The notes under the pieces: generated by a model
Told to the model about the DNA's origin: nothing
Database searches by the model: none
What the model saw: only the letters and a program-made list of their open reading frames with translations
Source of the DNA: Escherichia coli
GTDB lineage: Bacteria; Pseudomonadota; Gammaproteobacteria; Enterobacterales; Enterobacteriaceae
Reading direction: 5' to 3' (one strand)
DNA length: 64,000 nt
NCBI RefSeq assembly: GCF_050920415.1
Contig: NZ_CP169309.1
Program-made: the position numbers and the translations under genes
In this document: in pieces, positions 1 to 64,000 of the stretch
Layout of the letters: each line of letters starts with the position of its first letter
Numbering within the stretch: position 1 is the first letter of the stretch

Positions 1-168
<168 letters not shown>

Positions 169-199
169 TTAAATTCGTATGTTCAGTGTCGTGCGCGGA

Positions 200-544
<345 letters not shown>

Positions 545-572
545 TTAAGTGGTTTCCCGGCTGGTGACCAGA

Positions 573-606
573 GAAATGGGGGTGAGGCTTCGCCCCTTCA
601 AGGGGG
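573..606 (-). promoter_or_regulatory. groE heat-shock (sigma32) promoter
   Basis: On the groS strand the sequence reads ccccCTTGAAggggcgaagcctcaCCCCATtTc upstream of groS, matching the sigma32 -35 CTTGAA / -10 CCCCATnT pattern recalled for the groE promoter. Confidence 0.6.
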
Positions 607-768
607 AAAATGAAAAAAAATTCTGATCAGCACAAAATCAGGTGAAAACACTGATTCACCTCACATTTCATCGCAATTTATTCATCGCCGTCATAAGCGA
701 ATCTGATTGTGCTACCATCGAAAATCTACGCAGTTGCCCAAGATTTGGGCGCAATCGGACATCAACCC

Positions 769-2025
769 ATGAGTGGACTCAAACAAGAACTGGGGCTGGC
801 CCAGGGCATCGGCCTGCTATCGACGTCATTATTAGGCACTGGCGTGTTTGCCGTTCCTGCGTTAGCTGCACTGGTAGCAGGCAATACCAGCCTGTGGGCG
901 TGGCCCGTTTTGATTATCTTAGTGTTCCCGATTGCAATTGTGTTTGCGATTCTGGGTCGCCACTATCCCAGTGCAGGCGGCGTCGCACACTTCGTCGGTA
1001 TGGCGTTTGGTTCGCGGCTTGAGCGAGTCACCGGCTGGTTATTTTTATCGGTCATTCCCGTGGGTTTGCCTGCCGCGCTACAAATTGCTGCCGGGTTCGG
1101 CCAGGCGATGTTTGGCTGGCATAGCTGGCAACTGTTGTTAGCAGAACTCGGTACGCTGGCGTTGGTGTGGTATATCGGTACTCGCGGTGCCAATTCCAGT
1201 GCTAATCTACAAACAGTTATTGCCGGACTTATCGTCGCGCTGATTGTCGCTATCTGGTGGGCGGGTGATATCCAACCTGCGAATATCCCCTTCCCTGCAC
1301 CTGGTAATATCGAACTTACCGGGTTATTTGCTGCGTTATCAGTGATGTTCTGGTGCTTTGTCGGTCTGGAAGCATTTGCCCATCTTGCCTCGGAATTTAA
1401 AAATCCAGAGCGTGATTTTCCTCGCGCGTTGATGATTGGTCTGCTGCTGGCAGGATTAGTCTACTGGGGCTGTACGGTAGTCGTCTTACACTTCGACGCC
1501 TACGGTGAAAAAATGGCAGCGGCAGCATCGCTTCCAAAAATTGTGGTGCAGCTGTTCGGTGTAGGGGCGTTATGGATTGCCTGCGTGATTGGCTATCTGG
1601 CCTGCTTTGCCAGTCTCAACATTTATATACAGAGTTTCGCCCGCCTGGTCTGGTCACAAGCGCAACATAATCCTGACCACTACCTGGCACGCCTCTCTTC
1701 TCGTCATATTCCGCGTAATGCCCTCAATGCGGTGCTCGGCTGCTGCGTGGTGAGCACGTTGGTGATTCATGCTTTAGAGATCAATCTGGACGCACTTATC
1801 ATCTATGCCAATGGCATCTTTATTATGATTTATCTGTTATGCATGCTGGCAGGCTGTAAATTATTGCAAGGACGTTATCGACTACTGGCGGTGGTTGGCG
1901 GGCTGTTATGCGTTCTGTTACTGGCAATGGTCGGCTGGAAAAGTCTCTATGCGCTGATCATGCTGGCGGGGTTATGGCTGTTTCTGCCAAAACGAAAAAC
2001 GCCGGAAAATGGCATAACCACATAA
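769..2025 (+). CDS. yjeH: Amino-acid exporter of the APC superfamily (YjeH, 418 aa)
   Basis: Polytopic membrane ORF; start taken at ATG 769 (MSGLKQELGLAQ...) inside the longer ORF 709-2025; conserved position between groS and fxsA. Confidence 0.85.
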   Translation: MSGLKQELGLAQGIGLLSTSLLGTGVFAVPALAALVAGNTSLWAWPVLIILVFPIAIVFAILGRHYPSAGGVAHFVGMAFGSRLERVTGWLFLSVIPVGLPAALQIAAGFGQAMFGWHSWQLLLAELGTLALVWYIGTRGANSSANLQTVIAGLIVALIVAIWWAGDIQPANIPFPAPGNIELTGLFAALSVMFWCFVGLEAFAHLASEFKNPERDFPRALMIGLLLAGLVYWGCTVVVLHFDAYGEKMAAAASLPKIVVQLFGVGALWIACVIGYLACFASLNIYIQSFARLVWSQAQHNPDHYLARLSSRHIPRNALNAVLGCCVVSTLVIHALEINLDALIIYANGIFIMIYLLCMLAGCKLLQGRYRLLAVVGGLLCVLLLAMVGWKSLYALIMLAGLWLFLPKRKTPENGITT

Positions 2026-2040
2026 TCCGGCGTTTCGGCA

Positions 2041-2517
2041 TTAATCCTGGCGATCGTCTTTATGATCAAGGCGGTCGCGCTCATCATCCTTTCGCTGGTA
2101 CTCACCATCAAAAGTATTACCGCCACCGGTCCCGGCGCTAAAACCGCCGCCTGGCATGCGAGAAAAGCGCAAATGCGGCATCAACTTCACCGTCAGATGC
2201 TTTTGCACCGGCGGTAATAAAAGCAGAAGGCCGAGGAAGTCGGTGAAAAAGCCCGGTAATAAAAGCAGCAAACCGGCAATGATCAGCGAAACACTTTTAA
2301 TCATCTCCGCCGCTGGGTTTTCACCTGCCGCCATTTTTTGCTGCATCAGCACGAAATTCTTAAAGCCCTGGTTACGTACCAGTGACATACCGATAACTGA
2401 CGTGAATATAACCAGCACGAGGGTCAGCAATACCCCCAATACATGGGCAACCTGAATAAAGATTGAAATCTCAATATAGACATAAAGGAAAATGGCAATA
2501 AAAGGTAACCAGCGCAA
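2041..2517 (-). CDS. fxsA: FxsA inner-membrane protein (158 aa)
   Basis: ORF MRWLPFIAIFLYVYIEISIFIQVAHVLG... with acidic C-terminal tail; position next to aspA. Confidence 0.85.
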   Translation of the reverse strand: MRWLPFIAIFLYVYIEISIFIQVAHVLGVLLTLVLVIFTSVIGMSLVRNQGFKNFVLMQQKMAAGENPAAEMIKSVSLIIAGLLLLLPGFFTDFLGLLLLLPPVQKHLTVKLMPHLRFSRMPGGGFSAGTGGGNTFDGEYQRKDDERDRLDHKDDRQD

Positions 2518-2853
2518 AGGTTTCTCCTGTAATAGCAGCCGGTTAAACCCGGCTACCTGAATGGGTTGCGAATCGCGTTCAGCTTATATTGTGGTCATTA
2601 GCAAAATTTCAAGATGTTTGCGCAACTATTTTTGGTAGTAATCCCAAAGCGGTGATCTATTTCACAAATTAATAATTAAGGGGTAAAAACCGACACTTAA
2701 AGTGATCCAGATTACGGTAGAAATCCTCAAGCAGCATATGATCTCGGGTATTCGGTCGATGCAGGGGATAATCGTCGGTCGAAAAACATTCGAAACCACA
2801 TATATTCTGTGTGTTTAAAGCAAATCATTGGCAGCTTGAAAAAGAAGGTTCAC

Positions 2854-4290
2854 ATGTCAAACAACATTCGTATCGAAGAAGATCTGTTGGGTACCAGGGA
2901 AGTTCCAGCTGATGCCTACTATGGTGTTCACACTCTGAGAGCGATTGAAAACTTCTATATCAGCAACAACAAAATCAGTGATATTCCTGAATTTGTTCGC
3001 GGTATGGTAATGGTTAAAAAAGCCGCAGCTATGGCAAACAAAGAGCTGCAAACCATTCCTAAAAGTGTAGCGAATGCCATCATTGCCGCATGTGATGAAG
3101 TCCTGAACAACGGAAAATGCATGGATCAGTTCCCGGTAGACGTCTACCAGGGCGGCGCAGGTACTTCCGTAAACATGAACACCAACGAAGTGCTGGCCAA
3201 TATCGGTCTGGAACTGATGGGTCACCAGAAAGGTGAATATCAGTACCTGAACCCGAACGACCATGTTAACAAATGTCAGTCCACTAACGACGCCTACCCG
3301 ACCGGTTTCCGTATCGCAGTTTACTCTTCCCTGATTAAGCTGGTAGATGCGATTAACCAACTGCGTGAAGGCTTTGAACGTAAAGCTGTCGAATTCCAGG
3401 ACATCCTGAAAATGGGTCGTACCCAGCTACAGGACGCAGTACCGATGACCCTCGGTCAGGAATTCCGCGCTTTCAGCATCCTGCTGAAAGAAGAAGTGAA
3501 AAATATTCAACGTACCGCTGAGCTGCTGCTGGAAGTTAACCTTGGCGCAACAGCAATCGGTACTGGTCTGAACACGCCGAAAGAGTACTCTCCGCTGGCA
3601 GTGAAAAAACTGGCTGAAGTCACTGGCTTCCCATGCGTACCGGCTGAAGACCTGATCGAAGCGACCTCTGACTGCGGCGCTTATGTTATGGTTCACGGCG
3701 CGCTGAAACGCCTGGCTGTGAAGATGTCCAAAATCTGTAACGACCTGCGCTTGCTCTCTTCTGGTCCACGTGCCGGCCTGAACGAGATCAACCTGCCGGA
3801 ACTGCAGGCGGGCTCTTCCATCATGCCAGCTAAAGTAAACCCGGTTGTTCCGGAAGTGGTTAACCAGGTATGCTTCAAAGTCATCGGTAACGACACCACT
3901 GTTACCATGGCAGCAGAAGCAGGTCAGCTGCAGTTGAACGTTATGGAGCCGGTCATTGGCCAGGCTATGTTCGAATCCGTTCACATTCTGACCAACGCTT
4001 GCTACAACCTGCTGGAAAAATGCATTAACGGCATCACGGCTAACAAAGAAGTGTGCGAAGGTTACGTTTACAACTCTATCGGTATCGTTACTTACCTGAA
4101 CCCGTTCATCGGTCACCACAACGGTGACATCGTGGGTAAAATCTGTGCCGAAACCGGTAAGAGTGTACGTGAAGTCGTTCTGGAACGCGGTCTGTTGACT
4201 GAAGCGGAACTTGACGATATTTTCTCCGTACAGAATCTGATGCACCCGGCTTACAAAGCAAAACGCTATACTGATGAAAGCGAACAGTAA
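2854..4290 (+). CDS. aspA: Aspartate ammonia-lyase (aspartase, 478 aa)
   Basis: [30 protein letters not shown]... fumarase/aspartase family with [10 protein letters not shown] signature; start at ATG 2854 within ORF 2809-4290. Confidence 0.95.
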
Positions 4291-4313
4291 TCGTACAGGG
4301 TAGTACAAATAGA

Positions 4314-4344
4314 GAAGGCACGTCAGATGACGTGCCTTTTTTCT
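4314..4344 (+). terminator. Rho-independent terminator after aspA
   Basis: Inverted repeat aaggcacgtc / gacgtgcctt followed by a T-run. Confidence 0.6.
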
Positions 4345-4407
4345 TGTGAGCAGTAACTTAAAAATAACAATCTAATATCAACTTGTTAAAAAACAAGGAA
4401 GGCTAAT

Positions 4408-5709
4408 ATGCTAGTTGTAGAACTCATCATAGTTTTGCTGGCGATCTTCTTGGGCGCCAGATTGGGGGGAATAGGTATTGGTTTTGCAGGCGGATTGGGG
4501 GTGCTGGTTCTTGCCGCTATTGGCGTTAAACCCGGTAACATCCCGTTCGATGTCATTTCCATTATCATGGCGGTTATCGCCGCTATTTCTGCCATGCAGG
4601 TTGCTGGCGGTCTGGACTATCTGGTTCATCAGACAGAAAAGCTGCTGCGCCGTAACCCGAAATACATCACGATCCTCGCACCGATCGTGACCTATTTCCT
4701 GACAATCTTTGCTGGTACTGGCAACATCTCTCTGGCAACGCTGCCTGTTATCGCTGAAGTTGCGAAGGAACAAGGCGTTAAACCGTGCCGTCCGCTGTCT
4801 ACTGCAGTGGTATCCGCGCAGATTGCGATCACCGCATCGCCAATCTCAGCGGCCGTGGTTTACATGTCTTCCGTAATGGAAGGTCATGGCATCAGCTACC
4901 TCCATCTGCTCTCCGTGGTCATCCCGTCCACCTTGCTGGCGGTTCTGGTGATGTCCTTCCTGGTCACTATGCTGTTCAACTCCAAACTCTCTGACGATCC
5001 GATTTATCGCAAGCGTCTGGAAGAAGGCCTCGTTGAACTGCGCGGTGAAAAGCAGATTGAAATCAAATCCGGTGCAAAAACGTCCGTCTGGCTGTTCCTG
5101 CTGGGCGTAGTTGGCGTGGTTATCTATGCAATCATCAACAGCCCAAGCATGGGTCTGGTTGAAAAACCGCTGATGAACACCACCAACGCAATCCTGATCA
5201 TCATGCTCAGCGTTGCAACTCTGACCACCGTTATCTGTAAAGTCGATACCGACAACATCCTCAACTCCAGCACCTTCAAAGCAGGTATGAGCGCCTGTAT
5301 TTGTATCCTGGGTGTTGCGTGGCTGGGCGATACTTTCGTTTCCAACAACATCGACTGGATCAAAGATACCGCTGGTGAAGTGATTCAGGGTCATCCGTGG
5401 CTGCTGGCCGTCATCTTCTTCTTTGCTTCTGCTCTGCTGTACTCTCAGGCTGCAACCGCAAAAGCACTGATGCCGATGGCTCTGGCACTGAACGTTTCTC
5501 CGCTGACCGCTGTTGCTTCTTTCGCTGCGGTGTCTGGTCTGTTCATTCTGCCGACCTACCCGACGCTGGTTGCTGCGGTACAGATGGATGACACGGGTAC
5601 TACCCGTATCGGTAAATTCGTCTTCAACCATCCGTTCTTCATCCCGGGTACTCTGGGTGTTGCCCTGGCCGTTTGCTTCGGCTTCTTGCTGGGTAGCTTC
5701 ATGCTGTAA
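4408..5709 (+). CDS. dcuA: Anaerobic C4-dicarboxylate transporter DcuA (433 aa)
   Basis: Membrane ORF with DcuA/DcuB family motifs; downstream of aspA as in the aspA-dcuA operon. Confidence 0.93.
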   Translation: MLVVELIIVLLAIFLGARLGGIGIGFAGGLGVLVLAAIGVKPGNIPFDVISIIMAVIAAISAMQVAGGLDYLVHQTEKLLRRNPKYITILAPIVTYFLTIFAGTGNISLATLPVIAEVAKEQGVKPCRPLSTAVVSAQIAITASPISAAVVYMSSVMEGHGISYLHLLSVVIPSTLLAVLVMSFLVTMLFNSKLSDDPIYRKRLEEGLVELRGEKQIEIKSGAKTSVWLFLLGVVGVVIYAIINSPSMGLVEKPLMNTTNAILIIMLSVATLTTVICKVDTDNILNSSTFKAGMSACICILGVAWLGDTFVSNNIDWIKDTAGEVIQGHPWLLAVIFFFASALLYSQAATAKALMPMALALNVSPLTAVASFAAVSGLFILPTYPTLVAAVQMDDTGTTRIGKFVFNHPFFIPGTLGVALAVCFGFLLGSFML

Positions 5710-5823
5710 TGACCAATCGCGGGGCTTCAGGCCCCGCTTTCTTTCCCGCCGACTAACATCCTTCCCCCGTCCGTTGTATAGTGACCTCTCTCTTGCGGTT
5801 CCATCTGTTCTTGCGAGGTGTTT

Positions 5824-6162
5824 ATGCTTGATGAAAAAAGTTCGAATACCGCGTCTGTCGTGGTGCTATGTACGGCACCGGATGAAGCGACAGCCCAGGA
5901 TTTAGCCGCCAAAGTGCTGGCGGAAAAACTGGCGGCCTGCGCGACCTTGATCCCCGGCGCTACCTCTCTCTATTACTGGGAAGGTAAGCTGGAGCAAGAA
6001 TACGAAGTGCAGATGATTTTAAAAACTACCGTATCTCTCCAGCAGGCACTGCTGGAATGCCTGAAGGCTCATCATCCATATCAAACCCCGGAACTTCTGG
6101 TTTTACCTGTTACACACGGAGACACAGATTACCTCTCATGGCTCAACGCATCTTTACGCTGA
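5824..6162 (+). CDS. cutA: Divalent-cation tolerance protein CutA (112 aa)
   Basis: [54 protein letters not shown]...; ORF track begins two codons earlier at 5818. Confidence 0.9.
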
Positions 6163-7835
6163 TCCTGCTACTTTGCAGCACTTCCGTTTTTGCCGGATTA
6201 TTCGACGCGCCGGGACGTTCACAATTTGTCCCCGCAGATCAAGCCTTTGCTTTTGATTTTCAGCAAAACCAACATGACCTGAATCTGACCTGGCAGATCA
6301 AAGACGGTTACTACCTCTACCGTAAACAGGTCCGCATTACGCCGGAACACGCGAAAATTGCCGACGTGCAGCTGCCGCAAGGCGTCTGGCATGAAGATGA
6401 GTTTTACGGCAAAAGCGAGATTTACCGCGATCGGCTGACGCTTCCCGTAACCATCAACCAGGCGAGTGCGGGAGCGACGTTAACTGTCATCTACCAGGGC
6501 TGTGCTGATGCTGGTTTCTGTTATCCGCCAGAAACCAAAACCGTTCCGTTAAGCGAAGTGGTCGCCAACAACGCAGCGTCACAGCTTGTGTCTGTTCCGC
6601 AGCAAGAGCAGCCCACCGCGCAATTGCCCTTTTCCGCGCTCTGGGCGTTGTTGATCGGTATTGGTATCGCCTTTACGCCATGCGTGCTGCCAATGTACCC
6701 ACTGATTTCTGGCATCGTGCTGGGCGGTAAACAGCGGCTCTCCACTGCCAGAGCATTGTTGCTGACCTTTATTTATGTGCAGGGGATGGCGCTGACTTAC
6801 ACTGCACTGGGTCTGGTGGTTGCCGCCGCAGGGTTACAGTTCCAGGCGGCGCTACAGCACCCATACGTGCTCATTGGCCTCGCTATCGTCTTTACCTTGC
6901 TGGCGATGTCAATGTTTGGCTTGTTTACCCTGCAACTCCCCTCTTCGCTGCAAACGCGCCTCACGCTGATGAGCAATCGCCAACAGGGCGGCTCACCTGG
7001 CGGTGTATTTGTTATGGGGGCGATTGCCGGACTGATCTGTTCACCATGCACCACCGCACCGCTTAGCGCGATTCTGCTGTATATCGCCCAAAGCGGGAAC
7101 ATGTGGCTGGGCGGCGGCACGCTTTATCTCTATGCGTTGGGCATGGGCCTGCCGCTGATGCTAATTACCGTCTTTGGTAACCGCTTGCTGCCGAAAAGCG
7201 GCCCGTGGATGGAACAAGTCAAAACCGCGTTTGGTTTTGTGATCCTCGCACTGCCGGTCTTCCTGCTGGAGCGAGTGATTGGTGATATATGGGGATTACG
7301 CTTGTGGTCGGCGCTTGGTGTCGCATTCTTTGGCTGGGCCTTTATCACCAGCCTACAGGCCAAACGCGGCTGGATGAGCGTAGTGCAAATAATTCTGCTG
7401 GCAGCAGCATTGGTTAGCGTGCGCCCACTTCAGGATTGGGCATTTGGTGCGACGCATACCGCGCAAACTCAGACGCATCTCAACTTTACACAAATCAAAA
7501 CGGTAGATGAGTTAAATCAGGCGCTCGTTGAAGCCAAAGGCAAACCAGTGATGTTAGATCTCTATGCCGACTGGTGCGTCGCCTGTAAAGAGTTTGAGAA
7601 ATACACCTTCAGCGACCCGCAGGTGCAAAAAGCGTTAGCAGACACGGTATTACTTCAGGCCAACGTCACTGCCAACGACGCCCAAGATGTGGCGCTGTTA
7701 AAGCATCTTAATGTCCTTGGCCTACCGACAATTCTCTTTTTTGACGGACAAGGCCAGGAGCATCCACAAGCACGCGTCACGGGCTTTATGGATGCTGAAA
7801 CCTTCAGCGCACATTTGCGCGATCGCCAACCGTGA
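6138..7835 (+). CDS. dsbD: Thiol:disulfide interchange protein DsbD (565 aa)
   Basis: Signal peptide [19 protein letters not shown], central membrane domain and C-terminal thioredoxin-like domain with WCVACK motif; overlaps cutA 3' end by 25 bp. Confidence 0.93.
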
Positions 7836-7871
7836 ACGACACTTGCAGTGGGAAAGACGGAGGAAAATAGC

Positions 7872-8447
7872 GTGCAACGTGAAGATGTACTGGGAGAAGC
7901 CCTGAAATTATTAGAATTACAAGGGATTGCCAACACCACGCTGGAGATGGTTGCTGAACGTGTGGATTATCCACTGGACGAGCTACGCCGCTTCTGGCCA
8001 GACAAAGAGGCAATCCTCTATGATGCGCTGCGCTATCTTAGCCAACAGATAGATGTCTGGCGTCGTCAGCTGATGCTGGACGAAACGCAAACCGCCGAAC
8101 AAAAGCTGCTGGCACGTTATCAGGCGTTATCGGAGTGCGTTAAAAACAACCGCTATCCGGGCTGTCTGTTTATCGCTGCCTGTACGTTTTATCCCGATCC
8201 TGGCCACCCTATTCATCAACTGGCCGATCAGCAAAAAAGCGCGGCCTACGATTTCACCCACGAACTGTTAACCACGCTGGAAGTTGACGATCCGGCGATG
8301 GTAGCAAAGCAGATGGAACTGGTGCTGGAAGGCTGTTTAAGCCGAATGCTGGTGAATCGTAGCCACGCGGATGTCGACACCGCACATCGGCTGGCAGAAG
8401 ATATCCTGCGCTTCGCTCGCTGCCGCCAGGGTGGCGCACTGACCTGA
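7872..8447 (+). CDS. yjdC: TetR-family transcriptional regulator YjdC
   Basis: N-terminal HTH region ([22 protein letters not shown]); start is either GTG 7872 or ATG 7848; conserved position. Confidence 0.75.
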
Positions 8448-8553
8448 CAGAAACACAGAAAAGAAGCGATTTGCCGCAATCTTAAGCAGTTGAATCGCTT
8501 TTACTGAAATTAGGTTGACGAGATGTGCAGATTACGGTTTAATGCGCCCCGTT

Positions 8554-8629
8554 GCCCGGATAGCTCAGTCGGTAGAGCAGGGGATTGAAAATCCCCGTGT
8601 CCTTGGTTCGATTCCGAGTCCGGGCACCA
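8554..8629 (+). tRNA. pheU: tRNA-Phe (anticodon GAA)
   Basis: Exact match to E. coli tRNA-Phe: GCCCGGATAGCTCAGTCGGTAGAGCAGGGGATTGAAAATCCCCGTGTCCTTGGTTCGATTCCGAGTCCGGGCACCA. Confidence 0.97.
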
Positions 8630-8638
8630 AATTCATAT

Positions 8639-8667
8639 AAACGGACCTCCACGGAGGTCCGTTTTTC
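8639..8667 (+). terminator. Rho-independent terminator downstream of pheU
   Basis: Perfect hairpin aaacggacctcc / ggaggtccgttt followed by TTTTT. Confidence 0.7.
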
Positions 8668-8670
8668 GTT

Positions 8671-8946
8671 TCAGGACGCCATGTGATTTAAGCGTTCTGC
8701 CTTCAAATCATTTCTAACAATCTCAACCAAATTTTCCCACATCGCCAGCATGTTGCGGGTATACCCCAGCTCTGGGAAATTTATCCCTAAGCTATGAATG
8801 ACTCTCACGAAATGTCGTGCGGCTGCGTGATGCAGTTGAAAATCAAATGATGTCATCAAGAGCTTAACGGTATCGTTGCCGATGACATATATAAAGCACA
8901 ACCTCGGGCAGAACGCCGACTGATGAGATTTTCTGAATGAGAACAA
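8671..8946 (-). pseudogene. Remnant of a P4-family phage integrase (C-terminal fragment) next to the tRNA-Phe 3' end
   Basis: 91-codon ORF whose C-terminus (...RNMLAMWENLVEIVRNDLKAE) resembles the conserved C-terminal tail of P4-like tyrosine integrases; no full-length integrase frame present; location at a tRNA 3' end. Confidence 0.5.
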
Positions 8947-9260
8947 AGAGAAATGTATCAGTCCGCTTGCTCATGCAAAGACTAACAATCCATAAAAATA
9001 GTAAGCGCGCCGGGCAATTTCCCATGGATTATTTTCTGAACATTTTTCTTTGGCAAAGATGATGAATTTTGATGATAAGGAATATTACTTCTGGTTCTCA
9101 GTAAAATCCTTTCGTAATACTATGTAATCAAGAAGTTTATGGCTGGTAAAAATAACGTCTTGCATTCACCAATTATATGTAAATAAAACCATCTATAGAT
9201 GGTAAAAATAGGTTGTGGCAATTATCATTGAACCATTCCCTTTTCGAATGAGTTTCTATT

Positions 9261-10799
9261 ATGCAACAACCTGTAGTTCGCGTTGGCGAATGGCTTGTTA
9301 CTCCGTCCATAAACCAAATTAGTCGCAATGGGCGTCAACTTACCCTTGAGCCGAGATTAATCGATCTTCTGGTTTTCTTTGCTCAACACAGTGGCGAAGT
9401 ACTTAGCAGGGATGAACTTATCGATAATGTCTGGAAGAGAAGTATTGTCACCAATCACGTTGTGACGCAGAGTATCTCAGAACTACGTAAGTCATTAAAA
9501 GATAATGATGAAGATAGTCCTGTCTATATCGCTACTGTACCAAAGCGCGGCTATAAATTAATGGTGCCGGTTATCTGGTACAGCGAAGAAGAGGGAGAGG
9601 AAATAATGCTATCTTCGCCTCCCCCTATACCAGAGGCGGTTCCTGACACAGATTCTCCCTCCCAAAGTCTTAACATTCAAAGCACCGCAACACCACCTGA
9701 ACAATCCCCAGTTAAAAGCAAACGATTCACTACCTTTTGGGTATGGTTTTTTTTCCTGTTGTCGTTAGGTATCTGTGTAGCACTGGTAGCGTTTTCAAGT
9801 CTTGATACACGTCTTCCTATGAGCAAATCGCGTATTTTGCTCAATCCACGCGATATTGACATTAATATGGTAAATAAAAGTTGTAACAGCTGGAGTTCCC
9901 CGTATCAGCTCTCTTACGCGATAGGCGTGGGTGATTTGGTGGCGACATCACTTAACACCTTCTCCACCTTTATGGTGCATGACAAAATCAACTACAACAT
10001 TGATGAACCGAGCAGTTCCGGTAAAACATTATCTATTGCGTTTGTTAATCAGCGCCAATACCGTGCTCAACAATGCTTTATGTCGGTAAAATTGGTAGAC
10101 AATGCAGATGGTTCAACCATGCTGGATAAACGTTATGTCATCACTAACGGTAATCAGCTGGCGATTCAAAATGATTTACTGGAGAGTTTATCAAAAGCGT
10201 TAAACCAACCGTGGCCACAACGAATGCAGGAGATGCTCCAGCAAATTTTGCCGCATCGTGGTGCGTTATTAACTAATTTTTATCAGGCTCATGATTATTT
10301 ACTGCATGGCGATGATAAATCATTGAACCGTGCCAGTGAATTACTAGGTGAGATTGTTCAATCATCCCCCGAATTTACCTACGCGAGAGCAGAAAAAGCA
10401 TTAGTTGATATCGTGCGCCATTCTCAACATCCTTTAGATGAAAAACAATTAGCAGCACTGAATACAGAAATAGATAACATTGTTACACTGCCGGAATTGA
10501 ACAACCTGTCCATTATATATCAAATAAAAGCGGTCAGTGCTCTGGTAAAAGGTAAAACAGATGAGTCTTACCAGGCGATAAATACTGGCATTGATCTTGA
10601 AATGTCCTGGCTAAATTATGTGTTGCTTGGCAAGGTTTATGAAATGAAGGGGATGAACCGGGAAGCAGCTGATGCATATCTCACCGCCTTTAATTTACGC
10701 CCAGGGGCAAACACCCTTTACTGGATTGAAAATGGTATATTCCAGACTTCTGTTCCTTATGTTGTACCTTATCTCGACAAATTTCTCGCCTCAGAATAA
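9261..10799 (+). CDS. cadC: ToxR-like membrane-integrated pH-responsive activator CadC (512 aa)
   Basis: MQQPVVRVGEWLVTPSINQISRNGRQLTLEPRLIDLLVFF... winged-helix N-terminus, single TM segment, periplasmic sensor domain. Confidence 0.95.
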   Translation: MQQPVVRVGEWLVTPSINQISRNGRQLTLEPRLIDLLVFFAQHSGEVLSRDELIDNVWKRSIVTNHVVTQSISELRKSLKDNDEDSPVYIATVPKRGYKLMVPVIWYSEEEGEEIMLSSPPPIPEAVPDTDSPSQSLNIQSTATPPEQSPVKSKRFTTFWVWFFFLLSLGICVALVAFSSLDTRLPMSKSRILLNPRDIDINMVNKSCNSWSSPYQLSYAIGVGDLVATSLNTFSTFMVHDKINYNIDEPSSSGKTLSIAFVNQRQYRAQQCFMSVKLVDNADGSTMLDKRYVITNGNQLAIQNDLLESLSKALNQPWPQRMQEMLQQILPHRGALLTNFYQAHDYLLHGDDKSLNRASELLGEIVQSSPEFTYARAEKALVDIVRHSQHPLDEKQLAALNTEIDNIVTLPELNNLSIIYQIKAVSALVKGKTDESYQAINTGIDLEMSWLNYVLLGKVYEMKGMNREAADAYLTAFNLRPGANTLYWIENGIFQTSVPYVVPYLDKFLASE

Positions 10800-10867
10800 G
10801 TGACTCCCGGGTTGACTCATGCTCGGGAATATTTGTTGTTGATTTTTTGTATGTTATTGTTGATATA

Positions 10868-10902
10868 ATATGTTGCGGCAATTTATTTGCCGCATATTTT
10901 TT
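10868..10902 (+). terminator. Rho-independent terminator after cadC
   Basis: Hairpin atatgttgcggcaa / ttgccgcatat followed by a T-run. Confidence 0.55.
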
Positions 10903-10919
10903 ATAACAGAAATTTAACC

Positions 10920-11130
10920 GAAAAACATCTCTTAATTCATTGTAAATATTGAATGTTTATCTTTTCATGATATCAACTTGCGATCCTGATGTGTTAATAA
11001 AAAACCTCAAGTTCTCACTTACAGAAACTTTTGTGTTATTTCACCTAATCTTTAGGATTAATCTTTTTTTTTGAGTAATCTTGTCGCCAGTTTGGTCTGG
11101 TCAGTAAATAGTTACGCATCATGACCCGGA
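10920..11130 (+). promoter_or_regulatory. Pcad promoter / CadC-binding region upstream of cadBA
   Basis: AT-rich non-coding region upstream of cadB; established position of CadC sites for the cadBA operon; exact site boundaries not resolved from sequence. Confidence 0.45.
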
Positions 11131-11163
11131 CTCCAAATTCAAAAATGAAATTAGGAGAAGAGC

Positions 11164-12498
11164 ATGAGTTCTGCCAAGAAGATCGGGCTATTTGCCTGTA
11201 CCGGTGTTGTTGCCGGTAATATGATGGGGAGCGGCATTGCATTATTGCCTGCGAACCTTGCAAGTATCGGTGGTATTGCTATCTGGGGTTGGATTATCTC
11301 TATTATTGGTGCAATGTCGTTGGCTTATGTATATGCCCGACTGGCAACAAAAAACCCGCAACAAGGTGGCCCAATTGCTTATGCCGGAGAAATTTCTCCT
11401 GCATTTGGTTTTCAGACAGGTGTTCTTTATTACCATGCTAACTGGATTGGTAACCTGGCGATTGGTATTACCGCTGTATCTTATCTTTCCACCTTCTTCC
11501 CTGTATTAAATGATCCTGTTCCGGCGGGTATCGCTTGTATTGCTATCGTCTGGGTATTTACCTTTGTAAATATGCTCGGCGGTACCTGGGTAAGCCGTTT
11601 AACCACTATTGGTCTGGTGCTGGTTCTTATTCCTGTAGTTATGACTGCTATTGTTGGCTGGCATTGGTTTGATGCTGCAACTTATGCTGCTAACTGGAAT
11701 ACCGCAGGTACTACTGATGGTCATGCGATCATTAAAAGTATTCTGCTCTGCCTGTGGGCCTTCGTGGGTGTTGAATCCGCAGCGGTAAGTACTGGTATGG
11801 TTAAAAACCCGAAACGTACCGTTCCGCTGGCAACCATGCTGGGTACTGGTTTAGCAGGTATTGTTTACATCGCTGCGACTCAGGTGCTTTCCGGTATGTA
11901 TCCGTCTTCTGTAATGGCAGGCTCCGGTGCTCCGTTTGCAATCAGTGCTTCTACTATCCTGGGTAACTGGGCTGCGCCGATGGTTTCTGCATTCACCGCT
12001 TTTGCGTGCCTGACTTCTCTGGGTTCCTGGATGATGCTGGTAGGTCAGGCAGGTGTGCGTGCCGCTAACGACGGTAACTTCCCGAAAGTTTATGGTGAAG
12101 TCGACAGCAACGGTATTCCGAAAAAAGGTCTGCTGCTGGCTGCAGTGAAAATGACTGCCCTGATGATCCTCATCACTCTGATGAACTCTGCCGGTGGTAA
12201 AGCATCTGACCTGTTCGGTGAACTGACCGGTATCGCAGTACTGCTGACTATGCTGCCGTACTTCTACTCTTGCGTTGACCTGATTCGTTTTGAAGGCGTT
12301 AACATCCGCAACTTTGTCAGCCTGATCTGCTCTGTACTGGGTTGCGTGTTCTGCTTCATCGCGCTGATGGGCGCAAGCTCCTTCGAGCTGGCAGGTACCT
12401 TCATCGTCAGCCTGATTATCCTGATGTTCTACGCTCGCAAAATGCACGAGCGCCAGAGCCACTCAATGGATAACCACACAGCGTCTAACGCACATTAA
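11164..12498 (+). CDS. cadB: Lysine:cadaverine antiporter CadB (444 aa)
   Basis: APC-family membrane ORF MSSAKKIGLFACTGVVAGNMMGSGIALLPANLA...; immediately upstream of cadA. Confidence 0.95.
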   Translation: MSSAKKIGLFACTGVVAGNMMGSGIALLPANLASIGGIAIWGWIISIIGAMSLAYVYARLATKNPQQGGPIAYAGEISPAFGFQTGVLYYHANWIGNLAIGITAVSYLSTFFPVLNDPVPAGIACIAIVWVFTFVNMLGGTWVSRLTTIGLVLVLIPVVMTAIVGWHWFDAATYAANWNTAGTTDGHAIIKSILLCLWAFVGVESAAVSTGMVKNPKRTVPLATMLGTGLAGIVYIAATQVLSGMYPSSVMAGSGAPFAISASTILGNWAAPMVSAFTAFACLTSLGSWMMLVGQAGVRAANDGNFPKVYGEVDSNGIPKKGLLLAAVKMTALMILITLMNSAGGKASDLFGELTGIAVLLTMLPYFYSCVDLIRFEGVNIRNFVSLICSVLGCVFCFIALMGASSFELAGTFIVSLIILMFYARKMHERQSHSMDNHTASNAH

Positions 12499-12577
12499 TT
12501 AAAAGTATTTTCCGAGGCTCCTCCTTTCATTTTGTCCCATGTGTTGGGAGGGGCCTTTTTTACCTGGAGATATGACT

Positions 12578-14725
12578 ATGAACGTTATTGCAATATTGAA
12601 TCACATGGGGGTTTATTTTAAAGAAGAACCCATCCGTGAACTTCATCGCGCGCTTGAACGTCTGAACTTCCAGATTGTTTACCCGAATGACCGTGACGAC
12701 TTATTAAAACTGATCGAAAACAATGCGCGTCTGTGCGGTGTTATTTTTGACTGGGATAAATATAATCTCGAGCTGTGCGAAGAAATTAGCAAAATGAACG
12801 AGAACCTGCCGTTGTACGCGTTCGCTAATACGTATTCCACTCTCGATGTCAGCCTGAATGACCTGCGTTTACAGATTAGCTTCTTTGAATATGCGCTGGG
12901 TGCTGCTGATGATATTGCTAACAAGATCAAGCAGACCACTGACGAATATATCAACACTATTCTGCCTCCGCTGACCAAAGCACTGTTTAAATATGTTCGT
13001 GAAGGTAAATATACTTTCTGTACTCCTGGTCACATGGGCGGTACTGCATTCCAGAAAAGCCCGGTAGGTAGCCTGTTCTATGATTTCTTTGGTCCGAACA
13101 CCATGAAATCTGATATTTCCATTTCAGTATCTGAATTGGGTTCTCTGCTGGATCACAGCGGTCCGCACAAAGAAGCAGAACAGTATATCGCTCGCGTATT
13201 TAACGCAGACCGCAGCTACATGGTGACCAACGGTACTTCCACTGCGAACAAAATTGTTGGTATGTACTCTGCTCCGGCAGGCAGCACCATTCTGATTGAC
13301 CGTAACTGCCACAAATCGCTGACCCACCTGATGATGATGAGCGATGTTACGCCAATCTATTTCCGCCCGACCCGTAACGCTTACGGTATTCTTGGTGGTA
13401 TCCCACAGAGTGAATTCCAGCACGCTACCATTGCTAAGCGCGTAAAAGAAACACCAAACGCGACCTGGCCGGTACATGCCGTAATTACTAACTCTACCTA
13501 TGATGGCCTGCTGTACAACACCGACTTCATCAAGAAAACACTGGATGTAAAATCCATCCACTTTGACTCCGCGTGGGTGCCTTACACCAACTTCTCACCG
13601 ATTTACGAAGGTAAATGCGGTATGAGCGGTGGCCGTGTAGAAGGGAAAGTGATTTACGAAACCCAGTCTACTCACAAACTGCTGGCGGCGTTCTCTCAGG
13701 CTTCCATGATCCACGTTAAAGGTGATGTAAACGAAGAAACCTTTAACGAAGCCTACATGATGCACACCACCACTTCTCCGCACTACGGTATCGTGGCGTC
13801 CACTGAAACCGCTGCGGCGATGATGAAAGGTAATGCTGGTAAGCGTCTGATCAACGGTTCCATTGAACGTGCGATCAAGTTCCGTAAAGAGATCAAACGC
13901 CTGAGAACGGAATCTGATGGCTGGTTCTTTGATGTATGGCAGCCGGATCATATCGATACCACTGAATGCTGGCCGCTGCGTTCTGACAGCTCCTGGCACG
14001 GCTTCAAGAACATCGACAATGAGCACATGTATCTTGACCCGATCAAAGTCACCCTGCTGACCCCGGGGATGGAAAAAGACGGCACCATGAGCGACTTTGG
14101 TATTCCGGCCAGCATCGTGGCGAAATACCTCGACGAACATGGCATCGTTGTTGAGAAAACCGGCCCGTATAACCTGCTGTTCCTGTTCAGCATCGGTATT
14201 GATAAGACCAAAGCATTGAGCCTGCTGCGTGCTCTGACTGACTTCAAACGTGCGTTCGACCTGAACCTGCGTGTGAAAAACATGCTGCCGTCTCTGTATC
14301 GTGAAGATCCTGAATTCTATGAAGATATGCGTATTCAGGAACTGGCTCAGAATATCCACAAACTGATTGTTCACCACAATCTGCCGGATCTGATGTATCG
14401 CGCATTTGAAGTGCTGCCGACAATGGTAATGACTCCGTATGCTGCGTTCCAGAAAGAGCTGCACGGTATGACCGAAGAAGTTTACCTCGACGAAATGGTA
14501 GGTCGTATTAACGCCAATATGATCCTTCCGTATCCGCCGGGAGTTCCTCTGGTAATGCCGGGTGAAATGATCACCGAAGAAAGCCGTCCGGTGCTGGAGT
14601 TCCTGCAGATGCTGTGTGAAATCGGCGCTCACTATCCGGGCTTTGAAACCGATATTCACGGTGCATACCGTCAGGCTGATGGTCGCTATACCGTTAAGGT
14701 ATTGAAAGAAGAAAGCAAAAAATAA
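12578..14725 (+). CDS. cadA: Inducible lysine decarboxylase CadA (715 aa)
   Basis: MNVIAILNHMGVYFKEEPIRELHRALERLNFQIVYPNDRDD...; Orn/Lys/Arg decarboxylase fold with STHKLL PLP-lysine motif; start at ATG 12578 within ORF 12539-14725. Confidence 0.96.
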   Translation: MNVIAILNHMGVYFKEEPIRELHRALERLNFQIVYPNDRDDLLKLIENNARLCGVIFDWDKYNLELCEEISKMNENLPLYAFANTYSTLDVSLNDLRLQISFFEYALGAADDIANKIKQTTDEYINTILPPLTKALFKYVREGKYTFCTPGHMGGTAFQKSPVGSLFYDFFGPNTMKSDISISVSELGSLLDHSGPHKEAEQYIARVFNADRSYMVTNGTSTANKIVGMYSAPAGSTILIDRNCHKSLTHLMMMSDVTPIYFRPTRNAYGILGGIPQSEFQHATIAKRVKETPNATWPVHAVITNSTYDGLLYNTDFIKKTLDVKSIHFDSAWVPYTNFSPIYEGKCGMSGGRVEGKVIYETQSTHKLLAAFSQASMIHVKGDVNEETFNEAYMMHTTTSPHYGIVASTETAAAMMKGNAGKRLINGSIERAIKFRKEIKRLRTESDGWFFDVWQPDHIDTTECWPLRSDSSWHGFKNIDNEHMYLDPIKVTLLTPGMEKDGTMSDFGIPASIVAKYLDEHGIVVEKTGPYNLLFLFSIGIDKTKALSLLRALTDFKRAFDLNLRVKNMLPSLYREDPEFYEDMRIQELAQNIHKLIVHHNLPDLMYRAFEVLPTMVMTPYAAFQKELHGMTEEVYLDEMVGRINANMILPYPPGVPLVMPGEMITEESRPVLEFLQMLCEIGAHYPGFETDIHGAYRQADGRYTVKVLKEESKK

Positions 14726-14737
14726 TTAGCTCGTACA

Positions 14738-14767
14738 AGGGAAGTGGCTTGCCACTTCCCTTTTTTG
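14738..14767 (+). terminator. Rho-independent terminator after cadA
   Basis: Hairpin gggaagtggc / gccacttccc followed by TTTTTT. Confidence 0.65.
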
Positions 14768-14783
14768 CTCATAAGGAGAACAC

Positions 14784-16241
14784 ATGAAAACACCCTCACA
14801 GCCGCGCGCGATATACTATATCGTGGCGATCCAAATCTGGGAGTACTTCAGTTTTTACGGCATGCGTGCCTTACTCATTCTCTACCTCACCCATCAGCTT
14901 GGTTTTGATGATAACCATGCCATCAGTCTGTTCAGCGCATATGCTTCTCTGGTTTACGTTACCCCTATTCTCGGCGGCTGGCTTGCCGACCGCCTGCTCG
15001 GCAACCGCACTGCAGTGATTGCCGGCGCGCTGTTAATGACCCTTGGCCATGTGGTGCTGGGCATTGATACAAATTCAACCTTTAGCCTGTATCTGGCGCT
15101 GGCAATCATTATTTGTGGCTACGGTTTATTCAAATCGAACATCAGCTGTTTGCTTGGCGAGCTCTATGCCCCTGACGATCATCGACGTGATGGCGGTTTT
15201 TCGCTGCTGTATGCTGCGGGCAATATCGGTTCTATCGCAGCCCCCATCGCCTGCGGTCTGGCTGCTCAGTGGTATGGATGGCATGTTGGCTTTGCCCTTG
15301 CGGGTGGTGGCATGTTTATCGGTTTGTTGATTTTCTTAAGCGGTCATCGTCATTTCCAGTCAACGCGTAGTATGGATAAAAAAGCGCTCACTCGCGTGAA
15401 ATTTGCCTTACCGGTATGGAGCTGGTTAGTGGTGATGCTCTGTTTAGCCCCAGTATTTTTTACCCTACTGCTGGAGAACGACTGGTCCGGATATTTGCTG
15501 GCGATCGTTTGCCTTATTGCTGCACAAATCATTGCCCGCATGATGATCAAATACCCCGAACACCGTCGTGCTCTTTGGCAAATAGTATTGTTGATGCTTG
15601 TCGGAACGTTGTTCTGGGTACTGGCACAACAGGGCGGCAGCACCATCAGCTTGTTTATCGATCGCTTTGTGAATCGTCAGGCATTCAATATTGAAGTGCC
15701 GACTGCGCTATTCCAGTCAGTGAATGCGATTGCAGTGATGCTCGCTGGGGTTGTTCTGGCCTGGCTGGCGTCGCCAGAAAGCCGCGGCAATTCAGCATTG
15801 CGCGTCTGGCTGAAGTTTGCCTTTGGCTTACTGCTGATGGCTTGTGGCTTTATGTTGCTGGCATTTGATGCCCGACATGCAGCGGCTGGCGGTCAAGCGT
15901 CAATGGGCGTGATGATATCCGGGCTGGCGCTAATGGGCTTTGCCGAACTCTTTATTGACCCGGTGGCGATTGCGCAAATCACGCGTCTGAAAATGTCTGG
16001 CGTATTAACCGGTATTTATATGCTGGCAACAGGCGCGGTCGCCAACTGGCTGGCAGGCGTCGTGGCACAGCAGACGACAGAGTCGCAAATTAGCGGAATG
16101 GCAATTGCAGCTTACCAGCGATTCTTTTCTCAGATGGGAGAGTGGACGTTGGCTTGTGTCGCGATCATCGTGGTATTGGCCTTTGCTACCCGTTTTCTGT
16201 TTAGCACGCCGACGAATATGATACAGGAGAGCAACGATTAA
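14784..16241 (+). CDS. dtpC: Proton-dependent dipeptide/tripeptide permease DtpC (POT family, 485 aa)
   Basis: POT/PTR2 family motifs ([19 protein letters not shown]...); conserved position between cadA and lysU. Confidence 0.9.
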
Positions 16242-16477
16242 CTGTCGTAAAAACAATTGGTTATGAATAAATTAACTTTCAGTTTATCACACTAGCAAAT
16301 CGAGATTAATAAGTCATTTAAACCATTTTTATGGTTATTTATTAGTGATATCAACTTGAGGTAAGCGTTAGTTTCGATAAGATAAACTGAGTTATTAATA
16401 GTCGAGGCAGATAATACAGTGTACCGATCTGTCTCTTTATCTACGCTAAATTGAAAGCTGGATTTAGAGGAACCAAA

Positions 16478-17995
16478 ATGTCTGAACGAGAAACACGGGG
16501 AGCCAATGAGGCTATTGATTTTAACGATGAACTGAGAAATCGCCGCGAAAAACTGGCAGCACTGCGTCAGCAAGGTGTGGCGTTTCCTAATGATTTTCGC
16601 CGCGACCATACCTCTGACCAGTTGCACGAAGAGTTTGATGCGAAGGATAACCAGGAACTGGAATCCTTAAACATTGAAGTCTCGGTTGCTGGCCGAATGA
16701 TGACCCGTCGTATCATGGGGAAAGCCTCCTTTGTAACGTTGCAGGATGTCGGTGGCCGTATTCAACTGTACGTTGCACGAGATAGCCTGCCAGAAGGTGT
16801 TTATAACGATCAGTTTAAAAAATGGGACCTCGGCGACATTATCGGTGCCCGCGGTACGCTGTTTAAGACGCAAACGGGTGAACTTTCCATTCACTGTACT
16901 GAGCTGCGCCTGCTGACTAAAGCACTACGTCCTTTACCAGATAAATTCCATGGTCTGCAGGATCAGGAAGTCCGTTATCGTCAACGTTATCTGGACCTCA
17001 TCGCTAACGATAAATCCCGTCAAACGTTTGTTGTCCGTTCAAAAATTCTGGCCGCTATCCGCCAGTTCATGGTCGCGCGCGGCTTTATGGAAGTAGAAAC
17101 CCCGATGATGCAGGTAATTCCAGGTGGGGCATCTGCTCGCCCGTTTATTACCCATCATAATGCTCTGGATTTGGATATGTACCTGCGTATTGCGCCGGAG
17201 CTATATCTGAAACGTCTGGTTGTAGGTGGTTTTGAACGGGTATTCGAAATCAACCGTAACTTCCGTAATGAAGGTATTTCTGTTCGTCATAATCCTGAGT
17301 TCACGATGATGGAACTCTACATGGCGTATGCGGATTACCACGATTTGATTGAACTGACGGAATCACTGTTCCGCACTCTGGCACAAGAGGTACTGGGTAC
17401 CACTAAAGTCACTTATGGCGAGCATGTGTTTGATTTCGGCAAACCGTTTGAAAAACTCACCATGCGCGAAGCAATCAAAAAATATCGTCCAGAAACCGAT
17501 ATGGCGGACCTGGATAATTTTGATGCTGCTAAAGCATTAGCTGAATCTATCGGAATTACGGTAGAGAAAAGCTGGGGGCTGGGACGCATTGTCACGGAGA
17601 TCTTTGATGAAGTGGCAGAAGCACATCTGATTCAGCCAACCTTTATCACGGAATATCCGGCAGAAGTGTCACCGCTGGCGCGCCGTAATGATGTTAACCC
17701 GGAAATCACCGACCGTTTTGAATTCTTCATCGGTGGTCGTGAAATCGGTAATGGTTTTAGCGAATTAAACGACGCAGAAGATCAGGCGGAACGTTTCCAG
17801 GAACAGGTTAACGCTAAAGCTGCAGGTGACGACGAAGCCATGTTCTATGACGAAGATTACGTGACTGCGCTGGAATATGGTCTGCCGCCAACCGCGGGTC
17901 TGGGTATTGGTATCGACCGAATGATTATGCTGTTTACTAACAGTCATACTATTCGCGACGTTATTCTCTTCCCGGCGATGCGTCCACAGAAATAA
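16478..17995 (+). CDS. lysU: Lysyl-tRNA synthetase, heat-inducible isoform LysU (505 aa)
   Basis: Class II aaRS with N-terminal OB-fold anticodon-binding domain; start at ATG 16478 inside ORF 16451-17995; assigned as lysU (not lysS) by gene neighbourhood. Confidence 0.93.
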
Positions 17996-18005
17996 ATTTC
18001 ATTTT

Positions 18006-18040
18006 AACGAACGAAGCAGTCAGACGACTGCTTCGTTCGT
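18006..18040 (+). terminator. Stem-loop downstream of lysU
   Basis: Inverted repeat aacgaacgaagcagtc / gactgcttcgttcgt; weak T-run. Confidence 0.5.
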
Positions 18041-18113
18041 CGTTCCACAAATCCAGTTTCGAGGAGAGACGCTTCGTTTCAAGATAACCAGCGGGTCCAC
18101 TCAACTACAGCTC

Positions 18114-18287
18114 CTAAAAGAGAGAAAAAAGTAATGCCACAGGCAGGCTCATTGGCCAGGTTATTCCGACCAGAAATGCACTAAGTAAACGAATATGTGT
18201 TTTCTCATGTGAGATAAACCAGATAATGACAAAGGATATGTTCACACCAATCACATAAAAAATTAATATTTTAGAGAATAGTGCCAT
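18114..18287 (-). CDS. ghoT: Type V toxin GhoT, small membrane-lytic peptide (57 aa)
   Basis: Reverse-strand ATG at 18285-18287 opens a 57-codon frame MALFSKILIFYVIGVNISFVIIWFISHEKTHIRLLSAFLVGITWPMSLPVALLFSLF ending at TAG (18114-18116); below the 60-aa cut-off of the ORF track; directly downstream of ghoS. Confidence 0.85.
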   Translation of the reverse strand: MALFSKILIFYVIGVNISFVIIWFISHEKTHIRLLSAFLVGITWPMSLPVALLFSLF

Positions 18288-18314
18288 TTTTTATGTTCTT
18301 CTTATCCTTCCTGA

Positions 18315-18611
18315 CTACTTGTAAAACTGACGGAAATAGTCATCAACGGTCATAATGTTGAGGTCAAAATCAATATCCGGTAAGTCTAAGCATTTGAGCC
18401 TGATTAAATCTTCGATTTCACTTGCGGCTAACGATGTCGTTATTGCGAAGGAATTTTCATTCAATTGTCGTGGTATCCCATATTCATCAGCCACGATAGA
18501 GGAGAAATTCATATCATACATCAATGATCTTAACCTTAAGAACACTGAGGAATAAGATGATGGATAATCAAAAGAAACAACATAAGTATTGAACTTGTTT
18601 TTACCTTCCAT
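18315..18611 (-). CDS. ghoS: Type V antitoxin GhoS, sequence-specific endoribonuclease (98 aa)
   Basis: ORF MEGKNKFNTYVVSFDYPSSYSSVFLRLRSLMYDMNFSSIVADEYGIP... matches GhoS (formerly YjdK); upstream of ghoT on the same strand. Confidence 0.85.
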   Translation of the reverse strand: MEGKNKFNTYVVSFDYPSSYSSVFLRLRSLMYDMNFSSIVADEYGIPRQLNENSFAITTSLAASEIEDLIRLKCLDLPDIDFDLNIMTVDDYFRQFYK

Positions 18612-18840
18612 AATATGACTCCTATCAATATTAAAACGATCTGGGGACGCACAACTTATTAACCCCGATCGATGATTCTCATATAGGAGATATTCTTTTT
18701 TTTTTGCTCAGTAAAGGGGATGACTTGGGACAAGAAAACGCTCTCTCTGACCATTCTTTGTGCATCCCCCTACCCTTCAGATTCTCTCCTGCATCACACC
18801 GCGGAGAGCATGAAAAATATCGTGACTCTGTACTCTCCCA

Positions 18841-19113
18841 TCAACTGCGAATATCATCATACTCCCGCGTTTTATCAAATTCGTGTTTCGCAAATGGACA
18901 TAATGGGATAATTTTTCGTTTTTCCCGACGCATTTTTTCCACGACTTTCGCAACCAGCTGTTTACCAATCCCCTGCCCTTTCAGGCTTTCATCGACATCG
19001 GTATGTTCGATAATCGCTAAATTCTTGCCGGTCGGCACAAAGACAATTTCAGCAATTTGCTTGCCCTGTTCGTCATTAATGTAAAATTTATTGTGGCCTT
19101 CGCGTATTTCCAT
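18841..19113 (-). CDS. yjdJ: Small GNAT-like acetyltransferase-fold protein YjdJ (90 aa)
   Basis: ORF with Q/R-x-x-G-x-G/A acetyl-CoA-binding-like motif ([18 protein letters not shown]); conserved neighbourhood. Confidence 0.75.
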
Positions 19114-19124
19114 TTTACCCTCGC

Positions 19125-19355
19125 TTATTTATGACGGTATTTCAGCGCGCCGCTCGGGCACGTATCAATCACTTTAACCACAGTGGCAACGTCGACTTCA
19201 TCCGGCATGATCCACGGCTTTCGTTTGAGATTAAATAACTTGCCGTTGCCACGTACGCAATTGCCAGAATGCTGACATATCGCAGTGTTGAAATAGACAT
19301 CGATCTTTTCGCCGGTATAACAGCGATAACCCCCGTCCAGTAGCGCCTGATCCAT
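19125..19355 (-). CDS. yjdI: Small cysteine-rich protein YjdI (76 aa)
   Basis: ORF with multiple Cys (CYTG...CQHSGNC...CPSG) suggesting a metal-binding fold; 11 bp upstream of yjdJ on the same strand. Confidence 0.7.
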
Positions 19356-19535
19356 GACCTTCCCTCTCTCATCAGTATGGTTTTCACTATAAGCATAGCC
19401 CTGGAATCTTCATACAGCACTGGCAGTTTCCGTTGCCAGAGTCTCTTCCCCTATATAGCCAATCATTCTTACTCCCTTTGAATTACCCGCCTCATCAGAG
19501 ATAATGCTTAAGAAATTTGTCACACAAGGAAGCTG

Positions 19536-21167
19536 ATGAGACATTCATTGCCCTACCGTATGTTACGCAAACGTCCGATGAAATTGAGTACCACTGTGAT
19601 CTTAATGGTCAGCGCGGTACTGTTCTCGGTGCTATTGGTGGTGCATCTGATTTACTTCTCGCAAATCAGTGATATGACGCGAGACGGGCTAGCCAACAAG
19701 GCACTGGCAGTGGCGCGTACTCTCGCCGACTCGCCGGAAATCCGTCAGGGCTTGCAGAAAAAACCGCAGGAGAGCGGCATCCAGGCCATCGCGGAAGCCG
19801 TGCGCAAACGCAACGATCTGCTGTTTATTGTCGTTACCGATATGCAAAGTCTTCGCTACTCGCATCCTGAAGCCCAGCGTATTGGTCAGCCATTTAAAGG
19901 TGATGACATCCTTAAAGCGCTGAATGGCGAAGAAAATGTCGCTATCAATCGCGGTTTTCTGGCGCAGGCTTTACGCGTATTTACCCCCATCTACGATGAA
20001 AATCATAAACAAATTGGCGTGGTGGCGATCGGCCTTGAGTTAAGTCGCGTGACCCAACAGATCAATGACAGTCGCTGGAGCATCATCTGGTCGGTATTAT
20101 TTGGCATGCTGGTCGGGCTGATTGGCACCTGCATTCTGGTTAAGGTACTGAAAAAAATCCTTTTCGGCCTGGAACCCTACGAAATCTCCACGCTGTTTGA
20201 GCAACGCCAGGCCATGTTGCAGTCTATCAAAGAAGGCGTCGTTGCCGTGGACGATCGCGGCGAGGTCACGCTGATCAACGATGCCGCACAAGAATTGCTG
20301 AATTACCGTAAGTCGCAGGACGATGAGAAACTGTCGACGCTAAGCCACGCGTGGTCACAGGTGGTAGATGTCTCGGAAGTGTTACGCGACGGTACCCCGC
20401 GGCGCGACGAAGAGATTACGATTAAAGACCGGCTATTACTGATCAACACCGTTCCGGTGCGCAGTAATGGCGTTATCATCGGTGCCATTTCAACCTTCAG
20501 GGACAAAACTGAAGTACGTAAACTGATGCAGCGACTCGACGGTCTGGTCAACTATGCTGACGCGCTTCGTGAACGATCCCACGAATTTATGAATAAATTG
20601 CATGTGATTCTCGGATTATTGCATCTGAAGAGTTATAAGCAGTTGGAAGATTACATTCTCAAAACAGCCAATAACTATCAGGAAGAGATTGGCTCTCTGC
20701 TGGGTAAGATCAAATCTCCAGTTATCGCTGGTTTTTTAATCAGCAAGATTAACCGCGCGACCGATTTAGGCCATACGCTGATTTTAAACAGCGAAAGCCA
20801 GTTGCCAGACAGCGGCAGTGAAGACCAGGTCGCGACGCTGATTACCACGCTGGGAAATCTGATAGAAAACGCGCTGGAGGCATTAGGGCCGGAACCCGGT
20901 GGCGAAATTAGCGTAACATTGCACTACCGTCACGGCTGGCTGCACTGTGAAGTTAACGATGATGGACCGGGGATCGCACCCGACAAAATCGATCACATTT
21001 TTGACAAAGGTGTCTCGACAAAAGGAAGCGAGCGAGGCGTCGGTTTAGCACTTGTCAAACAACAGGTAGAAAATCTCGGCGGCAGCATCGCCGTGGAATC
21101 GGAACCCGGGATTTTCACACAATTTTTTGTCCAGATACCCTGGGATGGGGAGAGGTCGAACAGATGA
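19536..21167 (+). CDS. dcuS: C4-dicarboxylate sensor histidine kinase DcuS (543 aa)
   Basis: Two TM segments flanking a periplasmic PAS-like domain, cytoplasmic PAS and HATPase domains; overlaps dcuR start by 4 bp. Confidence 0.93.
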   Translation: MRHSLPYRMLRKRPMKLSTTVILMVSAVLFSVLLVVHLIYFSQISDMTRDGLANKALAVARTLADSPEIRQGLQKKPQESGIQAIAEAVRKRNDLLFIVVTDMQSLRYSHPEAQRIGQPFKGDDILKALNGEENVAINRGFLAQALRVFTPIYDENHKQIGVVAIGLELSRVTQQINDSRWSIIWSVLFGMLVGLIGTCILVKVLKKILFGLEPYEISTLFEQRQAMLQSIKEGVVAVDDRGEVTLINDAAQELLNYRKSQDDEKLSTLSHAWSQVVDVSEVLRDGTPRRDEEITIKDRLLLINTVPVRSNGVIIGAISTFRDKTEVRKLMQRLDGLVNYADALRERSHEFMNKLHVILGLLHLKSYKQLEDYILKTANNYQEEIGSLLGKIKSPVIAGFLISKINRATDLGHTLILNSESQLPDSGSEDQVATLITTLGNLIENALEALGPEPGGEISVTLHYRHGWLHCEVNDDGPGIAPDKIDHIFDKGVSTKGSERGVGLALVKQQVENLGGSIAVESEPGIFTQFFVQIPWDGERSNR

Positions 21168-21883
21168 TCAATGTATTAATTATTGATGACGACGCAATGG
21201 TCGCGGAGCTGAATCGTCGATACGTGGCACAAATCCCAGGCTTTCAATGCTGTGGAACGGCCTCGACGCTGGAGAAAGCCAAAGAGATTATCTTCAATAG
21301 CGATACGCCTATCGACCTGATATTGCTCGATATCTATATGCAAAAAGAGAACGGGCTCGATTTACTGCCTGTTCTGCATAATGCGCGTTGCAAAAGTGAT
21401 GTGATTGTTATCTCTTCCGCTGCCGATGCCGCAACCATTAAAGATTCGCTGCATTACGGAGTCGTGGATTACCTGATCAAACCCTTCCAGGCTACCCGCT
21501 TTGAAGAGGCGCTCACCGGCTGGCGGCAAAAGAAAATGGCGCTGGAAAAACATCAGTATTATGACCAGGCCGAGCTTGATCAGCTAATCCACGGCAGCAG
21601 CTCCAACGAGCAGGATCCTCGTCGCTTGCCAAAAGGCTTAACACCACAGACGTTACGCACGCTGTGCCAGTGGATTGACGCGCATCAGGACTATGAGTTT
21701 TCAACCGACGAGCTGGCTAATGAGGTTAACATCTCGCGTGTTTCCTGCCGTAAATATCTCATCTGGCTGGTCAACTGCCACATCTTGTTCACCAGTATCC
21801 ATTATGGCGTCACAGGTCGTCCGGTTTATCGTTATCGTATTCAGGCAGAACATTACTCACTACTTAAACAATATTGCCAATAA
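21164..21883 (+). CDS. dcuR: Response regulator DcuR (239 aa)
   Basis: Receiver domain (MINVLIIDDDAMV...DLILLDIYM) plus C-terminal HTH; translationally coupled to dcuS. Confidence 0.93.
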   Translation: MINVLIIDDDAMVAELNRRYVAQIPGFQCCGTASTLEKAKEIIFNSDTPIDLILLDIYMQKENGLDLLPVLHNARCKSDVIVISSAADAATIKDSLHYGVVDYLIKPFQATRFEEALTGWRQKKMALEKHQYYDQAELDQLIHGSSSNEQDPRRLPKGLTPQTLRTLCQWIDAHQDYEFSTDELANEVNISRVSCRKYLIWLVNCHILFTSIHYGVTGRPVYRYRIQAEHYSLLKQYCQ

Positions 21884-22451
21884 CGATCACGGTTATCTGT
21901 AAGTAATAATTATTACAGTAATGCAAAATACCCCTGGCACAAGTTACATCGTTCATCAGTAAAACTTGTGCCAGATCAAATATAATTCCCCCTCTCTCAC
22001 CGCTGAAAATTAATATCTCTTCGGATGAACGGTGTTTTTAATTTCAAAACGCTAACAAAAGTTAATTAACTATTATGTCGCCCACATTATGTGTATTTTT
22101 ACCCACAAATGGGTAGTTAAGAATAATCTATAAACCTGATGATACCTACCCTGAGAACAAAAATTATACCAATAAGTATCAATAAGATAGCAGCAAACAA
22201 AACATTAACATCTGCGTAGTACAAACTATAAACCCATCGCCAGAGAGTATTTCTCTCTGAAAAAACCGCTTATCACAGTGCATAAATTTGCCGCTGCTTT
22301 AATCAGCCAATATTCACTGTGAGGTATTTACTCAAGCCGGTAACGACCAAACGGATATTTAGTCAAGCTCTGAAAACAGTTCATACAAAACAGAACGTGA
22401 CTGTGATCTATTCAGCAAAAATTTAAATAGGATTATCGCGAGGGTTTACAC
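21884..22451 (+). promoter_or_regulatory. dcuB promoter and long untranslated leader
   Basis: About 570 bp AT-rich non-coding region between dcuR and dcuB; established site of DcuR/FNR control; individual sites not resolved. Confidence 0.4.
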
Positions 22452-23792
22452 ATGTTATTTACTATCCAACTTATCATAATACTGATATGTCTGTTTTATG
22501 GTGCCAGAAAGGGCGGTATCGCGCTGGGTTTATTAGGCGGTATCGGCCTGGTCATTCTGGTCTTTGTCTTCCACCTTCAGCCAGGTAAACCACCGGTTGA
22601 TGTCATGCTGGTTATCATTGCGGTGGTGGCGGCATCGGCGACCTTGCAAGCTTCGGGCGGTCTTGATGTCATGCTGCAAATTGCCGAGAAGCTGCTGCGC
22701 CGCAATCCGAAATATGTCTCCATTGTCGCACCGTTTGTAACCTGCACGCTGACCATTCTTTGCGGTACGGGCCACGTGGTTTACACCATTCTGCCGATCA
22801 TCTACGACGTTGCTATTAAGAACAACATCCGTCCGGAACGTCCGATGGCGGCAAGTTCTATCGGTGCACAGATGGGGATTATCGCAAGCCCAGTGTCGGT
22901 TGCGGTCGTATCTCTGGTTGCGATGCTGGGTAATGTCACCTTTGATGGTCGCCATCTTGAGTTCCTCGACCTGCTGGCAATCACCATTCCATCGACGTTA
23001 ATCGGTATCCTGGCGATCGGTATCTTCAGTTGGTTCCGCGGTAAAGATCTGGATAAAGATGAAGAGTTCCAGAAATTCATCTCCGTACCGGAAAACCGTG
23101 AGTATGTTTACGGTGATACCGCGACGCTGCTGGATAAAAAACTGCCGAAAAGCAACTGGCTGGCAATGTGGATCTTCCTCGGGGCAATCGCTGTAGTTGC
23201 ACTTCTTGGTGCTGATTCGGACCTGCGTCCATCCTTCGGTGGCAAACCGCTGTCGATGGTACTGGTTATTCAGATGTTTATGCTGCTAACCGGAGCGCTG
23301 ATTATTATCCTGACCAAAACCAATCCCGCGTCTATCTCAAAAAACGAAGTCTTCCGTTCCGGTATGATCGCCATCGTGGCGGTGTACGGTATCGCATGGA
23401 TGGCGGAAACCATGTTCGGTGCGCATATGTCTGAAATTCAGGGCGTACTGGGTGAAATGGTGAAAGAGTATCCGTGGGCCTATGCCATTGTTCTGCTGCT
23501 GGTTTCCAAGTTTGTAAACTCTCAGGCCGCGGCGCTAGCGGCGATTGTTCCGGTCGCGCTGGCGATCGGCGTTGACCCGGCATACATCGTGGCTTCAGCA
23601 CCGGCTTGCTATGGTTATTACATCCTGCCGACTTATCCGAGCGACCTGGCAGCGATTCAGTTTGACCGTTCCGGCACCACCCACATCGGTCGCTTCGTCA
23701 TCAACCACAGCTTTATTCTGCCGGGGTTGATTGGTGTGAGCGTATCGTGCGTCTTCGGCTGGATCTTCGCTGCGATGTACGGGTTCTTATAA
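22452..23792 (+). CDS. dcuB: Anaerobic C4-dicarboxylate (fumarate/succinate) antiporter DcuB (446 aa)
   Basis: Paralogue of dcuA in this window (shared motifs [14 protein letters not shown]); upstream of fumB. Confidence 0.93.
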
Positions 23793-23801
23793 ATGCACTT
23801 T

Positions 23802-23836
23802 GCGTGCCGCCCGTGACTGCGCGGCACGCCATTTTC
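23802..23836 (+). terminator. Stem-loop between dcuB and fumB
   Basis: Inverted repeat gcgtgccgc / gcggcacgc followed by aTTTTcg. Confidence 0.5.
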
Positions 23837-23869
23837 GAATAACAAATACAGAGTTACAGGCTGGAAGCT

Positions 23870-25516
23870 ATGTCAAACAAACCCTTTATCTACCAGGCAC
23901 CTTTCCCGATGGGGAAAGACAATACCGAATACTATCTACTCACGTCCGATTACGTTAGCGTTGCCGACTTCGACGGCGAAACAATCCTGAAAGTGGAACC
24001 AGAAGCCCTGACTCTGCTGGCGCAGCAAGCCTTCCACGACGCTTCTTTCATGCTCCGCCCGGCACACCAGAAACAGGTTGCTGCAATTCTTCACGATCCA
24101 GAAGCCAGCGAAAACGACAAGTACGTGGCGCTGCAATTCTTAAGAAACTCAGAAATCGCCGCCAAAGGCGTGCTGCCAACCTGCCAGGATACCGGCACCG
24201 CGATCATCGTCGGTAAAAAAGGTCAGCGCGTGTGGACCGGCGGCGGTGATGAAGAAGCGCTGTCGAAAGGCGTCTATAACACCTATATCGAAGATAACCT
24301 GCGCTATTCACAGAATGCGGCGCTGGACATGTACAAAGAGGTCAACACCGGCACTAACCTGCCTGCGCAAATCGACCTGTACGCGGTAGATGGCGATGAG
24401 TACAAATTCCTCTGCGTCGCCAAAGGCGGTGGCTCTGCCAATAAAACGTATCTCTACCAGGAAACCAAAGCCCTGCTGACTCCCGGCAAACTGAAAAACT
24501 TCCTCGTTGAGAAAATGCGTACCCTCGGTACTGCAGCCTGCCCGCCGTACCATATCGCGTTTGTGATTGGCGGTACGTCTGCGGAAACCAACCTGAAAAC
24601 CGTCAAGTTAGCAAGCGCTCACTATTACGATGAACTGCCGACCGAAGGGAACGAACATGGTCAGGCGTTCCGAGATGTCCTGCTTGAACAGGAACTGCTG
24701 GAAGAGGCCCAGAAACTCGGCCTTGGCGCGCAGTTTGGCGGTAAATACTTCGCGCACGACATCCGCGTGATCCGTCTGCCACGTCACGGCGCATCCTGCC
24801 CGGTAGGTATGGGCGTCTCCTGCTCCGCTGACCGTAACATTAAAGCGAAAATCAACCGCGAAGGTATCTGGATCGAAAAACTGGAACACAATCCAGGCCA
24901 GTACATTCCACAAGAACTGCGTCAGGCTGGTGAAGGCGAAGCGGTGAAAGTCGACCTTAACCGCCCGATGAAAGAGATCCTCGCCCAGCTTTCGCAATAC
25001 CCGGTATCCACCCGTTTGTCGCTCACCGGCACTATTATCGTGGGTCGCGATATTGCACATGCCAAGCTGAAAGAGCTGATTGACGCCGGTAAAGAACTGC
25101 CGCAGTACATCAAAGATCACCCGATCTACTACGCGGGTCCGGCGAAAACGCCTGCCGGTTATCCATCAGGTTCACTTGGCCCAACCACCGCAGGTCGTAT
25201 GGACTCCTACGTGGATCTGCTGCAATCCCACGGCGGCAGCATGATCATGCTGGCGAAAGGTAACCGCAGTCAGCAGGTCACCGACGCGTGTCATAAACAC
25301 GGCGGCTTCTACCTCGGTAGTATCGGCGGTCCGGCGGCGGTACTGGCGCAGCAGAGCATCAAGCATCTGGAATGCGTCGCTTATCCGGAGCTGGGTATGG
25401 AAGCTATCTGGAAAATCGAAGTAGAAGATTTCCCGGCGTTTATCCTGGTCGATGACAAAGGCAACGACTTCTTCCAGCAAATCGTCAACAAACAGTGCGC
25501 GAACTGCACTAAGTAA
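23870..25516 (+). CDS. fumB: Class I (Fe-S) fumarate hydratase FumB (548 aa)
   Basis: [36 protein letters not shown]...; assigned as fumB rather than fumA by linkage to dcuB. Confidence 0.93.
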
Positions 25517-25638
25517 CCTCTTCGGCCCAGCGCCTGGCAGCATGCTGCCAGGTGATCCCCCTGGGCCACCTCTTTTGCGATTGTAATTTCACGCTTGCTG
25601 GTGAATAGTCAGTATTTTCCCTGACTTGCGAACTCACC

Positions 25639-26289
25639 ATGACCCGCACACTCAAGCCGTTAATTCTTAACACCGGCGCACTGGCGCTAACGTTAATCCT
25701 GATTTATACCGGCATTTCGGCCAATGACAAACTCACCTGGCTGATGGAAGTGACACCGGTGATTATTGTCGTGCCGCTACTGCTTGCCACCGCTAAACGT
25801 TATCCGTTAACGCCGCTGCTCTATACGCTCATTTTCTTTCACGCCATCATCCTGATGGTCGGCGGGCAATACACCTACGCGAAAGTCCCCGTTGGTTTTG
25901 AGGTGCAGGAATGGCTGGGGTTGAGCCGTAATCCGTATGACAAGCTGGGGCATTTTTTCCAGGGGCTGGTGCCTGCACTGGTGGCGCGAGAAATTCTCGT
26001 TCGCGGGATGTACGTGCGCGGACGTAAAATGGTGGCGTTTCTGGTCTGCTGCGTGGCGCTGGCGATAAGCGCGATGTATGAATTAATCGAGTGGTGGGCA
26101 GCGCTGGCAATGGGTCAGGGAGCGGATGATTTTCTCGGTACCCAGGGCGACCAATGGGACACACAATCCGATATGTTCTGCGCGCTGCTTGGTGCATTAA
26201 CTACGGTGATATTCCTTGCTCGCTTTCATTGCCGCCAGCTACGGCGCTATGGCTTAATCACCAGAGCGCCGGAAGCGATTACCTCTTAA
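25639..26289 (+). CDS. yjdF: Inner-membrane protein YjdF (DUF2238-like)
   Basis: Multi-TM ORF in the conserved position next to fumB; stop TAA at 26287-26289 overlaps the melA stop. Confidence 0.7.
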   Translation: MTRTLKPLILNTGALALTLILIYTGISANDKLTWLMEVTPVIIVVPLLLATAKRYPLTPLLYTLIFFHAIILMVGGQYTYAKVPVGFEVQEWLGLSRNPYDKLGHFFQGLVPALVAREILVRGMYVRGRKMVAFLVCCVALAISAMYELIEWWAALAMGQGADDFLGTQGDQWDTQSDMFCALLGALTTVIFLARFHCRQLRRYGLITRAPEAITS

Positions 26290-27641
26290 CGGTGTAACCA
26301 GCCTGGCAGCCAGTCGCCGTGGGCGGCAATCAGGTCGTCAATAAGAGCATAGATTTCATCAATGCCCAGCACGGCAGCGGTATGTGGGTCCATCATCGCG
26401 GCATGGTAAACACGGTCGCGATTTTCTGTGAGAATGGCTTCCGTCAGCAGCGTCTGTACGTTGATATTGGTTTGCATCAGGGCGGCCAGATGCGAAGGTA
26501 GCGTACCGACTTTGGTCGGCTGAATGCCATTAGCATCAACTAAACAGGCCACTTCCACGCAACATCCTTGTGGCAGGTTATCAATCAAACCATCGTTACG
26601 GACGTTGCCATAAATCACACTCGGCTCGCCAGTCCAGATAGCGTTCATGATTGTGCTGGCATATTCCCGTGACGGTTTAATATCAATCCGGGAGGCGTTC
26701 TTATACTCCTCCAGCTCTTTATGCCAGTTTGCCAATTGTTCGACGCAGCGTTTCGGGTACTCATCCAGCGGCACTTTATAACGCTCAATCAAATCCTCAC
26801 GACCAGGCTTAATAAACCACGGTGTGTATTCAGCAAAATGTTCTGACGATTCCGTGACGAAGTAGCCCAGCTTTTTGAACATTTCATAACGCACAATATT
26901 CTGGCAGCGAGTATTGCCATGAATATTCGGCTTCGGTGCCTGCCCTGCGTCATACGCTGCCAGCAGTTCTGGGTAGAGATTCACGTAACTGCCGTCGGCG
27001 GTTTTGCGCTCCAGTTCCAGGTAAAACGCCATATGGTTGATACCCGCGCAACGGTAACGCAACGTAGCTGGGTCGATATTGAGATCACGCGCCAGCTCTT
27101 CCGCCGTTCCCTGCACCGAATGGCACAGCCCTACCTGTTTGATATGCGGATAGCGGGCATACATCGCCCAGGTATTCATCGCCATTGGGTTAACATAGTT
27201 GAGCATAGTGGCATCGGGGCAGACTTCCGTCATGTCCTCGCAAATTTGCCACAGGTGCGGAATGGTACGTAGCGCGCGCATAATACCGCCCGGCCCCAAC
27301 GTATCGGCAATGGTTTGTTCCAGACCGTGGCGCTTACAGACCTCAAAATCAGTCACCGTGCAAGGTTCATAACCGCCAATCTGAAATGCCACTACGACAA
27401 AATCGGCATCCTGTAAGGCTTCTTTCTGTTGGGTGTGGCAGGTGATTTTGCCACTGGCCCCCGCTGAATCCATCAGCTTGCGCACCACAATGTGCGACTC
27501 TTCCAGGCGGATGGGATCAATGTCCATCAGGGCAATATGCGCCGTTTTTAGCGCCTCGCGATGGAACACATCACCAAGAATATTTTTAACGAAAATCGTC
27601 GAACCAGCGCCGATAAATGTAATTTTAGGTGCAGACATCAT
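26286..27641 (-). CDS. melA: Alpha-galactosidase MelA (GH4 family, 451 aa)
   Basis: MMSAPKITFIGAGSTIFVKNILGDV... N-terminal Rossmann GAGS motif typical of NAD/Mn-dependent family 4 glycosidases; divergent from melR. Confidence 0.93.
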   Translation of the reverse strand: MMSAPKITFIGAGSTIFVKNILGDVFHREALKTAHIALMDIDPIRLEESHIVVRKLMDSAGASGKITCHTQQKEALQDADFVVVAFQIGGYEPCTVTDFEVCKRHGLEQTIADTLGPGGIMRALRTIPHLWQICEDMTEVCPDATMLNYVNPMAMNTWAMYARYPHIKQVGLCHSVQGTAEELARDLNIDPATLRYRCAGINHMAFYLELERKTADGSYVNLYPELLAAYDAGQAPKPNIHGNTRCQNIVRYEMFKKLGYFVTESSEHFAEYTPWFIKPGREDLIERYKVPLDEYPKRCVEQLANWHKELEEYKNASRIDIKPSREYASTIMNAIWTGEPSVIYGNVRNDGLIDNLPQGCCVEVACLVDANGIQPTKVGTLPSHLAALMQTNINVQTLLTEAILTENRDRVYHAAMMDPHTAAVLGIDEIYALIDDLIAAHGDWLPGWLHR

Positions 27642-27923
27642 GCAGATCTCCTGGCTTGCTTGAATAACTTCATCATGGCAGGCGAATCTGCAGAAAACCT
27701 CCGGCTTCCAGGCTGAGCATTCCCATTAACTCAGATCCTGTGTGAAGCATCAGAAAATCTGAGTTTATGGGAATAAATTAGCTGAAAAGCAGAGTTTTCG
27801 GCCTCATGGTACTCGGATGATCCCTTCGCCCCTCAGGCAAGAGGGCGAAAACCGTGCTCCCACTCGCAGTCATATTCCTACACTCCTGCCATAATTCTGA
27901 TATTCCAGGAAAGAGAGTCATCC
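27642..27923. promoter_or_regulatory. Divergent melR / melA promoter region
   Basis: Intergenic region between divergent melA and melR; established location of MelR and CRP sites; sites not individually resolved. Confidence 0.5.
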
Positions 27924-28832
27924 ATGAATACAGATACTTTTATGTGTAGCAGCGACGAAAAACAGACCCGCAGTCCGCTGTCGCTGTATTCGGAATACCA
28001 GCGGATGGAGATTGAGTTTCGCGCACCGCATATCATGCCCACCAGCCACTGGCATGGTCAGGTCGAAGTGAATGTGCCTTTCGATGGCGATGTGGAATAC
28101 CTGATCAACAATGAAAAAGTGAGTATCAATCAGGGACATATCACGCTGTTCTGGGCCTGTACACCGCACCAACTAACAGATACCGGAACCTGTCAGAGCA
28201 TGGCGATTTTTAATCTGCCGATGCATCTGTTTCTCTCCTGGCCGCTGGATAAAGACCTGATTAACCACGTCACTCACGGCATGGTGATTAAATCACTGGC
28301 GACACAGCAACTTAGCCCGTTTGAAGTGCGCCGCTGGCAGCAGGAATTGAACAGTCCGAACGAGCAAATTCGCCAGCTCGCCATTGATGAAATTGGCCTG
28401 ATGCTCAAGCGATTTAGCCTCTCTGGCTGGGAACCGATTCTGGTCAATAAAACCTCGCGCACACACAAAAACAGCGTCTCGCGCCATGCGCAATTTTATG
28501 TCAGCCAGATGCTGGGCTTTATTGCCGAAAACTATGATCAGGCGCTGACCATCAACGATGTGGCTGAGCACGTCAAACTTAACGCCAACTATGCAATGGG
28601 GATATTCCAGCGGGTCATGCAATTGACGATGAAACAGTACATTACCGCGATGCGCATCAACCACGTTCGCGCGTTACTGAGCGATACCGATAAAAGTATT
28701 CTCGATATTGCCCTGACGGCAGGCTTTCGTTCGAGTAGCCGTTTTTACAGCACGTTCGGCAAATATGTCGGCATGTCACCGCAACAATACCGCAAACTTA
28801 GCCAACAGCGCCGCCAGACGTTTCCCGGCTAA
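27924..28832 (+). CDS. melR: AraC-family melibiose operon activator MelR (302 aa)
   Basis: C-terminal AraC-type double HTH (…DIALTAGFRSSSRFYSTFGKYVGMSPQQYR); divergent from melA. Confidence 0.9.
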   Translation: MNTDTFMCSSDEKQTRSPLSLYSEYQRMEIEFRAPHIMPTSHWHGQVEVNVPFDGDVEYLINNEKVSINQGHITLFWACTPHQLTDTGTCQSMAIFNLPMHLFLSWPLDKDLINHVTHGMVIKSLATQQLSPFEVRRWQQELNSPNEQIRQLAIDEIGLMLKRFSLSGWEPILVNKTSRTHKNSVSRHAQFYVSQMLGFIAENYDQALTINDVAEHVKLNANYAMGIFQRVMQLTMKQYITAMRINHVRALLSDTDKSILDIALTAGFRSSSRFYSTFGKYVGMSPQQYRKLSQQRRQTFPG

Positions 28833-29027
28833 AGACGATATCAGTATCAGCCAAAAAAATAGTTTAGCCGTCGATAATAAGCAGTGAAAATAAATCAAAA
28901 TAATCACATAACATATTGTTTATAAAAATGAATATTTAAAAAATGTTTGTTTTTCATGCGCTTTACAGCCCGAAAAGGCCGGAAGATACTTGCCCGCAAC
29001 GAAGATTCCTTCATAACCGGGTAAGCA

Positions 29028-31298
29028 ATGATGAAAGTATTAATTGTTGAAAGCGAGTTTCTCCATCAGGACACCTGGGTCGGTAACGCCGTTGAGCGTC
29101 TGGCAGGGGCTTTAAGCCAGCAAAATGTTACCGTGATTAAATCCACCTCCTTTGATGATGGCTTTGCCATTCTCTCTTCAAACGAAGCCATTGACTGCCT
29201 GATGTTCAGCTATCAAATGGAACATCCGGACGAACATCAAAACGTCAGACAATTGATCGGTAAGCTTCATGAGCGCCAACAAAACGTGCCGGTCTTCCTG
29301 TTGGGCGATCGGGAAAAAGCCCTCGCCGCAATGGACCGAGATCTGCTGGAGCTTGTCGATGAATTCGCCTGGATTCTGGAAGATACCGCCGACTTTATCG
29401 CCGGACGCGCCGTTGCCGCAATGACCCGCTACCGCCAGCAGCTGTTGCCGCCACTGTTCAGCGCGCTGATGAAATATAGCGACATCCATGAATATTCCTG
29501 GGCAGCGCCAGGCCACCAGGGCGGCGTTGGCTTTACCAAAACACCCGCCGGACGTTTCTACCATGACTACTATGGTGAAAATCTGTTCCGCACCGACATG
29601 GGCATCGAACGGACTTCCCTCGGTTCTTTGCTTGACCATACTGGCGCATTTGGCGAAAGCGAAAAATATGCCGCACGCGTATTTGGTGCCGATCGCTCCT
29701 GGTCGGTAGTCGTCGGTACTTCCGGCTCTAACCGTACCATCATGCAGGCTTGCATGACCGATAACGATGTAGTGGTCGTTGACCGTAACTGCCATAAATC
29801 CATCGAACAAGGCTTGATGCTGACAGGCGCGAAACCGGTCTACATGGTGCCAAGCCGCAACCGCTACGGCATTATCGGGCCAATTTATCCGCAGGAAATG
29901 CAACCTGAAACCTTGCAGAAGAAAATCAGTGAAAGCCCGCTGACCAAAGACAAAGTCGGGCAAAAACCGTCTTACTGCGTGGTGACCAACTGCACCTATG
30001 ACGGCGTGTGTTATAACGCTAAAGAAGCGCAGGATCTGCTGGAAAAAACTTCCGATCGTCTGCACTTTGACGAAGCCTGGTACGGCTATGCACGTTTCAA
30101 CCCGATCTATGCCGATCACTATGCCATGCACGGTGAACCTGGCGATCACAACGGTCCTACCGTTTTCGCCACCCACTCAACCCACAAACTGCTGAATGCG
30201 CTGTCACAGGCCTCTTACATTCATGTGCGTGAAGGTCGTGGGGCGATTAACTTCTCCCGCTTTAATCAGGCATACATGATGCATGCCACCACCTCCCCGC
30301 TGTATGCCATCTGTGCATCTAACGACGTGGCGGTGTCGATGATGGACGGCAACAGTGGCCTGTCACTGACCCAGGAAGTGATCGACGAAGCGGTTGATTT
30401 CCGTCAAGCGATGGCACGGCTGTATAAAGAGTTCACCCATGACGGTAGCTGGTTCTTCAAACCGTGGAACAAAGAAGTGGTCACCGATCCACAAACCGGC
30501 AAAACCTACGACTTTGCTGACGCGCCAACCAAACTGCTGACCACCGTTCAGGATTGCTGGGTAATGCATCCGGGCGAAAGCTGGCACGGCTTCAAAGATA
30601 TTCCGGATAACTGGAGTATGCTCGACCCAATTAAAGTCAGCATTCTCGCACCGGGAATGGGTGAAGATGGTGAACTGGAAGAAACCGGTGTTCCGGCGGC
30701 GCTGGTCACAGCCTGGCTTGGTCGCCACGGCATTGTGCCTACCCGTACCACTGACTTCCAAATTATGTTCCTGTTCTCTATGGGCGTGACCCGTGGGAAA
30801 TGGGGAACTCTGGTTAACACCCTTTGCTCCTTCAAACGCCACTATGATGCCAACACACCGCTGGCGCAGGTGATGCCGGAACTTGTTGAACAATATCCTG
30901 ACACTTACGCGAACATGGGGATTCACGATCTGGGTGACACCATGTTTGCCTGGCTGAAAGAAAACAACCCTGGCGCACGGTTGAACGAAGCCTATTCCGG
31001 CCTGCCGGTGGCGGAAATCACCCCGCGTGAAGCGTACAACGCAATTGTCGATAACAATGTCGAACTGGTATCCATTGAAAATCTGCCTGGACGCATCGCG
31101 GCAAACTCAGTTATCCCGTATCCGCCAGGAATCCCGATGCTACTGTCTGGTGAAAACTTCGGCGATAAAAACAGTCCACAGGTAAGTTATTTACGCTCCC
31201 TGCAATCCTGGGACCATCATTTCCCTGGATTTGAACACGAAACTGAAGGGACTGAAATTATTGACGGTATTTACCACGTCATGTGTGTGAAAGCGTAA
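29028..31298 (+). CDS. adiA: Biodegradative (acid-inducible) arginine decarboxylase AdiA (~756 aa)
   Basis: Paralogue of cadA in this window (shared fold, STHKLL PLP motif); MMKVLIVESEFLHQDTWVGNAVERLA...; linked to adiY-adiC. Confidence 0.95.
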   Translation: MMKVLIVESEFLHQDTWVGNAVERLAGALSQQNVTVIKSTSFDDGFAILSSNEAIDCLMFSYQMEHPDEHQNVRQLIGKLHERQQNVPVFLLGDREKALAAMDRDLLELVDEFAWILEDTADFIAGRAVAAMTRYRQQLLPPLFSALMKYSDIHEYSWAAPGHQGGVGFTKTPAGRFYHDYYGENLFRTDMGIERTSLGSLLDHTGAFGESEKYAARVFGADRSWSVVVGTSGSNRTIMQACMTDNDVVVVDRNCHKSIEQGLMLTGAKPVYMVPSRNRYGIIGPIYPQEMQPETLQKKISESPLTKDKVGQKPSYCVVTNCTYDGVCYNAKEAQDLLEKTSDRLHFDEAWYGYARFNPIYADHYAMHGEPGDHNGPTVFATHSTHKLLNALSQASYIHVREGRGAINFSRFNQAYMMHATTSPLYAICASNDVAVSMMDGNSGLSLTQEVIDEAVDFRQAMARLYKEFTHDGSWFFKPWNKEVVTDPQTGKTYDFADAPTKLLTTVQDCWVMHPGESWHGFKDIPDNWSMLDPIKVSILAPGMGEDGELEETGVPAALVTAWLGRHGIVPTRTTDFQIMFLFSMGVTRGKWGTLVNTLCSFKRHYDANTPLAQVMPELVEQYPDTYANMGIHDLGDTMFAWLKENNPGARLNEAYSGLPVAEITPREAYNAIVDNNVELVSIENLPGRIAANSVIPYPPGIPMLLSGENFGDKNSPQVSYLRSLQSWDHHFPGFEHETEGTEIIDGIYHVMCVKA

Positions 31299-31413
31299 CC
31301 ACTATTCCGCTGAAGGCGTAATTGTTAAATAACATTACGCCGCCTGGCTTGAGGCCCTTTTAGTATGGCAACGTTTTCATAAAAATTGCTGCAAACAAAA
31401 ATGTCATACTTTT

Positions 31414-31441
31414 TGCGCGGTCCCACCCCGCGCTTTTTTTC
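31414..31441 (+). terminator. Terminator-like hairpin downstream of adiA
   Basis: gcgcgg / ccccgcgc stem followed by TTTTTTT. Confidence 0.5.
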
Positions 31442-31621
31442 GCCTGTTATTTATCCTGTAAAAAAATATGTACATGAGAAATTACTATAAAAATTTGTAA
31501 TATTAGTAAAACTCGTTATTTTTATGCATGTTTATATTCATCATACAATTATATAACCATTTCCCGGTATCGCTTTGCTTTAGCGAGAACTGGTCTTTTA
31601 TTCGCACTCAGGAGTACATGT

Positions 31622-32383
31622 ATGAGGATTTGCAGCGACCAACCTTGTATTGTTTTATTGACTGAAAAAGATGTCTGGATAAGGGTGAATGGGAAAGAAC
31701 CTATTAGCCTTAAAGCTAACCATATGGCGTTATTAAATTGTGAAAATAATATTATCGACGTCTCCTCTCTTAATAACACTTTGGTTGCTCATATTAGTCA
31801 CGACATCATCAAAGATTACCTCCGGTTTCTGAATAAAGATCTCTCGCAAATACCAGTATGGCAACGTAGTGCTACGCCCATCCTCACCCTGCCATGCCTG
31901 ACGCCAGACGTCTTTCGCGTTGCCGCGCAACATAGCATGATGCCCGCTGAAACTGAGTCAGAAAAGGAACGAACACGTGCATTATTATTCACTGTGCTAT
32001 CCCGTTTTCTCGACAGTAAAAAATTCCTTTCATTAATGATGTATATGTTACGTAATTGTGTAAGTGACAGCGTTTATCAAATTATTGAAAGCGATATCCA
32101 CAAAGACTGGAATCTTAGTATGGTAGCCAGTTGTTTATGTCTTAGCCCAAGTCTGTTAAAGAAAAAGCTGAAAAGCGAAAACACCAGTTATAGCCAAATA
32201 ATCACCACCTGCCGCATGCGTTATGCCGTCAATGAATTAATGATGGACGGTAAAAATATCTCTCAGGTCTCACAATCGTGTGGCTACAACAGTACGTCGT
32301 ACTTTATTTCTGTCTTTAAAGACTTCTACGGTATGACGCCTCTGCATTATGTTAGTCAGCACAGAGAACGCACTGTCGCCTGA
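31622..32383 (+). CDS. adiY: AraC-family regulator AdiY (253 aa)
   Basis: AraC-type HTH in C-terminal half; located between adiA and adiC. Confidence 0.85.
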   Translation: MRICSDQPCIVLLTEKDVWIRVNGKEPISLKANHMALLNCENNIIDVSSLNNTLVAHISHDIIKDYLRFLNKDLSQIPVWQRSATPILTLPCLTPDVFRVAAQHSMMPAETESEKERTRALLFTVLSRFLDSKKFLSLMMYMLRNCVSDSVYQIIESDIHKDWNLSMVASCLCLSPSLLKKKLKSENTSYSQIITTCRMRYAVNELMMDGKNISQVSQSCGYNSTSYFISVFKDFYGMTPLHYVSQHRERTVA

Positions 32384-32519
32384 TTTTTAACCTTAACGAA
32401 GAGCTATATTAATAACGGCATCAGCGATAACCCGGTCGATAATAATTCAACTATCGAATGCAGGCGTATGATATGACGTAATTTATTGTCACGAAGCTCG
32501 CCTTCGCAGGAGTTTAATT

Positions 32520-33857
32520 ATGTCTTCGGATGCTGATGCTCACAAAGTGGGCTTAATCCCCGTCACCCTGATGGTGTCGGGGAATATTATGGGGTCAGGT
32601 GTTTTTCTGTTACCTGCAAACCTGGCCTCCACTGGCGGGATTGCCATTTATGGATGGTTGGTGACGATTATCGGTGCGCTGGGGCTCTCGATGGTATACG
32701 CCAAAATGTCGTTCCTCGACCCAAGTCCTGGTGGTTCTTACGCTTACGCCCGCCGCTGCTTTGGCCCGTTTCTCGGTTATCAAACCAACGTCCTCTACTG
32801 GCTGGCCTGCTGGATCGGCAATATCGCCATGGTGGTCATTGGCGTTGGATATTTAAGTTACTTCTTCCCGATTCTGAAAGATCCACTGGTATTAACCATC
32901 ACCTGCGTCGTGGTGCTGTGGATCTTCGTCCTGCTGAACATTGTCGGTCCGAAAATGATCACCCGCGTGCAGGCCGTTGCCACCGTGCTGGCGCTGATCC
33001 CCATCGTCGGGATTGCCGTATTTGGCTGGTTCTGGTTCCGTGGTGAAACCTATATGGCGGCATGGAACGTCAGCGGCCTGGGCACCTTCGGCGCGATTCA
33101 AAGTACCCTTAACGTTACGCTGTGGTCGTTCATCGGTGTGGAAAGTGCCTCCGTTGCCGCAGGTGTGGTGAAAAACCCGAAACGCAACGTCCCTATCGCC
33201 ACCATTGGTGGGGTATTGATTGCCGCCGTTTGCTATGTGCTCTCCACCACCGCGATTATGGGGATGATCCCTAATGCCGCACTGCGCGTTTCTGCCTCGC
33301 CATTCGGTGATGCCGCACGGATGGCGTTGGGTGACACCGCCGGGGCCATTGTTTCCTTCTGCGCAGCTGCGGGTTGCTTAGGTTCACTGGGCGGCTGGAC
33401 GTTGCTGGCGGGTCAAACGGCGAAAGCCGCTGCCGATGACGGACTGTTCCCACCGATTTTTGCCCGTGTAAATAAAGCGGGTACGCCAGTGGCAGGGCTG
33501 ATTATCGTCGGTATTTTGATGACCATCTTCCAGCTCAGTAGCATTTCGCCAAACGCGACTAAAGAGTTCGGTCTGGTTTCTTCCGTGTCGGTCATCTTTA
33601 CACTGGTGCCATATCTTTACACCTGTGCGGCGTTACTGCTGCTCGGCCACGGCCACTTTGGTAAAGCACGCCCTGCATATCTGGCTGTTACTACCATTGC
33701 CTTCCTCTACTGCATCTGGGCCGTAGTAGGGTCCGGCGCGAAAGAGGTTATGTGGTCATTTGTCACCCTGATGGTCATCACCGCCATGTATGCGCTGAAT
33801 TACAACCGGCTGCATAAAAACCCGTATCCCTTAGATGCACCAATAAGCAAAGATTAA
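32520..33857 (+). CDS. adiC: Arginine:agmatine antiporter AdiC (445 aa)
   Basis: APC-family transporter, paralogue of cadB in this window (shared motif [13 protein letters not shown]). Confidence 0.93.
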
Positions 33858-33881
33858 TTCCCCTTAGTCAAGCAAACATAA

Positions 33882-33920
33882 AAGCCAACCTTAAGAACTT
33901 AAGGTTGGCTTAATTTTGCT
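33882..33920 (+). terminator. Rho-independent terminator after adiC
   Basis: Hairpin aagccaacctt / aaggttggctt followed by aaTTTTg. Confidence 0.5.
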
Positions 33921-33960
33921 TTGCGAGCATATGCGCACTTTGTTCGATGGAAACACCGTG

Positions 33961-35604
33961 ATGTTGAAGCGCCTACTAAAAAGACCCTCTTTGAATTTAC
34001 TCGCCTGGCTATTGCTGGCCGCTTTTTATATCGCTATCTGCCTGAATATTGCCTTTTTTAAACAGGTATTGCAGGCGTTGCCGCTGGACTCGCTGCATAA
34101 CGTACTTGTTTTCTTGTCGATGCCGGTCGTCGCTTTCAGCGTGATTAATATTGTCCTGACACTAAGCTCTTTCTTATGGCTTAATCGACCGCTGGCCTGC
34201 CTGTTTATTCTGGTTGGCGCGGCTGCACAATATTTCATAATGACTTACGGCATCGTCATCGACCGCTCGATGATTGCCAATATTATTGATACCACCCCAG
34301 CAGAAAGTTATGCGCTGATGACACCGCAAATGTTATTAACGCTGGGACTCAGCGGCGTACTTGCTGCGCTAATTGCCTGCTGGATTAAAATCAAACCTGC
34401 CACCTCGCATCTGCGCAGTGTTCTTTTCCGTGGTGCCAATATTCTGGTTTCTGTACTGCTGATTTTGCTGGTCGCCGCACTGTTTTATAAAGACTACGCC
34501 TCGTTGTTCCGCAACAACAAAGAGCTGGTGAAGTCCTTAAGCCCCTCTAACAGCATTGTTGCCAGCTGGTCATGGTACTCCCATCAGCGACTAGCAAATC
34601 TGCCACTGGTGCGAATTGGTGAAGACGCGCACCGCAACCCGTTAATGCAGAACGAGAAACGTAAAAATTTGACCATCCTGATTGTCGGCGAAACCTCGCG
34701 GGCGGAGAACTTCTCCCTCAACGGCTACCCGCGTGAAACGAACCCGCGGCTGGCGAAAGATAACGTGGTCTATTTCCCCAATACTGCGTCTTGCGGCACG
34801 GCAACGGCAGTTTCAGTACCGTGCATGTTCTCGGATATGCCGCGTGAGCATTACAAAGAAGAACTGGCACAGCACCAGGAAGGCGTGCTGGATATCATTC
34901 AGCGAGCGGGCATCAACGTGCTGTGGAATGACAACGATGGTGGCTGCAAAGGTGCCTGCGATCGCGTGCCTCACCAGAACGTCACTGCGCTGAACCTGCC
35001 TGGTCAGTGTATCAACGGCGAATGTTATGACGAAGTGCTTTTCCACGGGCTGGAAGAGTACATCACTAACCTGCAAGGTGATGGCGTAATTGTCTTACAC
35101 ACCATCGGCAGTCACGGCCCGACCTATTACAATCGCTATCCGCCACAGTTCAGGAAATTTACCCCTACCTGCGACACCAACGAGATCCAGACCTGTACCC
35201 AAGAGCAACTGGTAAACACTTACGACAATACGCTGGTCTACGTCGACTATATTGTTGATAAAGCAATTAATCTACTGAAAGAACATCAGGATAAATTTAC
35301 CACCAGCCTGGTTTATCTTTCTGACCACGGTGAATCGTTAGGTGAAAATGGCATCTATCTGCACGGTTTGCCTTATGCCATCGCCCCGGATAGCCAAAAA
35401 CAGGTGCCGATGCTGCTGTGGCTGTCTGAGGATTATCAAAAACGGTATCAGGTTGACCAAAGTTGCCTACAGAAACAGGCGCAAACGCAACACTATTCAC
35501 AAGACAATTTATTCTCCACGCTATTGGGATTAACTGGCGTTGAGACGAAGTATTACCAGGCTGCGGATGATATTCTGCAAACTTGCAGGAGAGTGAGTGA
35601 ATGA
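33961..35604 (+). CDS. eptA: Lipid A phosphoethanolamine transferase EptA (547 aa)
   Basis: N-terminal multi-TM domain plus periplasmic sulfatase-like domain; start at ATG 33961 within ORF 33916-35604; overlaps basR start by 4 bp. Confidence 0.9.
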
Positions 35605-36269
35605 AAATTCTGATTGTTGAAGACGATACGCTGTTATTGCAGGGATTGATTCTGGCGGCGCAAACCGAAGGCTACGCGTGCGATGGCGTGACAACCGCGC
35701 GGATGGCGGAACAAAGCCTTGAGGCAGGTCATTACAGCCTGGTGGTACTGGATTTAGGGTTACCCGACGAAGATGGGCTGCATTTTCTCGCCCGAATCCG
35801 GCAGAAAAAATACACCCTGCCGGTACTGATCCTCACCGCTCGCGATACGCTGACTGACAAAATCGCCGGACTGGATGTCGGGGCTGACGATTATCTGGTG
35901 AAGCCTTTTGCGCTGGAAGAGTTACACGCCCGTATCCGCGCCCTGCTACGACGCCATAATAATCAGGGCGAAAGTGAGTTGATTGTTGGCAATCTGACGC
36001 TGAATATGGGTCGCCGTCAGGTATGGATGGACGGTGAAGAGTTGATTCTGACGCCCAAAGAATATGCTCTGCTATCACGGTTAATGCTTAAAGCAGGTAG
36101 TCCGGTGCATCGGGAAATTCTCTACAACGACATCTATAACTGGGACAATGAACCCTCGACCAACACCCTGGAAGTGCATATCCACAATCTGCGCGACAAA
36201 GTGGGCAAAGCCCGTATCCGCACCGTGCGCGGCTTTGGCTATATGCTGGTCGCGAATGAGGAAAACTAA
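35601..36269 (+). CDS. basR: Response regulator BasR/PmrA (222 aa)
   Basis: OmpR-family receiver plus winged-helix ([19 protein letters not shown]...); between eptA and basS. Confidence 0.93.
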
Positions 36270-36278
36270 TTGAATCTG

Positions 36279-37370
36279 ATGCGTTTTCTGCGCCGACCAA
36301 TATCGCTGCGCCAACGGCTGATATTGACCATTGGGGCCATTTTGTTGGTGTTTGAGTTGATCAGCGTCTTCTGGCTATGGCATGAAAGTACCGAGCAGAT
36401 TCAGCTGTTTGAGCAGGCGCTACGCGACAATCGTAACAACGATCGCCACATCATGCGTGAGATCCGCGAGGCGGTCGCCAGCCTGATTGTCCCTGGCGTC
36501 TTTATGGTCAGCCTGACGCTATTTATCTGCTATCAGGCGGTACGCCGCATCACCCGCCCGCTGGCGGAGCTGCAAAAAGAGCTGGAAGCGCGCACCGCCG
36601 ACAACTTAACGCCCATTGCCATTCACAGCGCCACCCTCGAAATCGAAGCGGTGGTTTCAGCGTTAAACGATCTGGTCAGTCGCCTGACCAACACGCTGGA
36701 TAACGAAAGGTTGTTTACCGCTGACGTCGCGCACGAACTGCGAACGCCACTGGCGGGGGTGCGTTTGCATCTGGAACTGCTGGCGAAAACGCATCACATT
36801 GATGTAGCACCGTTAGTGGCACGACTTGATCAGATGATGGAGAGTGTCTCCCAGCTACTGCAACTGGCGCGTGCCGGACAGTCATTTTCTTCCGGTAATT
36901 ATCAACATGTAAAACTGCTGGAAGATGTCATTCTCCCCTCGTATGACGAACTCAGTACCATGCTCGACCAGCGCCAGCAAACCCTGCTATTGCCAGAGAG
37001 CGCCGCCGACATCATCGTTCAGGGTGATGCAACCCTGCTGCGGATGTTATTGCGAAACCTGGTAGAAAATGCCCATCGTTACAGCCCGCAAGGCAGCAAC
37101 ATTATGATTAAGCTGCAAGACGATGGCGGAGCGGTCATGGCCGTTGAAGATGAAGGACCGGGTATTGATGAGAGTAAATGCGGGGAGTTGAGTAAAGCGT
37201 TTGTACGAATGGACAGCCGTTATGGCGGGATTGGTCTGGGGTTAAGTATTGTCAGCCGCATTACACAGTTGCATCACGGGCAGTTTTTCCTGCAAAACCG
37301 GCAAGAGACTTCCGGCACGCGGGCCTGGGTACGGCTGAAGAAAGATCAGTACGTGGCAAACCAGATATAA
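36279..37370 (+). CDS. basS: Sensor histidine kinase BasS/PmrB (363 aa)
   Basis: HisKA (DVAHELRTPLAG) and HATPase domains; ATG at 36279; ORF track begins three codons earlier (36270). Confidence 0.9.
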   Translation: MRFLRRPISLRQRLILTIGAILLVFELISVFWLWHESTEQIQLFEQALRDNRNNDRHIMREIREAVASLIVPGVFMVSLTLFICYQAVRRITRPLAELQKELEARTADNLTPIAIHSATLEIEAVVSALNDLVSRLTNTLDNERLFTADVAHELRTPLAGVRLHLELLAKTHHIDVAPLVARLDQMMESVSQLLQLARAGQSFSSGNYQHVKLLEDVILPSYDELSTMLDQRQQTLLLPESAADIIVQGDATLLRMLLRNLVENAHRYSPQGSNIMIKLQDDGGAVMAVEDEGPGIDESKCGELSKAFVRMDSRYGGIGLGLSIVSRITQLHHGQFFLQNRQETSGTRAWVRLKKDQYVANQI

Positions 37371-37439
37371 AGAAAGCTGCTGACCACCAGCACGCTGAAC
37401 ACGGTAGTTAAACTTTCATAAACACGGTTTTTCATTGCA

Positions 37440-37465
37440 CTCTCCTCCGTTAACCTGGAGGAGAG
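37440..37465. terminator. Stem-loop between convergent basS and proP
   Basis: Inverted repeat ctcctcc / ggaggag between convergent 3' ends. Confidence 0.45.
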
Positions 37466-37548
37466 TATGCGTGTCAGAGATTAAGTGAACCTTAAGAGTC
37501 AATTGTTGGCCTGATGAGACAGCATCCCATCAGGCAATTCGTTTCAGC

Positions 37549-39051
37549 TTACTCATCAATTCGCGGATGCTGCTGCACCAGGCGGGTACGTTTCTCCTGC
37601 AAATCGGCAATCTCGTGGTCAATATCATCGATTTTTTGCTCGATATTATCGTAATGCTCGACGAGAATTTCCTTCGCTTCCTGTATATCTGACGCCGCCG
37701 GTGTCGCACCTTTCAACGGACGATTCGCCGTCTCTTTCATGGTTACGCCGGTGATTAAACCAACCACCGCCACTACCATCAGGTAATAGGCAGGCATCAT
37801 CAGATTCTGCGAGCTTTCGACCAGCCAGGCCGCCAACGTTGGCGTCAGACCGGCAACCAGCACCGAAATATTAAATGCCGCCGCCAGCGCGCTGTAACGG
37901 ATATGCGTCGGGAACATCGCTGGCAAGGTAGAAGCCATAACGCCCGTAAAGCAGTTAAGGATCACCGCCAGCATCAGTAACCCGGCAAAAATCAGGCCGA
38001 TGACGTTACTGTTAATCAGAATAAACGCCGGGATCGCCAACACAAACAGTGCAACACTACCAAGTAGCACAAACGGACGACGGCCAAAACGGTCACTCAG
38101 CAAGCCCATCACCGGCTGGACAAACAGCATACCGATCATAATGGCGATAATAATCAGCACCCCGTGGTCTTCGGAGTAATGCAGGTTATGCGACAAATAA
38201 CTCGGCATATAGGTCAGCAACATGTAGTAAGTCACGTTGGTGGCAATTACCAGACCAATACATGTCAACAGGCTGCGCCAGTATTTAGTGGCAATCTCTT
38301 TAAACGAGACTTTCGGGCCATCCTGCAAACCTTCGCGGTCGCCCTGTTCCAGTTTATCAACATGCTGCTGGAACGCCGGAGTTTCTTCCAGCGCATGGCG
38401 CAGGTAAAGCCCGATAATCCCTAACGGCAGAGCAATAAAGAACGGAATACGCCAGCCCCAGTCGAGGAAGTTCGCTTCGCCGACAATGGTCGAAATTAAC
38501 ACCACCACGCCCGCACCCAGCACAAACCCGGCAATAGAACCGAAGTCCAGCCAGCTGCCCATAAAGCCACGTTTACGGTCAGGGGAGTATTCCGCAACAA
38601 ATATCGACGCCCCGGTATATTCACCGCCGACCGAGAAACCTTGTGCCATCTTACAGATCAACAGCAGAATCGGTGCCCAAATACCAATCGTGTCGTAGGA
38701 CGGTATTAAGCCAATACAGAACGTACTGATCGACATAATCACAATAGTGATAGCGAGGATCTTCTGGCGACCATATTTATCGCCCAACATACCAAAGAAG
38801 AGTCCGCCAAGCGGTCGAATCAGAAAGGGAACGGAGAAAGTGGCAAGTGCAGCAACCATCTGCACGCTGGGGTCAGCCCCCGGGAAAAAAACTTTACCTA
38901 ATGCGTAAGCAACAAAACCATAAACACCAAAATCGAACCATTCCATTGCATTACCCAGTGATGCTGCGGTAATGGCTTTACGCAGTTTACCGTCATCAAT
39001 AATAGTGACATCACGAAGGGTAATCGGTTTTACTTTTTTCCTTTTCAGCAT
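37549..39051 (-). CDS. proP: Proline/glycine-betaine osmosensory MFS transporter ProP (500 aa)
   Basis: MLKRKKVKPITLRDVTIIDDGKLRKAITAASLGNAMEWFDFGVYG... with C-terminal coiled-coil tail (IDDIDHEIADLQ); start at 39051 within ORF 37549-39084. Confidence 0.95.
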   Translation of the reverse strand: MLKRKKVKPITLRDVTIIDDGKLRKAITAASLGNAMEWFDFGVYGFVAYALGKVFFPGADPSVQMVAALATFSVPFLIRPLGGLFFGMLGDKYGRQKILAITIVIMSISTFCIGLIPSYDTIGIWAPILLLICKMAQGFSVGGEYTGASIFVAEYSPDRKRGFMGSWLDFGSIAGFVLGAGVVVLISTIVGEANFLDWGWRIPFFIALPLGIIGLYLRHALEETPAFQQHVDKLEQGDREGLQDGPKVSFKEIATKYWRSLLTCIGLVIATNVTYYMLLTYMPSYLSHNLHYSEDHGVLIIIAIMIGMLFVQPVMGLLSDRFGRRPFVLLGSVALFVLAIPAFILINSNVIGLIFAGLLMLAVILNCFTGVMASTLPAMFPTHIRYSALAAAFNISVLVAGLTPTLAAWLVESSQNLMMPAYYLMVVAVVGLITGVTMKETANRPLKGATPAASDIQEAKEILVEHYDNIEQKIDDIDHEIADLQEKRTRLVQQHPRIDE

Positions 39052-39314
39052 AGCTTTCCTCGCAGAGTTGGCCCATTTCCGCAAACGCCAGAAAAATCAG
39101 CGCGACGGCCGCAAAAGGGGAGCGGGAATTGCAGGATGCAATCTCTGTAACAAGCGTAGCGGGTTTGCTTACACCCTCCGGTTAAGGAATGTACAATCAA
39201 ACCAGTTGACGCCTGAATTGGGCAGTTAATGACCTTTTTACCCTACCAGTGTTTAAATTTGTGATCAACTTCACACATGGATTTCGTTTAGGACTCATTG
39301 ATGTAACTGATTAT

Positions 39315-40193
39315 TTACGCCAAATTTACAGAGAAGATTTCCTCGACCATTGCCCCCACCAAACGCTGCGCTGAACAGAGTCGTGGCATCCCCAGCGCGA
39401 CAGTTTGCCAGCGTTGGGTCACTGACCAGCAAACGGGTTGTTTATCTGCCGTGGACCACTTTCCCAGCCAACTTAAAAAATCAGCATGATCCCCACCCGT
39501 CGGGGCGGTTGAAGAGGTAAACCACTGATGGTAATAGTGACGCGTGGTCGTTGCCGCATTAATACTCTCTGCCAGATGTTGTGTCGCTTTCTCGCGCAAA
39601 TCACCCAGCAACAACGCCACCGCTTGCGGGCTTCCTAGACGGCAGGCATCGCCAAATGCCCCCCAGCGCAGTTCCTCCAGAACGATAAAACAGCGCCCAG
39701 GCAACGACCAGGCGTTATACGCACCAGCACGCCAGCGGGTAAAAATTTGCTCACTCTGATCACCGGCCTGTACCAGTAATCCTCGTTGCGTTAACGCCTT
39801 TTCCTTCCAGCGACAACGGGCTGAAAACAACTCATACAAGGCGGCAATTTGCTGGGGGAGCTCCGGGAAAGCAGAGTGCTGGCGGTGATCCATTTTTTGC
39901 AGCAGCGCCAGATGCTGCGCGATCTGCGTCAGCGCCAGATGACCGGGATCCAGCATCGACGCCAGTTTTTCCACCAATGTCAGACGCAGGCTAAGCGGCG
40001 CATTTAACATGCCGCCGTTCGTCCATGCCTGAAGCTGCACGCGCGCAAGAAGTTCCTGCATCAGTCGTTCACGAAACTGCTGCTGATGGGCTTGTGGATG
40101 GCGGGCATCATCGCCCTGCGCCAGATCCACTAAAAAGCGGGAATGAATCGACTCCAGCACGCGACCGGGGCCGTCCAGTAACGTCTTGGTCAA
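39315..40193 (-). CDS. yjcZ: YjcZ, protein of unknown function co-transcribed with crfC (292 aa)
   Basis: ORF directly downstream of and overlapping crfC by 4 bp; conserved neighbourhood. Confidence 0.75.
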   Translation of the reverse strand: MTKTLLDGPGRVLESIHSRFLVDLAQGDDARHPQAHQQQFRERLMQELLARVQLQAWTNGGMLNAPLSLRLTLVEKLASMLDPGHLALTQIAQHLALLQKMDHRQHSAFPELPQQIAALYELFSARCRWKEKALTQRGLLVQAGDQSEQIFTRWRAGAYNAWSLPGRCFIVLEELRWGAFGDACRLGSPQAVALLLGDLREKATQHLAESINAATTTRHYYHQWFTSSTAPTGGDHADFLSWLGKWSTADKQPVCWSVTQRWQTVALGMPRLCSAQRLVGAMVEEIFSVNLA

Positions 40194-42418
40194 TATCGTT
40201 CTGCCGTGAAAAGTGTTTGAATATCATCGCGTAACAGCTGAGCGTCGGTGTAAATCCAGCCATGAGTCATCACAGTCTGCTGCAATTGCTGCTGCATCAG
40301 CCTGACCACCGATTCATTTTGTTGACGCAGAGCCAGACTTTCGCATAAACGCGTCTGTAATTCCGTCAAACATGAAGCGAACTCAGCGAAAAAAGTATTC
40401 ATGCCTGCCGTAACAGATTCATCGACCTGCTCTGCCAGAACTTTAGCCATTTGTTGGCAATAAAGATCGACTTCTGCGCTTAATGCTCGTTGCAACGCAC
40501 TGTAATCAACCGTCTCTATCGGGGATTTCTCATTTCCCCGTCCCCAGTCGGGCTGATTCAACCAGCGCGAAAAAGTCTCACGCACAACGCCTAAACGCGT
40601 GCTCTGCTCGTCCATTGCGTCCTGGCGCGAAATGACTTCACTGAACAGCTGGCGAGTGTTGAAGTGGGGAACTGCGCCGTGAAAAACAGGAAAATGAAAC
40701 CCAGGACGAAACCCTGACTCGCTCAATTCCATTTTGACTTGTTGCTCAATGGGCCGAATAACATCGGTTAACACCCGGCAAAGAGTGGATTCAAGCTCGG
40801 CAAAACGCAGCGTAAAGTCGCGACTGATGGTGTTCTGCGCCGTCTGTAACAGTGTCTCACAGCAGGTACGAATCTCGCTTAATGACCCCGAATCATCCTG
40901 AAACAACGCGGCTAACTGGGCATTCACCGCATCTTGCTGTTGACGCAGAAAGAGGTTGGCGGAGGTCAGGGCCAGCTCGATTTCATGTTTAATCTCGCCG
41001 CTCACCTGAGCCTGATTGAGTTGAAATAGCTGCAAACTTTCTTCGATCTGGTGGATATTTTGCCGCAATTGTTCACAAGCGACGTTTAACCCGTGCGCAC
41101 GAAAATCCAGGTATTCCCGCGCCTGCTGCGCGTAATTCAACAGTTTATGCGCGGCAGATCGCAGAGCATACAACGAGGCGTTAGCGTAAGCGGCATGAAG
41201 CAACGCCTGAATTGGCTGGGCGAACAGCGAATCTTCCCACAACTGATCGGCAGCATGACGAATATGTTCGAGGTCCGCCAGGTCGGCATGACGCCAGCGC
41301 CTGCCGAGCGCGGCATGGGCAAAATCTTCCACCCAGCGTTGTTGCTCTGGCGCGGGTAACTTACCGTTGTTGGCTAACTCATTACGCGCCCGATTCGCCA
41401 GGTAGCCCCACATCGACGACACTGGAAATATCTGCTGTGGCGTAATACAGCCTTTCATCAGCGTCCCGGAAATCAGTGCCCGCACCTGGTCGGCGTCGTC
41501 ACTGTTACGATCCTGTTGATCGAACTTATTGACCAGCACATACAGCGGCACCGATTGCCCCACCGCCAAAATCGCCTCACGGACCTCTTCATCGGAGATC
41601 GATTTCAGTTGCGTATAATCCAGCACCGCCAGTACCGCCGAGGCGCGAGCCAGCTGCTGGTTAAGCATTTTTTGCAGATGCGGTTGCCCGGCTTCATTTG
41701 GCCCAGGGGTATCCAGTAACGTCAACTGACCGGGATAACTCTCCAGCCCCGCCAGATGGACAAACTCCACTTCAATCACGGGAATATGCTCAATGGCGGC
41801 GTAAGCAGAAAAAGGAAAATCGACGTCCAGCGCCTTCGCCAGTCGCACCAAATCATTCAAACTTTTCAGACAATGAAAAATAGGCTGGGCACCCAGATAA
41901 TATTTTTCGAAAGCGACGCCATTTTCGATCCGCTGCATAAGCGCACGCATATCTTTATCTATTTCCAGCACATCGGTCAGATGCTTAATATCGCAGTCAC
42001 GCAGGCGCTGTTGTAATTGTTGAATTAAACAGTCGATTGGCGCGACATGTGAAAAATGCAGTACCGGTTCTTTTTGCCCGGGCGTATGGCGAATAAGCGT
42101 CGGCAGCGCAGTCATTGGGCGATTGCGATTAGGCAGAACCTCCGTACCAACAATGGCATTAATGGTGGTTGATTTCCCTGCTTTCATAGTACCGACAATT
42201 GCCAGCACCATTTCCAGTCGGGAAATTTTACGCAACTCATTATTCAGCATCGCGTGACGTTCGGCGATATTAGGCTGACTCCAGGGTAAAGCCAGTTGTG
42301 GCGCATCGTCTCCGGGTACAGAGAGAGGCATTTTTTCTAGTAACTGCAACTGTTGGCGAGAAAGCTGTAACAGGCGTTCAGCCTCCTGACTTAACTCATA
42401 CAGGGTCTGTGTGTACAT
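40190..42418 (-). CDS. crfC: Bacterial dynamin-like GTPase CrfC/YjdA (742 aa)
   Basis: N-terminal P-loop (GTMKAGKSTTINAIVG) and dynamin-type GTPase motifs followed by long helical region. Confidence 0.8.
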   Translation of the reverse strand: MYTQTLYELSQEAERLLQLSRQQLQLLEKMPLSVPGDDAPQLALPWSQPNIAERHAMLNNELRKISRLEMVLAIVGTMKAGKSTTINAIVGTEVLPNRNRPMTALPTLIRHTPGQKEPVLHFSHVAPIDCLIQQLQQRLRDCDIKHLTDVLEIDKDMRALMQRIENGVAFEKYYLGAQPIFHCLKSLNDLVRLAKALDVDFPFSAYAAIEHIPVIEVEFVHLAGLESYPGQLTLLDTPGPNEAGQPHLQKMLNQQLARASAVLAVLDYTQLKSISDEEVREAILAVGQSVPLYVLVNKFDQQDRNSDDADQVRALISGTLMKGCITPQQIFPVSSMWGYLANRARNELANNGKLPAPEQQRWVEDFAHAALGRRWRHADLADLEHIRHAADQLWEDSLFAQPIQALLHAAYANASLYALRSAAHKLLNYAQQAREYLDFRAHGLNVACEQLRQNIHQIEESLQLFQLNQAQVSGEIKHEIELALTSANLFLRQQQDAVNAQLAALFQDDSGSLSEIRTCCETLLQTAQNTISRDFTLRFAELESTLCRVLTDVIRPIEQQVKMELSESGFRPGFHFPVFHGAVPHFNTRQLFSEVISRQDAMDEQSTRLGVVRETFSRWLNQPDWGRGNEKSPIETVDYSALQRALSAEVDLYCQQMAKVLAEQVDESVTAGMNTFFAEFASCLTELQTRLCESLALRQQNESVVRLMQQQLQQTVMTHGWIYTDAQLLRDDIQTLFTAERY

Positions 42419-42819
42419 AGAAAATTTTTCCTTAAAGCAAATTTTATTACTTTTATTTAGCCAGATTGTTTTTGAGTTCTGTTTTCGGCTTTTATAATTA
42501 CTGCAAGAAATAATTTTATATTTAGAGTGTTGTTTTTTATTAGAATAAATAACGTCTTCCGATACGTTTAAAACGTCAGAAAGATAAAAATATCATTTGA
42601 ATTAAAAAAAGAACAAGTAGAGCATTAACCTTATCTTAAATAATAAATGGAGGCAAAAAGATTATTTTCTTTTTGCGTTTCCTTTCAAATGAAAACGATC
42701 GTCGTCTAAAATCAGCAGTACCCCCGACAAACTCAGGGATTTTGTGTATAATTGCGGCCTTTTTCGGCAATCTGCCGTTTTTTGGCGCTTTTGCCCTGCT
42801 GACTTTTGAGGAAATCCAC

Positions 42820-43155
42820 ATGTCATTACCACACTGCCCAAAATGCAACTCCGAATACACCTACGAAGATAACGGCATGTACATCTGCCCGGAATGTGCC
42901 TACGAATGGAACGACGCAGAACCTGCACAGGAAAGCGACGAGCTGATCGTTAAAGATGCTAACGGCAATCTGCTGGCTGACGGCGACAGCGTTACCATCA
43001 TTAAAGATCTGAAGGTGAAAGGTAGCTCTTCGATGCTGAAGATCGGTACCAAAGTGAAAAACATTCGCCTGGTTGAAGGCGACCACAACATCGATTGCAA
43101 AATCGACGGTTTTGGTCCGATGAAACTGAAATCTGAGTTTGTGAAAAAGAACTGA
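42820..43155 (+). CDS. phnA: PhnA-family zinc-ribbon protein (YjdM, 111 aa)
   Basis: [32 protein letters not shown]... CxxC-x-CxxC zinc ribbon; start at ATG 42820 within ORF 42673-43155. Confidence 0.85.
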
Positions 43156-43187
43156 TTGTATTGCTCAATGTAATATTGGCACATGAT

Positions 43188-43335
43188 CGGTAGGCCGGAT
43201 AAGGCGCTCGCGCCGCATCCGGCTACGGTGCCGACTGCCTGATGCGACGCTCGCGCGTCTTATCAGGCCTACAAATTCTCGCACCATCCGGCAACGGTGC
43301 CTAATGCGACGCTTACCGAGTCTTATCAGCCCCCG
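43188..43335. repeat. REP / BIME cluster (about three REP units in alternating orientation)
   Basis: Units gtaggccggataaggcgctcgcgccgcatccggc, gcctgatgcgacgctcgcgcgtcttatcaggcctac and a third partial unit match the E. coli REP consensus. Confidence 0.75.
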
Positions 43336-43394
43336 CTCATCTGTATAATTTTCGAACTACACTTAACTGGCTTCTCTTAACTGAGGTCACCATC

Positions 43395-43838
43395 ATGCCG
43401 TTAAGTCCCTACCTCTCTTTTGCTGGTAACTGTTCCGATGCGATTGCCTATTATCAACGCACGTTGGGCGCGGAACTGCTTTATAAAATCAGCTTCGGCG
43501 AAATGCCGAAATCAGCGCAGGACAGCGCCGAGAACTGCCCTTCCGGTATGCAATTTCCCGATACCGCTATCGCCCATGCTAACGTGCGTATTGCCGGAAG
43601 CGATATCATGATGAGCGATGCCATACCGTCAGGAAAAGCCAGCTACTCCGGTTTTACACTGGTACTCGATTCGCAACAGGTCGAAGAAGGAAAACGCTGG
43701 TTTGATAACCTTGCTGCTAACGGAAAAATCGAAATGGCCTGGCAGGAAACTTTCTGGGCGCATGGCTTCGGCAAAGTCACCGATAAATTTGGCGTGCCGT
43801 GGATGATTAATGTCGTCAAACAACAACCAACGCACTAA
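43395..43838 (+). CDS. yjdN: Glyoxalase/VOC-fold protein YjdN (PhnB, 147 aa)
   Basis: Small soluble ORF in the conserved position between phnA and phnC. Confidence 0.75.
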   Translation: MPLSPYLSFAGNCSDAIAYYQRTLGAELLYKISFGEMPKSAQDSAENCPSGMQFPDTAIAHANVRIAGSDIMMSDAIPSGKASYSGFTLVLDSQQVEEGKRWFDNLAANGKIEMAWQETFWAHGFGKVTDKFGVPWMINVVKQQPTH

Positions 43839-43970
43839 CCCGCCGGGAGGCCCGCCCTCCCGCACTGTCATCGAATTCCCGTTAACTCTTCATCTGTTAG
43901 TCACTTTTAGTTAACAAAATCGTCACGATAATCCGCCACGATGGAGCCACTTTTTTAGGGAGGCTGCATC

Positions 43971-44759
43971 ATGCAAACGATTATCCGTGTCGAGAAGCTC
44001 GCCAAAACCTTCAATCAGCATCAGGCGCTGCATGCGGTTGATCTGAACATTCATCACGGTGAAATGGTGGCTCTGCTTGGGCCGTCCGGTTCCGGCAAAT
44101 CCACCCTTTTACGTCATTTAAGCGGTTTGATTACCGGCGATAAATCTGCCGGTAGCCATATCGAGCTGCTGGGCCGCACAGTCCAACGCGAAGGCCGCCT
44201 GGCCCGCGATATCCGCAAAAGCCGCGCCAACACCGGCTACATCTTCCAACAATTCAACCTGGTGAATCGCCTGAGCGTACTGGAGAACGTGCTGATTGGC
44301 GCGCTCGGCAGCACGCCATTCTGGCGCACCTGTTTTAGCTACTTCACCCGCGAGCAGAAACAGCGCGCGTTACAGGCGCTGACCCGCGTTGGCATGGTGC
44401 ACTTTGCCCATCAGCGCGTTTCCACCCTCTCCGGCGGACAGCAGCAGCGTGTGGCGATTGCCCGTGCGCTGATGCAGCAGGCGAAGGTGATTCTGGCCGA
44501 TGAACCCATCGCCTCGCTGGACCCGGAATCGGCGCGCATCGTGATGGACACCCTGCGCGACATTAACCAGAACGACGGCATTACCGTGGTCGTCACGCTG
44601 CATCAGGTGGATTACGCCCTGCGCTACTGCGAACGCATCGTCGCCCTGCGCCAGGGGCACGTCTTCTACGACGGCAGCAGCCAACAGTTTGATAACGAAC
44701 GTTTTGACCATCTCTACCGCAGCATTAACCGCGTCGAAGAGAACGCGAAAGCTGCCTGA
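43971..44759 (+). CDS. phnC: Phosphonate ABC transporter ATP-binding protein PhnC
   Basis: Walker [13 protein letters not shown] signature LSGGQQQR, Walker B ILADEP. Confidence 0.93.
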
Positions 44760-44783
44760 CATCCCCATCATTGAGGAAAACGA

Positions 44784-45800
44784 ATGAACGCTAAGATAAT
44801 TGCCTCGCTGGCCTTCACCAGCATGTTCAGCCTCAGCACCCTGTTCAGCCCGGCGCACGCCGAAGAGCAGGAAAAGGCGCTGAATTTCGGCATTATTTCA
44901 ACGGAATCACAGCAAAACCTGAAACCGCAATGGACGCCTTTCCTGCAAGATATGGAGAAGAAACTGGGCGTAAAGGTCAACGCCTTCTTTGCTCCGGACT
45001 ACGCGGGCATTATCCAGGGGATGCGCTTCAACAAAGTGGATATCGCCTGGTACGGCAACCTGTCGGCGATGGAAGCGGTGGATCGCGCCAACGGTCAGGT
45101 CTTCGCCCAGACGGTCGCGGCGGATGGATCGCCGGGTTACTGGAGCGTGTTGATCGTCAACAAAGATAGCCCGATCAACAACCTGAACGATCTGCTGGCC
45201 AAGCGTAAAGATCTCACCTTCGGCAATGGCGATCCTAACTCCACCTCTGGCTTCCTCGTCCCCGGCTACTACGTCTTCGCCAAAAACAATATCTCCGCCA
45301 GCGACTTCAAGCGCACCGTCAACGCCGGGCATGAAACCAACGCCCTCGCCGTCGCCAACAAGCAGGTGGATGTCGCCACCAACAACACTGAAAACCTCGA
45401 CAAGCTGAAAACCTCCGCGCCGGAGAAGCTGAAAGAACTGAAGGTGATCTGGAAATCGCCGCTGATCCCAGGCGATCCGATCGTCTGGCGCAAAAATCTG
45501 TCCGAAACCACCAAAGACAAGATCTACGACTTCTTTATGAACTACGGCAAAACGCCGGAAGAGAAAGCGGTGCTGGAACGCCTGGGCTGGGCGCCGTTCC
45601 GCGCCTCCAGCGACCTGCAACTGGTGCCAATTCGCCAGCTCGCACTGTTTAAAGAGATGCAAAGCGTGAAGGACAACAAAGGGCTGAACGAACAGGACAA
45701 GCTCGCGAAAACCACCGAGATACAGGCGCAACTGGATGACCTGGATCGCCTGAACAACGCGTTAAGCGCGATGAGTTCGGTGAGTAAAGCGGTGCAGTAA
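44784..45800 (+). CDS. phnD: Phosphonate ABC transporter periplasmic binding protein PhnD
   Basis: Signal peptide plus substrate-binding-protein fold; between phnC and phnE. Confidence 0.93.
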   Translation: MNAKIIASLAFTSMFSLSTLFSPAHAEEQEKALNFGIISTESQQNLKPQWTPFLQDMEKKLGVKVNAFFAPDYAGIIQGMRFNKVDIAWYGNLSAMEAVDRANGQVFAQTVAADGSPGYWSVLIVNKDSPINNLNDLLAKRKDLTFGNGDPNSTSGFLVPGYYVFAKNNISASDFKRTVNAGHETNALAVANKQVDVATNNTENLDKLKTSAPEKLKELKVIWKSPLIPGDPIVWRKNLSETTKDKIYDFFMNYGKTPEEKAVLERLGWAPFRASSDLQLVPIRQLALFKEMQSVKDNKGLNEQDKLAKTTEIQAQLDDLDRLNNALSAMSSVSKAVQ

Positions 45801-45813
45801 TGTGCTCGATCGG

Positions 45814-45905
45814 TCCCCTCTCCCTTGAGGGAGAGGGTTAGGGTGAGGGGGGAAATACGCACGCTGATGCCCTCACCCCGGCCCTCTCCCACAGGGAGAG
45901 GGAGA
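45814..45905. repeat. Pair of inverted GC-rich palindromic intergenic elements (boxC-like) between phnD and phnE
   Basis: gtcccctctcccttgagggagagggttagggtgagggg and, in opposite orientation, gccctcaccccggccctctcccacagggagagggag. Confidence 0.7.
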
Positions 45906-45926
45906 AAACATTAAACGGAGCCAAAC

Positions 45927-46706
45927 ATGCAAACCATCACCATCGCCCCACCCAAGCGCAGCTGGTTCTCGCTTCTGAGCTGGGCCATTGTTCTCGCCGT
46001 GCTGGTCGTCTCGTGGCAGGGCGCGGAAATGGCCCCGCTCACGCTGATTAAAGACGGCGGCAACATGGCGACGTTCGCCGCCGACTTCTTCCCGCCCGAT
46101 TTCAGCCAGTGGCAGGATTACCTCACCGAAATGGCCGTCACGCTGCAAATCGCCGTCTGGGGCACTGCGCTGGCAGTCGTTCTCTCCATCCCCTTCGGCC
46201 TGATGAGCGCCGAAAACCTGGTGCCGTGGTGGGTTTACCAGCCCGTTCGCCGCCTGATGGACGCCTGCCGCGCCATTAACGAGATGGTCTTCGCCATGCT
46301 GTTCGTGGTCGCCGTCGGTCTCGGTCCGTTCGCTGGCGTACTGGCGCTGTTTATCCACACCACCGGCGTGCTCTCCAAACTGCTTTCCGAAGCGGTGGAA
46401 GCGATTGAACCCGGCCCGGTGGAAGGCATTCGCGCCACCGGTGCCAATAAGCTCGAAGAGATCCTCTACGGCGTGCTGCCGCAGGTCATGCCGCTACTGA
46501 TTTCCTACTCACTCTATCGTTTCGAATCCAACGTGCGTTCCGCCACCGTTGTTGGCATGGTCGGCGCTGGCGGAATTGGCGTCACGCTGTGGGAAGCGAT
46601 TCGCGGTTTCCAGTTCCAGCAAACCTGCGCCCTGATGGTGCTGATTATCGTCACGGTCAGCCTGCTGGATTTCCTCTCTCAACGGTTGCGTAAGCACTTT
46701 ATCTGA
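45927..46706 (+). CDS. phnE: Phosphonate ABC transporter permease PhnE, uninterrupted frame (259 aa)
   Basis: Single continuous ORF with ABC permease EAA-like loop; no frameshift within the window. Confidence 0.9.
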
Positions 46707-46726
46707 TAAGCGAGGCATTGATATCT

Positions 46727-47452
46727 ATGCACTTGTCTACACCTCCGACCAGCTACCCAACACGCTATCAGGAGATAGCCGCAAAACTTGAGCAGGAGCT
46801 TCGTCAACACTACCGCTGCGGCGACTATCTTCCCGCCGAGCAGCAACTGGCAGCGCGCTTTGAGGTGAATCGCCACACCCTGCGCCGTGCCATCGACCAA
46901 CTGGTGGAAAAAGGCTGGGTACAGCGCCGTCAGGGCATCGGCGTACTGGTGCTGATGCGCCCGTTCGATTACCCGCTCAACGCCCAGGCGCGTTTTAGCC
47001 AGAACCTGCTGGATCAGGGTAGCCATCCCACCAGCGAAAAACTGCTGTCCGTGCTGCGCCCGGCCTCCGGTCACGTCGCTGACGCGCTGGGGATAACCGA
47101 GGGCGAGAACGTTATCCACCTGCGCACCCTGCGCCGGGTCAACGGCGTCGCGCTCTGTTTAATCGACCACTACTTTGCGGACCTCACTCTCTGGCCGACG
47201 CTGCAACGCTTCGACAGCGGCTCGCTGCACGATTTTTTGCACGAGCAAACGGGAATTGCGCTGCGCCGCAGCCAGACGCGGATCAGCGCCCGCCGCGCCC
47301 AGGCCAAAGAGTGCCAGCGTCTTGAAATTCCGAATATGTCGCCGCTGCTGTGCGTGCGCACCCTTAACCACCGTGACGGTGAAAGCAGCCCGGCGGAGTA
47401 CTCCGTCAGCCTGACGCGCGCCGACATGATTGAATTCACCATGGAGCACTGA
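46727..47452 (+). CDS. phnF: GntR-family repressor PhnF
   Basis: N-terminal GntR HTH (YLPAEQQLAARFEVNRHTLRRAIDQL) plus UTRA-like domain; start at ATG 46727. Confidence 0.92.
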   Translation: MHLSTPPTSYPTRYQEIAAKLEQELRQHYRCGDYLPAEQQLAARFEVNRHTLRRAIDQLVEKGWVQRRQGIGVLVLMRPFDYPLNAQARFSQNLLDQGSHPTSEKLLSVLRPASGHVADALGITEGENVIHLRTLRRVNGVALCLIDHYFADLTLWPTLQRFDSGSLHDFLHEQTGIALRRSQTRISARRAQAKECQRLEIPNMSPLLCVRTLNHRDGESSPAEYSVSLTRADMIEFTMEH

Positions 47453-47905
47453 ATGCACGCAGATACCGCGACCCGCCAGCACTGGATGTCCGTGCTGGCG
47501 CACAGCCAACCGGCTGAACTGGCTAACCGCCTTAAAGCGCTAAACATCACCACCGACTATGACATTATCCGCGCCGCCGAAACCGGCCTGGTACAGATTC
47601 AGGCGCGAATGGGTGGCACCGGCGAACGCTTTTTTGCTGGCGACGCTACGCTCACCCGCGCCGCTGTACGCCTTACTGACGGCACGCTCGGCTACAGCTG
47701 GGTGCTGGGGCGCGACAAACAGCACGCCGAACGCTGCGCGCTGATTGACGCGCTGATGCAGCAATCTCGCCACTTTCAAAACTTATCAGAAACCCTTATT
47801 GCCCCGCTGGACGCTGACCGTATGGCACGCATTGCCGCACGCCAGGCCGAAGTGAACGCCAGTCGGGTCGACTTCTTTACGATGGTTCGCGGAGACAACG
47901 CATGA
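47453..47905 (+). CDS. phnG: C-P lyase core complex subunit PhnG
   Basis: Order and size in the phn operon; overlaps phnH start. Confidence 0.9.
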
Positions 47906-48486
47906 CCCTGGAAACCGCTTTTATGCTTCCCGTGCAGGATGCCCAGCACAGTTTTCGTCGCCTGTTAAAGGCAATGAGCGAGCCGGGCGTGATTGTCGCC
48001 CTGCATCAGCTCAAACGCGGCTGGCAGCCGCTGAATATCGCCACCACCAGCGTGCTGCTGACGCTGGCCGATAACGACACGCCGGTGTGGCTTTCCGCGC
48101 CATTAAGTAACGATATCGTCAGCCAGAGCCTGCGTTTTCATACCAACGCCCCGCTGGTCAATCAGCCGGAACAGGCGACCTTCGCAGTGACGGATGAGGC
48201 GATTGCCAGCGAGCAGCTCAACGCCCTTTCCACCGGCACCGCCGTTGCGCCGGAAGCCGGTGCGACGTTGATTTTACAGGTCACCAGCCTGAGCGGCGGA
48301 CGCATGCTGCGCCTCACCGGCGCGGGTATTGCCGAAGAACGGATGATCGCCCCGCAACTGCCGGAGTGCATTCTGCACGAACTCACCGAGCGCCCGCACC
48401 CGTTCCCGCTCGGCATCGACCTGATCCTGACCTGCGGCGAGCGCCTGCTGGCTATTCCGCGAACCACTCATGTGGAGGTGTGCTGA
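47902..48486 (+). CDS. phnH: C-P lyase core complex subunit PhnH
   Basis: Order and size in the phn operon; stop overlaps phnI ATG. Confidence 0.9.
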
Positions 48487-49550
48487 TGTACGTTGCCGTG
48501 AAAGGGGGCGAGAAGGCGATCGACGCCGCCCACGCCCTGCAAGAGAGCCGACGCCGGGTCGATACCGATTTGCCTGAACTGAGCGTCGCCCAGATTGAAC
48601 AGCAGCTTAATCTCGCGGTGGATCGCGTGATGACCGAAGGCGGCATTGCCGACCGCGAACTGGCCGCACTGGCGCTGAAACAGGCCAGTGGCGATAACGT
48701 TGAAGCAATTTTCCTGCTGCGCGCCTACCGCACGACGCTGGCAAAACTGGCGGTAAGCGAGCCGCTCGACACCACCGAGATGCGTCTCGAACGCCGTATC
48801 TCCGCCGTTTATAAAGACATTCCTGGCGGCCAGCTGCTTGGCCCGACCTACGACTACACCCATCGCCTGCTCGATTTCACCCTGCTGGCGAATGGCGAAG
48901 CGCCGACGCTGACCACCACCGACAGCGAGCAAGCCCCATCGCCGCACGTTTTCAGCCTGCTGGCGCGTCAGGGGCTGGCGAAGTTTGAAGAGGATAGCGG
49001 CGCACAGCCGGATGACATCACCCGTACACCGCCGGTTTACCCTTGCTCTCGCGCCTCCCGCCTGCAACAGCTCATGCGCGGCGACGAAGGCTACTTGCTG
49101 GCGCTGGCCTACTCCACCCAGCGTGGTTACGGACGCAATCACCCGTTCGCAGGCGAAATCCGCAGTGGCTATATCGACGTGTCTATTGTGCCGGAAGAGC
49201 TGGGATTTGCGGTGAACGTCGGTGAACTGCTGATGACCGAGTGTGAAATGGTTAACGGTTTTATCGACCAGCCGGATGAGCCGCCGCACTTCACGCGCGG
49301 CTACGGGCTGGTGTTTGGCATGAGCGAGCGCAAAGCGATGGCAATGGCGCTGGTTGACCGCGCTCTACAAGCCCCGGAGTACGGCGAGCACGCGACAGGC
49401 CCGGCGCAGGATGAAGAGTTCGTGCTGGCGCATGCCGACAACGTCGAAGCCGCAGGCTTTGTCTCGCACCTCAAACTCCCGCACTACGTCGATTTCCAGG
49501 CCGAGCTGGAGCTACTCAAACGTCTGCAACAGGAGCAGAACCATGGCTAA
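48486..49550 (+). CDS. phnI: C-P lyase subunit PhnI (ribosyl-triphosphate-forming nucleosidase, 354 aa)
   Basis: Start at ATG 48486 ([13 protein letters not shown]...) inside the longer ORF 48366-49550. Confidence 0.92.
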   Translation: MYVAVKGGEKAIDAAHALQESRRRVDTDLPELSVAQIEQQLNLAVDRVMTEGGIADRELAALALKQASGDNVEAIFLLRAYRTTLAKLAVSEPLDTTEMRLERRISAVYKDIPGGQLLGPTYDYTHRLLDFTLLANGEAPTLTTTDSEQAPSPHVFSLLARQGLAKFEEDSGAQPDDITRTPPVYPCSRASRLQQLMRGDEGYLLALAYSTQRGYGRNHPFAGEIRSGYIDVSIVPEELGFAVNVGELLMTECEMVNGFIDQPDEPPHFTRGYGLVFGMSERKAMAMALVDRALQAPEYGEHATGPAQDEEFVLAHADNVEAAGFVSHLKLPHYVDFQAELELLKRLQQEQNHG

Positions 49551-50388
49551 TCTGAGCGGCTACAACTTTGCGTACCTCGACGAGCAGACCAAACGTATGA
49601 TCCGCCGCGCCATCTTAAAAGCGGTGGCGATCCCCGGTTATCAGGTGCCGTTTGGCGGGCGCGAGATGCCGATGCCATACGGCTGGGGAACCGGCGGCAT
49701 ACAGCTTACCGCCAGTGTGATTGGCGAAAGCGACGTGTTGAAGGTGATTGACCAGGGCGCGGATGACACCACCAACGCCGTATCAATTCGCAACTTTTTC
49801 AAGCGCGTGACCGGGGTAAACACCACTGAACGTACGGATGATGCGACGCTTATCCAGACGCGCCACCGCATCCCCGAAACGCCGCTGACCGAAGATCAGA
49901 TCATTATCTTCCAGGTGCCGATCCCGGAACCGCTGCGCTTTATCGAGCCGCGCGAAACGGAGACCCGCACCATGCACGCGCTGGAGGAGTACGGCGTGAT
50001 GCAGGTGAAACTGTATGAAGATATCGCCCGCTTCGGTCATATCGCCACCACCTACGCCTATCCGGTGAAGGTGAACGGACGCTACGTCATGGACCCATCG
50101 CCGATCCCGAAATTTGATAACCCGAAAATGGACATGATGCCCGCCCTGCAACTGTTCGGCGCGGGGCGTGAGAAGCGTATTTATGCGGTGCCGCCGTTTA
50201 CCCGCGTGGAAAGCCTCGATTTCGACGATCATCCGTTCACCGTTCAGCAGTGGGATGAACCCTGCGCCATCTGCGGATCGACCCACAGCTATCTCGATGA
50301 AGTGGTGCTGGATGACGCCGGAAACCGCATGTTTGTCTGCTCCGATACCGATTATTGCCGCCAACAGAGCGAGGCGAGAAGCCAATGA
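49543..50388 (+). CDS. phnJ: C-P lyase catalytic subunit PhnJ (radical SAM-dependent, 281 aa)
   Basis: MANLSGYNFAYLDEQTKRMIRRAILKAVAIPGYQVPFGG... with C-terminal Cys cluster CAICGSTHSYLDEVVLDDAGNRMFVCSDTDYC. Confidence 0.93.
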   Translation: MANLSGYNFAYLDEQTKRMIRRAILKAVAIPGYQVPFGGREMPMPYGWGTGGIQLTASVIGESDVLKVIDQGADDTTNAVSIRNFFKRVTGVNTTERTDDATLIQTRHRIPETPLTEDQIIIFQVPIPEPLRFIEPRETETRTMHALEEYGVMQVKLYEDIARFGHIATTYAYPVKVNGRYVMDPSPIPKFDNPKMDMMPALQLFGAGREKRIYAVPPFTRVESLDFDDHPFTVQQWDEPCAICGSTHSYLDEVVLDDAGNRMFVCSDTDYCRQQSEARSQ

Positions 50389-51143
50389 ATCAACCGTTAC
50401 TTTCGGTCAATAACCTGACCCACCTTTACGCGCCGGGCAAAGGCTTCAGCGATGTCTCTTTTGATTTATGGCCGGGGGAAGTGCTGGGCATTGTCGGGGA
50501 ATCCGGTTCCGGGAAGACCACGCTGCTGAAATCAATCTCCGCCCGTCTGACACCGCAACAGGGGGAGATTCACTATGAAAACCGTTCCCTCTATGGCATG
50601 AGCGAGGCCGACCGCCGTCGCCTGCTGCGCACCGAATGGGGCGTGGTGCATCAGCATCCGCTCGACGGCCTGCGCCGTCAGGTGTCAGCAGGCGGCAATA
50701 TCGGCGAACGGCTGATGGCGACCGGGGCGCGTCATTACGGCGATATTCGCGCCACCGCGCAGAAGTGGCTGGAGGAGGTGGAGATTCCCTCCAACCGTAT
50801 CGACGACCTGCCGACCACTTTTTCCGGCGGTATGCAGCAGCGTTTGCAGATTGCCCGCAACCTGGTGACGCATCCGAAGCTGGTGTTTATGGATGAACCG
50901 ACCGGCGGGCTGGATGTATCGGTACAGGCGCGCCTGCTCGATCTGCTGCGCGGTCTGGTGGTGGAGCTGAATCTGGCGGTGGTGATTGTCACCCATGATT
51001 TAGGCGTCGCCCGCCTGCTGGCGGACCGTTTGCTGGTGATGAAGCAGGGGCAGGTGGTGGAGAGTGGGTTAACCGACCGCGTACTCGACGACCCGCATCA
51101 TCCGTATACCCAGTTGCTGGTGTCATCGGTTTTGCAGAATTGA
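50385..51143 (+). CDS. phnK: ABC-type ATPase-like C-P lyase accessory protein PhnK
   Basis: Walker A GESGSGKTT; start at ATG 50385. Confidence 0.92.
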   Translation: MNQPLLSVNNLTHLYAPGKGFSDVSFDLWPGEVLGIVGESGSGKTTLLKSISARLTPQQGEIHYENRSLYGMSEADRRRLLRTEWGVVHQHPLDGLRRQVSAGGNIGERLMATGARHYGDIRATAQKWLEEVEIPSNRIDDLPTTFSGGMQQRLQIARNLVTHPKLVFMDEPTGGLDVSVQARLLDLLRGLVVELNLAVVIVTHDLGVARLLADRLLVMKQGQVVESGLTDRVLDDPHHPYTQLLVSSVLQN

Positions 51144-51165
51144 GTTGCAACACTTTGCGCACTGA

Positions 51166-51275
51166 TCCCCTCACCCCGGCCCTCTCCCGGAGGGAGAGGG
51201 AGAAAACCGGCGCAATATTCAACACCGTGCACAAGCGGTCCCCTCGCCCCTTTGGGGAGAGGGTTAGGGTGAGGG
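51166..51275. repeat. Second pair of the same inverted GC-rich palindromic elements, between phnK and phnL
   Basis: tcccctcaccccggccctctcccggagggagagggag and gtcccctcgcccctttggggagagggttagggtgagggg; same family as 45814-45905. Confidence 0.7.
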
Positions 51276-51320
51276 GCAATGTGCGCACCGCTCCCAAACA
51301 TGCGAACCACGAGGCGAAAA

Positions 51321-52001
51321 ATGATTAACGTACAAAACGTCAGTAAAACCTTCATCCTGCACCAGCAAAACGGCGTGCGCCTGCCCGTCTTACAACGCGC
51401 CTCGCTCACCGTCAACGCGGGCGAATGCGTGGTGCTCCACGGTCACTCCGGCAGCGGCAAATCAACTCTGCTACGCTCGCTGTACGCCAACTATCTGCCC
51501 GACGAAGGGCAAATCCAGATCAAACACGGTGACGAATGGGTAGACCTGGTCACCGCGCCAACGCGCAAAGTGGTGGAAATCCGCAAAACCACTGTCGGCT
51601 GGGTAAGCCAGTTTCTGCGCGTCATCCCGCGTATTTCGGCACTGGAAGTGGTGATGCAGCCGCTGCTCGATACCGGCGTTTCGCGTGATGCCTGCGCCGC
51701 TAAAGCCGCGCGTCTGCTCACCCGCCTGAACGTGCCGGAACGTCTGTGGCACCTGGCGCCATCGACCTTCTCCGGCGGCGAACAGCAGCGCGTCAACATC
51801 GCGCGCGGCTTTATCATCGATTACCCCATTCTGCTGCTCGACGAACCTACTGCCTCGCTGGACGCCAAAAACAGCGCCGCGGTGGTGGAACTGATCCGCG
51901 AAGCTAAAACCCGCGGCGCAGCCATCGTCGGCATCTTCCACGACGAAGCCGTACGCAATGACGTCGCCGACCGCCTGCACCCAATGGGAGCCTCTGCATG
52001 A
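51321..52001 (+). CDS. phnL: ABC-type ATPase-like C-P lyase protein PhnL
   Basis: Walker [10 protein letters not shown]; start at ATG 51321 ([11 protein letters not shown]...). Confidence 0.92.
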
Positions 52002-53134
52002 TTATCAATAACGTCAAACTGGTGCTGGAAAACGAAGTGGTACACGGTTCGCTGGAGGTGCAGGACGGCGAAATTCGCGCCTTTGCCGAAAGCCAGAGCC
52101 GCCTGCCAGAAGCGATGGACGGCGAAGGTGGCTGGCTGCTGCCGGGACTGATTGAGCTGCATACCGATAATCTGGATAAATTCTTCACCCCGCGCCCGAA
52201 AGTGGACTGGCCCGCCCACTCGGCGATGAGCAGCCACGATGCGCTGATGGTGGCGAGCGGCATCACCACCGTGCTGGACGCCGTGGCGATTGGCGACGTG
52301 CGCGACGGCGGCGATCGGCTGGAGAATCTGGAAAAGATGATCAACGCCATCGAAGAGACGCAGAAACGCGGCGTCAACCGCGCCGAGCACCGCCTGCACC
52401 TGCGCTGCGAACTGCCGCATCACACTACGCTGCCGCTGTTTGAAAAACTGGTGCAGCGCGAGCCGGTCACGCTGGTGTCGCTAATGGACCACTCACCGGG
52501 CCAGCGCCAGTTCGCCAATCGCGAGAAGTATCGCGAATATTACCAGGGCAAATACTCGCTCACCGATGCGCAGATGCAGCAGTACGAAGAGGAACAACTG
52601 GCGCTTGCCGCACGCTGGTCGCAGCCGAATCGCGAAACCATCGCCGCAATGTGCCGCGCGCGACAAATTGCCCTCGCCAGCCACGATGACGCCACGCACG
52701 CGCACGTTGCCGAATCCCACCAGCTTGGCAGCGTAATCGCCGAATTTCCCACCACGTTCGAAGCGGCGGAAGCTTCGCGCAAGCATGGCATGAATGTATT
52801 GATGGGCGCGCCGAATATTGTGCGCGGCGGTTCGCACTCCGGCAACGTGGCGGCCAGTGAACTGGCACAGCTTGGTCTGCTGGATATCCTCTCTTCCGAC
52901 TACTACCCCGCCAGCCTGCTCGATGCGGCATTCCGCGTCGCCGATGACGAGAGCAACCGCTTTACGCTGCCGCAGGCGGTGAAGCTGGTGACTAAAAATC
53001 CGGCGCAGGCGCTTAATCTTCAGGATCGCGGGGTGATTGGCGAGGGCAAACGCGCCGACCTGGTGCTGGCGCATCGCAAGGGCAACCACATTCATATCGA
53101 TCACGTCTGGCGTCAGGGTAAAAGGGTGTTCTGA
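51998..53134 (+). CDS. phnM: Amidohydrolase-family ribosyl-triphosphate diphosphatase PhnM
   Basis: Metal-dependent amidohydrolase motifs; operon position. Confidence 0.92.
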
Positions 53135-53691
53135 TGACGGGAAAACTGATTTGGTTAATGGGGGCCTCTGGCTCCGGAAAAGACAGTCTGTTGACGGAAC
53201 TCCGCCAGCGGGAACAAACTCAGCTACTGGTAGCGCATCGCTACATCACGCGCGCCGCCAGCGCCGGAAGTGAAAACCATATCGCCCTGAGCGAGCAGGA
53301 GTTTTTTACCCGCGCGGGGCAGAACCTTCTGGCCTTAAGCTGGCACGCCAACGGCCTGTATTATGGCATCGGCGTCGAGATTGACCTCTGGCTGCACGCT
53401 GGATTTGACGTGGTGGTCAACGGCTCACGCGCCCATCTACCGCAGGCGCGGGCGCGCTATCAATCGGCGCTGCTGCCCGTTTGTTTACAGGTTTCGCCAG
53501 AGATCCTGCGCCAGCGCCTGGAAAACCGTGGTCGTGAAAATGCCAGTGAAATTAACGCCCGGCTGGCGCGCGCTGCCCGCTATACTCCTCAGGATTGTCT
53601 TACGCTCAATAATGACGGCAGCCTGCGCCAGTCGGTCGACAAGCTGCTGACGCTGATTGATCTGAAGGAGAAACACCATGCCTGCTTGTGA
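53134..53691 (+). CDS. phnN: Ribose 1,5-bisphosphate phosphokinase PhnN
   Basis: P-loop [10 protein letters not shown]; operon position. Confidence 0.92.
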
Positions 53692-54112
53692 GCTTCGCCC
53701 GGCTACGCAGTACGACACCGACGCAGTTTACGCGCTGATTTGTGAGCTAAAACAGGCGGAGTTTGACCACCACGCGTTTCGCGTGGGCTTTAACGCCAAT
53801 CTGCGCGACCCGAACATGCGCTACCATCTGGCGCTGCTGGATGGCGAAGTTGTCGGCATGATCGGCCTGCATTTGCAGTTTCATCTGCATCATGTCAACT
53901 GGATCGGCGAAATTCAGGAACTGGTGGTGATGCCGCAGGCGCGCGGTCTGAACGTCGGCAGTAAATTACTGGCATGGGCCGAAGAAGAAGCCCGCCAGGC
54001 CGGGGCCGAAATGACCGAGCTTTCCACCAACGTCAAGCGCCACGACGCGCACCGTTTCTATCTGCGCGAAGGCTACGAGCAGAGCCACTTCCGCTTCACC
54101 AAGGCGCTGTAA
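53678..54112 (+). CDS. phnO: GNAT aminoalkylphosphonate N-acetyltransferase PhnO
   Basis: GNAT motif ([26 protein letters not shown]); operon position. Confidence 0.92.
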
Positions 54113-54113
54113 C

Positions 54114-54872
54114 ATGAGCCTGACCCTCACACTTACTGGCACTGGCGGCGCACAGGGTGTTCCCGCATGGGGCTGTGAGTGCGCGGCCTGCGCCAGAGCG
54201 CGGCGCTCACCGCAGTATCGCCGCCAGCCATGCAGCGGCGTCGTGAAGTTTAACGACGCGATCACCCTGATCGACGCCGGGCTGCACGATCTCGCCGATC
54301 GCTGGTCGCCCGGATCGTTCCAGCAGTTTTTGCTGACGCACTACCATATGGATCACGTGCAGGGGCTGTTTCCGCTGCGCTGGGGCGTGGGCGATTCGAT
54401 CCCGGTCTACGGCCCGCCGGATGAACAGGGCTGCGACGATCTGTTTAAACATCCGGGCCTGCTTGATTTCAGCCACACGGTGGAGCCATTTGTGGTGTTT
54501 GATTTGCAGGGATTGCAGGTGACGCCGCTACCGCTTAACCATTCGAAACTCACTTTCGGCTATTTACTGGAAACGGCGCACAATCGGGTGGCGTGGCTGT
54601 CTGACACCGCGGGCCTGCCAGAAAACACGCTGAAATTTTTACTCAATAATCATCCGCAGGTGATGGTGATTGATTGCAGCCATCCGCCGCGCGAGGATGT
54701 GCCGCGTAATCACTGCGATTTAAACACCGTGCTGGCGCTGAATGAGATTATCCGTTCACCGCGCGTGATTCTGACGCACATCAGCCACCAGTTTGATGCG
54801 TGGCTGATGGAAAATACGCTGCCATCGGGGGTTGAGGCGGGGTTTGATGGGATGGAGATTGGGGTGGAGTGA
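54114..54872 (+). CDS. phnP: Metallo-beta-lactamase-fold phosphodiesterase PhnP
   Basis: HxHxDH motif ([10 protein letters not shown]); last gene of the operon. Confidence 0.92.
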
Positions 54873-54906
54873 TGGGTGAGGGGCGATGCCTGCTCTAGAC
54901 TCAACA

Positions 54907-55236
54907 TCACCGCCCATACTCATCTTCCATTCTCCGCTCTTCATCTTCTAGCTGCCGACGCTCCTGATCCAGCTGGCGCTGGCGATCGTCCAGCTGCTTG
55001 CGGCGATCTTCAAACTGGCGGCGGCGATCGTCATATTGTCTGCGCCGATCGTCGTTCACTTCACGCTGCCAGCCGTCGTCGCGCGAATCTTCATAGTCTC
55101 GCCCACGGTCAGGGTTATAAGCATCGTTAATCGCCTGCTGAATATTGCCAATGGTGTCGTCGATAATATCGGCCTGGGCCGGAACGGTGGACAGCGTGAG
55201 CAGGGTGAATAAAATAAATAGCGGAAAACGTTTCAT
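54907..55236 (-). CDS. yjdP: Secreted protein with highly charged D/R/Q/E-rich repetitive C-terminus (YjdP-like, 109 aa)
   Basis: Signal peptide MKRFPLFILFTLLTLSTVPAQA followed by repeats DDRRRQYDDRRRQFEDRRKQLDDRQRQLDQERRQLEDEERR. Confidence 0.7.
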   Translation of the reverse strand: MKRFPLFILFTLLTLSTVPAQADIIDDTIGNIQQAINDAYNPDRGRDYEDSRDDGWQREVNDDRRRQYDDRRRQFEDRRKQLDDRQRQLDQERRQLEDEERRMEDEYGR

Positions 55237-55304
55237 TAGCCAACCTCAAAAAGAAACTCTATCCACATTAGTCATTACTCATCCATGCAAGTAGTGGATG
55301 AATC

Positions 55305-55517
55305 TCAATTTTTCCGCTGCTCTATTGCCGTAATCGCCTCCACGCGTTGTTGATGACGACCGCCTTCGTACTGCGCGCCCAGCCACGCATCCACAATCAT
55401 TTTTGCCAGTTCGAGGCCAACCACTCGTGAACCAAAAGCCAGTGCAACTTCACTGGCGTAATGCGGATAATCAGTGCGCTCTGACGACCTGGTTTCTTTA
55501 TCAATCCCCTCACTCAT
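55305..55517 (-). pseudogene. rpiB: Decayed remnant of ribose-5-phosphate isomerase B / allose-6-phosphate isomerase (rpiB)
   Basis: 70-codon frame MSEGIDKETRSSERTDYPHYASEVALAFGSRVVGLELAKMIVDAWLGAQYEGGRHQQRVEAITAIEQRKN retains the RpiB/LacAB SxxRTDYP and C-terminal GGRHQQR segments but lacks the N-terminal MKIAxGxDHxG segment and the central GILICGTGxGxSIAANK active-site segment. Confidence 0.55.
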
Positions 55518-55874
55518 TGACTATGAATAAAAGGCTGGCACAGCAACGCAGAATCCTGCGGTGCCAGCGACATGACCGCCCATTGCTCCGGTACGTTTTT
55601 TAATAAGAAACACCGGTTGCATTGATTAATTGTGCTCAGTATTTGCCGAAGTACAATATATATAATAAATATATAAAACACCTCATATTATTTACAGAGA
55701 TAATGAATTCGCGTACTTTTCCCTCTTCAGCACAAATGCCTAATAAAATGGCTCGTTCCGCTCACACTTCCACTTATTAAAGTCGCAAATTCCCAATTAT
55801 GATAACGCCAGCTTTAAATGACGTATTTTGCATGGATTACATATTTACGACATAAATGATAAATGGAGATTTAT

Positions 55875-57860
55875 ATGAATAACTCTCGGTTATTCCGTTT
55901 GAGCAGGATTGTTATTGCGTTAACTGCCGCCAGCGGCATGATGGTAAATACCGCTCACGCAACAGATGAAGCGAAAGCCGCGACTCAATATACCCAGCAG
56001 GTTAATCAGCATTACGCAAAATCATTACCGTTTAGCGATCGTCAGGACTTTGACGATGCCCAGCGCGGATTTATCGCCCCGCTGCTGGATGAAGGTATTC
56101 TGCGCGATGCGAATGGCAAAGTTTACTACCGCGCGGATGATTACAAATTTGATATTAATGCCGCTGCGCCGGAAACCGTAAACCCCAGCCTGTGGCGTCA
56201 GTCGCAGATCAACGGCATTTCTGGCCTGTTCAAAGTCACCGATAAAATGTATCAGGTACGCGGCCAGGATATCTCTAACATTACATTCGTTGAGGGCGAG
56301 AAAGGCATTATTGTTATCGACCCACTGGTAACGCCGCCTGCCGCAAAAGCCGCACTTGACCTTTACTTCCAGCATCGTCCGCAAAAACCGATTGTTGCTG
56401 TGATTTACACCCACAGCCACGCCGACCATTATGGCGGTGTGAAAGGCATTATCTCTGAAGCGGATGTTAAATCTGGCAAAGTGCAAGTGATCGCTCCGGC
56501 AGGCTTTATGGACGAAGCCATCAGCGAAAACGTGCTGGCGGGTAACATCATGAGCCGCCGTGCGCTCTACTCTTACGGTCTGTTACTGCCGCATAACGCG
56601 CAAGGCAACGTGGGCAACGGCCTGGGCGTGACGCTGGCAACGGGCGACCCGAGCATTATTGCGCCAACCAAAACGATTGTCAGAACTGGCGAGAAGATGA
56701 TTATCGACGGCCTGGAATTTGACTTCCTGATGACTCCGGGTAGCGAAGCGCCAGCCGAAATGCACTTCTATATTCCGGCCCTGAAAGCCCTGTGTACCGC
56801 CGAAAACGCCACGCATACCCTGCACAACTTCTACACCCTGCGCGGCGCGAAAACCCGCGATACCAGCAAGTGGACAGAGTATCTGAACGAAACGCTGGAT
56901 ATGTGGGGTAACGACGCGGAAGTACTGTTTATGCCACACACCTGGCCGGTCTGGGGCAATAAGCATATCAATGATTATATTGGTAAATATCGCGATACTA
57001 TCAAATACATTCACGACCAGACCCTGCACCTGGCGAACCAGGGTTACACCATGAATGAAATTGGCGACATGATTAAGCTGCCACCTGCGCTTGCCAATAA
57101 CTGGGCCAGCCGCGGCTATTACGGTTCTGTCAGCCACAACGCCCGCGCGGTGTATAACTTCTATCTTGGCTATTACGACGGTAACCCGGCTAACCTGCAT
57201 CCGTATGGTCAGGTGGAGATGGGTAAACGTTACGTGCAAGCTCTGGGCGGTTCTGCCCGCGTTATTAACCTGGCGAAAGAAGCGAACAAGCAAGGTGATT
57301 ATCGCTGGTCGGCAGAACTGCTGAAACAGGTGATTGCCGCCAACCCGGGTGACCAGGTCGCGAAGAATCTGCAAGCGAATAACTTTGAACAGCTGGGCTA
57401 TCAGGCCGAGTCCGCCACCTGGCGCGGTTTCTACCTGACCGGCGCAAAAGAGCTGCGCGAAGGGGTGCATAAGTTCAGCCACGGCACCACCGGTTCTCCG
57501 GACACCATTCGCGGGATGTCGGTCGAAATGCTGTTCGACTTTATGGCCGTTCGCCTCGATAGCGCGAAAGCCGCAGGTAAGAATATCAGCCTGAACTTCA
57601 ATATGAGCAACGGCGATAACCTCAACCTGACGCTGAACGATAGCGTGCTTAACTACCGTAAAACGCTGCAACCTGAAGCCAACGCCTCTTTCTACATCAG
57701 CCGTGAAGATCTTCACGCCGTGCTGACCGGACAAGCCAAAATGGCGGATCTGGTAAAAGCGAAGAAAGCCAAAATTATTGGCAATGGCGCGAAACTGGAA
57801 GAAATTATTGCCTGTCTGGATAATTTCGATTTGTGGGTGAATATCGTAACCCCAAATTAA
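55875..57860 (+). CDS. yjcS: Alkyl/aryl-sulfatase of the metallo-beta-lactamase fold (YjcS, ~661 aa)
   Basis: Signal peptide, HxHxDH motif ([10 protein letters not shown]) and C-terminal SCP2-like domain; start at ATG 55875 within ORF 55863-57860. Confidence 0.85.
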
Positions 57861-57868
57861 TGCCACTC

Positions 57869-57910
57869 ACTTTTGGGGGCGCTTAAGCCCCCAAAAGTAT
57901 TTATTTTAAA
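57869..57910 (+). terminator. Rho-independent terminator after yjcS
   Basis: Palindrome ttttgggggcgcttaagcccccaaaa followed by T-rich tract. Confidence 0.6.
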
Positions 57911-58068
57911 AATACATACAACCAATTAATACATAAAATATATAAGTTATGAATGCGGTGGCTGAATAAAGCTATTTTTATTCATCGAGAAAATAGCCAT
58001 ACTGACGCCTTCAATGGATATTGATATTCACTACAGATATTGTTCGCAGCAGACAGGATGTATTTAAT

Positions 58069-58344
58069 ATGCCAACAGTTCTCTCTCGCATGGCGATGCA
58101 ACTCAAAAACACAGCCTGGATAATTCCCGTCTCCATGGTTTCGGGATGCTCATTATCTCCGGCAATCCCGGTGATCGGCGCTTATTATCCCAGCTGGTTT
58201 TTCTGCGCCATTGCCAGCCTTATTTTGACGCTCATCACGAGGCGAATTATTCAGCGGGCAAATATCAATCTGGCATTTGTCGGAATTATTTATACCGCCC
58301 TTTTTGCTCTCTACGCCATGCTGTTCTGGCTGGCATTTTTCTAA
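58069..58344 (+). CDS. ytcA: Small lipoprotein/membrane protein YtcA (91 aa)
   Basis: MPTVLSRMAMQLKNTAWIIPVSMVSGCSL... lipobox-like SGC; immediately upstream of mdtN; start at ATG 58069 within ORF 58021-58344. Confidence 0.7.
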   Translation: MPTVLSRMAMQLKNTAWIIPVSMVSGCSLSPAIPVIGAYYPSWFFCAIASLILTLITRRIIQRANINLAFVGIIYTALFALYAMLFWLAFF

Positions 58345-58362
58345 TCTATTTGAGACGCGCTC

Positions 58363-59394
58363 ATGGAAAGTACGCCGAAAAAAGCTCCTCGCAGTAAATT
58401 CCCTGCTCTGTTAGTGGTTGCGTTGGCGCTGGTTGCCCTTGTTTTCGTTATCTGGCGCGTAGACAGTGCGCCATCAACTAATGACGCCTACGCGTCAGCA
58501 GATACCATTGATGTGGTGCCGGAAGTCAGCGGTCGCATTGTAGAACTGGCGGTCACCGACAACCAGGCGGTGAAACAGGGCGATTTGCTGTTCCGCATCG
58601 ACCCGCGCCCGTACGAAGCCAATCTGGCGAAAGCCGAAGCCTCCCTCGCGGCGCTGGATAAGCAAATTATGCTCACCCAGCGTAGCGTTGACGCACAACA
58701 GTTTGGTGCCGACTCGGTTAATGCCACGGTAGAAAAAGCCCGTGCCGCCGCGAAACAGGCCAGTGATACATTACGCCGCACCGAGCCATTACTGAAAGAA
58801 GGTTTCGTCTCAGCGGAAGACGTTGACCGTGCAAGAACGGCGCAGCGCGCCGCAGAAGCCGATCTTAACGCCGTATTGTTGCAGGCGCAGTCAGCCGCCA
58901 GCGCCGTCAGCGGCGTGGATGCGCTGGTGGCGCAACGTGCGGCAGTGGAAGCGGATATTGCGTTGACGAAACTGCATCTGGAAATGGCGACCGTTCGCGC
59001 GCCGTTTGATGGCCGGGTCATTTCCCTCAAAACCTCCGTCGGGCAATTTGCTTCTGCCATGCGCCCTATTTTCACCCTAATCGACACCCGTCACTGGTAC
59101 GTGATCGCCAACTTCCGCGAAACCGATCTGAAAAATATTCGCTCGGGTACACCCGCAACGATTCGCCTGATGAGCGACAGCGGCAAAACCTTCGCAGGTA
59201 AAGTGGATTCGATTGGCTACGGCGTGCTACCGGATGACGGCGGCCTGGTGCTGGGCGGCCTGCCGAAAGTGTCTCGTTCTATTAACTGGGTCCGCGTTGC
59301 CCAGCGTTTTCCGGTCAAAATCATGGTTGAAAAACCTGACCCGGAAATGTTCCGCATCGGCGCTTCGGCAGTCGCTAATCTTGAGCCGCAATAA
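58363..59394 (+). CDS. mdtN: Membrane-fusion (periplasmic adaptor) protein MdtN (343 aa)
   Basis: N-terminal TM anchor, coiled-coil and beta-barrel adaptor domains; first gene of mdtNOP. Confidence 0.88.
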   Translation: MESTPKKAPRSKFPALLVVALALVALVFVIWRVDSAPSTNDAYASADTIDVVPEVSGRIVELAVTDNQAVKQGDLLFRIDPRPYEANLAKAEASLAALDKQIMLTQRSVDAQQFGADSVNATVEKARAAAKQASDTLRRTEPLLKEGFVSAEDVDRARTAQRAAEADLNAVLLQAQSAASAVSGVDALVAQRAAVEADIALTKLHLEMATVRAPFDGRVISLKTSVGQFASAMRPIFTLIDTRHWYVIANFRETDLKNIRSGTPATIRLMSDSGKTFAGKVDSIGYGVLPDDGGLVLGGLPKVSRSINWVRVAQRFPVKIMVEKPDPEMFRIGASAVANLEPQ

Positions 59395-61445
59395 TGAGCG
59401 CGCTCAACTCCCTGCCATTACCGGTGGTCAGGCTGCTGGCGTTCTTTCATGAAGAGTTAAGCGAGCGGCGACCAGGCCGCGTGCCGCAGACTATGCAACT
59501 CTGGGTAGGCTGCTTGCTGGTGATTCTGATCTCGATGACTTTTGAGATCCCTTTTGTGGCGTTATCACTGGCAGTGCTGTTTTACGGTATTCAGTCGAAC
59601 GCGTTTTACACCAAATTTGTCGCGATCTTGTTTGTGGTCGCCACGATGCTGGAAATCGCCAGCCTGTTTTTGATCTACAAATGGTCATATGGCGAACCGT
59701 TGATCCGATTGATCATTGCCGGACCGATCCTGATGGGCTGTATGTTTTTGATGCGCACCCATCGGTTGGGGCTGGTTTTTTTCGCCGTCGCCATTGTCGC
59801 CATTTACGGGCAAACATTCCCCGCCATGCTCGACTATCCGGAAGTGGTCGTGCGCTTAACGCTGTGGTGTATCGTTGTCGGCCTCTACCCGACGTTATTG
59901 ATGACGTTAATCGGCGTGCTGTGGTTTCCCAGCCGCGCTATCACGCAGATGCATCAGGTGCTTAATGATCGGCTTGATGATGCCATTAGCCACCTGACGG
60001 ACAGCCTCGCACCGCTACCCGAAACGCGGATTGAAAGAGAGGCGCTGGCGCTGCAAAAACTCAATGTCTTTTGCCTCGCGGACGATGCCAACTGGCGAAC
60101 TCAGAGCGCATGGTGGCAAAGCTGCGTGGCAACGGTAACCTACATTTACTCGACGCTGAATCGCTACGATCCCACCTCTTTTGCTGATTCTCAGGCAATT
60201 ATTGAATTTCGGCAAAAATTAGCCTCAGAAATCAACAAACTGCAGCATGCCATTGCCGAAGGTCAGTGCTGGCAAAGCGACTGGCGGATCACTGAAAGTG
60301 AAGCGATGGCGGCACGGGAATGTAACCTGGAGAATATCTGCCAGACATTGTTGCAACTGGGTCAGATGGACCCGAATACACCGCCAACGCCCGCCGCCAA
60401 ACCGCCATCAATGGTCGCCGATGCTTTTACCAATCCAGACTATATGCGCTACGCGGTAAAAACGCTGCTCGCCTGTTTGATCTGTTACACCTTCTACAGC
60501 GGCGTGGACTGGGAAGGCATTCACACCTGTATGCTGACCTGCGTGATCGTCGCTAACCCCAATGTCGGTTCGTCGTACCAGAAGATGGTGTTGCGTTTTG
60601 GCGGGGCTTTTTGCGGCGCAATTCTGGCGCTGTTATTCACGCTACTGGTCATGCCCTGGCTGGACAATATTGTCGAATTGCTATTTGTGCTGGCACCGAT
60701 TTTCCTGTTGGGCGCATGGATTGCCACCAGCTCTGAACGCTCTTCTTATATCGGCACACAGATGGTGGTCACCTTCGCGCTCGCCACGCTCGAAAACGTT
60801 TTTGGCCCGGTGTACGACCTGGTGGAAATTCGCGATCGCGCCCTGGGTATCATCATTGGTACCGTGGTGTCCGCGGTGATTTACACCTTTGTCTGGCCTG
60901 AAAGTGAAGCGCGCACACTGCCGCAAAAACTGGCTGGCGCGCTGGGTATGTTGAGTAAAGTAATGCGGATCCCACGCCAGCAGGAAGTCACGGCTCTGCG
61001 CACTTATCTGCAAATTCGTATAGGTCTGCATGCGGCGTTTAATGCCTGTGAACAGATGTGCCAACGCGTGGCGCTGGAGCGTCAACTGGACAGCGAAGAA
61101 CGCGCTTTACTGATTGAACGTTCGCAAACGGTTATTCGTCAGGGCCGCGATATTCTTCACGCCTGGGATGCAACCTGGAACTCGGCGCAGGCGCTGGATA
61201 ACGCACTACAGCCGGACAGAGCAGGCCTGTTTGCCGACGCACTGGAGAAATACGCCGCCGGCCTGGCAAGCGCACTCAGCCGTTCTCCTCAAATTACACT
61301 TGAAGAGACACCCGCCTCGCAGGCCATCCTGCCGACCTTATTAAAACAGGAGCAATACGTCTGCCAGCTTTTTGCCCGCTTGCCAGACTGGACTGCCCCG
61401 GCATTAACGCCCGCCACGGAACAGGCACAAGGAGCCACGCAATGA
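59394..61445 (+). CDS. mdtO: Aromatic-acid-exporter-family inner-membrane efflux protein MdtO (683 aa)
   Basis: Two membrane domains separated by soluble regions (FUSC/AaeB-like); start overlaps mdtN stop (TAATG). Confidence 0.88.
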   Translation: MSALNSLPLPVVRLLAFFHEELSERRPGRVPQTMQLWVGCLLVILISMTFEIPFVALSLAVLFYGIQSNAFYTKFVAILFVVATMLEIASLFLIYKWSYGEPLIRLIIAGPILMGCMFLMRTHRLGLVFFAVAIVAIYGQTFPAMLDYPEVVVRLTLWCIVVGLYPTLLMTLIGVLWFPSRAITQMHQVLNDRLDDAISHLTDSLAPLPETRIEREALALQKLNVFCLADDANWRTQSAWWQSCVATVTYIYSTLNRYDPTSFADSQAIIEFRQKLASEINKLQHAIAEGQCWQSDWRITESEAMAARECNLENICQTLLQLGQMDPNTPPTPAAKPPSMVADAFTNPDYMRYAVKTLLACLICYTFYSGVDWEGIHTCMLTCVIVANPNVGSSYQKMVLRFGGAFCGAILALLFTLLVMPWLDNIVELLFVLAPIFLLGAWIATSSERSSYIGTQMVVTFALATLENVFGPVYDLVEIRDRALGIIIGTVVSAVIYTFVWPESEARTLPQKLAGALGMLSKVMRIPRQQEVTALRTYLQIRIGLHAAFNACEQMCQRVALERQLDSEERALLIERSQTVIRQGRDILHAWDATWNSAQALDNALQPDRAGLFADALEKYAAGLASALSRSPQITLEETPASQAILPTLLKQEQYVCQLFARLPDWTAPALTPATEQAQGATQ

Positions 61446-62908
61446 TCAATCGTCAACTTTCACGCCTGCTGTTATGCAGCATTCTCGGCAGCACGACGCT
61501 GATTTCGGGCTGTGCCCTGGTACGTAAGGATTCTGCCCCGCATCAACAGCTCAAACCGGAACAAATCAAACTGGCCGATGATTTTCATCTCGCCAGCTCC
61601 GGCTGGCCACAGGCGCAGTGGTGGAAACAACTCAATGATCCGCAGTTGGATGCGCTGATCCAACGGACGCTAAGTGGTTCACATACCCTCGCCGAAGCGA
61701 AACTGCGGGAAGAAAAAGCGCAGTCGCAGGCGGATTTGTTAGATGCCGGTTCACAATTACAGGTGGCAGCGTTAGGGATGCTAAACCGCCAACGTGTCTC
61801 GACGAACGGCTTTTTAAGCCCTTATGCTATGGATGCGCCAGCACTGGGTATGGACGGGCCGTACTATACGGAAGCCACAGTCGGTTTGTTTGCCGGACTG
61901 GATCTTGATTTGTGGGGTGTGCATCGCTCAGCGGTTGCCGCCGCCATTGGCGCGCATAATGCAGCGCTGGCAGAAACCGCAGCAGTAGAGCTATCGCTGA
62001 CCACGGGCGTAGCGCAGCTTTATTACAGTATGCAGGCCAGCTATCAGATGCTCGATCTGTTAGAACAAACACGCGATGTGATTGATTACGCGGTGAAAGC
62101 GCACCAGAGTAAAGTGGCGCACGGTCTGGAAGCGCAAGTGCCTTTCCACGGCGCGCGGGCACAGATTCTGGCGGTCGATAAACAAATTGCTGCCGTTAAA
62201 GGGCAAATCACCGAAACGCGAGAATCTCTGCGTGCATTGATTGGCGCAGGAGCCAGCGATATGCCGGAGATCAAACCGGTGGCATTACCGCAAGTCCAGA
62301 CCGGCATTCCAGCGACACTCTCTTATGAGTTGCTCGCCAGACGCCCGGATCTGCAAGCCATGCGCTGGTATGTTCAGGCGTCATTAGATCAGGTGGATTC
62401 CGCGCGGGCGCTGTTCTATCCGAGCTTTGATATCAAAGCGTTTTTCGGCCTGGATTCTATCCACCTGGATACCTTATTCAAAAAAACCAGTCGCCAGTTC
62501 AACTTTATCCCAGGTCTGAAATTGCCGCTGTTTGACGGTGGACGGTTGAATGCCAATCTCGAAGGCACTCGCGCCGCCAGCAACATGATGATTGAACGTT
62601 ACAACCAGTCAGTGCTAAATGCGGTGCGCGACGTTGCAGTCAACGGCACGCGTCTGCAAACGCTCAACGACGAGCGGGAGATGCAGGCAGAACGCGTAGA
62701 AGCAACGCGCTTCACCCAGCGCGCTGCCGACGCCGCCTACCAACGCGGCTTAACCAGTCGCTTACAGGCCACCGAAGCCCAGTTGCCGGTGCTTGCCGAA
62801 GAGATGTCATTACTGATGCTGGACAGCCGCCGGGTGATCCAAAGCATTCAGTTGATGAAATCGCTGGGTGGCGGGTATCAGGCGGCTCCCGTCGTCGAGA
62901 AAAAATAA
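61442..62908 (+). CDS. mdtP: Outer-membrane efflux factor MdtP (TolC-like, 488 aa)
   Basis: Lipoprotein signal (LISGCAL) plus OEP repeats; overlaps mdtO stop by 4 bp. Confidence 0.88.
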   Translation: MINRQLSRLLLCSILGSTTLISGCALVRKDSAPHQQLKPEQIKLADDFHLASSGWPQAQWWKQLNDPQLDALIQRTLSGSHTLAEAKLREEKAQSQADLLDAGSQLQVAALGMLNRQRVSTNGFLSPYAMDAPALGMDGPYYTEATVGLFAGLDLDLWGVHRSAVAAAIGAHNAALAETAAVELSLTTGVAQLYYSMQASYQMLDLLEQTRDVIDYAVKAHQSKVAHGLEAQVPFHGARAQILAVDKQIAAVKGQITETRESLRALIGAGASDMPEIKPVALPQVQTGIPATLSYELLARRPDLQAMRWYVQASLDQVDSARALFYPSFDIKAFFGLDSIHLDTLFKKTSRQFNFIPGLKLPLFDGGRLNANLEGTRAASNMMIERYNQSVLNAVRDVAVNGTRLQTLNDEREMQAERVEATRFTQRAADAAYQRGLTSRLQATEAQLPVLAEEMSLLMLDSRRVIQSIQLMKSLGGGYQAAPVVEKK

Positions 62909-63037
62909 AATGTCAGCCGCGTGATGGCTGTCACGCGGTATTTCGTTTCGTCACGTCAAAACTGACGACAGCCTGTTTTTCGTCAGAGTTTTGAATAAAT
63001 AGTGCCCGTAATATCAGGGAATGCCCCCAAATAAAAT

Positions 63038-63054
63038 GTGGCATAAAAGATGCA
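63038..63054 (+). promoter_or_regulatory. Sigma54-type promoter upstream of fdhF
   Basis: TGGCAT-N5-ATGCA with GG and GC spaced as in the -24/-12 sigma54 consensus, about 55 bp upstream of the fdhF ATG. Confidence 0.55.
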
Positions 63055-63105
63055 TACTGTAGTCGAGAGCGCGTATGCGTGATTTGATTAACTGGAGCGA
63101 GACCG

Positions 63106-64000
63106 ATGAAAAAAGTCGTCACGGTTTGCCCCTATTGCGCATCAGGTTGCAAAATCAACCTGGTCGTCGATAACGGCAAAATCGTCCGGGCGGAGGCAGC
63201 GCAGGGGAAAACCAACCAGGGTACCCTGTGTCTGAAGGGTTATTATGGCTGGGACTTCATTAACGATACCCAGATCCTGACCCCGCGCCTGAAAACCCCC
63301 ATGATCCGTCGCCAGCGTGGCGGCAAACTCGAACCTGTTTCCTGGGATGAGGCACTGAATTACGTTGCCGAGCGCCTGAGCGCCATCAAAGAGAAGTACG
63401 GTCCGGATGCCATCCAGACGACCGGCTCCTCGCGTGGTACGGGTAACGAAACCAACTATGTAATGCAAAAATTTGCGCGCGCCGTTATTGGTACCAATAA
63501 CGTTGACTGCTGCGCTCGTGTCTGACACGGCCCATCGGTTGCAGGTCTGCACCAATCGGTCGGTAATGGCGCAATGAGCAATGCTATTAACGAAATTGAT
63601 AATACCGATTTAGTGTTCGTTTTCGGGTACAACCCGGCGGATTCCCACCCTATCGTGGCGAATCACGTAATTAACGCTAAACGTAACGGGGCGAAAATTA
63701 TCGTCTGCGATCCGCGCAAAATTGAAACCGCGCGCATTGCTGACATGCACATTGCACTGAAAAACGGCTCGAATATCGCGCTGTTGAATGCGATGGGCCA
63801 TGTCATTATTGAAGAAAATCTGTACGACAAAGCGTTCGTCGCTTCCCGTACAGAAGGCTTTGAAGAGTATCGTAAAATCGTTGAAGGCTACACGCCGGAG
63901 TCGGTTGAAGATATCACCGGCGTTAGCGCCAGTGAGATTCGTCAGGCAGCGCGGATGTATGCCCAGGCGGAAAGCGCAGCCATTCTGTGGGGCATGGGTG
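63106..64000 (+). CDS. fdhF: Formate dehydrogenase H selenoprotein FdhF, 5' portion (truncated by window end); codon 140 is an in-frame TGA read as selenocysteine
   Basis: MKKVVTVCPYCASGCKINLVVDNGKIVRAEAAQGKTNQGTLCLKGYYGWDF... molybdopterin oxidoreductase N-terminus; frame continues unbroken after TGA at 63523-63525 to the window end (HGPSVAGLHQSVGNGAMSNAINEIDNTDLVFVFGYNPADSHPIV...). Confidence 0.93.
63526..63570 (+). other. SECIS stem-loop directing selenocysteine insertion at the fdhF UGA
   Basis: Immediately 3' of the TGA: cacggcccatcggttgcaggtctgcaccaatcggtcggtaatggc, matching the recalled fdhF SECIS hairpin. Confidence 0.8.

Follow-up and report, generated by a model that had tools for sequence, protein, structure and literature searches.

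The 64-kb window of Escherichia coli DNA analysed here carries dsbD, dicD (yjdC), pheU, cadC, cadB, cadA, dtpC and lysU, arranged as usual in E. coli. The pheU gene for tRNA-Phe(GAA) lies on the plus strand at 8554-8629. It is the single tRNA called by ARAGORN in the window, matches Rfam family RF00005 with 68.3 bits and is annotated as tRNA-Phe or pheU in the matching E. coli records; an Rfam scan at E ≤ 1 returned this tRNA as its sole match and no other Rfam family. On the same strand, a terminator scan identified the intrinsic terminator of pheU, a hairpin with an 11-bp stem at 8639-8664 followed by a T run that extends to about 8669. The first 37 nt 3' of pheU are 90-97% identical in several other genera, and the tRNA gene and its terminator are functional. 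Both elements had been recognized in a preliminary description of this DNA, which also put the start of cadC about 600 bp away; by our measurement cadC (9261-10799) starts 632 nt past the tRNA gene. In that description the gap between the two genes was regarded as an unoccupied insertion hot spot, in which the remnant of a P4-family integrase gene marks an old integration event.

Our results agree with the view that the site is vacant. The stretch from the tRNA gene to cadC contains neither an intact integrase gene nor island DNA, and the hallmarks of an occupied site, namely an intact integrase gene together with foreign DNA between pheU and the terminator or the integrase relic described below, are lacking in the window. 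Positions 8400-9400 are contiguous, just as in the window, in 3775 out of 5426 complete E. coli genomes (about 70%, megablast), and it follows that pheU is empty here. In the examples listed for the remaining genomes, the match begins inside or just past the 3' end of the tRNA gene because an island occupies pheU.

Both pheU and pheV are major hot spots for genomic islands with P4-type integrases, and direct repeats of 19-23 bp have been reported for pheV islands (PMC7686366, PMC11537424, PMC7545054); islands at this sister site possess a 19-bp imperfect repeat at their 3' end (PMC11537424). A comparison with an island-bearing strain, which the preliminary description had called for, shows how the relic relates to such elements. 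In MDR_56, an integrase gene (394 aa) lies 176 nt past pheU; next come an island of about 79 kb, a 19-nt repeat, the terminator, the relic and cadC. The island ends with ATTCCGAGTCCGGGCACCA, a 19-nt copy of the pheU 3' end, after which the sequence is identical to that of the window from 8630 onward. Given this order, modern islands do not include the relic, which is found in the chromosome beyond their attR. The final 19 nt of pheU (8611-8629, plus strand), which the MDR_56 comparison reveals as the core that is duplicated at the far end of pheU islands, serve as attB for the present-day islands at pheU and pheV. An incoming island lands between pheU and its terminator and displaces the terminator, the relic and cadC by tens of kb. 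Like the relic, the modern pheU and pheV islands (PAI-CFT073-pheU, LEE, the papGII islands and the island of MDR_56) have the 3' end of tRNA-Phe as their attachment site. The tRNA gene is directly followed by their integrase gene, and their far end is marked by a direct repeat of 19 nt. In contrast to the relic, they are absent from the window, and where they are present they reside between pheU and the relic; moreover, their integrase belongs to a different P4-type subfamily that fails to detect the relic.

A second copy of the pheU 3' end, as would be expected of an attR further downstream, had been proposed as a check. It did not turn up in credible form in the window. A 23-mer search allowing up to three mismatches found none in the 64 kb, and a 16-mer search with mismatches yielded no credible match. 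With a 19-mer and up to five mismatches, a single match with five mismatches was obtained at 34897, within an open reading frame (33916-35604) that we take from its position to be eptA; one such match is the chance expectation. Flanking attL/attR direct repeats, the signature of a tRNA-integrated island, are thus not seen in 64 kb, and we conclude from the missing second copy that the attR of the ancient element is gone.

The DNA between the terminator and cadC is nevertheless not featureless. We assign 8667-9004 on the plus strand, with a probability of about 0.93, to a decayed gene for a P4/IntB-type tyrosine integrase that is the ortholog of yjdQ in E. coli K-12. When K-12 IntB and the Leclercia integrase were compared with the window by tblastn, matches with combined E values around 1e-6 were obtained on the plus strand; for the K-12 allele the value was 4e-10. 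The plus-strand matches to IntB fall into three frames, and the pieces follow each other in integrase order and end at the position of the intB stop codon. RDAVENQM (8826-8849) is the first of them, followed by CHQELNGIVADDIYKAQPRAERRLM (8851-8925), which tblastn aligns with residues 342-366 of IntB, and by DFLNENKEKCISPLAHAKTNNP (8927-8992), aligned with residues 372-393. In a blastn comparison of the DNA, 8927-9004 and the final 78 nt of intB, with its stop codon, share 78% identity (E = 2e-14). The best tblastn score amounted to 33.1 bits and was reached by none of 300 shuffled sequences (mean 18.1, sd 1.8, maximum 26.2). The old scar of a P4-family integrase at an empty pheU, as originally suspected, is therefore borne out by significant matches of the IntB type as well as by existing annotations, to which we return below.

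IntB and the Leclercia enzyme represent the best-matching integrase subfamily at both the protein and the DNA level. Neither IntA nor the integrase of the MDR_56 pheU island gave a tblastn match on either strand. Since among the probes tried only the IntB subfamily detects the relic, the latter belongs to this subfamily. IntB shares 68% identity with the pheU integrase of Leclercia and only 42% with that of modern E. coli pheU islands. The repaired plus-strand peptides did not match any entry in Pfam, NCBIfam or PHROGs, including Phage_integrase (PF00589); for PF00589 and NCBIfam we ascribe this to the fragment being short, degraded and situated mostly past the C-terminal end of the profile. 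An additional alignment of IntB residues 306-341 with 8730-8849 (E = 0.24) was discarded as false, as alignment with other species identifies this stretch as leader and start codons and leaves RDAVENQM as its only real part. The relic had no DNA match in a phage collection. Matches to E. coli entries in a plasmid collection were records of 0.09-4.9 Mb with the same pheU-cadC stretch, of which those above 4.7 Mb are clearly chromosomes; the same collection contained a 69% match to an integrase 3' end on large Salmonella plasmids.

Three parts of the former integrase locus can be distinguished. The leader (8667-8793, plus strand), that is the attL-side arm between the tRNA gene and the start of int, is collinear with the leader of the Leclercia pheU-int locus (L057) and with that between leuX and intB in K-12. 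It is followed by the relic of integrase codons 1 to about 10 (8794-8825, plus strand), the ATG of which lies at 8794, 165 nt past pheU and in the same orientation. In the window allele this segment is worn by small deletions; it was identified solely via alignment of orthologous alleles and is unrecognisable from the window alone. The corresponding codons read MALTDAKCRA in E. whittamii, MTLTDAKCRAA in Escherichia sp. E1V33 and IALTDVKCRAA in K-12, while residues 1-11 of the Leclercia integrase are MALTDAKIRAA. The third part, the ortholog of yjdQ as found by tblastn, blastn and existing annotations (8826-9004, plus strand), comprises the last 60 or so integrase codons, distributed over three frames by two frameshifts and interrupted by several stops. 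A premature TAA occurs at 8993, and the TAG at 9002-9004 aligns with the stop codon of intB. Integrase genes of the P4/IntB type are always located just downstream of the targeted tRNA gene and in the same orientation. This layout, consisting of tRNA gene, terminator, leader and int on the tRNA strand, is shared by the window, the leuX-intB locus of K-12 and the pheU-int locus of Leclercia sp. 29361 (L057:8501-9763), where an intact gene for an IntB-like integrase of 420 aa resides 195 nt downstream of pheU. With 396 codons in intB and 420 in the Leclercia gene, these two are complete or almost complete; the window has lost the codons between about 11 and about 330 and retains some 70 codons in pieces.

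An intact integrase reading frame with an N-terminal DNA-binding domain and a catalytic domain bearing the R-K-H-R-H-Y residues is thus absent from the relic, and the position of the catalytic tyrosine is occupied by aspartate in the window allele (ADDIYK versus AAYIHK). The relic cannot encode a recombinase and is a pseudogene. The integrase gene would have decayed without leaving its attL position: the arm-binding domain and the greater part of the catalytic domain were lost in an internal deletion of some 950 bp, and frameshifts, stops and lineage-specific small deletions would have followed. Today the relic most likely does nothing, a statement that is by its nature an argument from absence. 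A copy of part of the leader was encountered in E. coli 19KM2326N, where a segment 81% identical to window positions 8660-8772, the start of the leader, is situated inside an island between a DUF4942 gene and LEE genes (L010:2501-2612); its position suggests an internal attR-type junction of tandem islands.

The preliminary description had placed the integrase fragment on the opposite strand, in a reading frame of 91 codons whose C-terminus was thought to resemble the tail of P4-family integrases. A reading frame of this length does exist at 8671-8946 on the minus strand. Its resemblance to integrases, however, did not withstand scrutiny. Searches of Pfam, NCBIfam and PHROGs yielded no match even at permissive thresholds of E ≤ 10 or 1, and the best blastp match in a database of four P4-type integrases had an E value of 2.2 (residues 64-86 against IntA 383-411, RNMLAMWENLVE versus RPMMQWWADLVK); this match is the tail resemblance noted in the preliminary description. 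A similar reverse-strand match was obtained for E. whittamii (E = 0.095). These look-alikes are the points in favour of a reverse-strand integrase, but with four proteins in the database both values are at chance level. Furthermore, the DNA that would code for the supposed tail (8671-8760) is the leader of the plus-strand integrase gene and is collinear with intact loci, the reading frame is interrupted in the K-12 allele, and reading frames of at least 91 codons arose in 24 of 300 dinucleotide shuffles of 8630-9260 (8%). The integrase tblastn over the gap between pheU and cadC, as originally suggested, gave the IntB match on the plus strand and no significant one on the reverse strand. As every significant integrase match is on the plus strand, we regard the reverse-strand version as refuted, with hardly any chance left to it; the 91-codon frame is an antisense accident, neither a gene nor derived from an integrase. 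Similarity to tyrosine recombinases, without which the scar was to be given up, is lacking for this frame and is present at the locus. Hence, the empty site and the scar stand, and the strand and the reading frame that were put forward as evidence for them do not.

The relic is already known. In E. coli K-12 MG1655, the interval from pheU to cadC contains pseudogene yjdQ (b4654) in the orientation of pheU; it shares position, strand and integrase C-terminus with the relic in the window and can be aligned with it from end to end. In both alleles the codons for LQWWA of IntB are missing and the frame shifts at this point. In most E. coli genomes PGAP labels about 160 bp as 'tyrosine-type recombinase/integrase; frameshifted; incomplete; missing N-terminus', and no pseudogene is annotated by PGAP in the genomes that carry the allele of the window. 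The yjdQ and PGAP annotations cover the last 160 bp or so alone and leave the relics of leader and start codons unannotated. A literature search did not find a paper containing the name 'yjdQ'.

The allele present in the window is rare. Over 8667-8925 it shares only 77-83% identity with yjdQ and with the form present in about 5250 complete E. coli genomes, a divergence of about 20%, and identity in the flanks is 96-100%. It occurs in 18 out of 5426 genomes and is farther from the K-12 allele than are the alleles of E. whittamii and Escherichia sp. E1V33. It retains 16 nt (8866-8881) that have been lost in K-12 and, conversely, has its own small deletions in the relic of the start codons. Probably, it is a short segment acquired by recombination from an Escherichia lineage not yet sampled; a source was not found among the alleles compared. 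Such a rare and deeply diverged allele could serve as a mark of introgression from another lineage of the genus.

To place the relic in a wider context, pheU regions from 80 Enterobacteriaceae species, anchored on DicD, were compared. In this set, which is without E. fergusonii and without complete E. albertii genomes (the E. albertii contig starts inside cadC), the pheU-relic-cadC arrangement was encountered in Escherichia only, namely in E. whittamii, Escherichia sp. E1V33 and a divergent 'E. coli' (L013). The leader is orthologous in these three and in E. albertii, and in all four the relic exhibits lineage-specific deletions. E. albertii has kept the leader and more of the N-terminus (integrase residues 19-41, E = 7e-6), and in L013 a single frame runs across the junction into the C-terminal part (MVLTDNKMSCSGLWSRDPVKRQM). 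The non-Escherichia pheU loci examined, whose sequence downstream of the tRNA gene covers between less than 1 kb and about 6 kb, do not contain the relic there. Being common to several Escherichia species, the relic must be old. The founding integration would have taken place before E. coli separated from E. whittamii, E. albertii and their relatives, and pheU would have been in use as a hot spot before the Escherichia species diverged. On the other side of the tRNA gene, 106 nt separate dicD from pheU in the window, compared with 1.6-2.3 kb in E. whittamii, Escherichia sp. E1V33 and numerous further species, many loci of Citrobacter, Klebsiella and Enterobacter among them; the larger distance therefore points to an insertion upstream of pheU in those species.

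The integrase tail is followed by an AT-rich spacer with a GC content of 33% (9005-9194). It is conserved among Escherichia species, is confined to the pheU-cadC arrangement of this genus and lies outside the block of genes that is common to E. fergusonii, Raoultella and Pseudescherichia. Within 9005-9260, only 9195-9260 travels with cadC in other genera. A mapped transcription start of cadC was not found in the literature, and the spacer may be either island DNA or part of the cadC promoter region. The AT-rich DNA at 8947-9260, for which both the remnant and the cadC promoter had earlier been suggested, can thus be divided: 8947-9004 is integrase tail, and 9005-9260 is DNA upstream of cadC. 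One could imagine that relic DNA was kept because it has been co-opted, for example in an H-NS-bound cadC promoter region or as a small transcript. In fact, tail and spacer together (8926-9260) are AT-rich and 96-99% conserved within E. coli. Between species, however, their identity (85-95%) is about the same as that of the leader (81-90%), and over 8667-8925 E. coli tolerates two coexisting alleles that are about 20% apart. In addition, no Rfam family matches, and a simple scan of 8450-9300 did not reveal a promoter-like site on the plus strand. We therefore consider co-option improbable.

A different question is what the vanished element carried and how cadC came to lie next to its integrase. 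From cadC to lysU, the genes cadC-cadB-cadA-dtpC-lysU form a block of 8.8 kb (9195-17995, plus strand) whose boundaries were deduced from blastn alignments and gene contexts. In E. fergusonii the block is 90.2% identical over 8850 nt (blastn). Its edges, at 9195 and 17995 of the window, are the same in E. fergusonii, Raoultella and Pseudescherichia vulneris, and its chromosomal neighbours differ: the block is found between pga-dgcT and a tRNA-Ser gene in E. fergusonii, between acyltransferase genes and an amidohydrolase gene in Raoultella, and near glk-ypdAB-alaC in P. vulneris. In E. fergusonii, the region between lysU and the gene for tRNA-Ser(GGA) (L091:16848-17297) consists of tandem units of 179 nt that are 97-99% identical to each other, each of which ends in the 19-nt 3' end of tRNA-Ser(GGA). 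The GC content of the block is 46%, compared with 33-41% for its flanks and 51% for the window. Absence from the corresponding site in relatives and a deviating base composition are properties expected of island cargo, and the block may possess them, but neither mobility genes nor an attR were found. In the non-Escherichia pheU loci, with their reach of less than 1 kb to about 6 kb, it was not seen downstream of the tRNA gene.

The order of historical events at pheU has to be inferred from such comparisons, and two histories deserve to be weighed. An ancient element of the IntB type may have brought or relocated cadC-cadB-cadA-dtpC-lysU, perhaps together with ghoST, to pheU in an Escherichia ancestor, where the block became fixed and int and attR were lost to decay; the cad block would be the domesticated cargo of an old island and the yjdQ relic its integrase gene. 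This speculative idea is in line with a number of observations. The integrase gene decayed at the attL position and kept the position of its own stop codon, and the block is found on the cargo side of it, being reached after 190 nt of DNA with 33% GC. The block has the same edges and different neighbours in E. fergusonii, Raoultella and P. vulneris, in E. fergusonii it borders on the 3' side of a tRNA-Ser gene, from which tandem repeats of the tRNA 3' end separate it, and its adjacency to pheU is seen in Escherichia only. The GC content of block and flanks relative to that of the window and the toxin-antitoxin pair ghoT/ghoS after lysU would also fit. On the other hand, no attR-like repeat is present in the 55 kb downstream, the block is devoid of other mobile-element genes, no integrase gene adjoins it in the other genera, cadC is absent from real plasmids and the relic is without a match in phage DNA. 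Moreover, with 90% identity the blocks of E. coli and E. fergusonii seem to have diverged by ordinary vertical descent, which speaks for relocation within the genus rather than import. A literature search did not find a paper that links the cad block to a pheU island. Taken together, we consider it possible but doubtful that the block arrived in this way.

Alternatively, the island may have entered between pheU and a cadC gene that was already its neighbour, and a deletion ending just past the int stop codon may have removed the cargo, attR and the displaced original terminator, so that the int relic alone remained. Deletion has clearly been active at this locus, as is evident from the internal loss of 950 bp from int, the lineage-specific small deletions and the loss of the whole cad region in strain E69, and a missing attR is just what would be expected. 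The endpoint of such a deletion, however, must have spared both the entire 3' end of int and the cadC promoter. Furthermore, this course of events leaves unexplained why the block resides at different sites in other genera and why the adjacency of pheU and cadC is specific for Escherichia. Nevertheless, we rate insertion next to a resident cadC followed by deletion above an arrival of the cad block as cargo and hold it to be somewhat better than an even bet, the remaining probability being reserved for histories we have not thought of.

The finding as such is ordinary, with one modestly interesting evolutionary hypothesis attached to it. Its main value lies in correct annotation, as the relic belongs on the pheU strand and the reverse-strand reading frame is not a gene. 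For every modern pheU island, moreover, the relic indicates on which side of attR the chromosome resumes, which can aid in drawing island boundaries. Should the cad block indeed be former cargo, a textbook 'core' acid-resistance operon would turn out to be an island that has become a permanent part of the chromosome, and the deletions of the cad region in Shigella and EIEC would remove a former island. Such deletions are known from Shigella and EIEC, and a similar case was met in 'E. coli strain E69' (CP089930.1; L015), which has neither the relic nor cadC downstream of pheU. Homology to the window resumes about 2.7 kb past the tRNA gene, at window positions 18836-19280 (yjdJ/yjdI), which looks like a deletion of the entire block.

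Further observations concern the neighbourhood beyond the block. Directly after lysU, ghoT (18114-18287) and ghoS (18315-18611) are located on the minus strand, followed on the same strand by genes for a small acetyltransferase of the GNAT type (18841-19113) and for a Fer4_19 protein (19125-19355); these genes lie in a stretch with a GC content of 41%. Further downstream, a yjdF homologue (25639-26289, plus strand) overlaps the 3' end of melA, the gene for alpha-galactosidase (26286-27641, minus strand), by 4 nt, and melR is located at 27924-28832. In K-12, the melibiose permease gene melB lies between melA and yjdF. There is no space for it between melA and the yjdF homologue here, and melB appears to be missing from the window (25639-27641).

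Follow-up and report, generated by a model that had tools for sequence, protein, structure and literature searches.

Pcad, the cadC-cadBA control region of Escherichia coli, and its relation to the nearby adi acid-resistance genes

Positions 10800-11163 of the window, by which we mean the whole 64-kb stretch of Escherichia coli DNA analysed here, are exactly the 364-bp intergenic region between cadC, whose open reading frame ends at 10799, and cadB, which starts at 11164. We regard it as practically certain that this region is Pcad, the cadC-cadBA control region of the E. coli chromosome, and no evidence contrary to that identity was found. Pcad of E. coli has been characterised experimentally (PMC5430869, PMC6320335). 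The genes of the window follow the order groES-...-aspA-dcuA-cutA-dsbD-dicD-pheU-cadC-cadB-cadA-dtpC-lysU-...-dcuSR-dcuB-fumB-yjdF-melA-melR-adiA-adiY-adiC-eptA-basRS-...-phn-...-mdtNOP-fdhF, in an orientation that is the reverse complement of K-12. Strain MFDS1022581 matches the window at 99.99% identity except for an IS2 that this strain carries, and in the 28 kb that were compared, identity to K-12 is about 97.2%. At least 80% of 10700-11300 is present in 5198 of 5426 complete E. coli genomes, where it is annotated as lying between cadC and cadB, with one copy of the Pcad region per genome. The identities that a sequence-only reading of this DNA had given to the six cad and adi genes were confirmed, and all six are intact. 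The features of the two modules are as follows.

9261-10799, plus strand: cadC, membrane-integrated ToxR-type activator of 512 aa (NCBIfam NF007540 equivalog, Pfam)
10805-10828, plus strand: hairpin 1, terminator-like, with a weak, interrupted T tail (folding, -14.2 kcal/mol, z = -2.1)
10874-10903, plus strand: hairpin 2 (stem 10874-10894) and its T-run, most likely the cadC intrinsic terminator (folding, conservation)
10920-10939, no strand assigned: hypervariable spacer of 20 bp adjoining Cad1 on its upstream side, conserved in length and not in sequence (17-allele alignment)
10940-10980, plus strand: Cad1, CadC-binding 41-mer (match to the published K-12 41-mer)
10943-10959, plus strand: quasi-palindromic 17-mer within Cad1, here TAAATATTGAATGTTTA
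11004-11034, plus strand: Cad2, second CadC site, putative position (published -89 to -59, counted from the probable start site)
11053-11092, plus strand: putative core promoter (published numbering of the Cad1 41-mer)
11093-11163, plus strand: cadB 5' untranslated region with Shine-Dalgarno AGGAG at 11153-11157 (read from the sequence)
11164-12498, plus strand: cadB, lysine/cadaverine antiporter of 444 aa (NF007754 equivalog)
12578-14725, plus strand: cadA, inducible lysine decarboxylase of 715 aa (NF011929)
28833-29027, plus strand: adiA promoter region (melR-adiA intergenic), AT-rich (G+C 0.338)
29028-31298, plus strand: adiA, biodegradative arginine decarboxylase (NF011603 equivalog)
31622-32383, plus strand: adiY, AraC-type activator (Pfam HTH_AraC, HTH_18)
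32520-33857, plus strand: adiC, arginine/agmatine antiporter (NF007929 equivalog)

CadC, CadB, CadA, AdiA and AdiC all score above the cutoffs, equivalog or subfamily, that NCBIfam sets for their families. CadC reaches 753.9 bits against NF007540 (cutoff 400, residues 1-509) and carries the Pfam domains Trans_reg_C (24-100) and CadC_C1 (191-324), so that its description as a ToxR-like regulator holds in the sense of a membrane protein with a ToxR-type winged helix. Its translation shows a PPPIP polyproline stretch and a hydrophobic transmembrane segment, FTTFWVWFFFLLSLGICVALVAF, and none of its six substitutions relative to K-12 falls in the DNA-binding domain. The co-sensor of CadC is LysP. 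Directly downstream of cadC lie cadB and then cadA, in the order and with the spacing of K-12. CadB (916.3 bits against a cutoff of 585) and CadA (1627 bits, cutoff 1056, aligned at 14-727) differ from K-12 by 3 substitutions each. The mechanical open reading frame of cadA begins at 12539, and since the family model aligns only from residue 14, the true start is 12578. On the adi side, AdiA matches its equivalog over the full length (1700 bits, cutoff 1167), and AdiC (892 bits, cutoff 574) is identical to K-12 AdiC. AdiY has no NCBIfam model of its own, its best NCBIfam match being GadX, below the cutoff of that model. Its assignment as an AraC-like regulator is borne out by the HTH_AraC and HTH_18 domains and by identity to K-12 AdiY at 252 of 253 residues, with V136L as the sole substitution. 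His34 and His60, recently reported as the AdiY pH sensor, are both present, and binding of AdiY to PadiA and PadiC in vitro was described in the same work (bioRxiv 10.1101/2025.10.03.680266).

The AT-richness that had been noted for both modules is confirmed. Pcad has a G+C content of 0.324 (32.4%) against 0.514 (51.4%) for the whole 64-kb window, and its AT-richness is equalled or exceeded in just 0.46% of all 364-bp windows. Similar values hold for the adi intergenic regions: 0.338 for melR-adiA, 0.359 for adiA-adiY and 0.382 for adiY-adiC. Promoter fragments of cadBA, cadC and adiY are preferentially bound by H-NS in vitro (PMC2984483), which offers one and the same reason why both modules are AT-rich. 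The statement that cad and adi lie within 20 kb is approximate, as the distance is 14.3 kb from the cadA stop (14725) to the adiA start (29028) and 24.6 kb from the cadC start to the adiC stop.

The 5' end of Pcad had been described as carrying the cadC terminator hairpin. A hairpin beside the stop codon does exist: hairpin 1 begins 5 nt past the cadC stop and forms 8 pairs, a G-U pair included. However, a second hairpin at 10874-10894 is the stronger terminator candidate and the one conserved in evolution. Hairpin 1 fits the definition of an intrinsic terminator weakly and is only partly kept across Escherichia, several of its pairs being broken in outgroups. Hairpin 2 (TGCGGCAA-TTTAT-TTGCCGCA, then TATTTTTT) has an 8-bp stem and a 5-nt loop, with a folding energy of -13.4 kcal/mol (z = -3.7) that was equalled in 0 of 200 shuffles. 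It agrees with the definition of a rho-independent terminator, being a G+C-rich stem-loop with a U-tract directly after it, 3' of the stop codon and on the same strand. Ten sequences from four Escherichia species were aligned, seven of them E. coli alleles and three from other lineages of the genus; each retains all 8 pairs, and one compensatory change (G-C to A-U) occurs in E. whittamii. The terminator scan returned 2 terminator-like sites versus 0.6 in shuffles. Judged by folding and conservation, hairpin 2 is the likely main terminator of cadC.

The published K-12 Cad1 41-mer, TTGTAAACATTAAATGTTTATCTTTTCATGATATCAACTTG, is numbered -153 to -113 and was used for structural work on CadC bound to DNA (PMC5430869; Schlundt et al. 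2017). By sequence comparison, the window's Cad1 can be matched to it at 39 of 41 positions, with 2 substitutions. The K-12 17-mer is a perfect palindrome, TAAACATTAAATGTTTA, whereas the 17-mer of the window reads TAAATATTGAATGTTTA. Its C-to-T state, at position 5, is found in 188 of 5203 genomes, Nissle 1917 included. The central G of the window is the majority E. coli state and also occurs in all other Escherichia sampled. The central A of K-12, which makes the palindrome perfect, is atypical: among the sampled sequences only the K-12-type allele (K-12 and NCTC9967) has it, and it was found in no Escherichia species besides E. coli. The published CadC contact consensus is 5'-TTA-N4-T-3', which would be expected twice and head to head in Cad1. 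In the window only the Cad1B copy is present (TTATCTTT, 10957-10964); the motif is absent from the Cad1A half-site because of the central A-to-G change. Since the central G is the majority state, the Cad1A copy is missing from most natural E. coli alleles. The Cad1 of the structural work, with its perfect palindrome and its Cad1A TTA-N4-T, is thus a minority allele. A motif search for CadC sites, which had been proposed as a check, did not serve with TTA-N4-T, as this motif is too degenerate and gave 481 matches in the window against 405 expected. The loss of the Cad1A copy from most alleles, together with the poor diagnostic value of the motif, therefore calls the consensus into question and not the membership of this locus in the Cad system. 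A single scan of genome contigs with an invariant 21-mer of Cad1 gave matches in Escherichia species only; conservation of Cad1 in Salmonella, Klebsiella and Vibrio has been reported (PMC5430869).

The start of cadBA transcription probably lies at about 11089-11092, 72 nt before the ATG, as counted from the Cad1 41-mer, whose ends are numbered -153 and -113 (PMC5430869); the published numbering behind this start and behind the -35 and -10 hexamers is internally inconsistent by about 6 nt. The probable -10 element is TAATCT at 11076-11081. A consensus promoter scan of the plus strand gave no good sigma-70 match here, which is to be expected because the cadBA promoter is activator-dependent. Folding of the cadB leader revealed no notable structure (z = -1.4). 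Cad2, which we take to lie at -89 to -59 (Kueper and Jung, 2005), is identical to K-12 in the window.

To describe conservation across the region, 17 E. coli alleles sampled across identity classes were aligned, and variable columns were counted for each segment.

10800-10828, hairpin 1 area: 7 of 29 columns variable
10829-10873, between the hairpins: 7 of 45
10874-10904, hairpin 2 and tail: 2 of 31
10905-10919, spacer: 4 of 15
10920-10939, patch: 15 of 20
10940-10980, Cad1: 2 of 41
10981-11052, Cad2 area: 3 of 72
11053-11092, core promoter: 5 of 40
11093-11163, leader: 3 of 71

From Cad1 to the -35 region just 5 of 113 columns vary in the 17 alleles, and variation is high upstream of Cad1. 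The onset of constraint is therefore sharp and coincides exactly with the upstream border published for Cad1. The conserved block from Cad1 to the -35 region is also found in E. albertii, E. whittamii, Escherichia sp. MOD1-EC7003 and the divergent SCPM-O-B-8794, which is labelled E. coli.

The 20-bp patch next to Cad1, a hot spot of diversity throughout the species, has 12 haplotypes in the 17 alleles, with five multi-allelic columns and no indels, and its sequence is different in each of the Escherichia species sampled. A 19-kb alignment of the window with K-12 has its densest substitution-only 20-bp window here; the patch is 45-50% different from K-12 (9 of 20 positions in the densest 20-bp window). 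Against R32_14_1F, 11 of 20 patch positions differ and only 2 of 496 elsewhere. Mean pairwise diversity is 0.26 in the patch versus 0.017 in the other ~497 aligned positions, a factor of 15 that comes from a biased sample, the 17 alleles having been chosen by divergence in the patch stretch itself. In the neighbouring ends of cadC and cadB, variation at third codon positions is limited to 3 of 52 sites. When genomes were tallied without bias by how far they are from the most frequent haplotype over 10905-10990, 997 had at least 99% identity (essentially no mismatch), 3298 had 1-4 mismatches, 726 had 5-8 and 181 had 9 or more, and from this tally we roughly estimate a patch divergence of about 12-15%. 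Diversity is clearly elevated, yet it might be within reach of an unconstrained spacer between strongly constrained elements. Patch columns 4 and 8, which are 4 bp apart, show all four allele combinations with haplotypes read by eye, and this four-gamete violation suggests recurrent mutation. It is possible, though we consider it quite unlikely, that selection of a diversifying or recurrent kind, or local hypermutation, acts on the patch and so adjusts, from lineage to lineage, how far H-NS silences cadBA and CadC activates it, with the rare, outgroup-like Pcad allele conferring a different acid-response set point. Ongoing hypermutation was set aside, haplotypes being stable within lineages. 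An inversion or shufflon was likewise dismissed, the reverse complement of the window's patch being unlike the other haplotypes by eye.

That the Pcad allele of this lineage is rare raises the question of whether its C-to-T change in Cad1, shorter T-run and own patch alter cadBA expression or release it from CadC. Its core-promoter variant, AATCTTTTTTTTTGAG with a T9 run, is 1 nt shorter than AATCCTTTTTTCGTGAG of K-12, is accompanied by G11083 and T11105 and occurs in 18 of 5098 genomes; the missing nucleotide falls in the spacer of the putative -35 and -10 elements, the length of which matters. The Cad1 T allele is similarly uncommon (188 of 5203, as above), only 7 of 5008 genomes match the 80-nt stretch that includes the patch at 95% identity or more, and over 10700-11300 just 15 of 5214 genomes reach at least 99% identity while 5054 fall at 90-95%. 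Several of the core-promoter states are, however, common to E. albertii and other non-coli Escherichia, so that the variant looks ancestral-like or introgressed and not like damage. These states recur in other Escherichia, and the Cad1 T in Nissle 1917; they are therefore long-lived and presumably functional. In addition, cadC, cadB and cadA are intact and near-identical to K-12, which argues that the system is in use, and we consider altered regulation in this lineage unlikely. We consider it very improbable that the AT-rich 364 bp are not mainly a promoter and instead encode a small RNA, a small protein or what is left of a mobile element. Small RNAs are sometimes hidden in long AT-rich intergenic regions, and this one contains a perfect extended -10 (TGaTATAAT, 10861-10869) and a weak promoter-like site on the minus strand (10968-10939); a scan for promoter-like sites, however, gave 2 against 2.2 expected from shuffles, no Rfam family matches 10600-12700 at E <= 1 save a chance snoRNA match inside cadB, and a search of the whole 64-kb window at the Rfam gathering threshold found nothing in Pcad. 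Eight open reading frames of 21-72 aa overlap the region, but they run across the hypervariable patch or across conserved binding sites and lack coding-like conservation. As for mobility, an IS1 sits in the region in strain NCTC9967, but the region itself occurs once in each of the 5198 genomes and is therefore not mobile.

The relation between the cad and adi modules bears on a further alternative, namely that their proximity stems from a recent local (segmental) duplication that included regulatory DNA. The pairwise alignments that the sequence-only reading had called for support both paralogous pairs, with 36% identity for CadA and AdiA (E = 2e-162) and 38% for CadB and AdiC (E = 1e-109). 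The decarboxylases share Pfam OKR_DC_1_N, OKR_DC_1 and OKR_DC_1_C, and the antiporters share AA_permease_2. The modules are just 14.3 kb apart, the two pairs are clear paralogues of similar divergence, and CadB and AdiC are mutually nearest E. coli paralogues by HMM score, all of which would suit such an origin. A protein identity of 36-38% is nevertheless ancient, and CadA scores 1349 bits against the LdcC model and just 572 bits against that of AdiA, so that by HMM score its nearest paralogue family is LdcC and not AdiA. Gene order also differs, being regulator-antiporter-decarboxylase (cadC-cadB-cadA) in one module and decarboxylase-regulator-antiporter (adiA-adiY-adiC) in the other, and CadC and AdiY come from unrelated families. 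A comparison of five upstream regions found only chance 7-14-mers in common between the cad and adi promoters, the best cad-adi match being a 14-mer with E = 0.23. The best match among all five regions, an 11-mer between PadiA and PadiC (E = 0.058), is possibly an AdiY-related element. No second copy of the Cad1 17-mer exists in the 64-kb window with up to 3 mismatches allowed. In Salmonella LT2 the cad and adi clusters are far apart. Taxonomic ranges differ as well, CadB being common in Vibrionaceae and Aeromonadaceae and AdiY confined to Enterobacteriaceae; in the same study CadC is described as being without a second binding site, the coupling of Cad and Adi as indirect, through CadA activity, and their activation in single cells as mutually exclusive (PMC8989999). 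Clustering of CadC at Pcad as one chromosomal site has also been reported (PMC6320335). A recent tandem or segmental duplication would call for closer proteins, a common order, related regulators and similar promoters, none of which was found here, and we hold a recent local origin to be very improbable. The claim of a duplicated logic is sound for the decarboxylase/antiporter core, where it is ancient, but fails for the regulators, which are not homologous, and for gene order and promoters. On the sequence evidence, cad and adi are best described as an ancient decarboxylase/antiporter pair with independently wired regulation, not as a local duplication.

Taken together with the literature on CadC binding, H-NS silencing and induction conditions (PMC5430869, PMC6320335, PMC2984483), the elements of the region would work as follows. 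Transcription of cadC would end at one or both hairpins, with 10874-10894 and its T-run as the likely main terminator. A short, presumably unconstrained spacer 3' of the terminators would then be followed by the two CadC sites, Cad1 at 10940-10980 and Cad2 at about 11004-11034, a weak sigma-70 core promoter, a leader of roughly 72 nt and the cadB start codon. At neutral pH, H-NS is expected to silence the AT-rich Pcad DNA; at about pH 5.8 and in the presence of lysine, dimers of membrane-anchored CadC would bind to Cad1 and Cad2, driving out H-NS and bringing in RNA polymerase. CadB would import lysine and export cadaverine, and CadA would consume one proton per decarboxylation. The adiA-adiY-adiC genes would supply the paralogous enzyme and antiporter for arginine, switched by the unrelated, cytoplasmic AraC-type AdiY at lower pH.

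Both systems, Cad and Adi, are already known, as are their paralogy, the regulators of each and the architecture of Pcad, and all of this belongs to textbook E. coli physiology. The present analysis places the published Pcad elements on the window sequence at base resolution, and the only items that go slightly beyond the searchable literature are the allele survey, hairpin 2 as a conserved terminator and the hypervariable patch. Should the patch and the differences between alleles influence expression, which is speculative, they would show cis-regulatory tuning of an acid-stress response in nature.

Among known systems, the ToxR family (ToxR, TcpP, PsaE, WmpR) resembles CadC in the N-terminal OmpR-type winged helix, the single transmembrane segment and the periplasmic sensor domain; CadC differs in having its own periplasmic CadC_C1 domain and no ToxS-like partner gene adjoining cadC. 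LdcC, SpeF-PotE and the histidine decarboxylase-antiporter systems have a Pfam architecture in common with the cad and adi proteins, but they are absent from the window, and the cad and adi proteins score below their curated cutoffs. The adi genes of the window correspond to the E. coli Adi system (adiA-adiY-adiC, AR3), with adiY between adiA and adiC, three AT-rich upstream regions and nothing notable that differs; compared with cad, Adi has non-homologous regulation and a different gene order. The closest counterpart of the cad locus is the K-12 Cad system (cadC-cadBA, AR4). About 27 of the 364 intergenic positions differ from K-12, whereas K-12 has the same genes in the same order and in the same neighbourhood, pheU-cadC-cadB-cadA-dtpC-lysU, the proteins are 3-6 residues apart, Cad2, the leader and the Shine-Dalgarno sequence show few differences or none, and terminator hairpin 2 is unchanged.

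The perfect palindrome TAAACATTAAATGTTTA, which is the K-12 form of the 17-mer (10943-10959) inside Cad1, the published CadC-binding site, and the version used in published structural work on Cad1 (PMC5430869), is a minority allele. The majority of E. coli and every other Escherichia sampled have a central G in the 17-mer, which leaves the Cad1A half-site without the proposed TTA-N4-T contact motif. The 17-mer of the window has a further C-to-T at position 5, a state found in 188 of 5203 genomes, Nissle 1917 among them.

Within Pcad, the cadC-cadB control region, a 20-bp patch (10920-10939) adjoining Cad1 on its upstream side is a hot spot of diversity in E. coli. Among 17 E. coli alleles, 15 of the 20 columns are variable and 12 haplotypes occur without indels, whereas the flanks from Cad1 to cadB show almost no variation; the patch sequence also differs in each Escherichia species sampled. 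Selection, a mutational hot spot or absent constraint may each account for this diversity. E. coli Pcad sequence is also contained in a 643-nt contig with a coverage of 2, NZ_PJIO01000096.1, assigned to 'Arthrobacter sp. GMC3'. Its patch haplotype is that of BL21 and Res13, and the contig's Pcad is almost certainly E. coli contamination of that assembly.

The core-promoter allele of the window (11036-11100) is a rare one, present in 18 of 5098 genomes. Its T9 run falls 1 nt short of the K-12 length, it carries G11083 and T11105, and several of its states recur in E. albertii and in further Escherichia outside E. coli. The candidate -10 element is TAATCT in the window and in K-12, in contrast to TATTCT in the commonest allele. 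A separate, perfect extended -10 (TGaTATAAT, 10861-10869, + strand) lies directly 5′ of hairpin 2, the likely cadC terminator; it reads TGGTATAAT in most alleles and is kept in most of the Escherichia sampled, and it may be a chance product of AT-rich DNA. Within the operon, the RNA of the cadB-cadA intergenic region would fold into a strong hairpin with a T6 run behind it (GAGGCTCCTCC...GGGAGGGGCC, 12514-12561; -27.7 kcal/mol, z = -3.3). It may act as a partial terminator, or as an RNA-stabilizing or processing element that influences the CadB:CadA ratio.

In the arginine system, the upstream regions of adiA and adiC have an exact 11-mer in common (28870-28880 and 32435-32445), with E = 0.058 in a small comparison of upstream regions. 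Because both promoters are bound in vitro by the AraC-type activator AdiY (bioRxiv 10.1101/2025.10.03.680266), this shared sequence may belong to a site for AdiY.

Elsewhere in the window, the Rfam matches above the gathering score are as follows.

37339-37504, - strand, sRNA STnc630, adjoining pmrR/proP
43193-43269, + strand, nucleoid-associated naRNA4
63518-63572, + strand, SECIS element of fdhF

The melibiose permease gene melB is missing from the window. At the yjdF/melA junction (26266-26285), 20 nt stand in place of 1665 bp of K-12 sequence, and yjdF is lengthened to 216 aa and overlaps the melA stop. Among the 5426 complete genomes of E. coli, 1269 have the same junction, which makes this a common polymorphism. 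The stretch most divergent from K-12 (81-87% identity, with indels) is at 8600-9000, between the pheU tRNA gene and cadC, in an area that holds the yjdQ pseudogene and adjoins the integration hot spot at pheU. Divergence is also seen between dcuR and dcuB (21800-22200; 91-92%), an intergenic region that contains an IS2 in strain MFDS1022581.

E. coli NCTC9967 has an IS1 in Pcad directly downstream of Cad1, at the equivalent of window position ~10984, and the annotation of this strain gives cadC as a pseudogene interrupted by an internal stop. A truncated cadC is also found in strain 24A16CRGN010. NCTC9967 exemplifies what is already known of some lineages, namely that they have lost the Cad system.

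Follow-up and report, generated by a model that had tools for sequence, protein, structure and literature searches.

Among described systems, the closest to the locus considered here is that of Escherichia coli K-12, in which GhoT and GhoS constitute the founding type V toxin-antitoxin system of Wang et al. 2012, as cited in two later reports (PMC4344625; PMC4905990). GhoS is a stable endoribonuclease that serves as antitoxin by cleaving ghoT mRNA and exerts no transcriptional regulation on the pair (PMC4344625; PMC4905990); about 20 purine and pyrimidine transcripts are also degraded by it (PMC4010927; PMC3905216). GhoT is described as inserting into the membrane, with loss of ATP and the appearance of 'ghost' or tolerant cells (PMC4344625; PMC4905990; PMC3905216). 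These and one further report give GCU as the preferred cleavage motif of MqsR, which cuts the ghoS part of the transcript and spares ghoT (PMC4344625; PMC4905990; PMC3905216; PMC5408214), and only 14 E. coli mRNAs have no GCU site, ghoT being among them (PMC4905990; PMC3905216; PMC5408214). What chromosomal toxin-antitoxin systems do physiologically is still a matter of debate (reviewed in PMC10643148).

Several other systems resemble this pair in part. OrtT (YdcX), an orphan E. coli paralogue of GhoT, belongs to the same family (PF10753), is likewise 57 aa long, and is 63% identical to GhoT by tblastn (PMC4344625). Like GhoT, it has two transmembrane segments, damages the membrane and lowers ATP; unlike GhoT, it lacks an antitoxin, GhoS does not neutralise it, and its mRNA contains two GCU sites (PMC4344625). 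For GhoS, structural homology to Cas2 has been described, with five conserved catalytic residues (PMC4010927). In contrast to Cas2, ghoST has no CRISPR context, and sequence searches with GhoS return only the GhoS family. The type I peptides, for example Hok and TisB, are likewise small hydrophobic toxins of the inner membrane; they cause membrane energetics to collapse, and their synthesis is prevented at the level of the mRNA. In those systems an antisense RNA serves as antitoxin, whereas ghoST relies on a protein endoribonuclease that is encoded upstream on the same strand.

The locus at 18,114-18,611 of the window (the whole stretch of DNA analysed, 64,000 nt) is almost certainly the ghoS-ghoT (ghoST) type V toxin-antitoxin pair that E. 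coli carries on its chromosome, and it sits where it normally does, between yjdJ and lysU; no observation speaks against this identity. The pair is already known, having been characterised in 2012-2014, and is routinely annotated by RefSeq; for the same stretch, all of the matches listed carry the label 'type V toxin-antitoxin system toxin GhoT / endoribonuclease antitoxin GhoS'.

The ghoS and ghoT genes and their products

The first gene of the pair, ghoS (yjdK), occupies 18315..18611 on the reverse strand, begins with ATG, and encodes the endoribonuclease antitoxin of 98 aa. It is followed on the same strand by a spacer of 27 nt (18288..18314), which forms the A-rich leader of ghoT (TCAGGAAGGATAAGAAGAACATAAAAA), and then by ghoT itself (18114..18287), which runs from an ATG at 18285-18287 to a TAG at 18114-18116 and encodes a hydrophobic membrane toxin of 57 aa. 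The preliminary description had proposed exactly this 57-codon reverse-strand frame, and the peptide that it quoted is identical to the translated ORF from ATG to TAG (MALFSKILIFYVIGVNISFVIIWFISHEKTHIRLLSAFLVGITWPMSLPVALLFSLF). Since an in-frame TAA lies two codons 5' of the ATG, a longer ghoT frame is ruled out.

At the default cut-off of 60 aa the ghoT frame is absent from the ORF list, and both frames appear when the minimum is lowered to 30 aa. The earlier claim that the toxin gene is invisible to the ORF track thus holds at 60 aa, but it reflects only the threshold; RefSeq records of thousands of genomes already include the gene. The more general point drawn from it, that short functional genes drop below such a cut-off, is borne out by ghoT, which goes unlisted at 57 aa and is real by both Pfam and its identity to the K-12 protein. 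The same threshold admits a 66-aa ORF antisense to ghoS (18355..18555, forward strand), which is without annotation in all records examined and is probably spurious. The methodological value of the locus is therefore that a 60-aa cut-off hides a conserved toxin gene of 57 aa yet lists a spurious antisense ORF of 66 aa; scans of this kind would need short-ORF-aware calling, or family HMMs applied to frames of at least 30 aa. A further candidate, a 31-aa ORF at 18659..18754 on the reverse strand, was rejected as a gene, given that it covers an A tract that is A8 or A10 depending on the strain and its frame is consequently not conserved.

The identity of both proteins follows from family and strain comparisons. 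GhoT matches Pfam PF10753 (Toxin_GhoT_OrtT) with E=9.8e-26 and a score of 90.2, residues 4-57 aligning to positions 1-55 of the 55-position model, and it is identical at 57/57 residues to b4559 of E. coli K-12 MG1655 (NC_000913.3), in agreement with the GhoT match put forward from the sequence. The assignment of the upstream gene as GhoS stood equally well: the protein matches Pfam PF11080 (GhoS) with E=7e-41, is identical at 98/98 residues to PDB 2LLZ (deposited as 'yjdK'), and is 100% identical to b4128 of the same K-12 genome (NC_000913.3). A PDB search with GhoT found no solved structure, and an NCBIfam scan of GhoS and GhoT returned no families; the latter is uninformative, for PGAP evidently names both proteins by other rules. 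The gene in the window is the copy that is paired with GhoS, its product having the sequence of GhoT rather than that of OrtT, and a tblastn search of the window with both proteins detected no second copy.

Kyte-Doolittle hydropathy, the only measure applied here, gives GhoT a GRAVY of 1.5 and two hydrophobic stretches, approximately residues 1-26 and 32-57, with the polar segment SHEKTHIR between them. This accords with the strongly hydrophobic two-helix peptide of the preliminary description, and the profile agrees with the two-transmembrane prediction published for the GhoT/OrtT family (PMC4344625). Residues with published functions are also in place. Codon 38 of ghoT is TTT and encodes Phe38, which is needed for toxicity, F38R abolishing it (PMC4344625). 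In GhoS, R28, L25 and M31 are wild type (V23 F24 L25 R26 L27 R28 S29 L30 M31), so that the protein is not the toxic ArT variant; Arg28 is the GhoS residue most important for RNase activity, and roles of R28, L25 and M31 have been reported (PMC4010927).

It might nevertheless be argued that ghoS is the sole real gene, the 57-codon frame being open by chance or the remains of a dead gene. The frame is shorter than the usual ORF length cut-off, it has no canonical, well-spaced Shine-Dalgarno sequence, and at a GC content of 35% an AT-rich frame free of stops is somewhat less unexpected. Against this stand the Pfam match, which extends over the whole peptide, and the identity to a K-12 GhoT that is experimentally toxic (PMC4344625), together with the substitution pattern and distant homologues described in the following section.

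Chromosomal setting, conservation and loss

The genes around the pair are arranged dcuR-dcuS-yjdI-yjdJ-ghoS-ghoT-lysU-dtpC, the same order as in K-12, where the cad genes come next. Here yjdJ (18841..19113, reverse strand) flanks ghoS, and lysU (16451..17995, forward strand) flanks ghoT and is convergent with it; PGAP labels this neighbour 'lysS', and its position is that of lysU. The placement between lysU and yjdJ that had been read from the sequence matches the K-12 annotation. The operon-like layout, with the antitoxin gene directly upstream on the same strand, also occurs in K-12, O157:H7 and ATCC 25922. GC content falls to about 35% over ghoST (18150-18750) against about 47-55% in the flanking genes, and this low-GC pocket is compatible with, and hints at, an ancient horizontal acquisition of the pair.

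Compared with K-12, the window has the same two proteins, gene order, flanks, 27-nt spacer length, GCU counts, R28 and F38. The differences comprise 5 coding nucleotides, all synonymous and 2 of them in ghoT; one base of the spacer, T against C just after the ghoS stop; an A tract upstream of ghoS that is A10 in the window and A8 in K-12; and a compensatory C-G/U-A change in a downstream hairpin. Overall, the operon region is 97.0% identical between the two. Over the 1 kb from 17900 to 18900, the sole 100% match is strain MFDS1022581 (South Korea), and 17 of 5358 matching records reach at least 99% identity, which indicates that the window belongs to an E. coli lineage that is relatively uncommon and is not K-12.

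Variation was examined among four strains, namely that of the window, K-12, O157:H7 (Z1811) and ATCC 25922. Across ghoS and ghoT together, 10 variable codons are synonymous and 1 is non-synonymous; ghoS accounts for 7 of the synonymous changes and for the single replacement (N85S in ATCC 25922), and ghoT for 3 synonymous changes and 0 non-synonymous ones, GhoT being invariant. Variable columns make up 1.7-2.7% of the coding sequence versus 6.8-8.3% in three intergenic stretches. Judged from these substitutions, ghoST is under purifying selection. The natural N85S variant of ATCC 25922 falls at codon 85 of ghoS; growth-inhibiting GhoS mutants repeatedly carry substitutions at four residues, of which N85 is one (PMC4010927).

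This pattern also bears on the notion that ghoT is a chance frame or remnant. All 3 of its variable codons are synonymous in four phylogenetically distinct strains, while the flanking non-coding sequence varies three to four times more, and Salmonella and Pantoea have homologues that are 56-67% identical. With the family match and the toxicity of the identical K-12 protein, these observations effectively refute it, and its probability is vanishingly small. The preferred reading thus remains that of an intact ghoS-ghoT pair.

Outside E. coli, GhoT/OrtT-family genes were seen in a Salmonella record at 67% identity (locus L006, 2001-2174) and in about 78 large plasmids of Pantoea at 56% (locus L007, 2001-2174). 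No annotated ghoS neighbour stands beside them on the Salmonella and Pantoea loci viewed. The Pantoea locus has a 56-aa hypothetical gene about 100 nt downstream of the GhoT/OrtT-family gene (L007, 2279-2449). 'Plasmid' matches to GhoT at 100% lie in records that range from 0.09 to 4.9 Mb, and they were not accepted as evidence of mobility. Three PLSDB records, H46-H48, of 4.8-4.9 Mb, carry ghoT and, judged by their size, appear to be chromosomes filed as plasmids, which inflates the plasmid counts for ghoT.

Within E. coli, ghoST is present in 5318 of 5426 complete genomes, and about 2% are without it. One case of loss can be followed in strain ET220 (NZ_CP100981.1; locus L003, 3001-4217), in which nothing of ghoS is left beyond its first 50 bases; an IS1B-family transposase comes next, and tRNA-Phe after it. 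A deletion at this IS1, reaching from the interior of ghoS to the tRNA-Phe gene, has thus removed ghoT, lysU, dtpC and cadABC. Since about 2% of genomes are without the pair, one of them through an IS1-associated deletion, ghoST is dispensable.

Expression signals, MqsR sites and function

The two genes differ in their translation signals. Upstream of ghoS, a Shine-Dalgarno sequence AGGAG (18619..18623, reverse strand) lies 7 nt before the ATG and forms an anti-SD duplex of -6.8 kcal/mol. The preliminary description had suggested a check for a ribosome-binding site upstream of the ghoT ATG, and this check does not find one in good position: the leader contains no well-spaced Shine-Dalgarno sequence, its best anti-SD duplex (-6.5 kcal/mol) ending 17 nt before the ATG. 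O157:H7 carries T for one G of this best motif. Because the Shine-Dalgarno sequence is not well spaced, native translation of ghoT is perhaps weak, and the leader points to an initiation that may be weak or non-canonical and is possibly coupled to translation of ghoS.

Signals for transcription were sought by consensus scan. Between 17900 and 18950 no terminator was called, and promoter-like sites were at chance level (4 found versus 3.0 expected from shuffles); the spacer between ghoS and ghoT has neither a promoter-like site on the coding strand nor a terminator-like site. From the 27-nt gap without a terminator, co-transcription of ghoS and ghoT is likely. In the intergenic region between yjdJ and ghoS, the A tract at 18696-18705 is A10 in the window and in ATCC 25922, and A8 in K-12 and O157:H7; this difference in length could alter promoter spacing.

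A more specific proposal can be built on these features, namely that ghoT is translated non-canonically, by ribosomes finishing ghoS or after processing of the transcript, and that non-coding variants could tune toxin output in this rare lineage, the variants meant being the A10 versus A8 tract upstream of ghoS, the base change in the spacer, and the co-varying 3' hairpin. We consider this very unlikely. If true, non-canonical translation of ghoT would refine the known system, not define a new one.

The MqsR sites are distributed as described for K-12. Three GCU triplets lie in ghoS within 18389..18491 on the reverse strand, at 18489-18491, 18397-18399 and 18389-18391 (ghoS nt 121, 213 and 221), versus 0 in ghoT, and their positions are the same in K-12. 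The locus would accordingly fit the published scheme, in which GhoS may be expected to act as a sequence-specific endoribonuclease of 98 aa with a ferredoxin-like, Cas2-like fold and to block GhoT synthesis by cutting the ghoT part of the mRNA, the two proteins not binding one another. In stressed cells, MqsR, a type II toxin that acts as an RNase specific for GCU, would preferentially destroy the ghoS part, leaving ghoT mRNA enriched. GhoT, once made, would enter the inner membrane, damage it and lower ATP, resulting in slow growth or 'ghost' cells. The RNase activity, the membrane damage and the MqsR cascade in this scheme are taken from the literature; gene and protein identity, synteny, the signature of purifying selection, the GCU asymmetry and the functionally important residues derive from the present comparison.

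A different view of the function would accept both genes as intact and deny that they are mainly a toxin-antitoxin system: GhoS would be a general post-transcriptional regulator of the roughly 20 purine and pyrimidine transcripts, and GhoT would be rarely made and of minor importance. The reported degradation of 20 other mRNAs by GhoS (PMC4010927; PMC3905216) is in keeping with such a role, as are the weak ribosome-binding site of ghoT and the loss of the pair in about 2% of genomes with no obvious penalty. Furthermore, GhoT/OrtT-family toxins exist without a ghoS neighbour, OrtT among them (PMC4344625), and the field is sceptical of the phenotypes ascribed to chromosomal toxin-antitoxin systems (PMC10643148). 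However, about 98% of complete E. coli genomes have ghoS and ghoT next to each other, GhoT shows no protein variation among the four strains compared, and the GCU asymmetry is conserved between the window and K-12; moreover, both ghoT-specific cleavage and GhoT toxicity are described in published work (PMC4344625; PMC4905990; PMC3905216). A primarily regulatory role is thus judged unlikely, and the toxin-antitoxin reading is preferred.

RNA structures downstream of ghoT and elsewhere in the window

The 118-nt gap between the convergent ghoT and lysU genes contains a hairpin at 18006..18041 (no strand assigned), with a perfect stem of 16 bp and a loop of 4 nt. Its folding energy is -27.6 kcal/mol, and the 141-nt stretch tested gives a fold z of -3.4. 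Relative to K-12 and O157, the stem has one compensatory C-G to U-A change, and in ATCC 25922 it is shortened to 13 bp. The hairpin has no T-run on either strand, which is why the terminator scan did not call it. It is a plausible candidate for a 3'-end structure shared by ghoT and lysU.

An Rfam scan of the whole window placed no RNA family at the ghoST locus, and on this basis a known antisense or sRNA antitoxin is ruled out there. Elsewhere in the window, Rfam and ARAGORN identified a tRNA-Phe (GAA) gene at 8554-8629 (forward strand), the sRNA STnc630 at 37339-37504 (reverse strand), the nucleoid-associated RNA naRNA4 at 43193-43269 (forward strand), and a SECIS_2 selenocysteine insertion element at 63518-63572 (forward strand). 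The tRNA-Phe gene lies at the distance expected for K-12 pheU, and all four elements fit an ordinary E. coli chromosome.

Follow-up and report, generated by a model that had tools for sequence, protein, structure and literature searches.

The dcuR–dcuB gap of Escherichia coli as a probable composite control region with a candidate ribosome-site-masking leader

What occupies the long AT-rich stretch separating dcuR from dcuB in Escherichia coli: an extended leader RNA, promoter DNA, an overlooked small gene or a combination of these? DcuB is the main importer of fumarate, malate and aspartate for anaerobic respiration and also a co-sensor tuning the DcuS kinase. Due to this co-sensor role, the level of DcuB is regulated at many points. 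Further, dcuB mutants colonize the gut poorly (PMC10636207), and adaptation in mice repeatedly hit the gap upstream of the gene, through IS insertions and a point mutation (PMC5094792, PMC4674774). In the window, i.e., the whole 64,000-nucleotide stretch of contig NZ_CP169309.1 that was analysed, the ORF listing places dcuR at 21164–21883 and dcuB at 22452–23792, both on the + strand, which leaves a gap of 568 bp (21884–22451). Its GC content is 0.356 compared to 0.514 over the whole window, and ranges from 0.315 to 0.39 in 200-nt segments. RefSeq annotates the gene order dcuS-dcuR-dcuB-fumB both in E. coli N96, whose record is identical, and in a derivative of K-12, and places no feature in the gap of either. 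At least 80% of the gap was found in 5,411 of 5,426 complete E. coli genomes; thus, its length is no accident of this genome. The original prediction of a long, AT-rich gap was correct, and no ORF conserved in Escherichia occupies it. Based on the evidence described below, we conclude that the gap is mostly the known control region of dcuB. We assign a probability of roughly 60% to the reading that it forms a composite dcuB-fumB control region, in which an upstream part acting as DNA is followed by a leader with an anti-Shine-Dalgarno module.

Linkage of dcuR and dcuB was detected in Escherichia, Salmonella, Citrobacter, Trabulsiella and Intestinirhabdus, with a gap of 552–910 bp in each genus. 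The GC content of the gap is 31–39% in the first four genera and 45% in Intestinirhabdus. An alignment of 15 gaps from these first four genera shows conserved blocks with unalignable sequence between them, and the blocks could also be placed in the remaining dcuR-linked loci outside this alignment. In Intestinirhabdus, the DcuR block, the −10 block and the leader motif described below are present, and the FNR pattern had no match. Upstream regions of dcuB homologs without an upstream dcuR (Klebsiella, Raoultella, Serratia, Proteus, Pectobacterium and others) are unrelated and contain none of the blocks. The comparison is, therefore, one of dcuR-linked loci, whose species are related and whose counts are not independent.

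The upstream part begins just past the dcuR stop codon with a block (block A, approx. 21892–21929, GTTAT..GTAAyAATTATTA..TAATGaAAAAT) kept in Escherichia, Salmonella, Citrobacter and Trabulsiella in the 15-sequence alignment, which includes the perfect palindrome GTAATAATTATTAC (21903–21916). The palindrome resembles a Fur box, but this candidate was rejected, as dcuB-fumB was unaffected in a Salmonella Fur study (PMC3212961). A 12-bp perfect inverted repeat with a 17-nt loop (CTGGCACAAGTT/AACTTGTGCCAG, 21934–21974, + strand) is specific to Escherichia; its left arm shows no conservation beyond this genus and its right arm overlaps the FNR site. As RNA, the repeat would fold with −18.9 kcal/mol (z = −7.2, 0 of 200 shuffles equally stable); no U-tract follows and no terminator was called there. 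It may form the 3′ stem-loop of the dcuSR transcript.

The FNR site TTGTGCCAGATCAA (21966–21979) is the reverse complement of the K-12 ChIP-seq motif TTGATCTGGCACAA, which Myers 2013 lists for dcuB at position −132.5 (Table 1; PMC3688515), and the window coordinates reproduce this distance to the distal start exactly. It reads TTGTG-CCAG-ATCAA and matches the consensus TTGAT-N4-ATCAA at 8 of 10 positions; the pattern TTG.G..AGATCAA is conserved across the genera of the 15-gap alignment. The site is centred at −132.5 in every Escherichia sequence and at −133.5 to −136.5 elsewhere, far off the usual activating positions (−41.5 for class II; −61.5/−71.5 and similar for class I). In Myers 2013, 19 of 23 FNR-activated promoters had the site at −41.5 ± 4 (PMC3688515). 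Downstream of it, the AT-rich block TGTTTTTAATTTCAAAACGCTAACAAAAGTTAATTAACTATTAT (22033–22076; −72 to −29, counted from the distal start) is almost invariant over five genera and starts at −70/−71 in all species. We infer from sequence and position that this block is the DcuR site, and take it to be the footprint reported by Janausch 2004 and Abo-Amer 2004. The DcuR site reportedly lies at −359 to −400 when counted from the proximal start, with a new +1 that responds to DcuR 27 bp downstream of it, and the footprint of Abo-Amer 2004 is said to be AT-rich, just upstream of the −35 element, with tandem (T/A)(A/T)(T/C)(A/T)AA repeats. Operators of NarL and NarP follow the 7-2-7 consensus TACYYMT-N2-AKRRGTA. 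Inverted heptamers of this type, TACCCAC-AA-ATGGGTA (22100–22115), fit it at 13 of 14 positions and overlap the distal start; related pairs are TACCCAT-AA-AGGATTA in Citrobacter and TAATCAC-AA-AGGAGTA in C. amalonaticus and Trabulsiella. This putative NarL-type site, read from the sequence, is likely the seat of nitrate repression. The FNR, DcuR and nitrate signals that had been expected to converge on the gap are, thus, represented by conserved FNR, DcuR and NarL-type blocks within it (PMC3688515).

These blocks surround a promoter. The block TGTGTATTTTTA (22090–22101, + strand), identical in 27 of 27 sequences (window plus 26 loci), holds the −10 hexamer TATTTT (22094–22099) of the distal promoter P2. 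A gut-adaptive point mutation in K-12 lies at −354 from the dcuB ATG (PMC5094792); mapped to the window, it would change position 5 of the hexamer (22098) and create a better −10 element, TATTAT. The anaerobic sigma70 ChIP peak of K-12 at 4.34712 Mb (Myers 2013; PMC3688515) corresponds to −353 from the ATG. Since the FNR site is at −132.5 and the sigma70 peak falls here, the distal start, carried over from the K-12 data, is put at approx. 22105, 347 nt before the ATG. A promoter scan of the sequence returned one weak match (22098–22127), fewer than expected by chance. The upstream 40% of the gap would act as DNA, on which FNR and phosphorylated DcuR would jointly drive the distal sigma70 promoter, and the NarL-type site upon the distal start would confer nitrate repression. 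Taken together, we consider control region, distal start and long leader highly probable. The original prediction of a long leader stands in part: a leader of approx. 347 nt is probable, but not one of 570 nt, as the first approx. 220 bp of the gap are operator and promoter DNA.

A second 5′ end (P1) was published close to dcuB, at −20 from the ATG by Golby 1998 and re-mapped to −19 (PMC2760140); the former is position 22432 on the + strand. The original prediction had set a start near the ATG against a structured leader; such an end, 19–20 nt before the ATG, does exist (PMC2760140), but it coexists with the distal start. The promoter scan showed no good −10/−35 pair at the proximal site, and P1 sits in an AU-rich stretch predicted to be single-stranded. 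RNase E prefers to cleave at RN↓WUU. The flank of P1, GG↓AUU, agrees with this preference and, due to this flank and the predicted single strand, P1 could be a processing site rather than a start.

P2 transcripts would carry a structured untranslated leader of 347 nt (22105–22451, + strand; its start follows from the published FNR distance of −132.5). Equivalent leaders measure 311–514 nt in other genera where they could be placed. The leader is A-rich with more C than G (A134 T88 C70 G55; GC skew −0.14 to −0.24). Its predicted fold has −76.8 kcal/mol compared to −59.8 ± 5.1 for shuffled sequences (z = −3.36). No known RNA family was recognized: the best Rfam 15 matches in 21000–23500 score 7.8–20 bits against thresholds of 45–117, and a search of four related loci (Salmonella, Citrobacter, Intestinirhabdus) at gathering scores gave no match. 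Further, no intrinsic terminator was detected in 21700–22600, and the Term-seq supplement of Adams 2021 (E. coli, aerobic growth) has no entry for dcuB or dcuR. A literature search combining dcuB with leaders, sRNAs, Rho, Hfq and post-transcriptional control found nothing relevant.

The leader has a single deeply conserved module, consisting of the motif CCCAUCGCC and an adjoining 7-bp hairpin (22233–22259), which is found in five genera. The core of the motif (22233–22241, + strand), CCATCGCC, lies 171–219 nt before the ATG in 27 of 29 dcuR-linked loci; in Intestinirhabdus it is located 330 nt upstream, and Citrobacter Awk4 has a single substitution (CCATCACC). The 9-mer CCCATCGCC is common in the window (6 exact copies). 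As it is not rare, its meaning comes from its context, not from uniqueness. The hairpin CAGAGAG-UAUUU-CUCUCUG (22241–22259, + strand) is followed by GAAAAAAC without a U-tract and has an energy of −10.6 kcal/mol (z = −5.4). In the alignment, 91.7% of its cells are paired compared to 33–67% in slid controls, and RNAalifold gives the same hairpin. Both sides have changed in 5 of 7 pairs, and the covariation score was reached by 0 of 500 shuffles. Eleven GU cells versus four AC cells favour the + (dcuB sense) strand. In the window, a covariance model built from motif and hairpin matches at this site only (50.8 bits; next 13.6). Based on these results, the hairpin is probably a selected RNA structure. 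In the literature searched, no published description of the module was found; this candidate, seen in the sequence, appears to be new. Of the riboregulation and small ORFs proposed in the original prediction, the former gains support from the predicted leader fold (z = −3.36) and the covarying hairpin; no Escherichia-conserved small ORF, Rfam family or intrinsic terminator was found.

What could the single-stranded motif beside the hairpin do? The SD region of dcuB is GCGAGGG (22438–22444, + strand), with GAGGG 7 nt before the ATG (22452), and the 5′-CCC(A)UCGC-3′ of the motif is complementary to this 5′-GCGAGGG-3′. The sequence TCGCGAGGGT is kept in almost all dcuR-linked loci and differs in E. 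whittamii and Escherichia sp. E1V33 (TCGTGAGGGG) and in C. gillenii (TTGCGAGGGT). In 14 of 17 species, the motif complements the SD region better than any other of the 277–540 leader windows, and its helix with GCGAGGG is part of the whole-leader minimum free energy (MFE) structure of 12 of 16 species. For the leader studied here, this helix is not in the MFE structure, but occurs in the ensemble and the centroid. The predicted unpaired probability of the SD is 0.00–0.02 in 8 of 10 leaders (window 0.12, E. whittamii 0.21). When the motif is blocked, it is 0.16–0.51 in 9 of 10 species, a 4- to 40-fold gain in accessibility in 8 of 10. Compared to shuffled leaders, sequestration of the SD is tighter than in approx. 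96% for K-12 and C. amalonaticus S646 (p = 0.037 each), and in the window no stronger than in 30% of shuffles (p = 0.30). The duplex itself (−13.4 to −14.1 kcal/mol) is unexceptional against shuffled leaders (p = 0.08–0.86). Sequence variation hardly tests the helix by covariation because both partners are nearly invariant. In E. whittamii and Escherichia sp. E1V33, AAACCC/GAGGGU has jointly changed to AACCCC/GAGGGG, possibly a compensatory outer pair; E. coli E69 has CCCC with GGGU. In Citrobacter NCU1 and Awk4, changes without compensation (GCCAUCGCC, CCAUCACC) abolish the predicted pairing. Since these energetic controls are only modest, we propose sequestration of the ribosome site by the motif, a candidate anti-Shine-Dalgarno element, as a tentative hypothesis, more doubtful than the hairpin itself.

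According to this hypothesis, CCCAUCGCC would pair with GCGAGGG approx. 200 nt downstream and would keep the long transcript poorly translated as long as the helix stays closed and the leader uncut. The module would be missing from a short transcript or processed end that starts at −20. Recurrent gut-adaptive IS5 insertions are located at −118, and in a clone with an IS2 insertion at −338, anaerobic dcuB mRNA was above that of the ancestor (PMC5094792, PMC4674774). The IS5 position falls between motif and SD. If the long transcript masks itself, part of dcuB control would be post-transcriptional, which is undescribed in the literature searched. Self-masking would also help to explain the selection of leader-severing insertions, assign a role to the deeply conserved motif and hairpin, and make dcuB a two-start gene with two differently translated mRNAs. 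If the module is inert, the region is a textbook multi-input promoter and the finding an ordinary one.

An alternative is that the gap acts solely as DNA. The −20 start would then be the operative one, the far FNR and DcuR sites would work through looping or nucleoid proteins, CCCATCGCC would be a protein site, e.g., a TACCCAT-type NarL heptamer, and the adjacent palindrome would be incidental. The proximal 5′ end at −20/−19 has direct published support (PMC2760140), and the AT-richness resembles that of nucleoid-protein targets. The xxCCCAT before the motif fits a NarL heptamer at 6–7 of 7 positions in all genera, perfectly in C. amalonaticus, yet this leaves the invariant CGCC of the motif unexplained. 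The tight spacing between motif and ATG, 204–219 bp in most species, is also more reminiscent of DNA geometry than of RNA pairing. Nevertheless, the hairpin arms vary while staying complementary (5 of 7 pairs), which is the signature of an RNA helix and not of a protein-bound palindrome, and the excess of G-U over A-C cells on the + strand (11 to 4) points the same way. Further, the anaerobic sigma70 peak lies at −353 and not near −20, and the proximal site is without a credible −10/−35 pair. We, therefore, regard a purely DNA-based function as improbable.

Somewhat less improbable, yet still unlikely, is that the leader governs the fate of the transcript, either by loading Rho or by being cut by RNase E. 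The hairpin would then protect the 3′ end of a trimmed leader fragment or the 5′ end after cleavage, with the −20 end as a processing product. The A-rich composition with C70 versus G55 and a GC skew of −0.14 to −0.24 fits this, as does the GG↓AUU at −20, suited to RNase E and predicted to be single-stranded. Golby 1998 reportedly saw several transcripts of dcuB/fumB, some of which were probably products of degradation. An open frame of 84–134 codons, without amino-acid constraint, is kept in the equivalent leader of Salmonella, the C. freundii complex, Citrobacter NCU1/Awk4 and Intestinirhabdus, and its translation would be suited to shielding the RNA from Rho. On the other hand, the Term-seq supplement of Adams 2021 (E. 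coli, aerobic growth) shows no 3′ ends in or near dcuB, the hairpin is without U-tract, and the conservation of the single-stranded CCCAUCGCC beside it is left unexplained.

Very improbable, in comparison, is a small protein or leader peptide encoded by the leader in Escherichia. The longest + strand ORFs of the gap have 35 codons (GTG start, 22319–22426) and 26 codons (22139–22219), and all three differences between the window and K-12 in the former are synonymous. However, its GTG start is without SD, and in E. whittamii its third codon is a stop. The 26-codon ORF is likewise without SD, has 7 amino-acid changes compared to K-12 and has lost its start codon in E. albertii. Thus, scanning for short ORFs with a ribosome-binding site, as suggested in the original prediction, gave no supported candidate, and both ORFs, disrupted in sister species, were rejected as coding. 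A hypothetical ORF is annotated in the gap of related genera, but the long frame is deleted in Escherichia, where TAG/TAA stands directly upstream of the motif, and where it is present, there is no third-position bias (466/458/612; 16/19/15).

If the motif does mask the ribosome site, a trans-acting RNA might open it. Like dcuB, the small RNA FnrS (Rfam RF01796) is made under FNR control. Its hairpin-1 loop GCGAUGGG is fully complementary to CCCAUCGC of the leader, i.e., to the motif, with 8 perfect pairs, or 9 in Salmonella, Trabulsiella, C. sedlakii, C. amalonaticus S646 and Intestinirhabdus. Six of the 8 FnrS bases are located in the loop and have an unpaired probability of 0.89–1.0. In 14 of 14 species, the motif is the best leader site for the loop (p = 0–0.03 compared to shuffles). 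This analysis covers the loop, as RNAduplex with full-length FnrS and leader gave meaninglessly long duplexes. Once opening costs are subtracted, a net energy of only about −2 to −7 kcal/mol remains, and in the literature searched, dcuB is not reported as an FnrS target. Known targets of FnrS are repressed at their ribosome-binding sites, as far as is known via its 5′ end or central single-stranded region, whereas the match to dcuB uses the hairpin-1 loop. Judged from sequence, FnrS complementarity is a weaker lead than ribosome-site sequestration. It is a long shot that GCGAUGGG binds CCCAUCGC, frees the SD and activates dcuB translation as an anti-antisense RNA. If it did, FNR would act on dcuB at two levels, via the distal promoter and via FnrS binding to the leader made from it, forming a coherent feed-forward loop. 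To our knowledge, no activating FnrS target and no use of its conserved loop are known, and dcuB would be the first.

The proposed sequestration has a parallel in the rpoS 5′ UTR, in which an upstream segment masks the ribosome-binding site and is opened by DsrA, RprA and ArcZ; this leader is also subject to Rho. Both leaders are several hundred nt long, precede a regulated gene and have a helix joining the SD to a segment far upstream (predicted, in the case of dcuB), and either might be activated in trans by an RNA complementary to that segment. They differ in that there is no sequence relationship, and the dcuB helix is predicted only, with 7–9 bp, a bulge and weak energetic controls. By analogy, rpoS may indicate a way of working and not membership of a family. 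Leader ORFs of the mgtA/mgtL and corA/corL types in Salmonella offer a second comparison, since the long frame in Salmonella, the C. freundii complex, Citrobacter NCU1/Awk4 and Intestinirhabdus is kept through the RNA module; by analogy, it could couple leader translation to RNA structure or Rho. With 84–134 codons it is far longer than known leader peptides; it lacks a clear SD and does not occur in Escherichia, and no runs of regulatory amino-acid codons were noted in it.

The closest comparison is K-12 itself, where dcuB is said to have a proximal start (Golby 1998) and a DcuR-responsive distal promoter (Abo-Amer 2004). The arrangement in the window is the same: the orthologous K-12 dcuB-fumB locus has the same gene order, with a gap of 570 bp compared to 568 bp here (94% identical). 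None of the 34 differences, which are concentrated at 21950–22200, falls in the FNR site, DcuR block, −10 block, NarL-type site, motif, hairpin or SD. At −118, the IS5 target in gut adaptation, K-12 has CTAA and the window CTCA.

Two minor elements lie downstream of the module. A conserved block contains the CRP-like sequence TGTGATCTATTCAGCA (22402–22417; TGTGATCCATTTATCA in other genera), centred approx. 22 bp upstream of P1, which is not an activating position. A helix specific to Escherichia, UCACAGUGCAUA/UAUUCACUGUGA (22273–22322, + strand), is found in both the MFE and the centroid structure, with −15.5 kcal/mol when folded alone (z = −2.0); an A>G change within it in E. albertii keeps the pair as G-U.

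The intergenic region between dcuR and dcuB is already known as the region where multiple inputs control dcuB. According to the gene listing, dcuS (19536–21167), dcuR (21164–21883), dcuB (22452–23792) and fumB (23870–25516) are all encoded on the + strand; the RefSeq gene names of the identical E. coli N96 record and of a K-12 derivative are the same, and RefSeq annotates no feature within the gap in either of them. The original prediction of an AT-rich gap of about 570 bp without a large + strand ORF was borne out, as the gap (21884–22451) spans 568 bp with a GC content of 0.356 (vs. 0.514 in the window) and its longest + strand ORFs comprise 35 and 26 codons. The stretch was found in 5,411 of 5,426 complete E. 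coli genomes. When one genome per species was surveyed (80 dcuB loci), dcuS-dcuR-dcuB synteny was limited to Escherichia, Salmonella, Citrobacter, Trabulsiella and Intestinirhabdus, and fumB followed dcuB in every fetched locus extending that far. Across these five genera the gap measures 552–910 bp and is never short, so its length is no chance feature; its GC content is 31–39%, except in Intestinirhabdus (45%).

The gap is 100% identical to that of E. coli N96, from a Tibetan pig, and about 94% identical to that of nearly all other E. coli; only seven records reach at least 99%. Nucleotide identity to K-12 (window 18384–25951) amounts to 98.5% for dcuS, 96.0% for dcuR and 97.5% for dcuB and fumB, and the DcuB protein is identical to that of K-12. 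The window genome seems to represent a divergent Escherichia lineage under the E. coli label. Upstream of dcuS, the N96 record (locus L002) carries an IS3-family transposase pseudogene (window ~18384–19355; L002:1–972) and a truncated yjdI missing its C-terminus, where K-12 carries intact yjdI, yjdJ and ghoS. In E. coli S7 (locus L084; one complete genome), the gap is broken after about 298 bp (junction ~22181) and followed by lambda-like phage tail genes, which separates dcuB from its distal promoter. In Salmonella, the sRNA SdhX has been reported to pair with the dcuB-fumB spacer (PMC6393394); the 77-bp spacer here (23793–23869) shares 98.7% identity with that of K-12.

When 15 gaps from four genera were aligned, short and sharply conserved blocks stood out, separated by unalignable sequence of variable length. 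Just 3′ of dcuR, block 21892–21929 contains the palindrome GTAATAATTATTAC (21903–16), present in all four genera; a Fur box was rejected here, the likeness being a resemblance only and dcuB-fumB being reported as Fur-independent in Salmonella. Further conserved blocks are the FNR site TTGTGCCAGATCAA (21966–79), an AT-rich block of 44 bp (22033–76), the invariant TGTGTATTTTTA (22090–22101), CCCATCGCC with an inverted repeat (22233–59) and, within the final 50 bp of the gap, TGTGATCTATTCAGCA (22402–17) and TCGCGAGGGT, which precedes the dcuB ATG. A perfect 12-bp inverted repeat (21934–21974), 51 nt past the dcuR stop, occurs in Escherichia only. As RNA it folds with −18.9 kcal/mol (z = −7.2). 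It lacks a U-tract, and the FNR site overlaps with its right arm; possible readings are a 3′ stem-loop of the dcuSR mRNA or a DNA feature affecting FNR binding. Two bp past the FNR site lies a perfect TATAAT (21981–21986), for which no −35 partner was seen; several genera keep ATCAAATATAAT. If this were a −10 element, FNR would cover the spacer of that promoter and thereby repress it.

For dcuB, Myers et al. (2013, PMC3688515) listed TTGATCTGGCACAA as the FNR motif detected by ChIP-seq and placed it at −132.5 from a known start; they also located a sigma70 peak, rising under anaerobiosis, at 4.34712 Mb in K-12. With K-12 numbering anchored via the mutation-table coordinates of Lourenco et al. 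(2016, PMC5094792), this peak falls at −353 from the ATG. TTGATCTGGCACAA is the reverse complement of 21966–79; adding 132.5 to the FNR centre leads to base 22105, 347 nt before the ATG, and our own measurement reproduced the spacing in every Escherichia sequence. In 2004, Abo-Amer et al. reportedly identified a novel dcuB promoter that responds to DcuR and whose +1 lies 27 bp downstream of the DcuR site, and Janausch et al., in the same year, are said to have footprinted DcuR at −359 to −400 relative to the older start, presumably corresponding to ~22032–22073; a start at 22105 agrees with both. The partly conserved TACCCAC-AA-ATGGGTA (22100–15) forms a 7-2-7 heptamer pair, the textbook NarL/NarP arrangement, and this predicted site on the distal start would account for nitrate repression. 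The sole NarL site listed in a database for dcuB is a predicted heptamer at the ATG, whose deletion was proposed in a reassessment (PMC2718512). A point mutation selected in the gut at −354 (Lourenco et al., 2016, PMC5094792) corresponds to position 22098, where it changes TATTTT in the putative −10 element to TATTAT; we read it as a promoter-up mutation. The older dcuB start was mapped 20 nt before the ATG (PMC2760140). This 5′ end (22432) falls between GG and AUU, within AU-rich sequence that is predicted to be single-stranded and immediately precedes the motif-SD helix proposed below; it would be as consistent with cleavage by RNase E as with a promoter.

A transcript from 22105 would carry 347 untranslated nt (A134 T88 C70 G55); the equivalent leader measures 311–514 nt in other genera with placeable blocks. 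The proposed long leader probably exists: transcription from the distal promoter would yield a structured leader RNA covering about 60% of the gap and not all 568 bp. Its fold reaches −76.8 kcal/mol compared to −59.8 ± 5.1 for dinucleotide shuffles (z = −3.36; none of 100 as stable). Small ORFs, also suggested originally, failed for lack of conservation: within Escherichia, codon 3 of the 35-codon ORF is a stop in E. whittamii, and the 26-codon ORF has no start in E. albertii and differs from K-12 in 7 residues. Riboregulation fared better in part, in that a covarying hairpin adjoins a candidate anti-Shine-Dalgarno (anti-SD) motif, but neither an Rfam match (region and related loci searched) nor an intrinsic terminator was found in the leader. 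The 5′ bases UGGGUAGU of the distal transcript (22110–22117) can pair with dcuB codons 4–7, ACUAUCCA (22463–22470), closing the whole leader into a single domain in the predicted fold; Citrobacter and Trabulsiella could form a comparable pairing, with one bulged base.

Of the 29 dcuR-linked loci examined, 27 have the motif core CCATCGCC (motif, 22233–22241) 171–219 nt ahead of the ATG; in Intestinirhabdus it lies 330 nt upstream, and Citrobacter Awk4 has one substitution in it. Directly abutting is a 7-bp stem with a 5-nt loop (22241–22259). In an ungapped alignment of 24 sequences, 91.7% of the hairpin cells were paired, compared to 33–67% with the 3′ arm slid; five of seven pairs had both-sided changes (AU to GC, GC to AU, etc.), and none of 500 shuffles reached the covariation score. 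RNAalifold gave the same structure. With 11 G-U cells against 4 A-C cells, the pattern favours the dcuB-sense strand. The isolated hairpin folds with −10.6 kcal/mol (z = −5.4), and a covariance model of motif and hairpin matched the 64-kb window solely at 22233–59. Based on these comparisons, the hairpin is regarded as a selected RNA structure. The module of hairpin and candidate anti-SD motif was not found described in the literature searched.

The motif, 5′-CCC(A)UCGC-3′, is complementary to the SD region 5′-GCGAGGG-3′ (22438–22444) with one bulged A. When each whole leader was folded independently, the motif-SD helix was part of the minimum-energy fold in 12 of 16 species, and summed pair probabilities were high in most of the others (window, 5.1). 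In 14 of 17 species, no other 12-nt leader window complemented the SD region as well as the motif; the real strength of the anti-SD idea is that the best SD complementarity coincides with the highest conservation in the leader. The predicted SD unpaired probability was 0.00–0.02 in 8 of 10 leaders (window, 0.12; E. whittamii, 0.21) and rose to 0.16–0.51 in 9 of 10 when the motif was held single-stranded. On the other hand, the duplex energy was not unusual against shuffled leaders (p = 0.08–0.86), and SD sequestration exceeded that of shuffles only modestly (p = 0.037 in K-12, 0.037 in C. amalonaticus S646, 0.30 in the window). Motif-SD covariation is uninformative because both partners are nearly invariant: AACCCC with GAGGGG in E. 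whittamii and Escherichia sp. E1V33 suggests compensation, but is offset by CCCC with GGGU in E. coli E69 and by uncompensated changes in two Citrobacter lineages. Overall, we tentatively assign a probability of about 0.35–0.4 to the motif acting as an anti-SD.

In mouse-gut evolution experiments, the K-12 gap was hit repeatedly: several populations carried IS5 at −118 (22334, which lies between motif and SD), and other hits were IS2 at −338 (22114) and the −354 point mutation; the tested IS2 clone had higher anaerobic dcuB mRNA than its ancestor (PMC5094792, PMC4674774). These mutations and the raised mRNA could reflect the loss of a negative leader element, and IS-borne promoters or relief of silencing would explain them equally well.

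A trans-acting partner of the motif could be FnrS, an anaerobic sRNA under FNR control, which we picked post hoc and which contains GCGAUGGG. The 122-nt FnrS sequence is found in E. coli genomes with 100% identity and reaches 134.8 bits with the Rfam model RF01796, whose consensus structure places bases 21–26 of the GCGAUGGG stretch in the loop of hairpin 1. The complementarity to CCCAUCGC extends over 8 bp, and over 9 bp in species with a G in front of the motif (Salmonella, Trabulsiella, C. sedlakii, C. amalonaticus S646, Intestinirhabdus). The motif was the best leader site for the loop in all 14 species tested, pairing more strongly than in 97–100% of shuffled leaders, with a net energy of about −2 to −7 kcal/mol after opening costs. 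The literature searched contained no FnrS-dcuB link, and the predicted binding is a lead, not a finding.

In Salmonella arizonae/diarizonae, the C. freundii complex, Citrobacter NCU1/Awk4 and Intestinirhabdus, the leader is 130–230 nt longer, and a + strand frame of 84–134 codons stays open through motif and hairpin (loci L007:2600–2854, gap 317–571; L009:2571–2882, gap 287–598; L023:2484–2888, gap 394–798). The products are annotated solely as hypothetical proteins and match no NCBIfam family, and substitutions show no third-position excess (466/458/612 in Citrobacter, 16/19/15 in Salmonella, 36/27/36 between genera). Possibly the frame is translated as a leader ORF without selection on the peptide that it encodes. 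It is absent from Escherichia, Trabulsiella and the C. amalonaticus group; therefore, module conservation in Escherichia is not due to coding. A second leader hairpin, GTAGCA-AUGGAGnnnn-UGCUAC, occurs in Salmonella, Citrobacter and Trabulsiella (L007 ~2580–2601; L009 ~2565–2586), not in Escherichia; in C. sedlakii (GUGGCA/UGCUGC), + strand pairing is kept through G-U. Its loop holds the start codon of the long frame in Citrobacter and Intestinirhabdus, while in Salmonella the ORF begins about 20 nt further on, with this AUG lying in another frame.

Follow-up and report, generated by a model that had tools for sequence, protein, structure and literature searches.

The best-described counterpart of the locus considered here is the melR/melAB regulon of Escherichia coli K-12 (b4118-b4120), in which the AraC-type regulatory gene melR is divergent from melA, and melA is followed by melB, the gene for the Na+/melibiose symporter; as the preliminary description of this DNA had it, melB (1422 bp in MG1655) lies between melA and yjdF. 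The K-12 locus is flanked by adiA on one side and by yjdF-fumB-dcuB on the other. The window, by which we mean the whole 64-kb stretch of E. coli DNA that was analyzed, contains orthologous melR and melA genes, the 282-bp control region between them, and the same flanking genes, in the order dcuB-fumB-yjdF-(melA)-melR-adiA. It differs from K-12 in that melB, its leader, the terminator, and the downstream REP element are missing, and in that yjdF encodes 216 rather than 209 aa and overlaps the melA stop. The same architecture, with the same junction, 4-bp overlap, and 216-aa YjdF, occurs in strains CFT073, UTI89, ATCC 11775, 042, and 2013C-4282; these differ from the window only by SNPs, with flanks 2-5% diverged and, in CFT073, a frameshifted yjdF. 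The YjdF tail reads ...ITS in the window and in cryptic clade I, and ...ITP in phylogroups B2 and D. The melB-less locus is very probably a natural and old deletion allele of the Escherichia mel locus, in which melA and melR remain functional and alpha-galactosides enter through another permease.

Within the window, dcuB, an ORF for an anaerobic C4-dicarboxylate transporter (22452..23792, + strand; so annotated by RefSeq in the identical sequence NZ_CP169399.1), and fumB, which encodes a class I fumarase with 99.6% amino acid identity to K-12 FumB (23870..25516, +), form the syntenic flank on the yjdF side, while adiA, encoding arginine decarboxylase (29028..31298, +), forms that on the melR side. 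The yjdF gene (25639..26289, +) encodes an extended 216-aa form of a DUF2238 inner-membrane protein (RefSeq WP_000198764.1, identical sequence), 96.6% identical to K-12 YjdF over residues 1-208. The melA gene (26286..27641, −) is the sole remaining gene of the former melAB operon in the window; it encodes an intact GH4 alpha-galactosidase of 451 aa (alpha-galactosidase also in RefSeq naming, WP_000986594.1) with 98.9% identity to K-12 MelA. The divergent control region (27642..27923) is colinear with that of K-12, the alignment containing scattered substitutions but no indels, and melR (27924..28832, +) encodes an intact 302-aa AraC-family activator, 99.7% identical to K-12 MelR. The divergent arrangement of melR and melA is that of the canonical regulon, but melB is not present downstream of melA in the window. 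Neither tblastn with K-12 MelB nor low-stringency blastn with melB and its spacers found melB within the 64 kb; the sole match of the deleted K-12 DNA in the window was a 34-nt REP-like stretch at 43190. These searches and the MelA and MelR identities bear out the earlier statement that melB is missing beside an intact melA and melR.

The yjdF and melA genes are convergent, and their coding sequences, including stops, share 4 bp. Positions 26280-26289 of the window read tacctcTTAA, the common TTAA occupying 26286..26289, with the melA stop (TTA on the + strand) at 26286-26288 and the yjdF stop (TAA) at 26287-26289; the two ORFs thereby confirm the overlap of stops that had been noted from the sequence. 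The accompanying claim of exact endpoints, with melA running straight into the 3′ end of yjdF, does not survive alignment. By blastn, homology to K-12 on the melA side starts precisely with the final base of the melA stop, and homology on the yjdF side ends at 26262-26265 (blastn or alignment), leaving 23 nt unaligned to K-12 by blastn (AGAGCGCCGGAAGCGATTACCTC, 26263-26285). Together with the MAFFT alignment and the spacers of outgroups, these endpoints define a deletion junction with a remnant (26263..26285), in which approximately 20-23 nt of the melA-melB spacer survive (26263/26266-26285); the K-12 melA stop is followed by a hairpin whose 3′ arm, TTCCGGCGC, is the reverse complement of GCGCCGGAA. 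In the MAFFT alignment, the final sense codon of K-12 yjdF (GGA) corresponds to the junction AGA. The melB-less allele lacks the original stop of yjdF, and the spacer remnant is read through for seven extra codons: YjdF has 209 aa in K-12 and 216 aa in the window, homology covers residues 1-208, and the C-terminus changes from ...FGLITG* in K-12 to ...YGLITRAPEAITS in the window (tail ...ITRAPEAITS). The overlap appears tidy because the yjdF frame runs through this remnant to a stop that overlaps that of melA.

Relative to K-12, approximately 1,622 bp (L001 3311-4932) and a second stretch of 23 nt (3270-3292) are missing, for a net difference of 1,645 bp. As judged from the alignments, the junction is not a precise excision of the melB reading frame. 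Sequence divergence accumulated after the deletion obscures the precise breakpoint, which may lie at either ACC|AGA or TCTG|GTGAT. No intrinsic-terminator-like element was found at the melA/yjdF junction; folding of the junction gave a z score of -1.45 on the + strand, which is not significant, and a modest one of -2.3 on the − strand.

The preliminary description had read the junction as either an engineered or a natural deletion, and only the second of these readings holds. An engineered deletion of melB in a laboratory strain (by recombineering, scarless or FLP-excised) would account for the visual tidiness of the TTAA overlap, and for nothing else observed here: no FRT scar was found in the window with up to 3 mismatches allowed, the flanks of the junction are 96-97% identical, and thus not identical, to K-12 (blastn), and the junction includes both a remnant that no design would call for and the second 23-nt indel. 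Furthermore, the junction is not specific to any construct, as about 1,262 natural isolates, from human, animal, food, and water sources, share it, as do other Escherichia species. With no FRT scar, with non-K-12 flanks, and with a junction widespread in nature, engineering was rejected as a virtually negligible prospect.

Of 5,426 complete E. coli genomes, 1,267 have the 2.1-kb stretch from melA to yjdF uninterrupted, and a 120-bp probe spanning the junction matched 1,262, a share of approximately 23%, or about a quarter. The melB gene is present in 4,136/5,426 genomes, and the 4,136 melB+ and 1,267 junction genomes sum almost exactly to the 5,413 genomes with a mel locus; this near-perfect split indicates that carriers of the junction have no second copy of melB. 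Relocation of melB to another site was accordingly rejected, there being no trace of the gene in the window and a clean split in the collection. Adjacency of melA and yjdF, which the preliminary description had coupled with a melB gene elsewhere as the normal state that this lineage might show, is indeed normal here; the melB gene elsewhere is not part of it. Apart from an IS2 in the MFDS1022581 record (NZ_CP169399.1), the window is 100% identical to the corresponding DNA of that E. coli strain, which was isolated from food in Korea. The strains that come next in similarity belong to cryptic clade I, with 99.1% identity across the first 24 kb; the lineage of the window was placed solely by these nearest relatives. 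From the collection-wide split and from this near-identical complete genome, we infer that the genome from which the window derives also lacks melB elsewhere.

Carriers include members of phylogroup B2 (CFT073, UTI89, and the species type strain ATCC 11775), phylogroup D (strain 042), and cryptic clade I (2013C-4282; this strain and EC42405 are listed as cryptic clade I in PMC10100065), with TUM13754 and CLSC36 as further individually confirmed cases. Strains with melB include K-12 (phylogroup A), SMS-3-5 (F), and 10153 (NZ_AP027191.1; 5.83 Mb), and O157:H7 records are likewise melB+, with only the melA half of the junction probe matching. In a collection of one genome per species, the junction was also observed in E. 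whittamii, ‘E. coli’ SCPM-O-B-8794, and Escherichia sp. E1V33, all with deeply diverged flanks; Escherichia sp. MOD1-EC7003 is melB+. The melA-based scan of that collection did not return E. albertii, E. fergusonii, E. marmotae, or E. ruysiae, and the E. coli representative was likewise missing from its results. All carriers examined have the 23-nt junction in common, differing by a few SNPs, and the stop overlap is TTAA or TTAG in the window and in all 11 other carriers examined. The consensus of the remnant among carriers is AGAGCGCCGGAAGC(G/A)A(T/C)(T/A)AC(C/A)(T/C)C, accompanied by the 23-nt indel after the melA stop; the window has both.

Phylogroup B2 has been reported to be negatively associated with melibiose-pathway genes (Touchon et al., PMC7314097), and the difference in gene content is therefore already in the literature, although a literature search returned such pathway-level statements only and no paper joining melB, melibiose, and phylogroup B2. 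Natural gene-content polymorphisms of this type have long been known, and the melB-less locus is annotated in over 1,200 RefSeq genomes.

The direction of change is indicated by outgroups. The melA-melB-yjdF-fumB synteny is kept in several of the Citrobacter, Salmonella, Kluyvera, and Cedecea genomes examined. In all melB+ relatives examined, a conserved hairpin (CGCCGGG-loop-CCCGGCG) lies just 3′ of the melA stop and is followed by a conserved melB leader; this comparison covered several Citrobacter species, two subspecies of Salmonella enterica, Kluyvera, and Cedecea. Of this hairpin, the melB-less allele has just the 3′ arm, together with the TCTG that follows (TTCCGGCGC..TCTG). The hairpin remnant and the outgroup synteny of melB together show that the melB-less allele descends from a melB+ ancestor; it is a derived deletion of approximately 1.65 kb. 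An opposite polarity, in which the melB-less arrangement is primordial and K-12-like E. coli gained melB through an insertion between melA and yjdF, would fit the far lower polymorphism of melB as compared with its flanks, as well as the occurrence of the melB-less allele in B2, D, and cryptic clades I and II, all of which branch early. It would leave unaccounted for both the melR-melA-melB-yjdF-fumB order common to Citrobacter, Salmonella, and Kluyvera and the retained fragment of the conserved melA-melB spacer hairpin, and we regard it as extremely unlikely. A secondary re-gain of melB within E. coli is possible.

Loss of melB with retention of melR and melA is not confined to Escherichia. 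Two groups of Citrobacter, with differing junctions, have independently lost melB (C. youngae CCUG 30791, MGH106, Cu233, wls619, and Res13); as in the window, melR and melA are kept and melA converges directly on yjdF-fumB. However, the breakpoints in Citrobacter are different from those of the window: the two genes are separated by a 54-70-nt spacer with a REP-like palindrome, the yjdF stop is kept, and there is no overlap. In Raoultella and the Klebsiella oxytoca group (K. oxytoca and K. spallanzanii), melR-melA occurs without an adjacent melB homologue, and E. coli WP5-S18-ESBL-07 has a separate 15-kb deletion extending from crfC into melB. These cases lend some plausibility to recurrent, independent deletion at a hotspot, such as one formed by the palindromic REP or hairpin elements on either side of melB, since the Citrobacter losses have other junctions with a REP-like palindrome (L016/L022; L028/L030/L072) and the crfC-melB deletion is distinct from that of the window. 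However, in every Escherichia carrier examined, the 23-nt remnant recurs together with the second indel and the extension of yjdF, a combination not expected from independent events; we consider recurrent deletion very unlikely as the origin of the Escherichia allele.

The divergence among carriers indicates that this allele is old. Between carriers, melA dS ranges from 0.10 to 0.23 within E. coli and clade I, and from 0.31 to 0.51 between E. coli or clade I carriers and those of other species; diversity among carriers in the 200-bp windows adjoining the junction is 3.4% and 5.4%, and the remnants of the window and E. whittamii differ at as many as 5 of 35 positions. Taken together, the melA dS, the junction-side diversity, and the remnant differences argue for an old allele as opposed to one that spread laterally in recent time. 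A young allele, carried by homologous recombination into B2, D, clade I, and other species, would be in keeping with the mosaic flanks of the locus and with the identical MelA proteins of the melB+ strain WP8-S17-ESBL-08 and the melB-less CFT073, the latter implying that recombination at the mel locus is frequent. Recent spread predicts the opposite of the diversity observed on both sides of the junction, and it sits poorly with the remnant differences between the window and E. whittamii and with melA dS values reaching 0.46-0.51 between carriers; such a history is very improbable.

Under the preferred reading, that of an old natural deletion, the ancestral order would have been melR-melA-melB-yjdF-fumB. 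Approximately 1.62 kb would have been lost, from a point about 43 nt past the melA stop as far as the stop codon of yjdF, and a 23-nt loss would have taken the 5′ arm of the post-melA hairpin, either in the same event as the 1.62-kb loss or in a second one. Both losses together would have removed melB, its leader, the terminator, and the REP element. Left without its own stop, yjdF would then have continued through a 20-nt remnant, gaining seven codons and ending at a TAA that overlaps the melA stop. The allele would have been inherited in B2, at least part of D, cryptic clade I, and other Escherichia lineages. Throughout, melR and melA would have stayed functional, with alpha-galactosides entering by another permease, most likely LacY, and being hydrolyzed by MelA.

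Substitution patterns in both retained genes reflect continued constraint. Between melB-less lineages, dN/dS is 0.010-0.037 for melA and 0-0.05 for melR; melA and melR are under strong purifying selection in these lineages, and these low values indicate that selection has maintained both genes in the absence of melB. In ExPEC, the MelA protein itself has been detected (PMC5013306).

A melibiose-negative phenotype had been predicted in the preliminary description, and it finds no support in strains with the same allele. Classically, LacY transports melibiose, and melibiose induces lac, which agrees with the phenotypes that follow. The lac genes do not lie within the 64-kb window. Both the type strain ATCC 11775 (= DSM 30083T) and UTI89 have the same allele as the window. 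On Biolog PM01, DSM 30083T oxidizes both melibiose and methyl-alpha-galactoside; it also scores positive for MEL in the API 20E test and grows in M9-melibiose (PMC4334874). Of 192 carbon sources examined in UTI89, only three required a functional lacY for their use, namely lactose, melibiose, and methyl-alpha-galactoside (bioRxiv 10.64898/2025.12.03.691977, preprint). Carriers of the melB-less allele need not be melibiose-negative, at least if they are Lac+. Most likely, melibiose enters through LacY, MelR induces melA, and MelA hydrolyzes the sugar, the role of LacY having been shown for UTI89 only; the strain from which the window derives would, if Lac+, be expected to use melibiose as ATCC 11775 and UTI89 do. 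The similarity between the 75% of E. coli said to ferment melibiose (PMC11546641) and the roughly 76% of genomes that are melB+ was considered as a possible correspondence and dropped, as the two carriers with test results are melibiose-positive.

The melB-less locus of the window is a real feature with an ordinary explanation and, accurate record-keeping aside, is of little consequence. The K-12 arrangement of the mel locus should not be taken as standard for the species: melB is missing from about a quarter of sequenced E. coli, the type strain being one of them. Metabolic models or annotation pipelines that derive ‘melibiose-negative’ from the absence of melB are wrong for Lac+ strains, because LacY can bring melibiose to the retained MelA. 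In addition, the low diversity of melB as compared with its hypervariable flanks poses a small, testable question about the loss and regain of a catabolic gene by recombination.

Among melB+ Escherichia, melB is the least polymorphic gene of the locus. It is at least 99% identical to the K-12 gene in 4,127 of 4,136 genomes, as compared with 2,926/5,399 for melA and 1,637/5,413 for yjdF; nucleotide diversity is 0.7% for melB, 1.6-2.0% for melA, and 3.6-4.0% for yjdF. Synonymous divergence follows the same pattern, with dS of 0.027 for melB and 0.089 for melA between K-12 and SMS-3-5, and of 0.015 for melB, 0.134 for melA, and 0.148 for fumB between K-12 and MOD1-EC7003. Between genera, melB is the fastest-evolving mel-locus gene (dN 0.08-0.10; pS 0.75-0.79, with synonymous sites saturated). 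The number of segregating sites is 11 in melB and 55 in melA, and a crude HKA-type 2x2 comparison of polymorphism and divergence (melA 55/224 vs. melB 11/347) gives a Fisher p = 5e-12. This mismatch between the polymorphism and divergence of melB suggests that the melB+ haplotype, which most E. coli now carry, goes back to a recent common ancestor and has been moved by recombination. From these sequence comparisons, it is conceivable, though we would put it at somewhat less than an even chance, that presence and absence of melB form an ancient polymorphism across Escherichia, in which the melB-less form would be the long-standing state (clades I and II, B2, and part of D) and the melB+ haplotype would be young and recently recombined across phylogroups, even into MOD1-EC7003, a member of a separate species cluster. 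A distant horizontal origin of E. coli melB was rejected, as the ratio of MelB to MelA divergence for pairs involving K-12 (2.46) falls inside the range of other genus pairs (1.19-3.88). GC3 is 0.495 for E. coli melB, as compared with 0.592 for melA, a difference that is unusual against other genera.

Among melB+ Escherichia, synonymous polymorphism in melB is 3–10 times below that in melA, yjdF, and fumB (melB taken at 3300–4800 of the K-12 mel locus, L001; loci L001, L004, L008, and L091–L093 compared). Between genera, however, melB is the fastest-evolving gene of the mel locus, and a crude HKA-type 2 × 2 comparison of this mismatch between polymorphism and divergence gives p ~5e-12. Low polymorphism in a gene that otherwise evolves fastest suggests, on sequence comparison, that the melB+ haplotype may be young and may have been spread by recombination. 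In E. coli K-12, GC3 is 0.495 for melB (L001 3370–4791) versus 0.592 for melA (L001 1912–3267); the gap between these genes in the other genera examined is mostly no more than ~0.03, with exceptions reaching 0.055–0.08 in which melB is mostly the higher gene.

Other losses of melB were also identified. In E. coli WP5-S18-ESBL-07, an independent deletion of ~15 kb joins a truncated crfC to the final 165 bp of melB (NZ_AP022159.1 4606279–4608167), removing rdcB, proP, basRS, eptA, adiCY, adiA, melR, melA, and most of melB. By comparison of locus sequences, melB loss with retention of melA looks recurrent in enterobacteria, as several further lineages keep melR and melA but have no melB beside them: in Citrobacter (L016, L022, L028, L030, and L072), where independent deletions have left a REP-like palindrome behind, and in Raoultella and the Klebsiella oxytoca group (L043–L046, L048, and L049).

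The melR–melA control region has a strongly diverged allele in B2 strains, with substitutions clustered around positions 1700–1770 and 1864–1867 of the K-12 locus; diversity of this region among melB-less E. coli is 12%. The window allele of the spacer (27642–27923; compared with loci L005, L006, and L089) is nearer to that of K-12.

Variation within E. coli is also unusually high in yjdF (window 25639–26262 and orthologues), for which nucleotide diversity is 3.3–4.0%. Only 1,637 of 5,413 genomes carry a yjdF at least 99% identical to that of K-12, identity is below 95% in 404, and the CFT073 gene is frameshifted. The new 8-residue YjdF tail reads RAPEAIT followed by S or P; across species, variation in the tail falls mainly at third codon positions.

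The D-allose operon alsRBACEK is a second catabolic operon missing from the window. In ATCC 11775 this operon, together with the 3′ portion of rpiB, occupies 6.8 kb; in the window, 208 bp (55443–55650) stand in their place, between the yjdP/rpiB remnant and yjcS. Annotation of E. coli MFDS1022581 (NZ_CP169399.1) records rpiB as a pseudogene whose reading frame contains an internal stop. That record is otherwise 100% identical to the window but carries an IS2 of ~1.33 kb, flanked by a 5-bp target duplication, in the dcuR–dcuB spacer (window ~21988). The window thus derives from a source that is nearly, though not fully, identical to MFDS1022581, or from the state before insertion.
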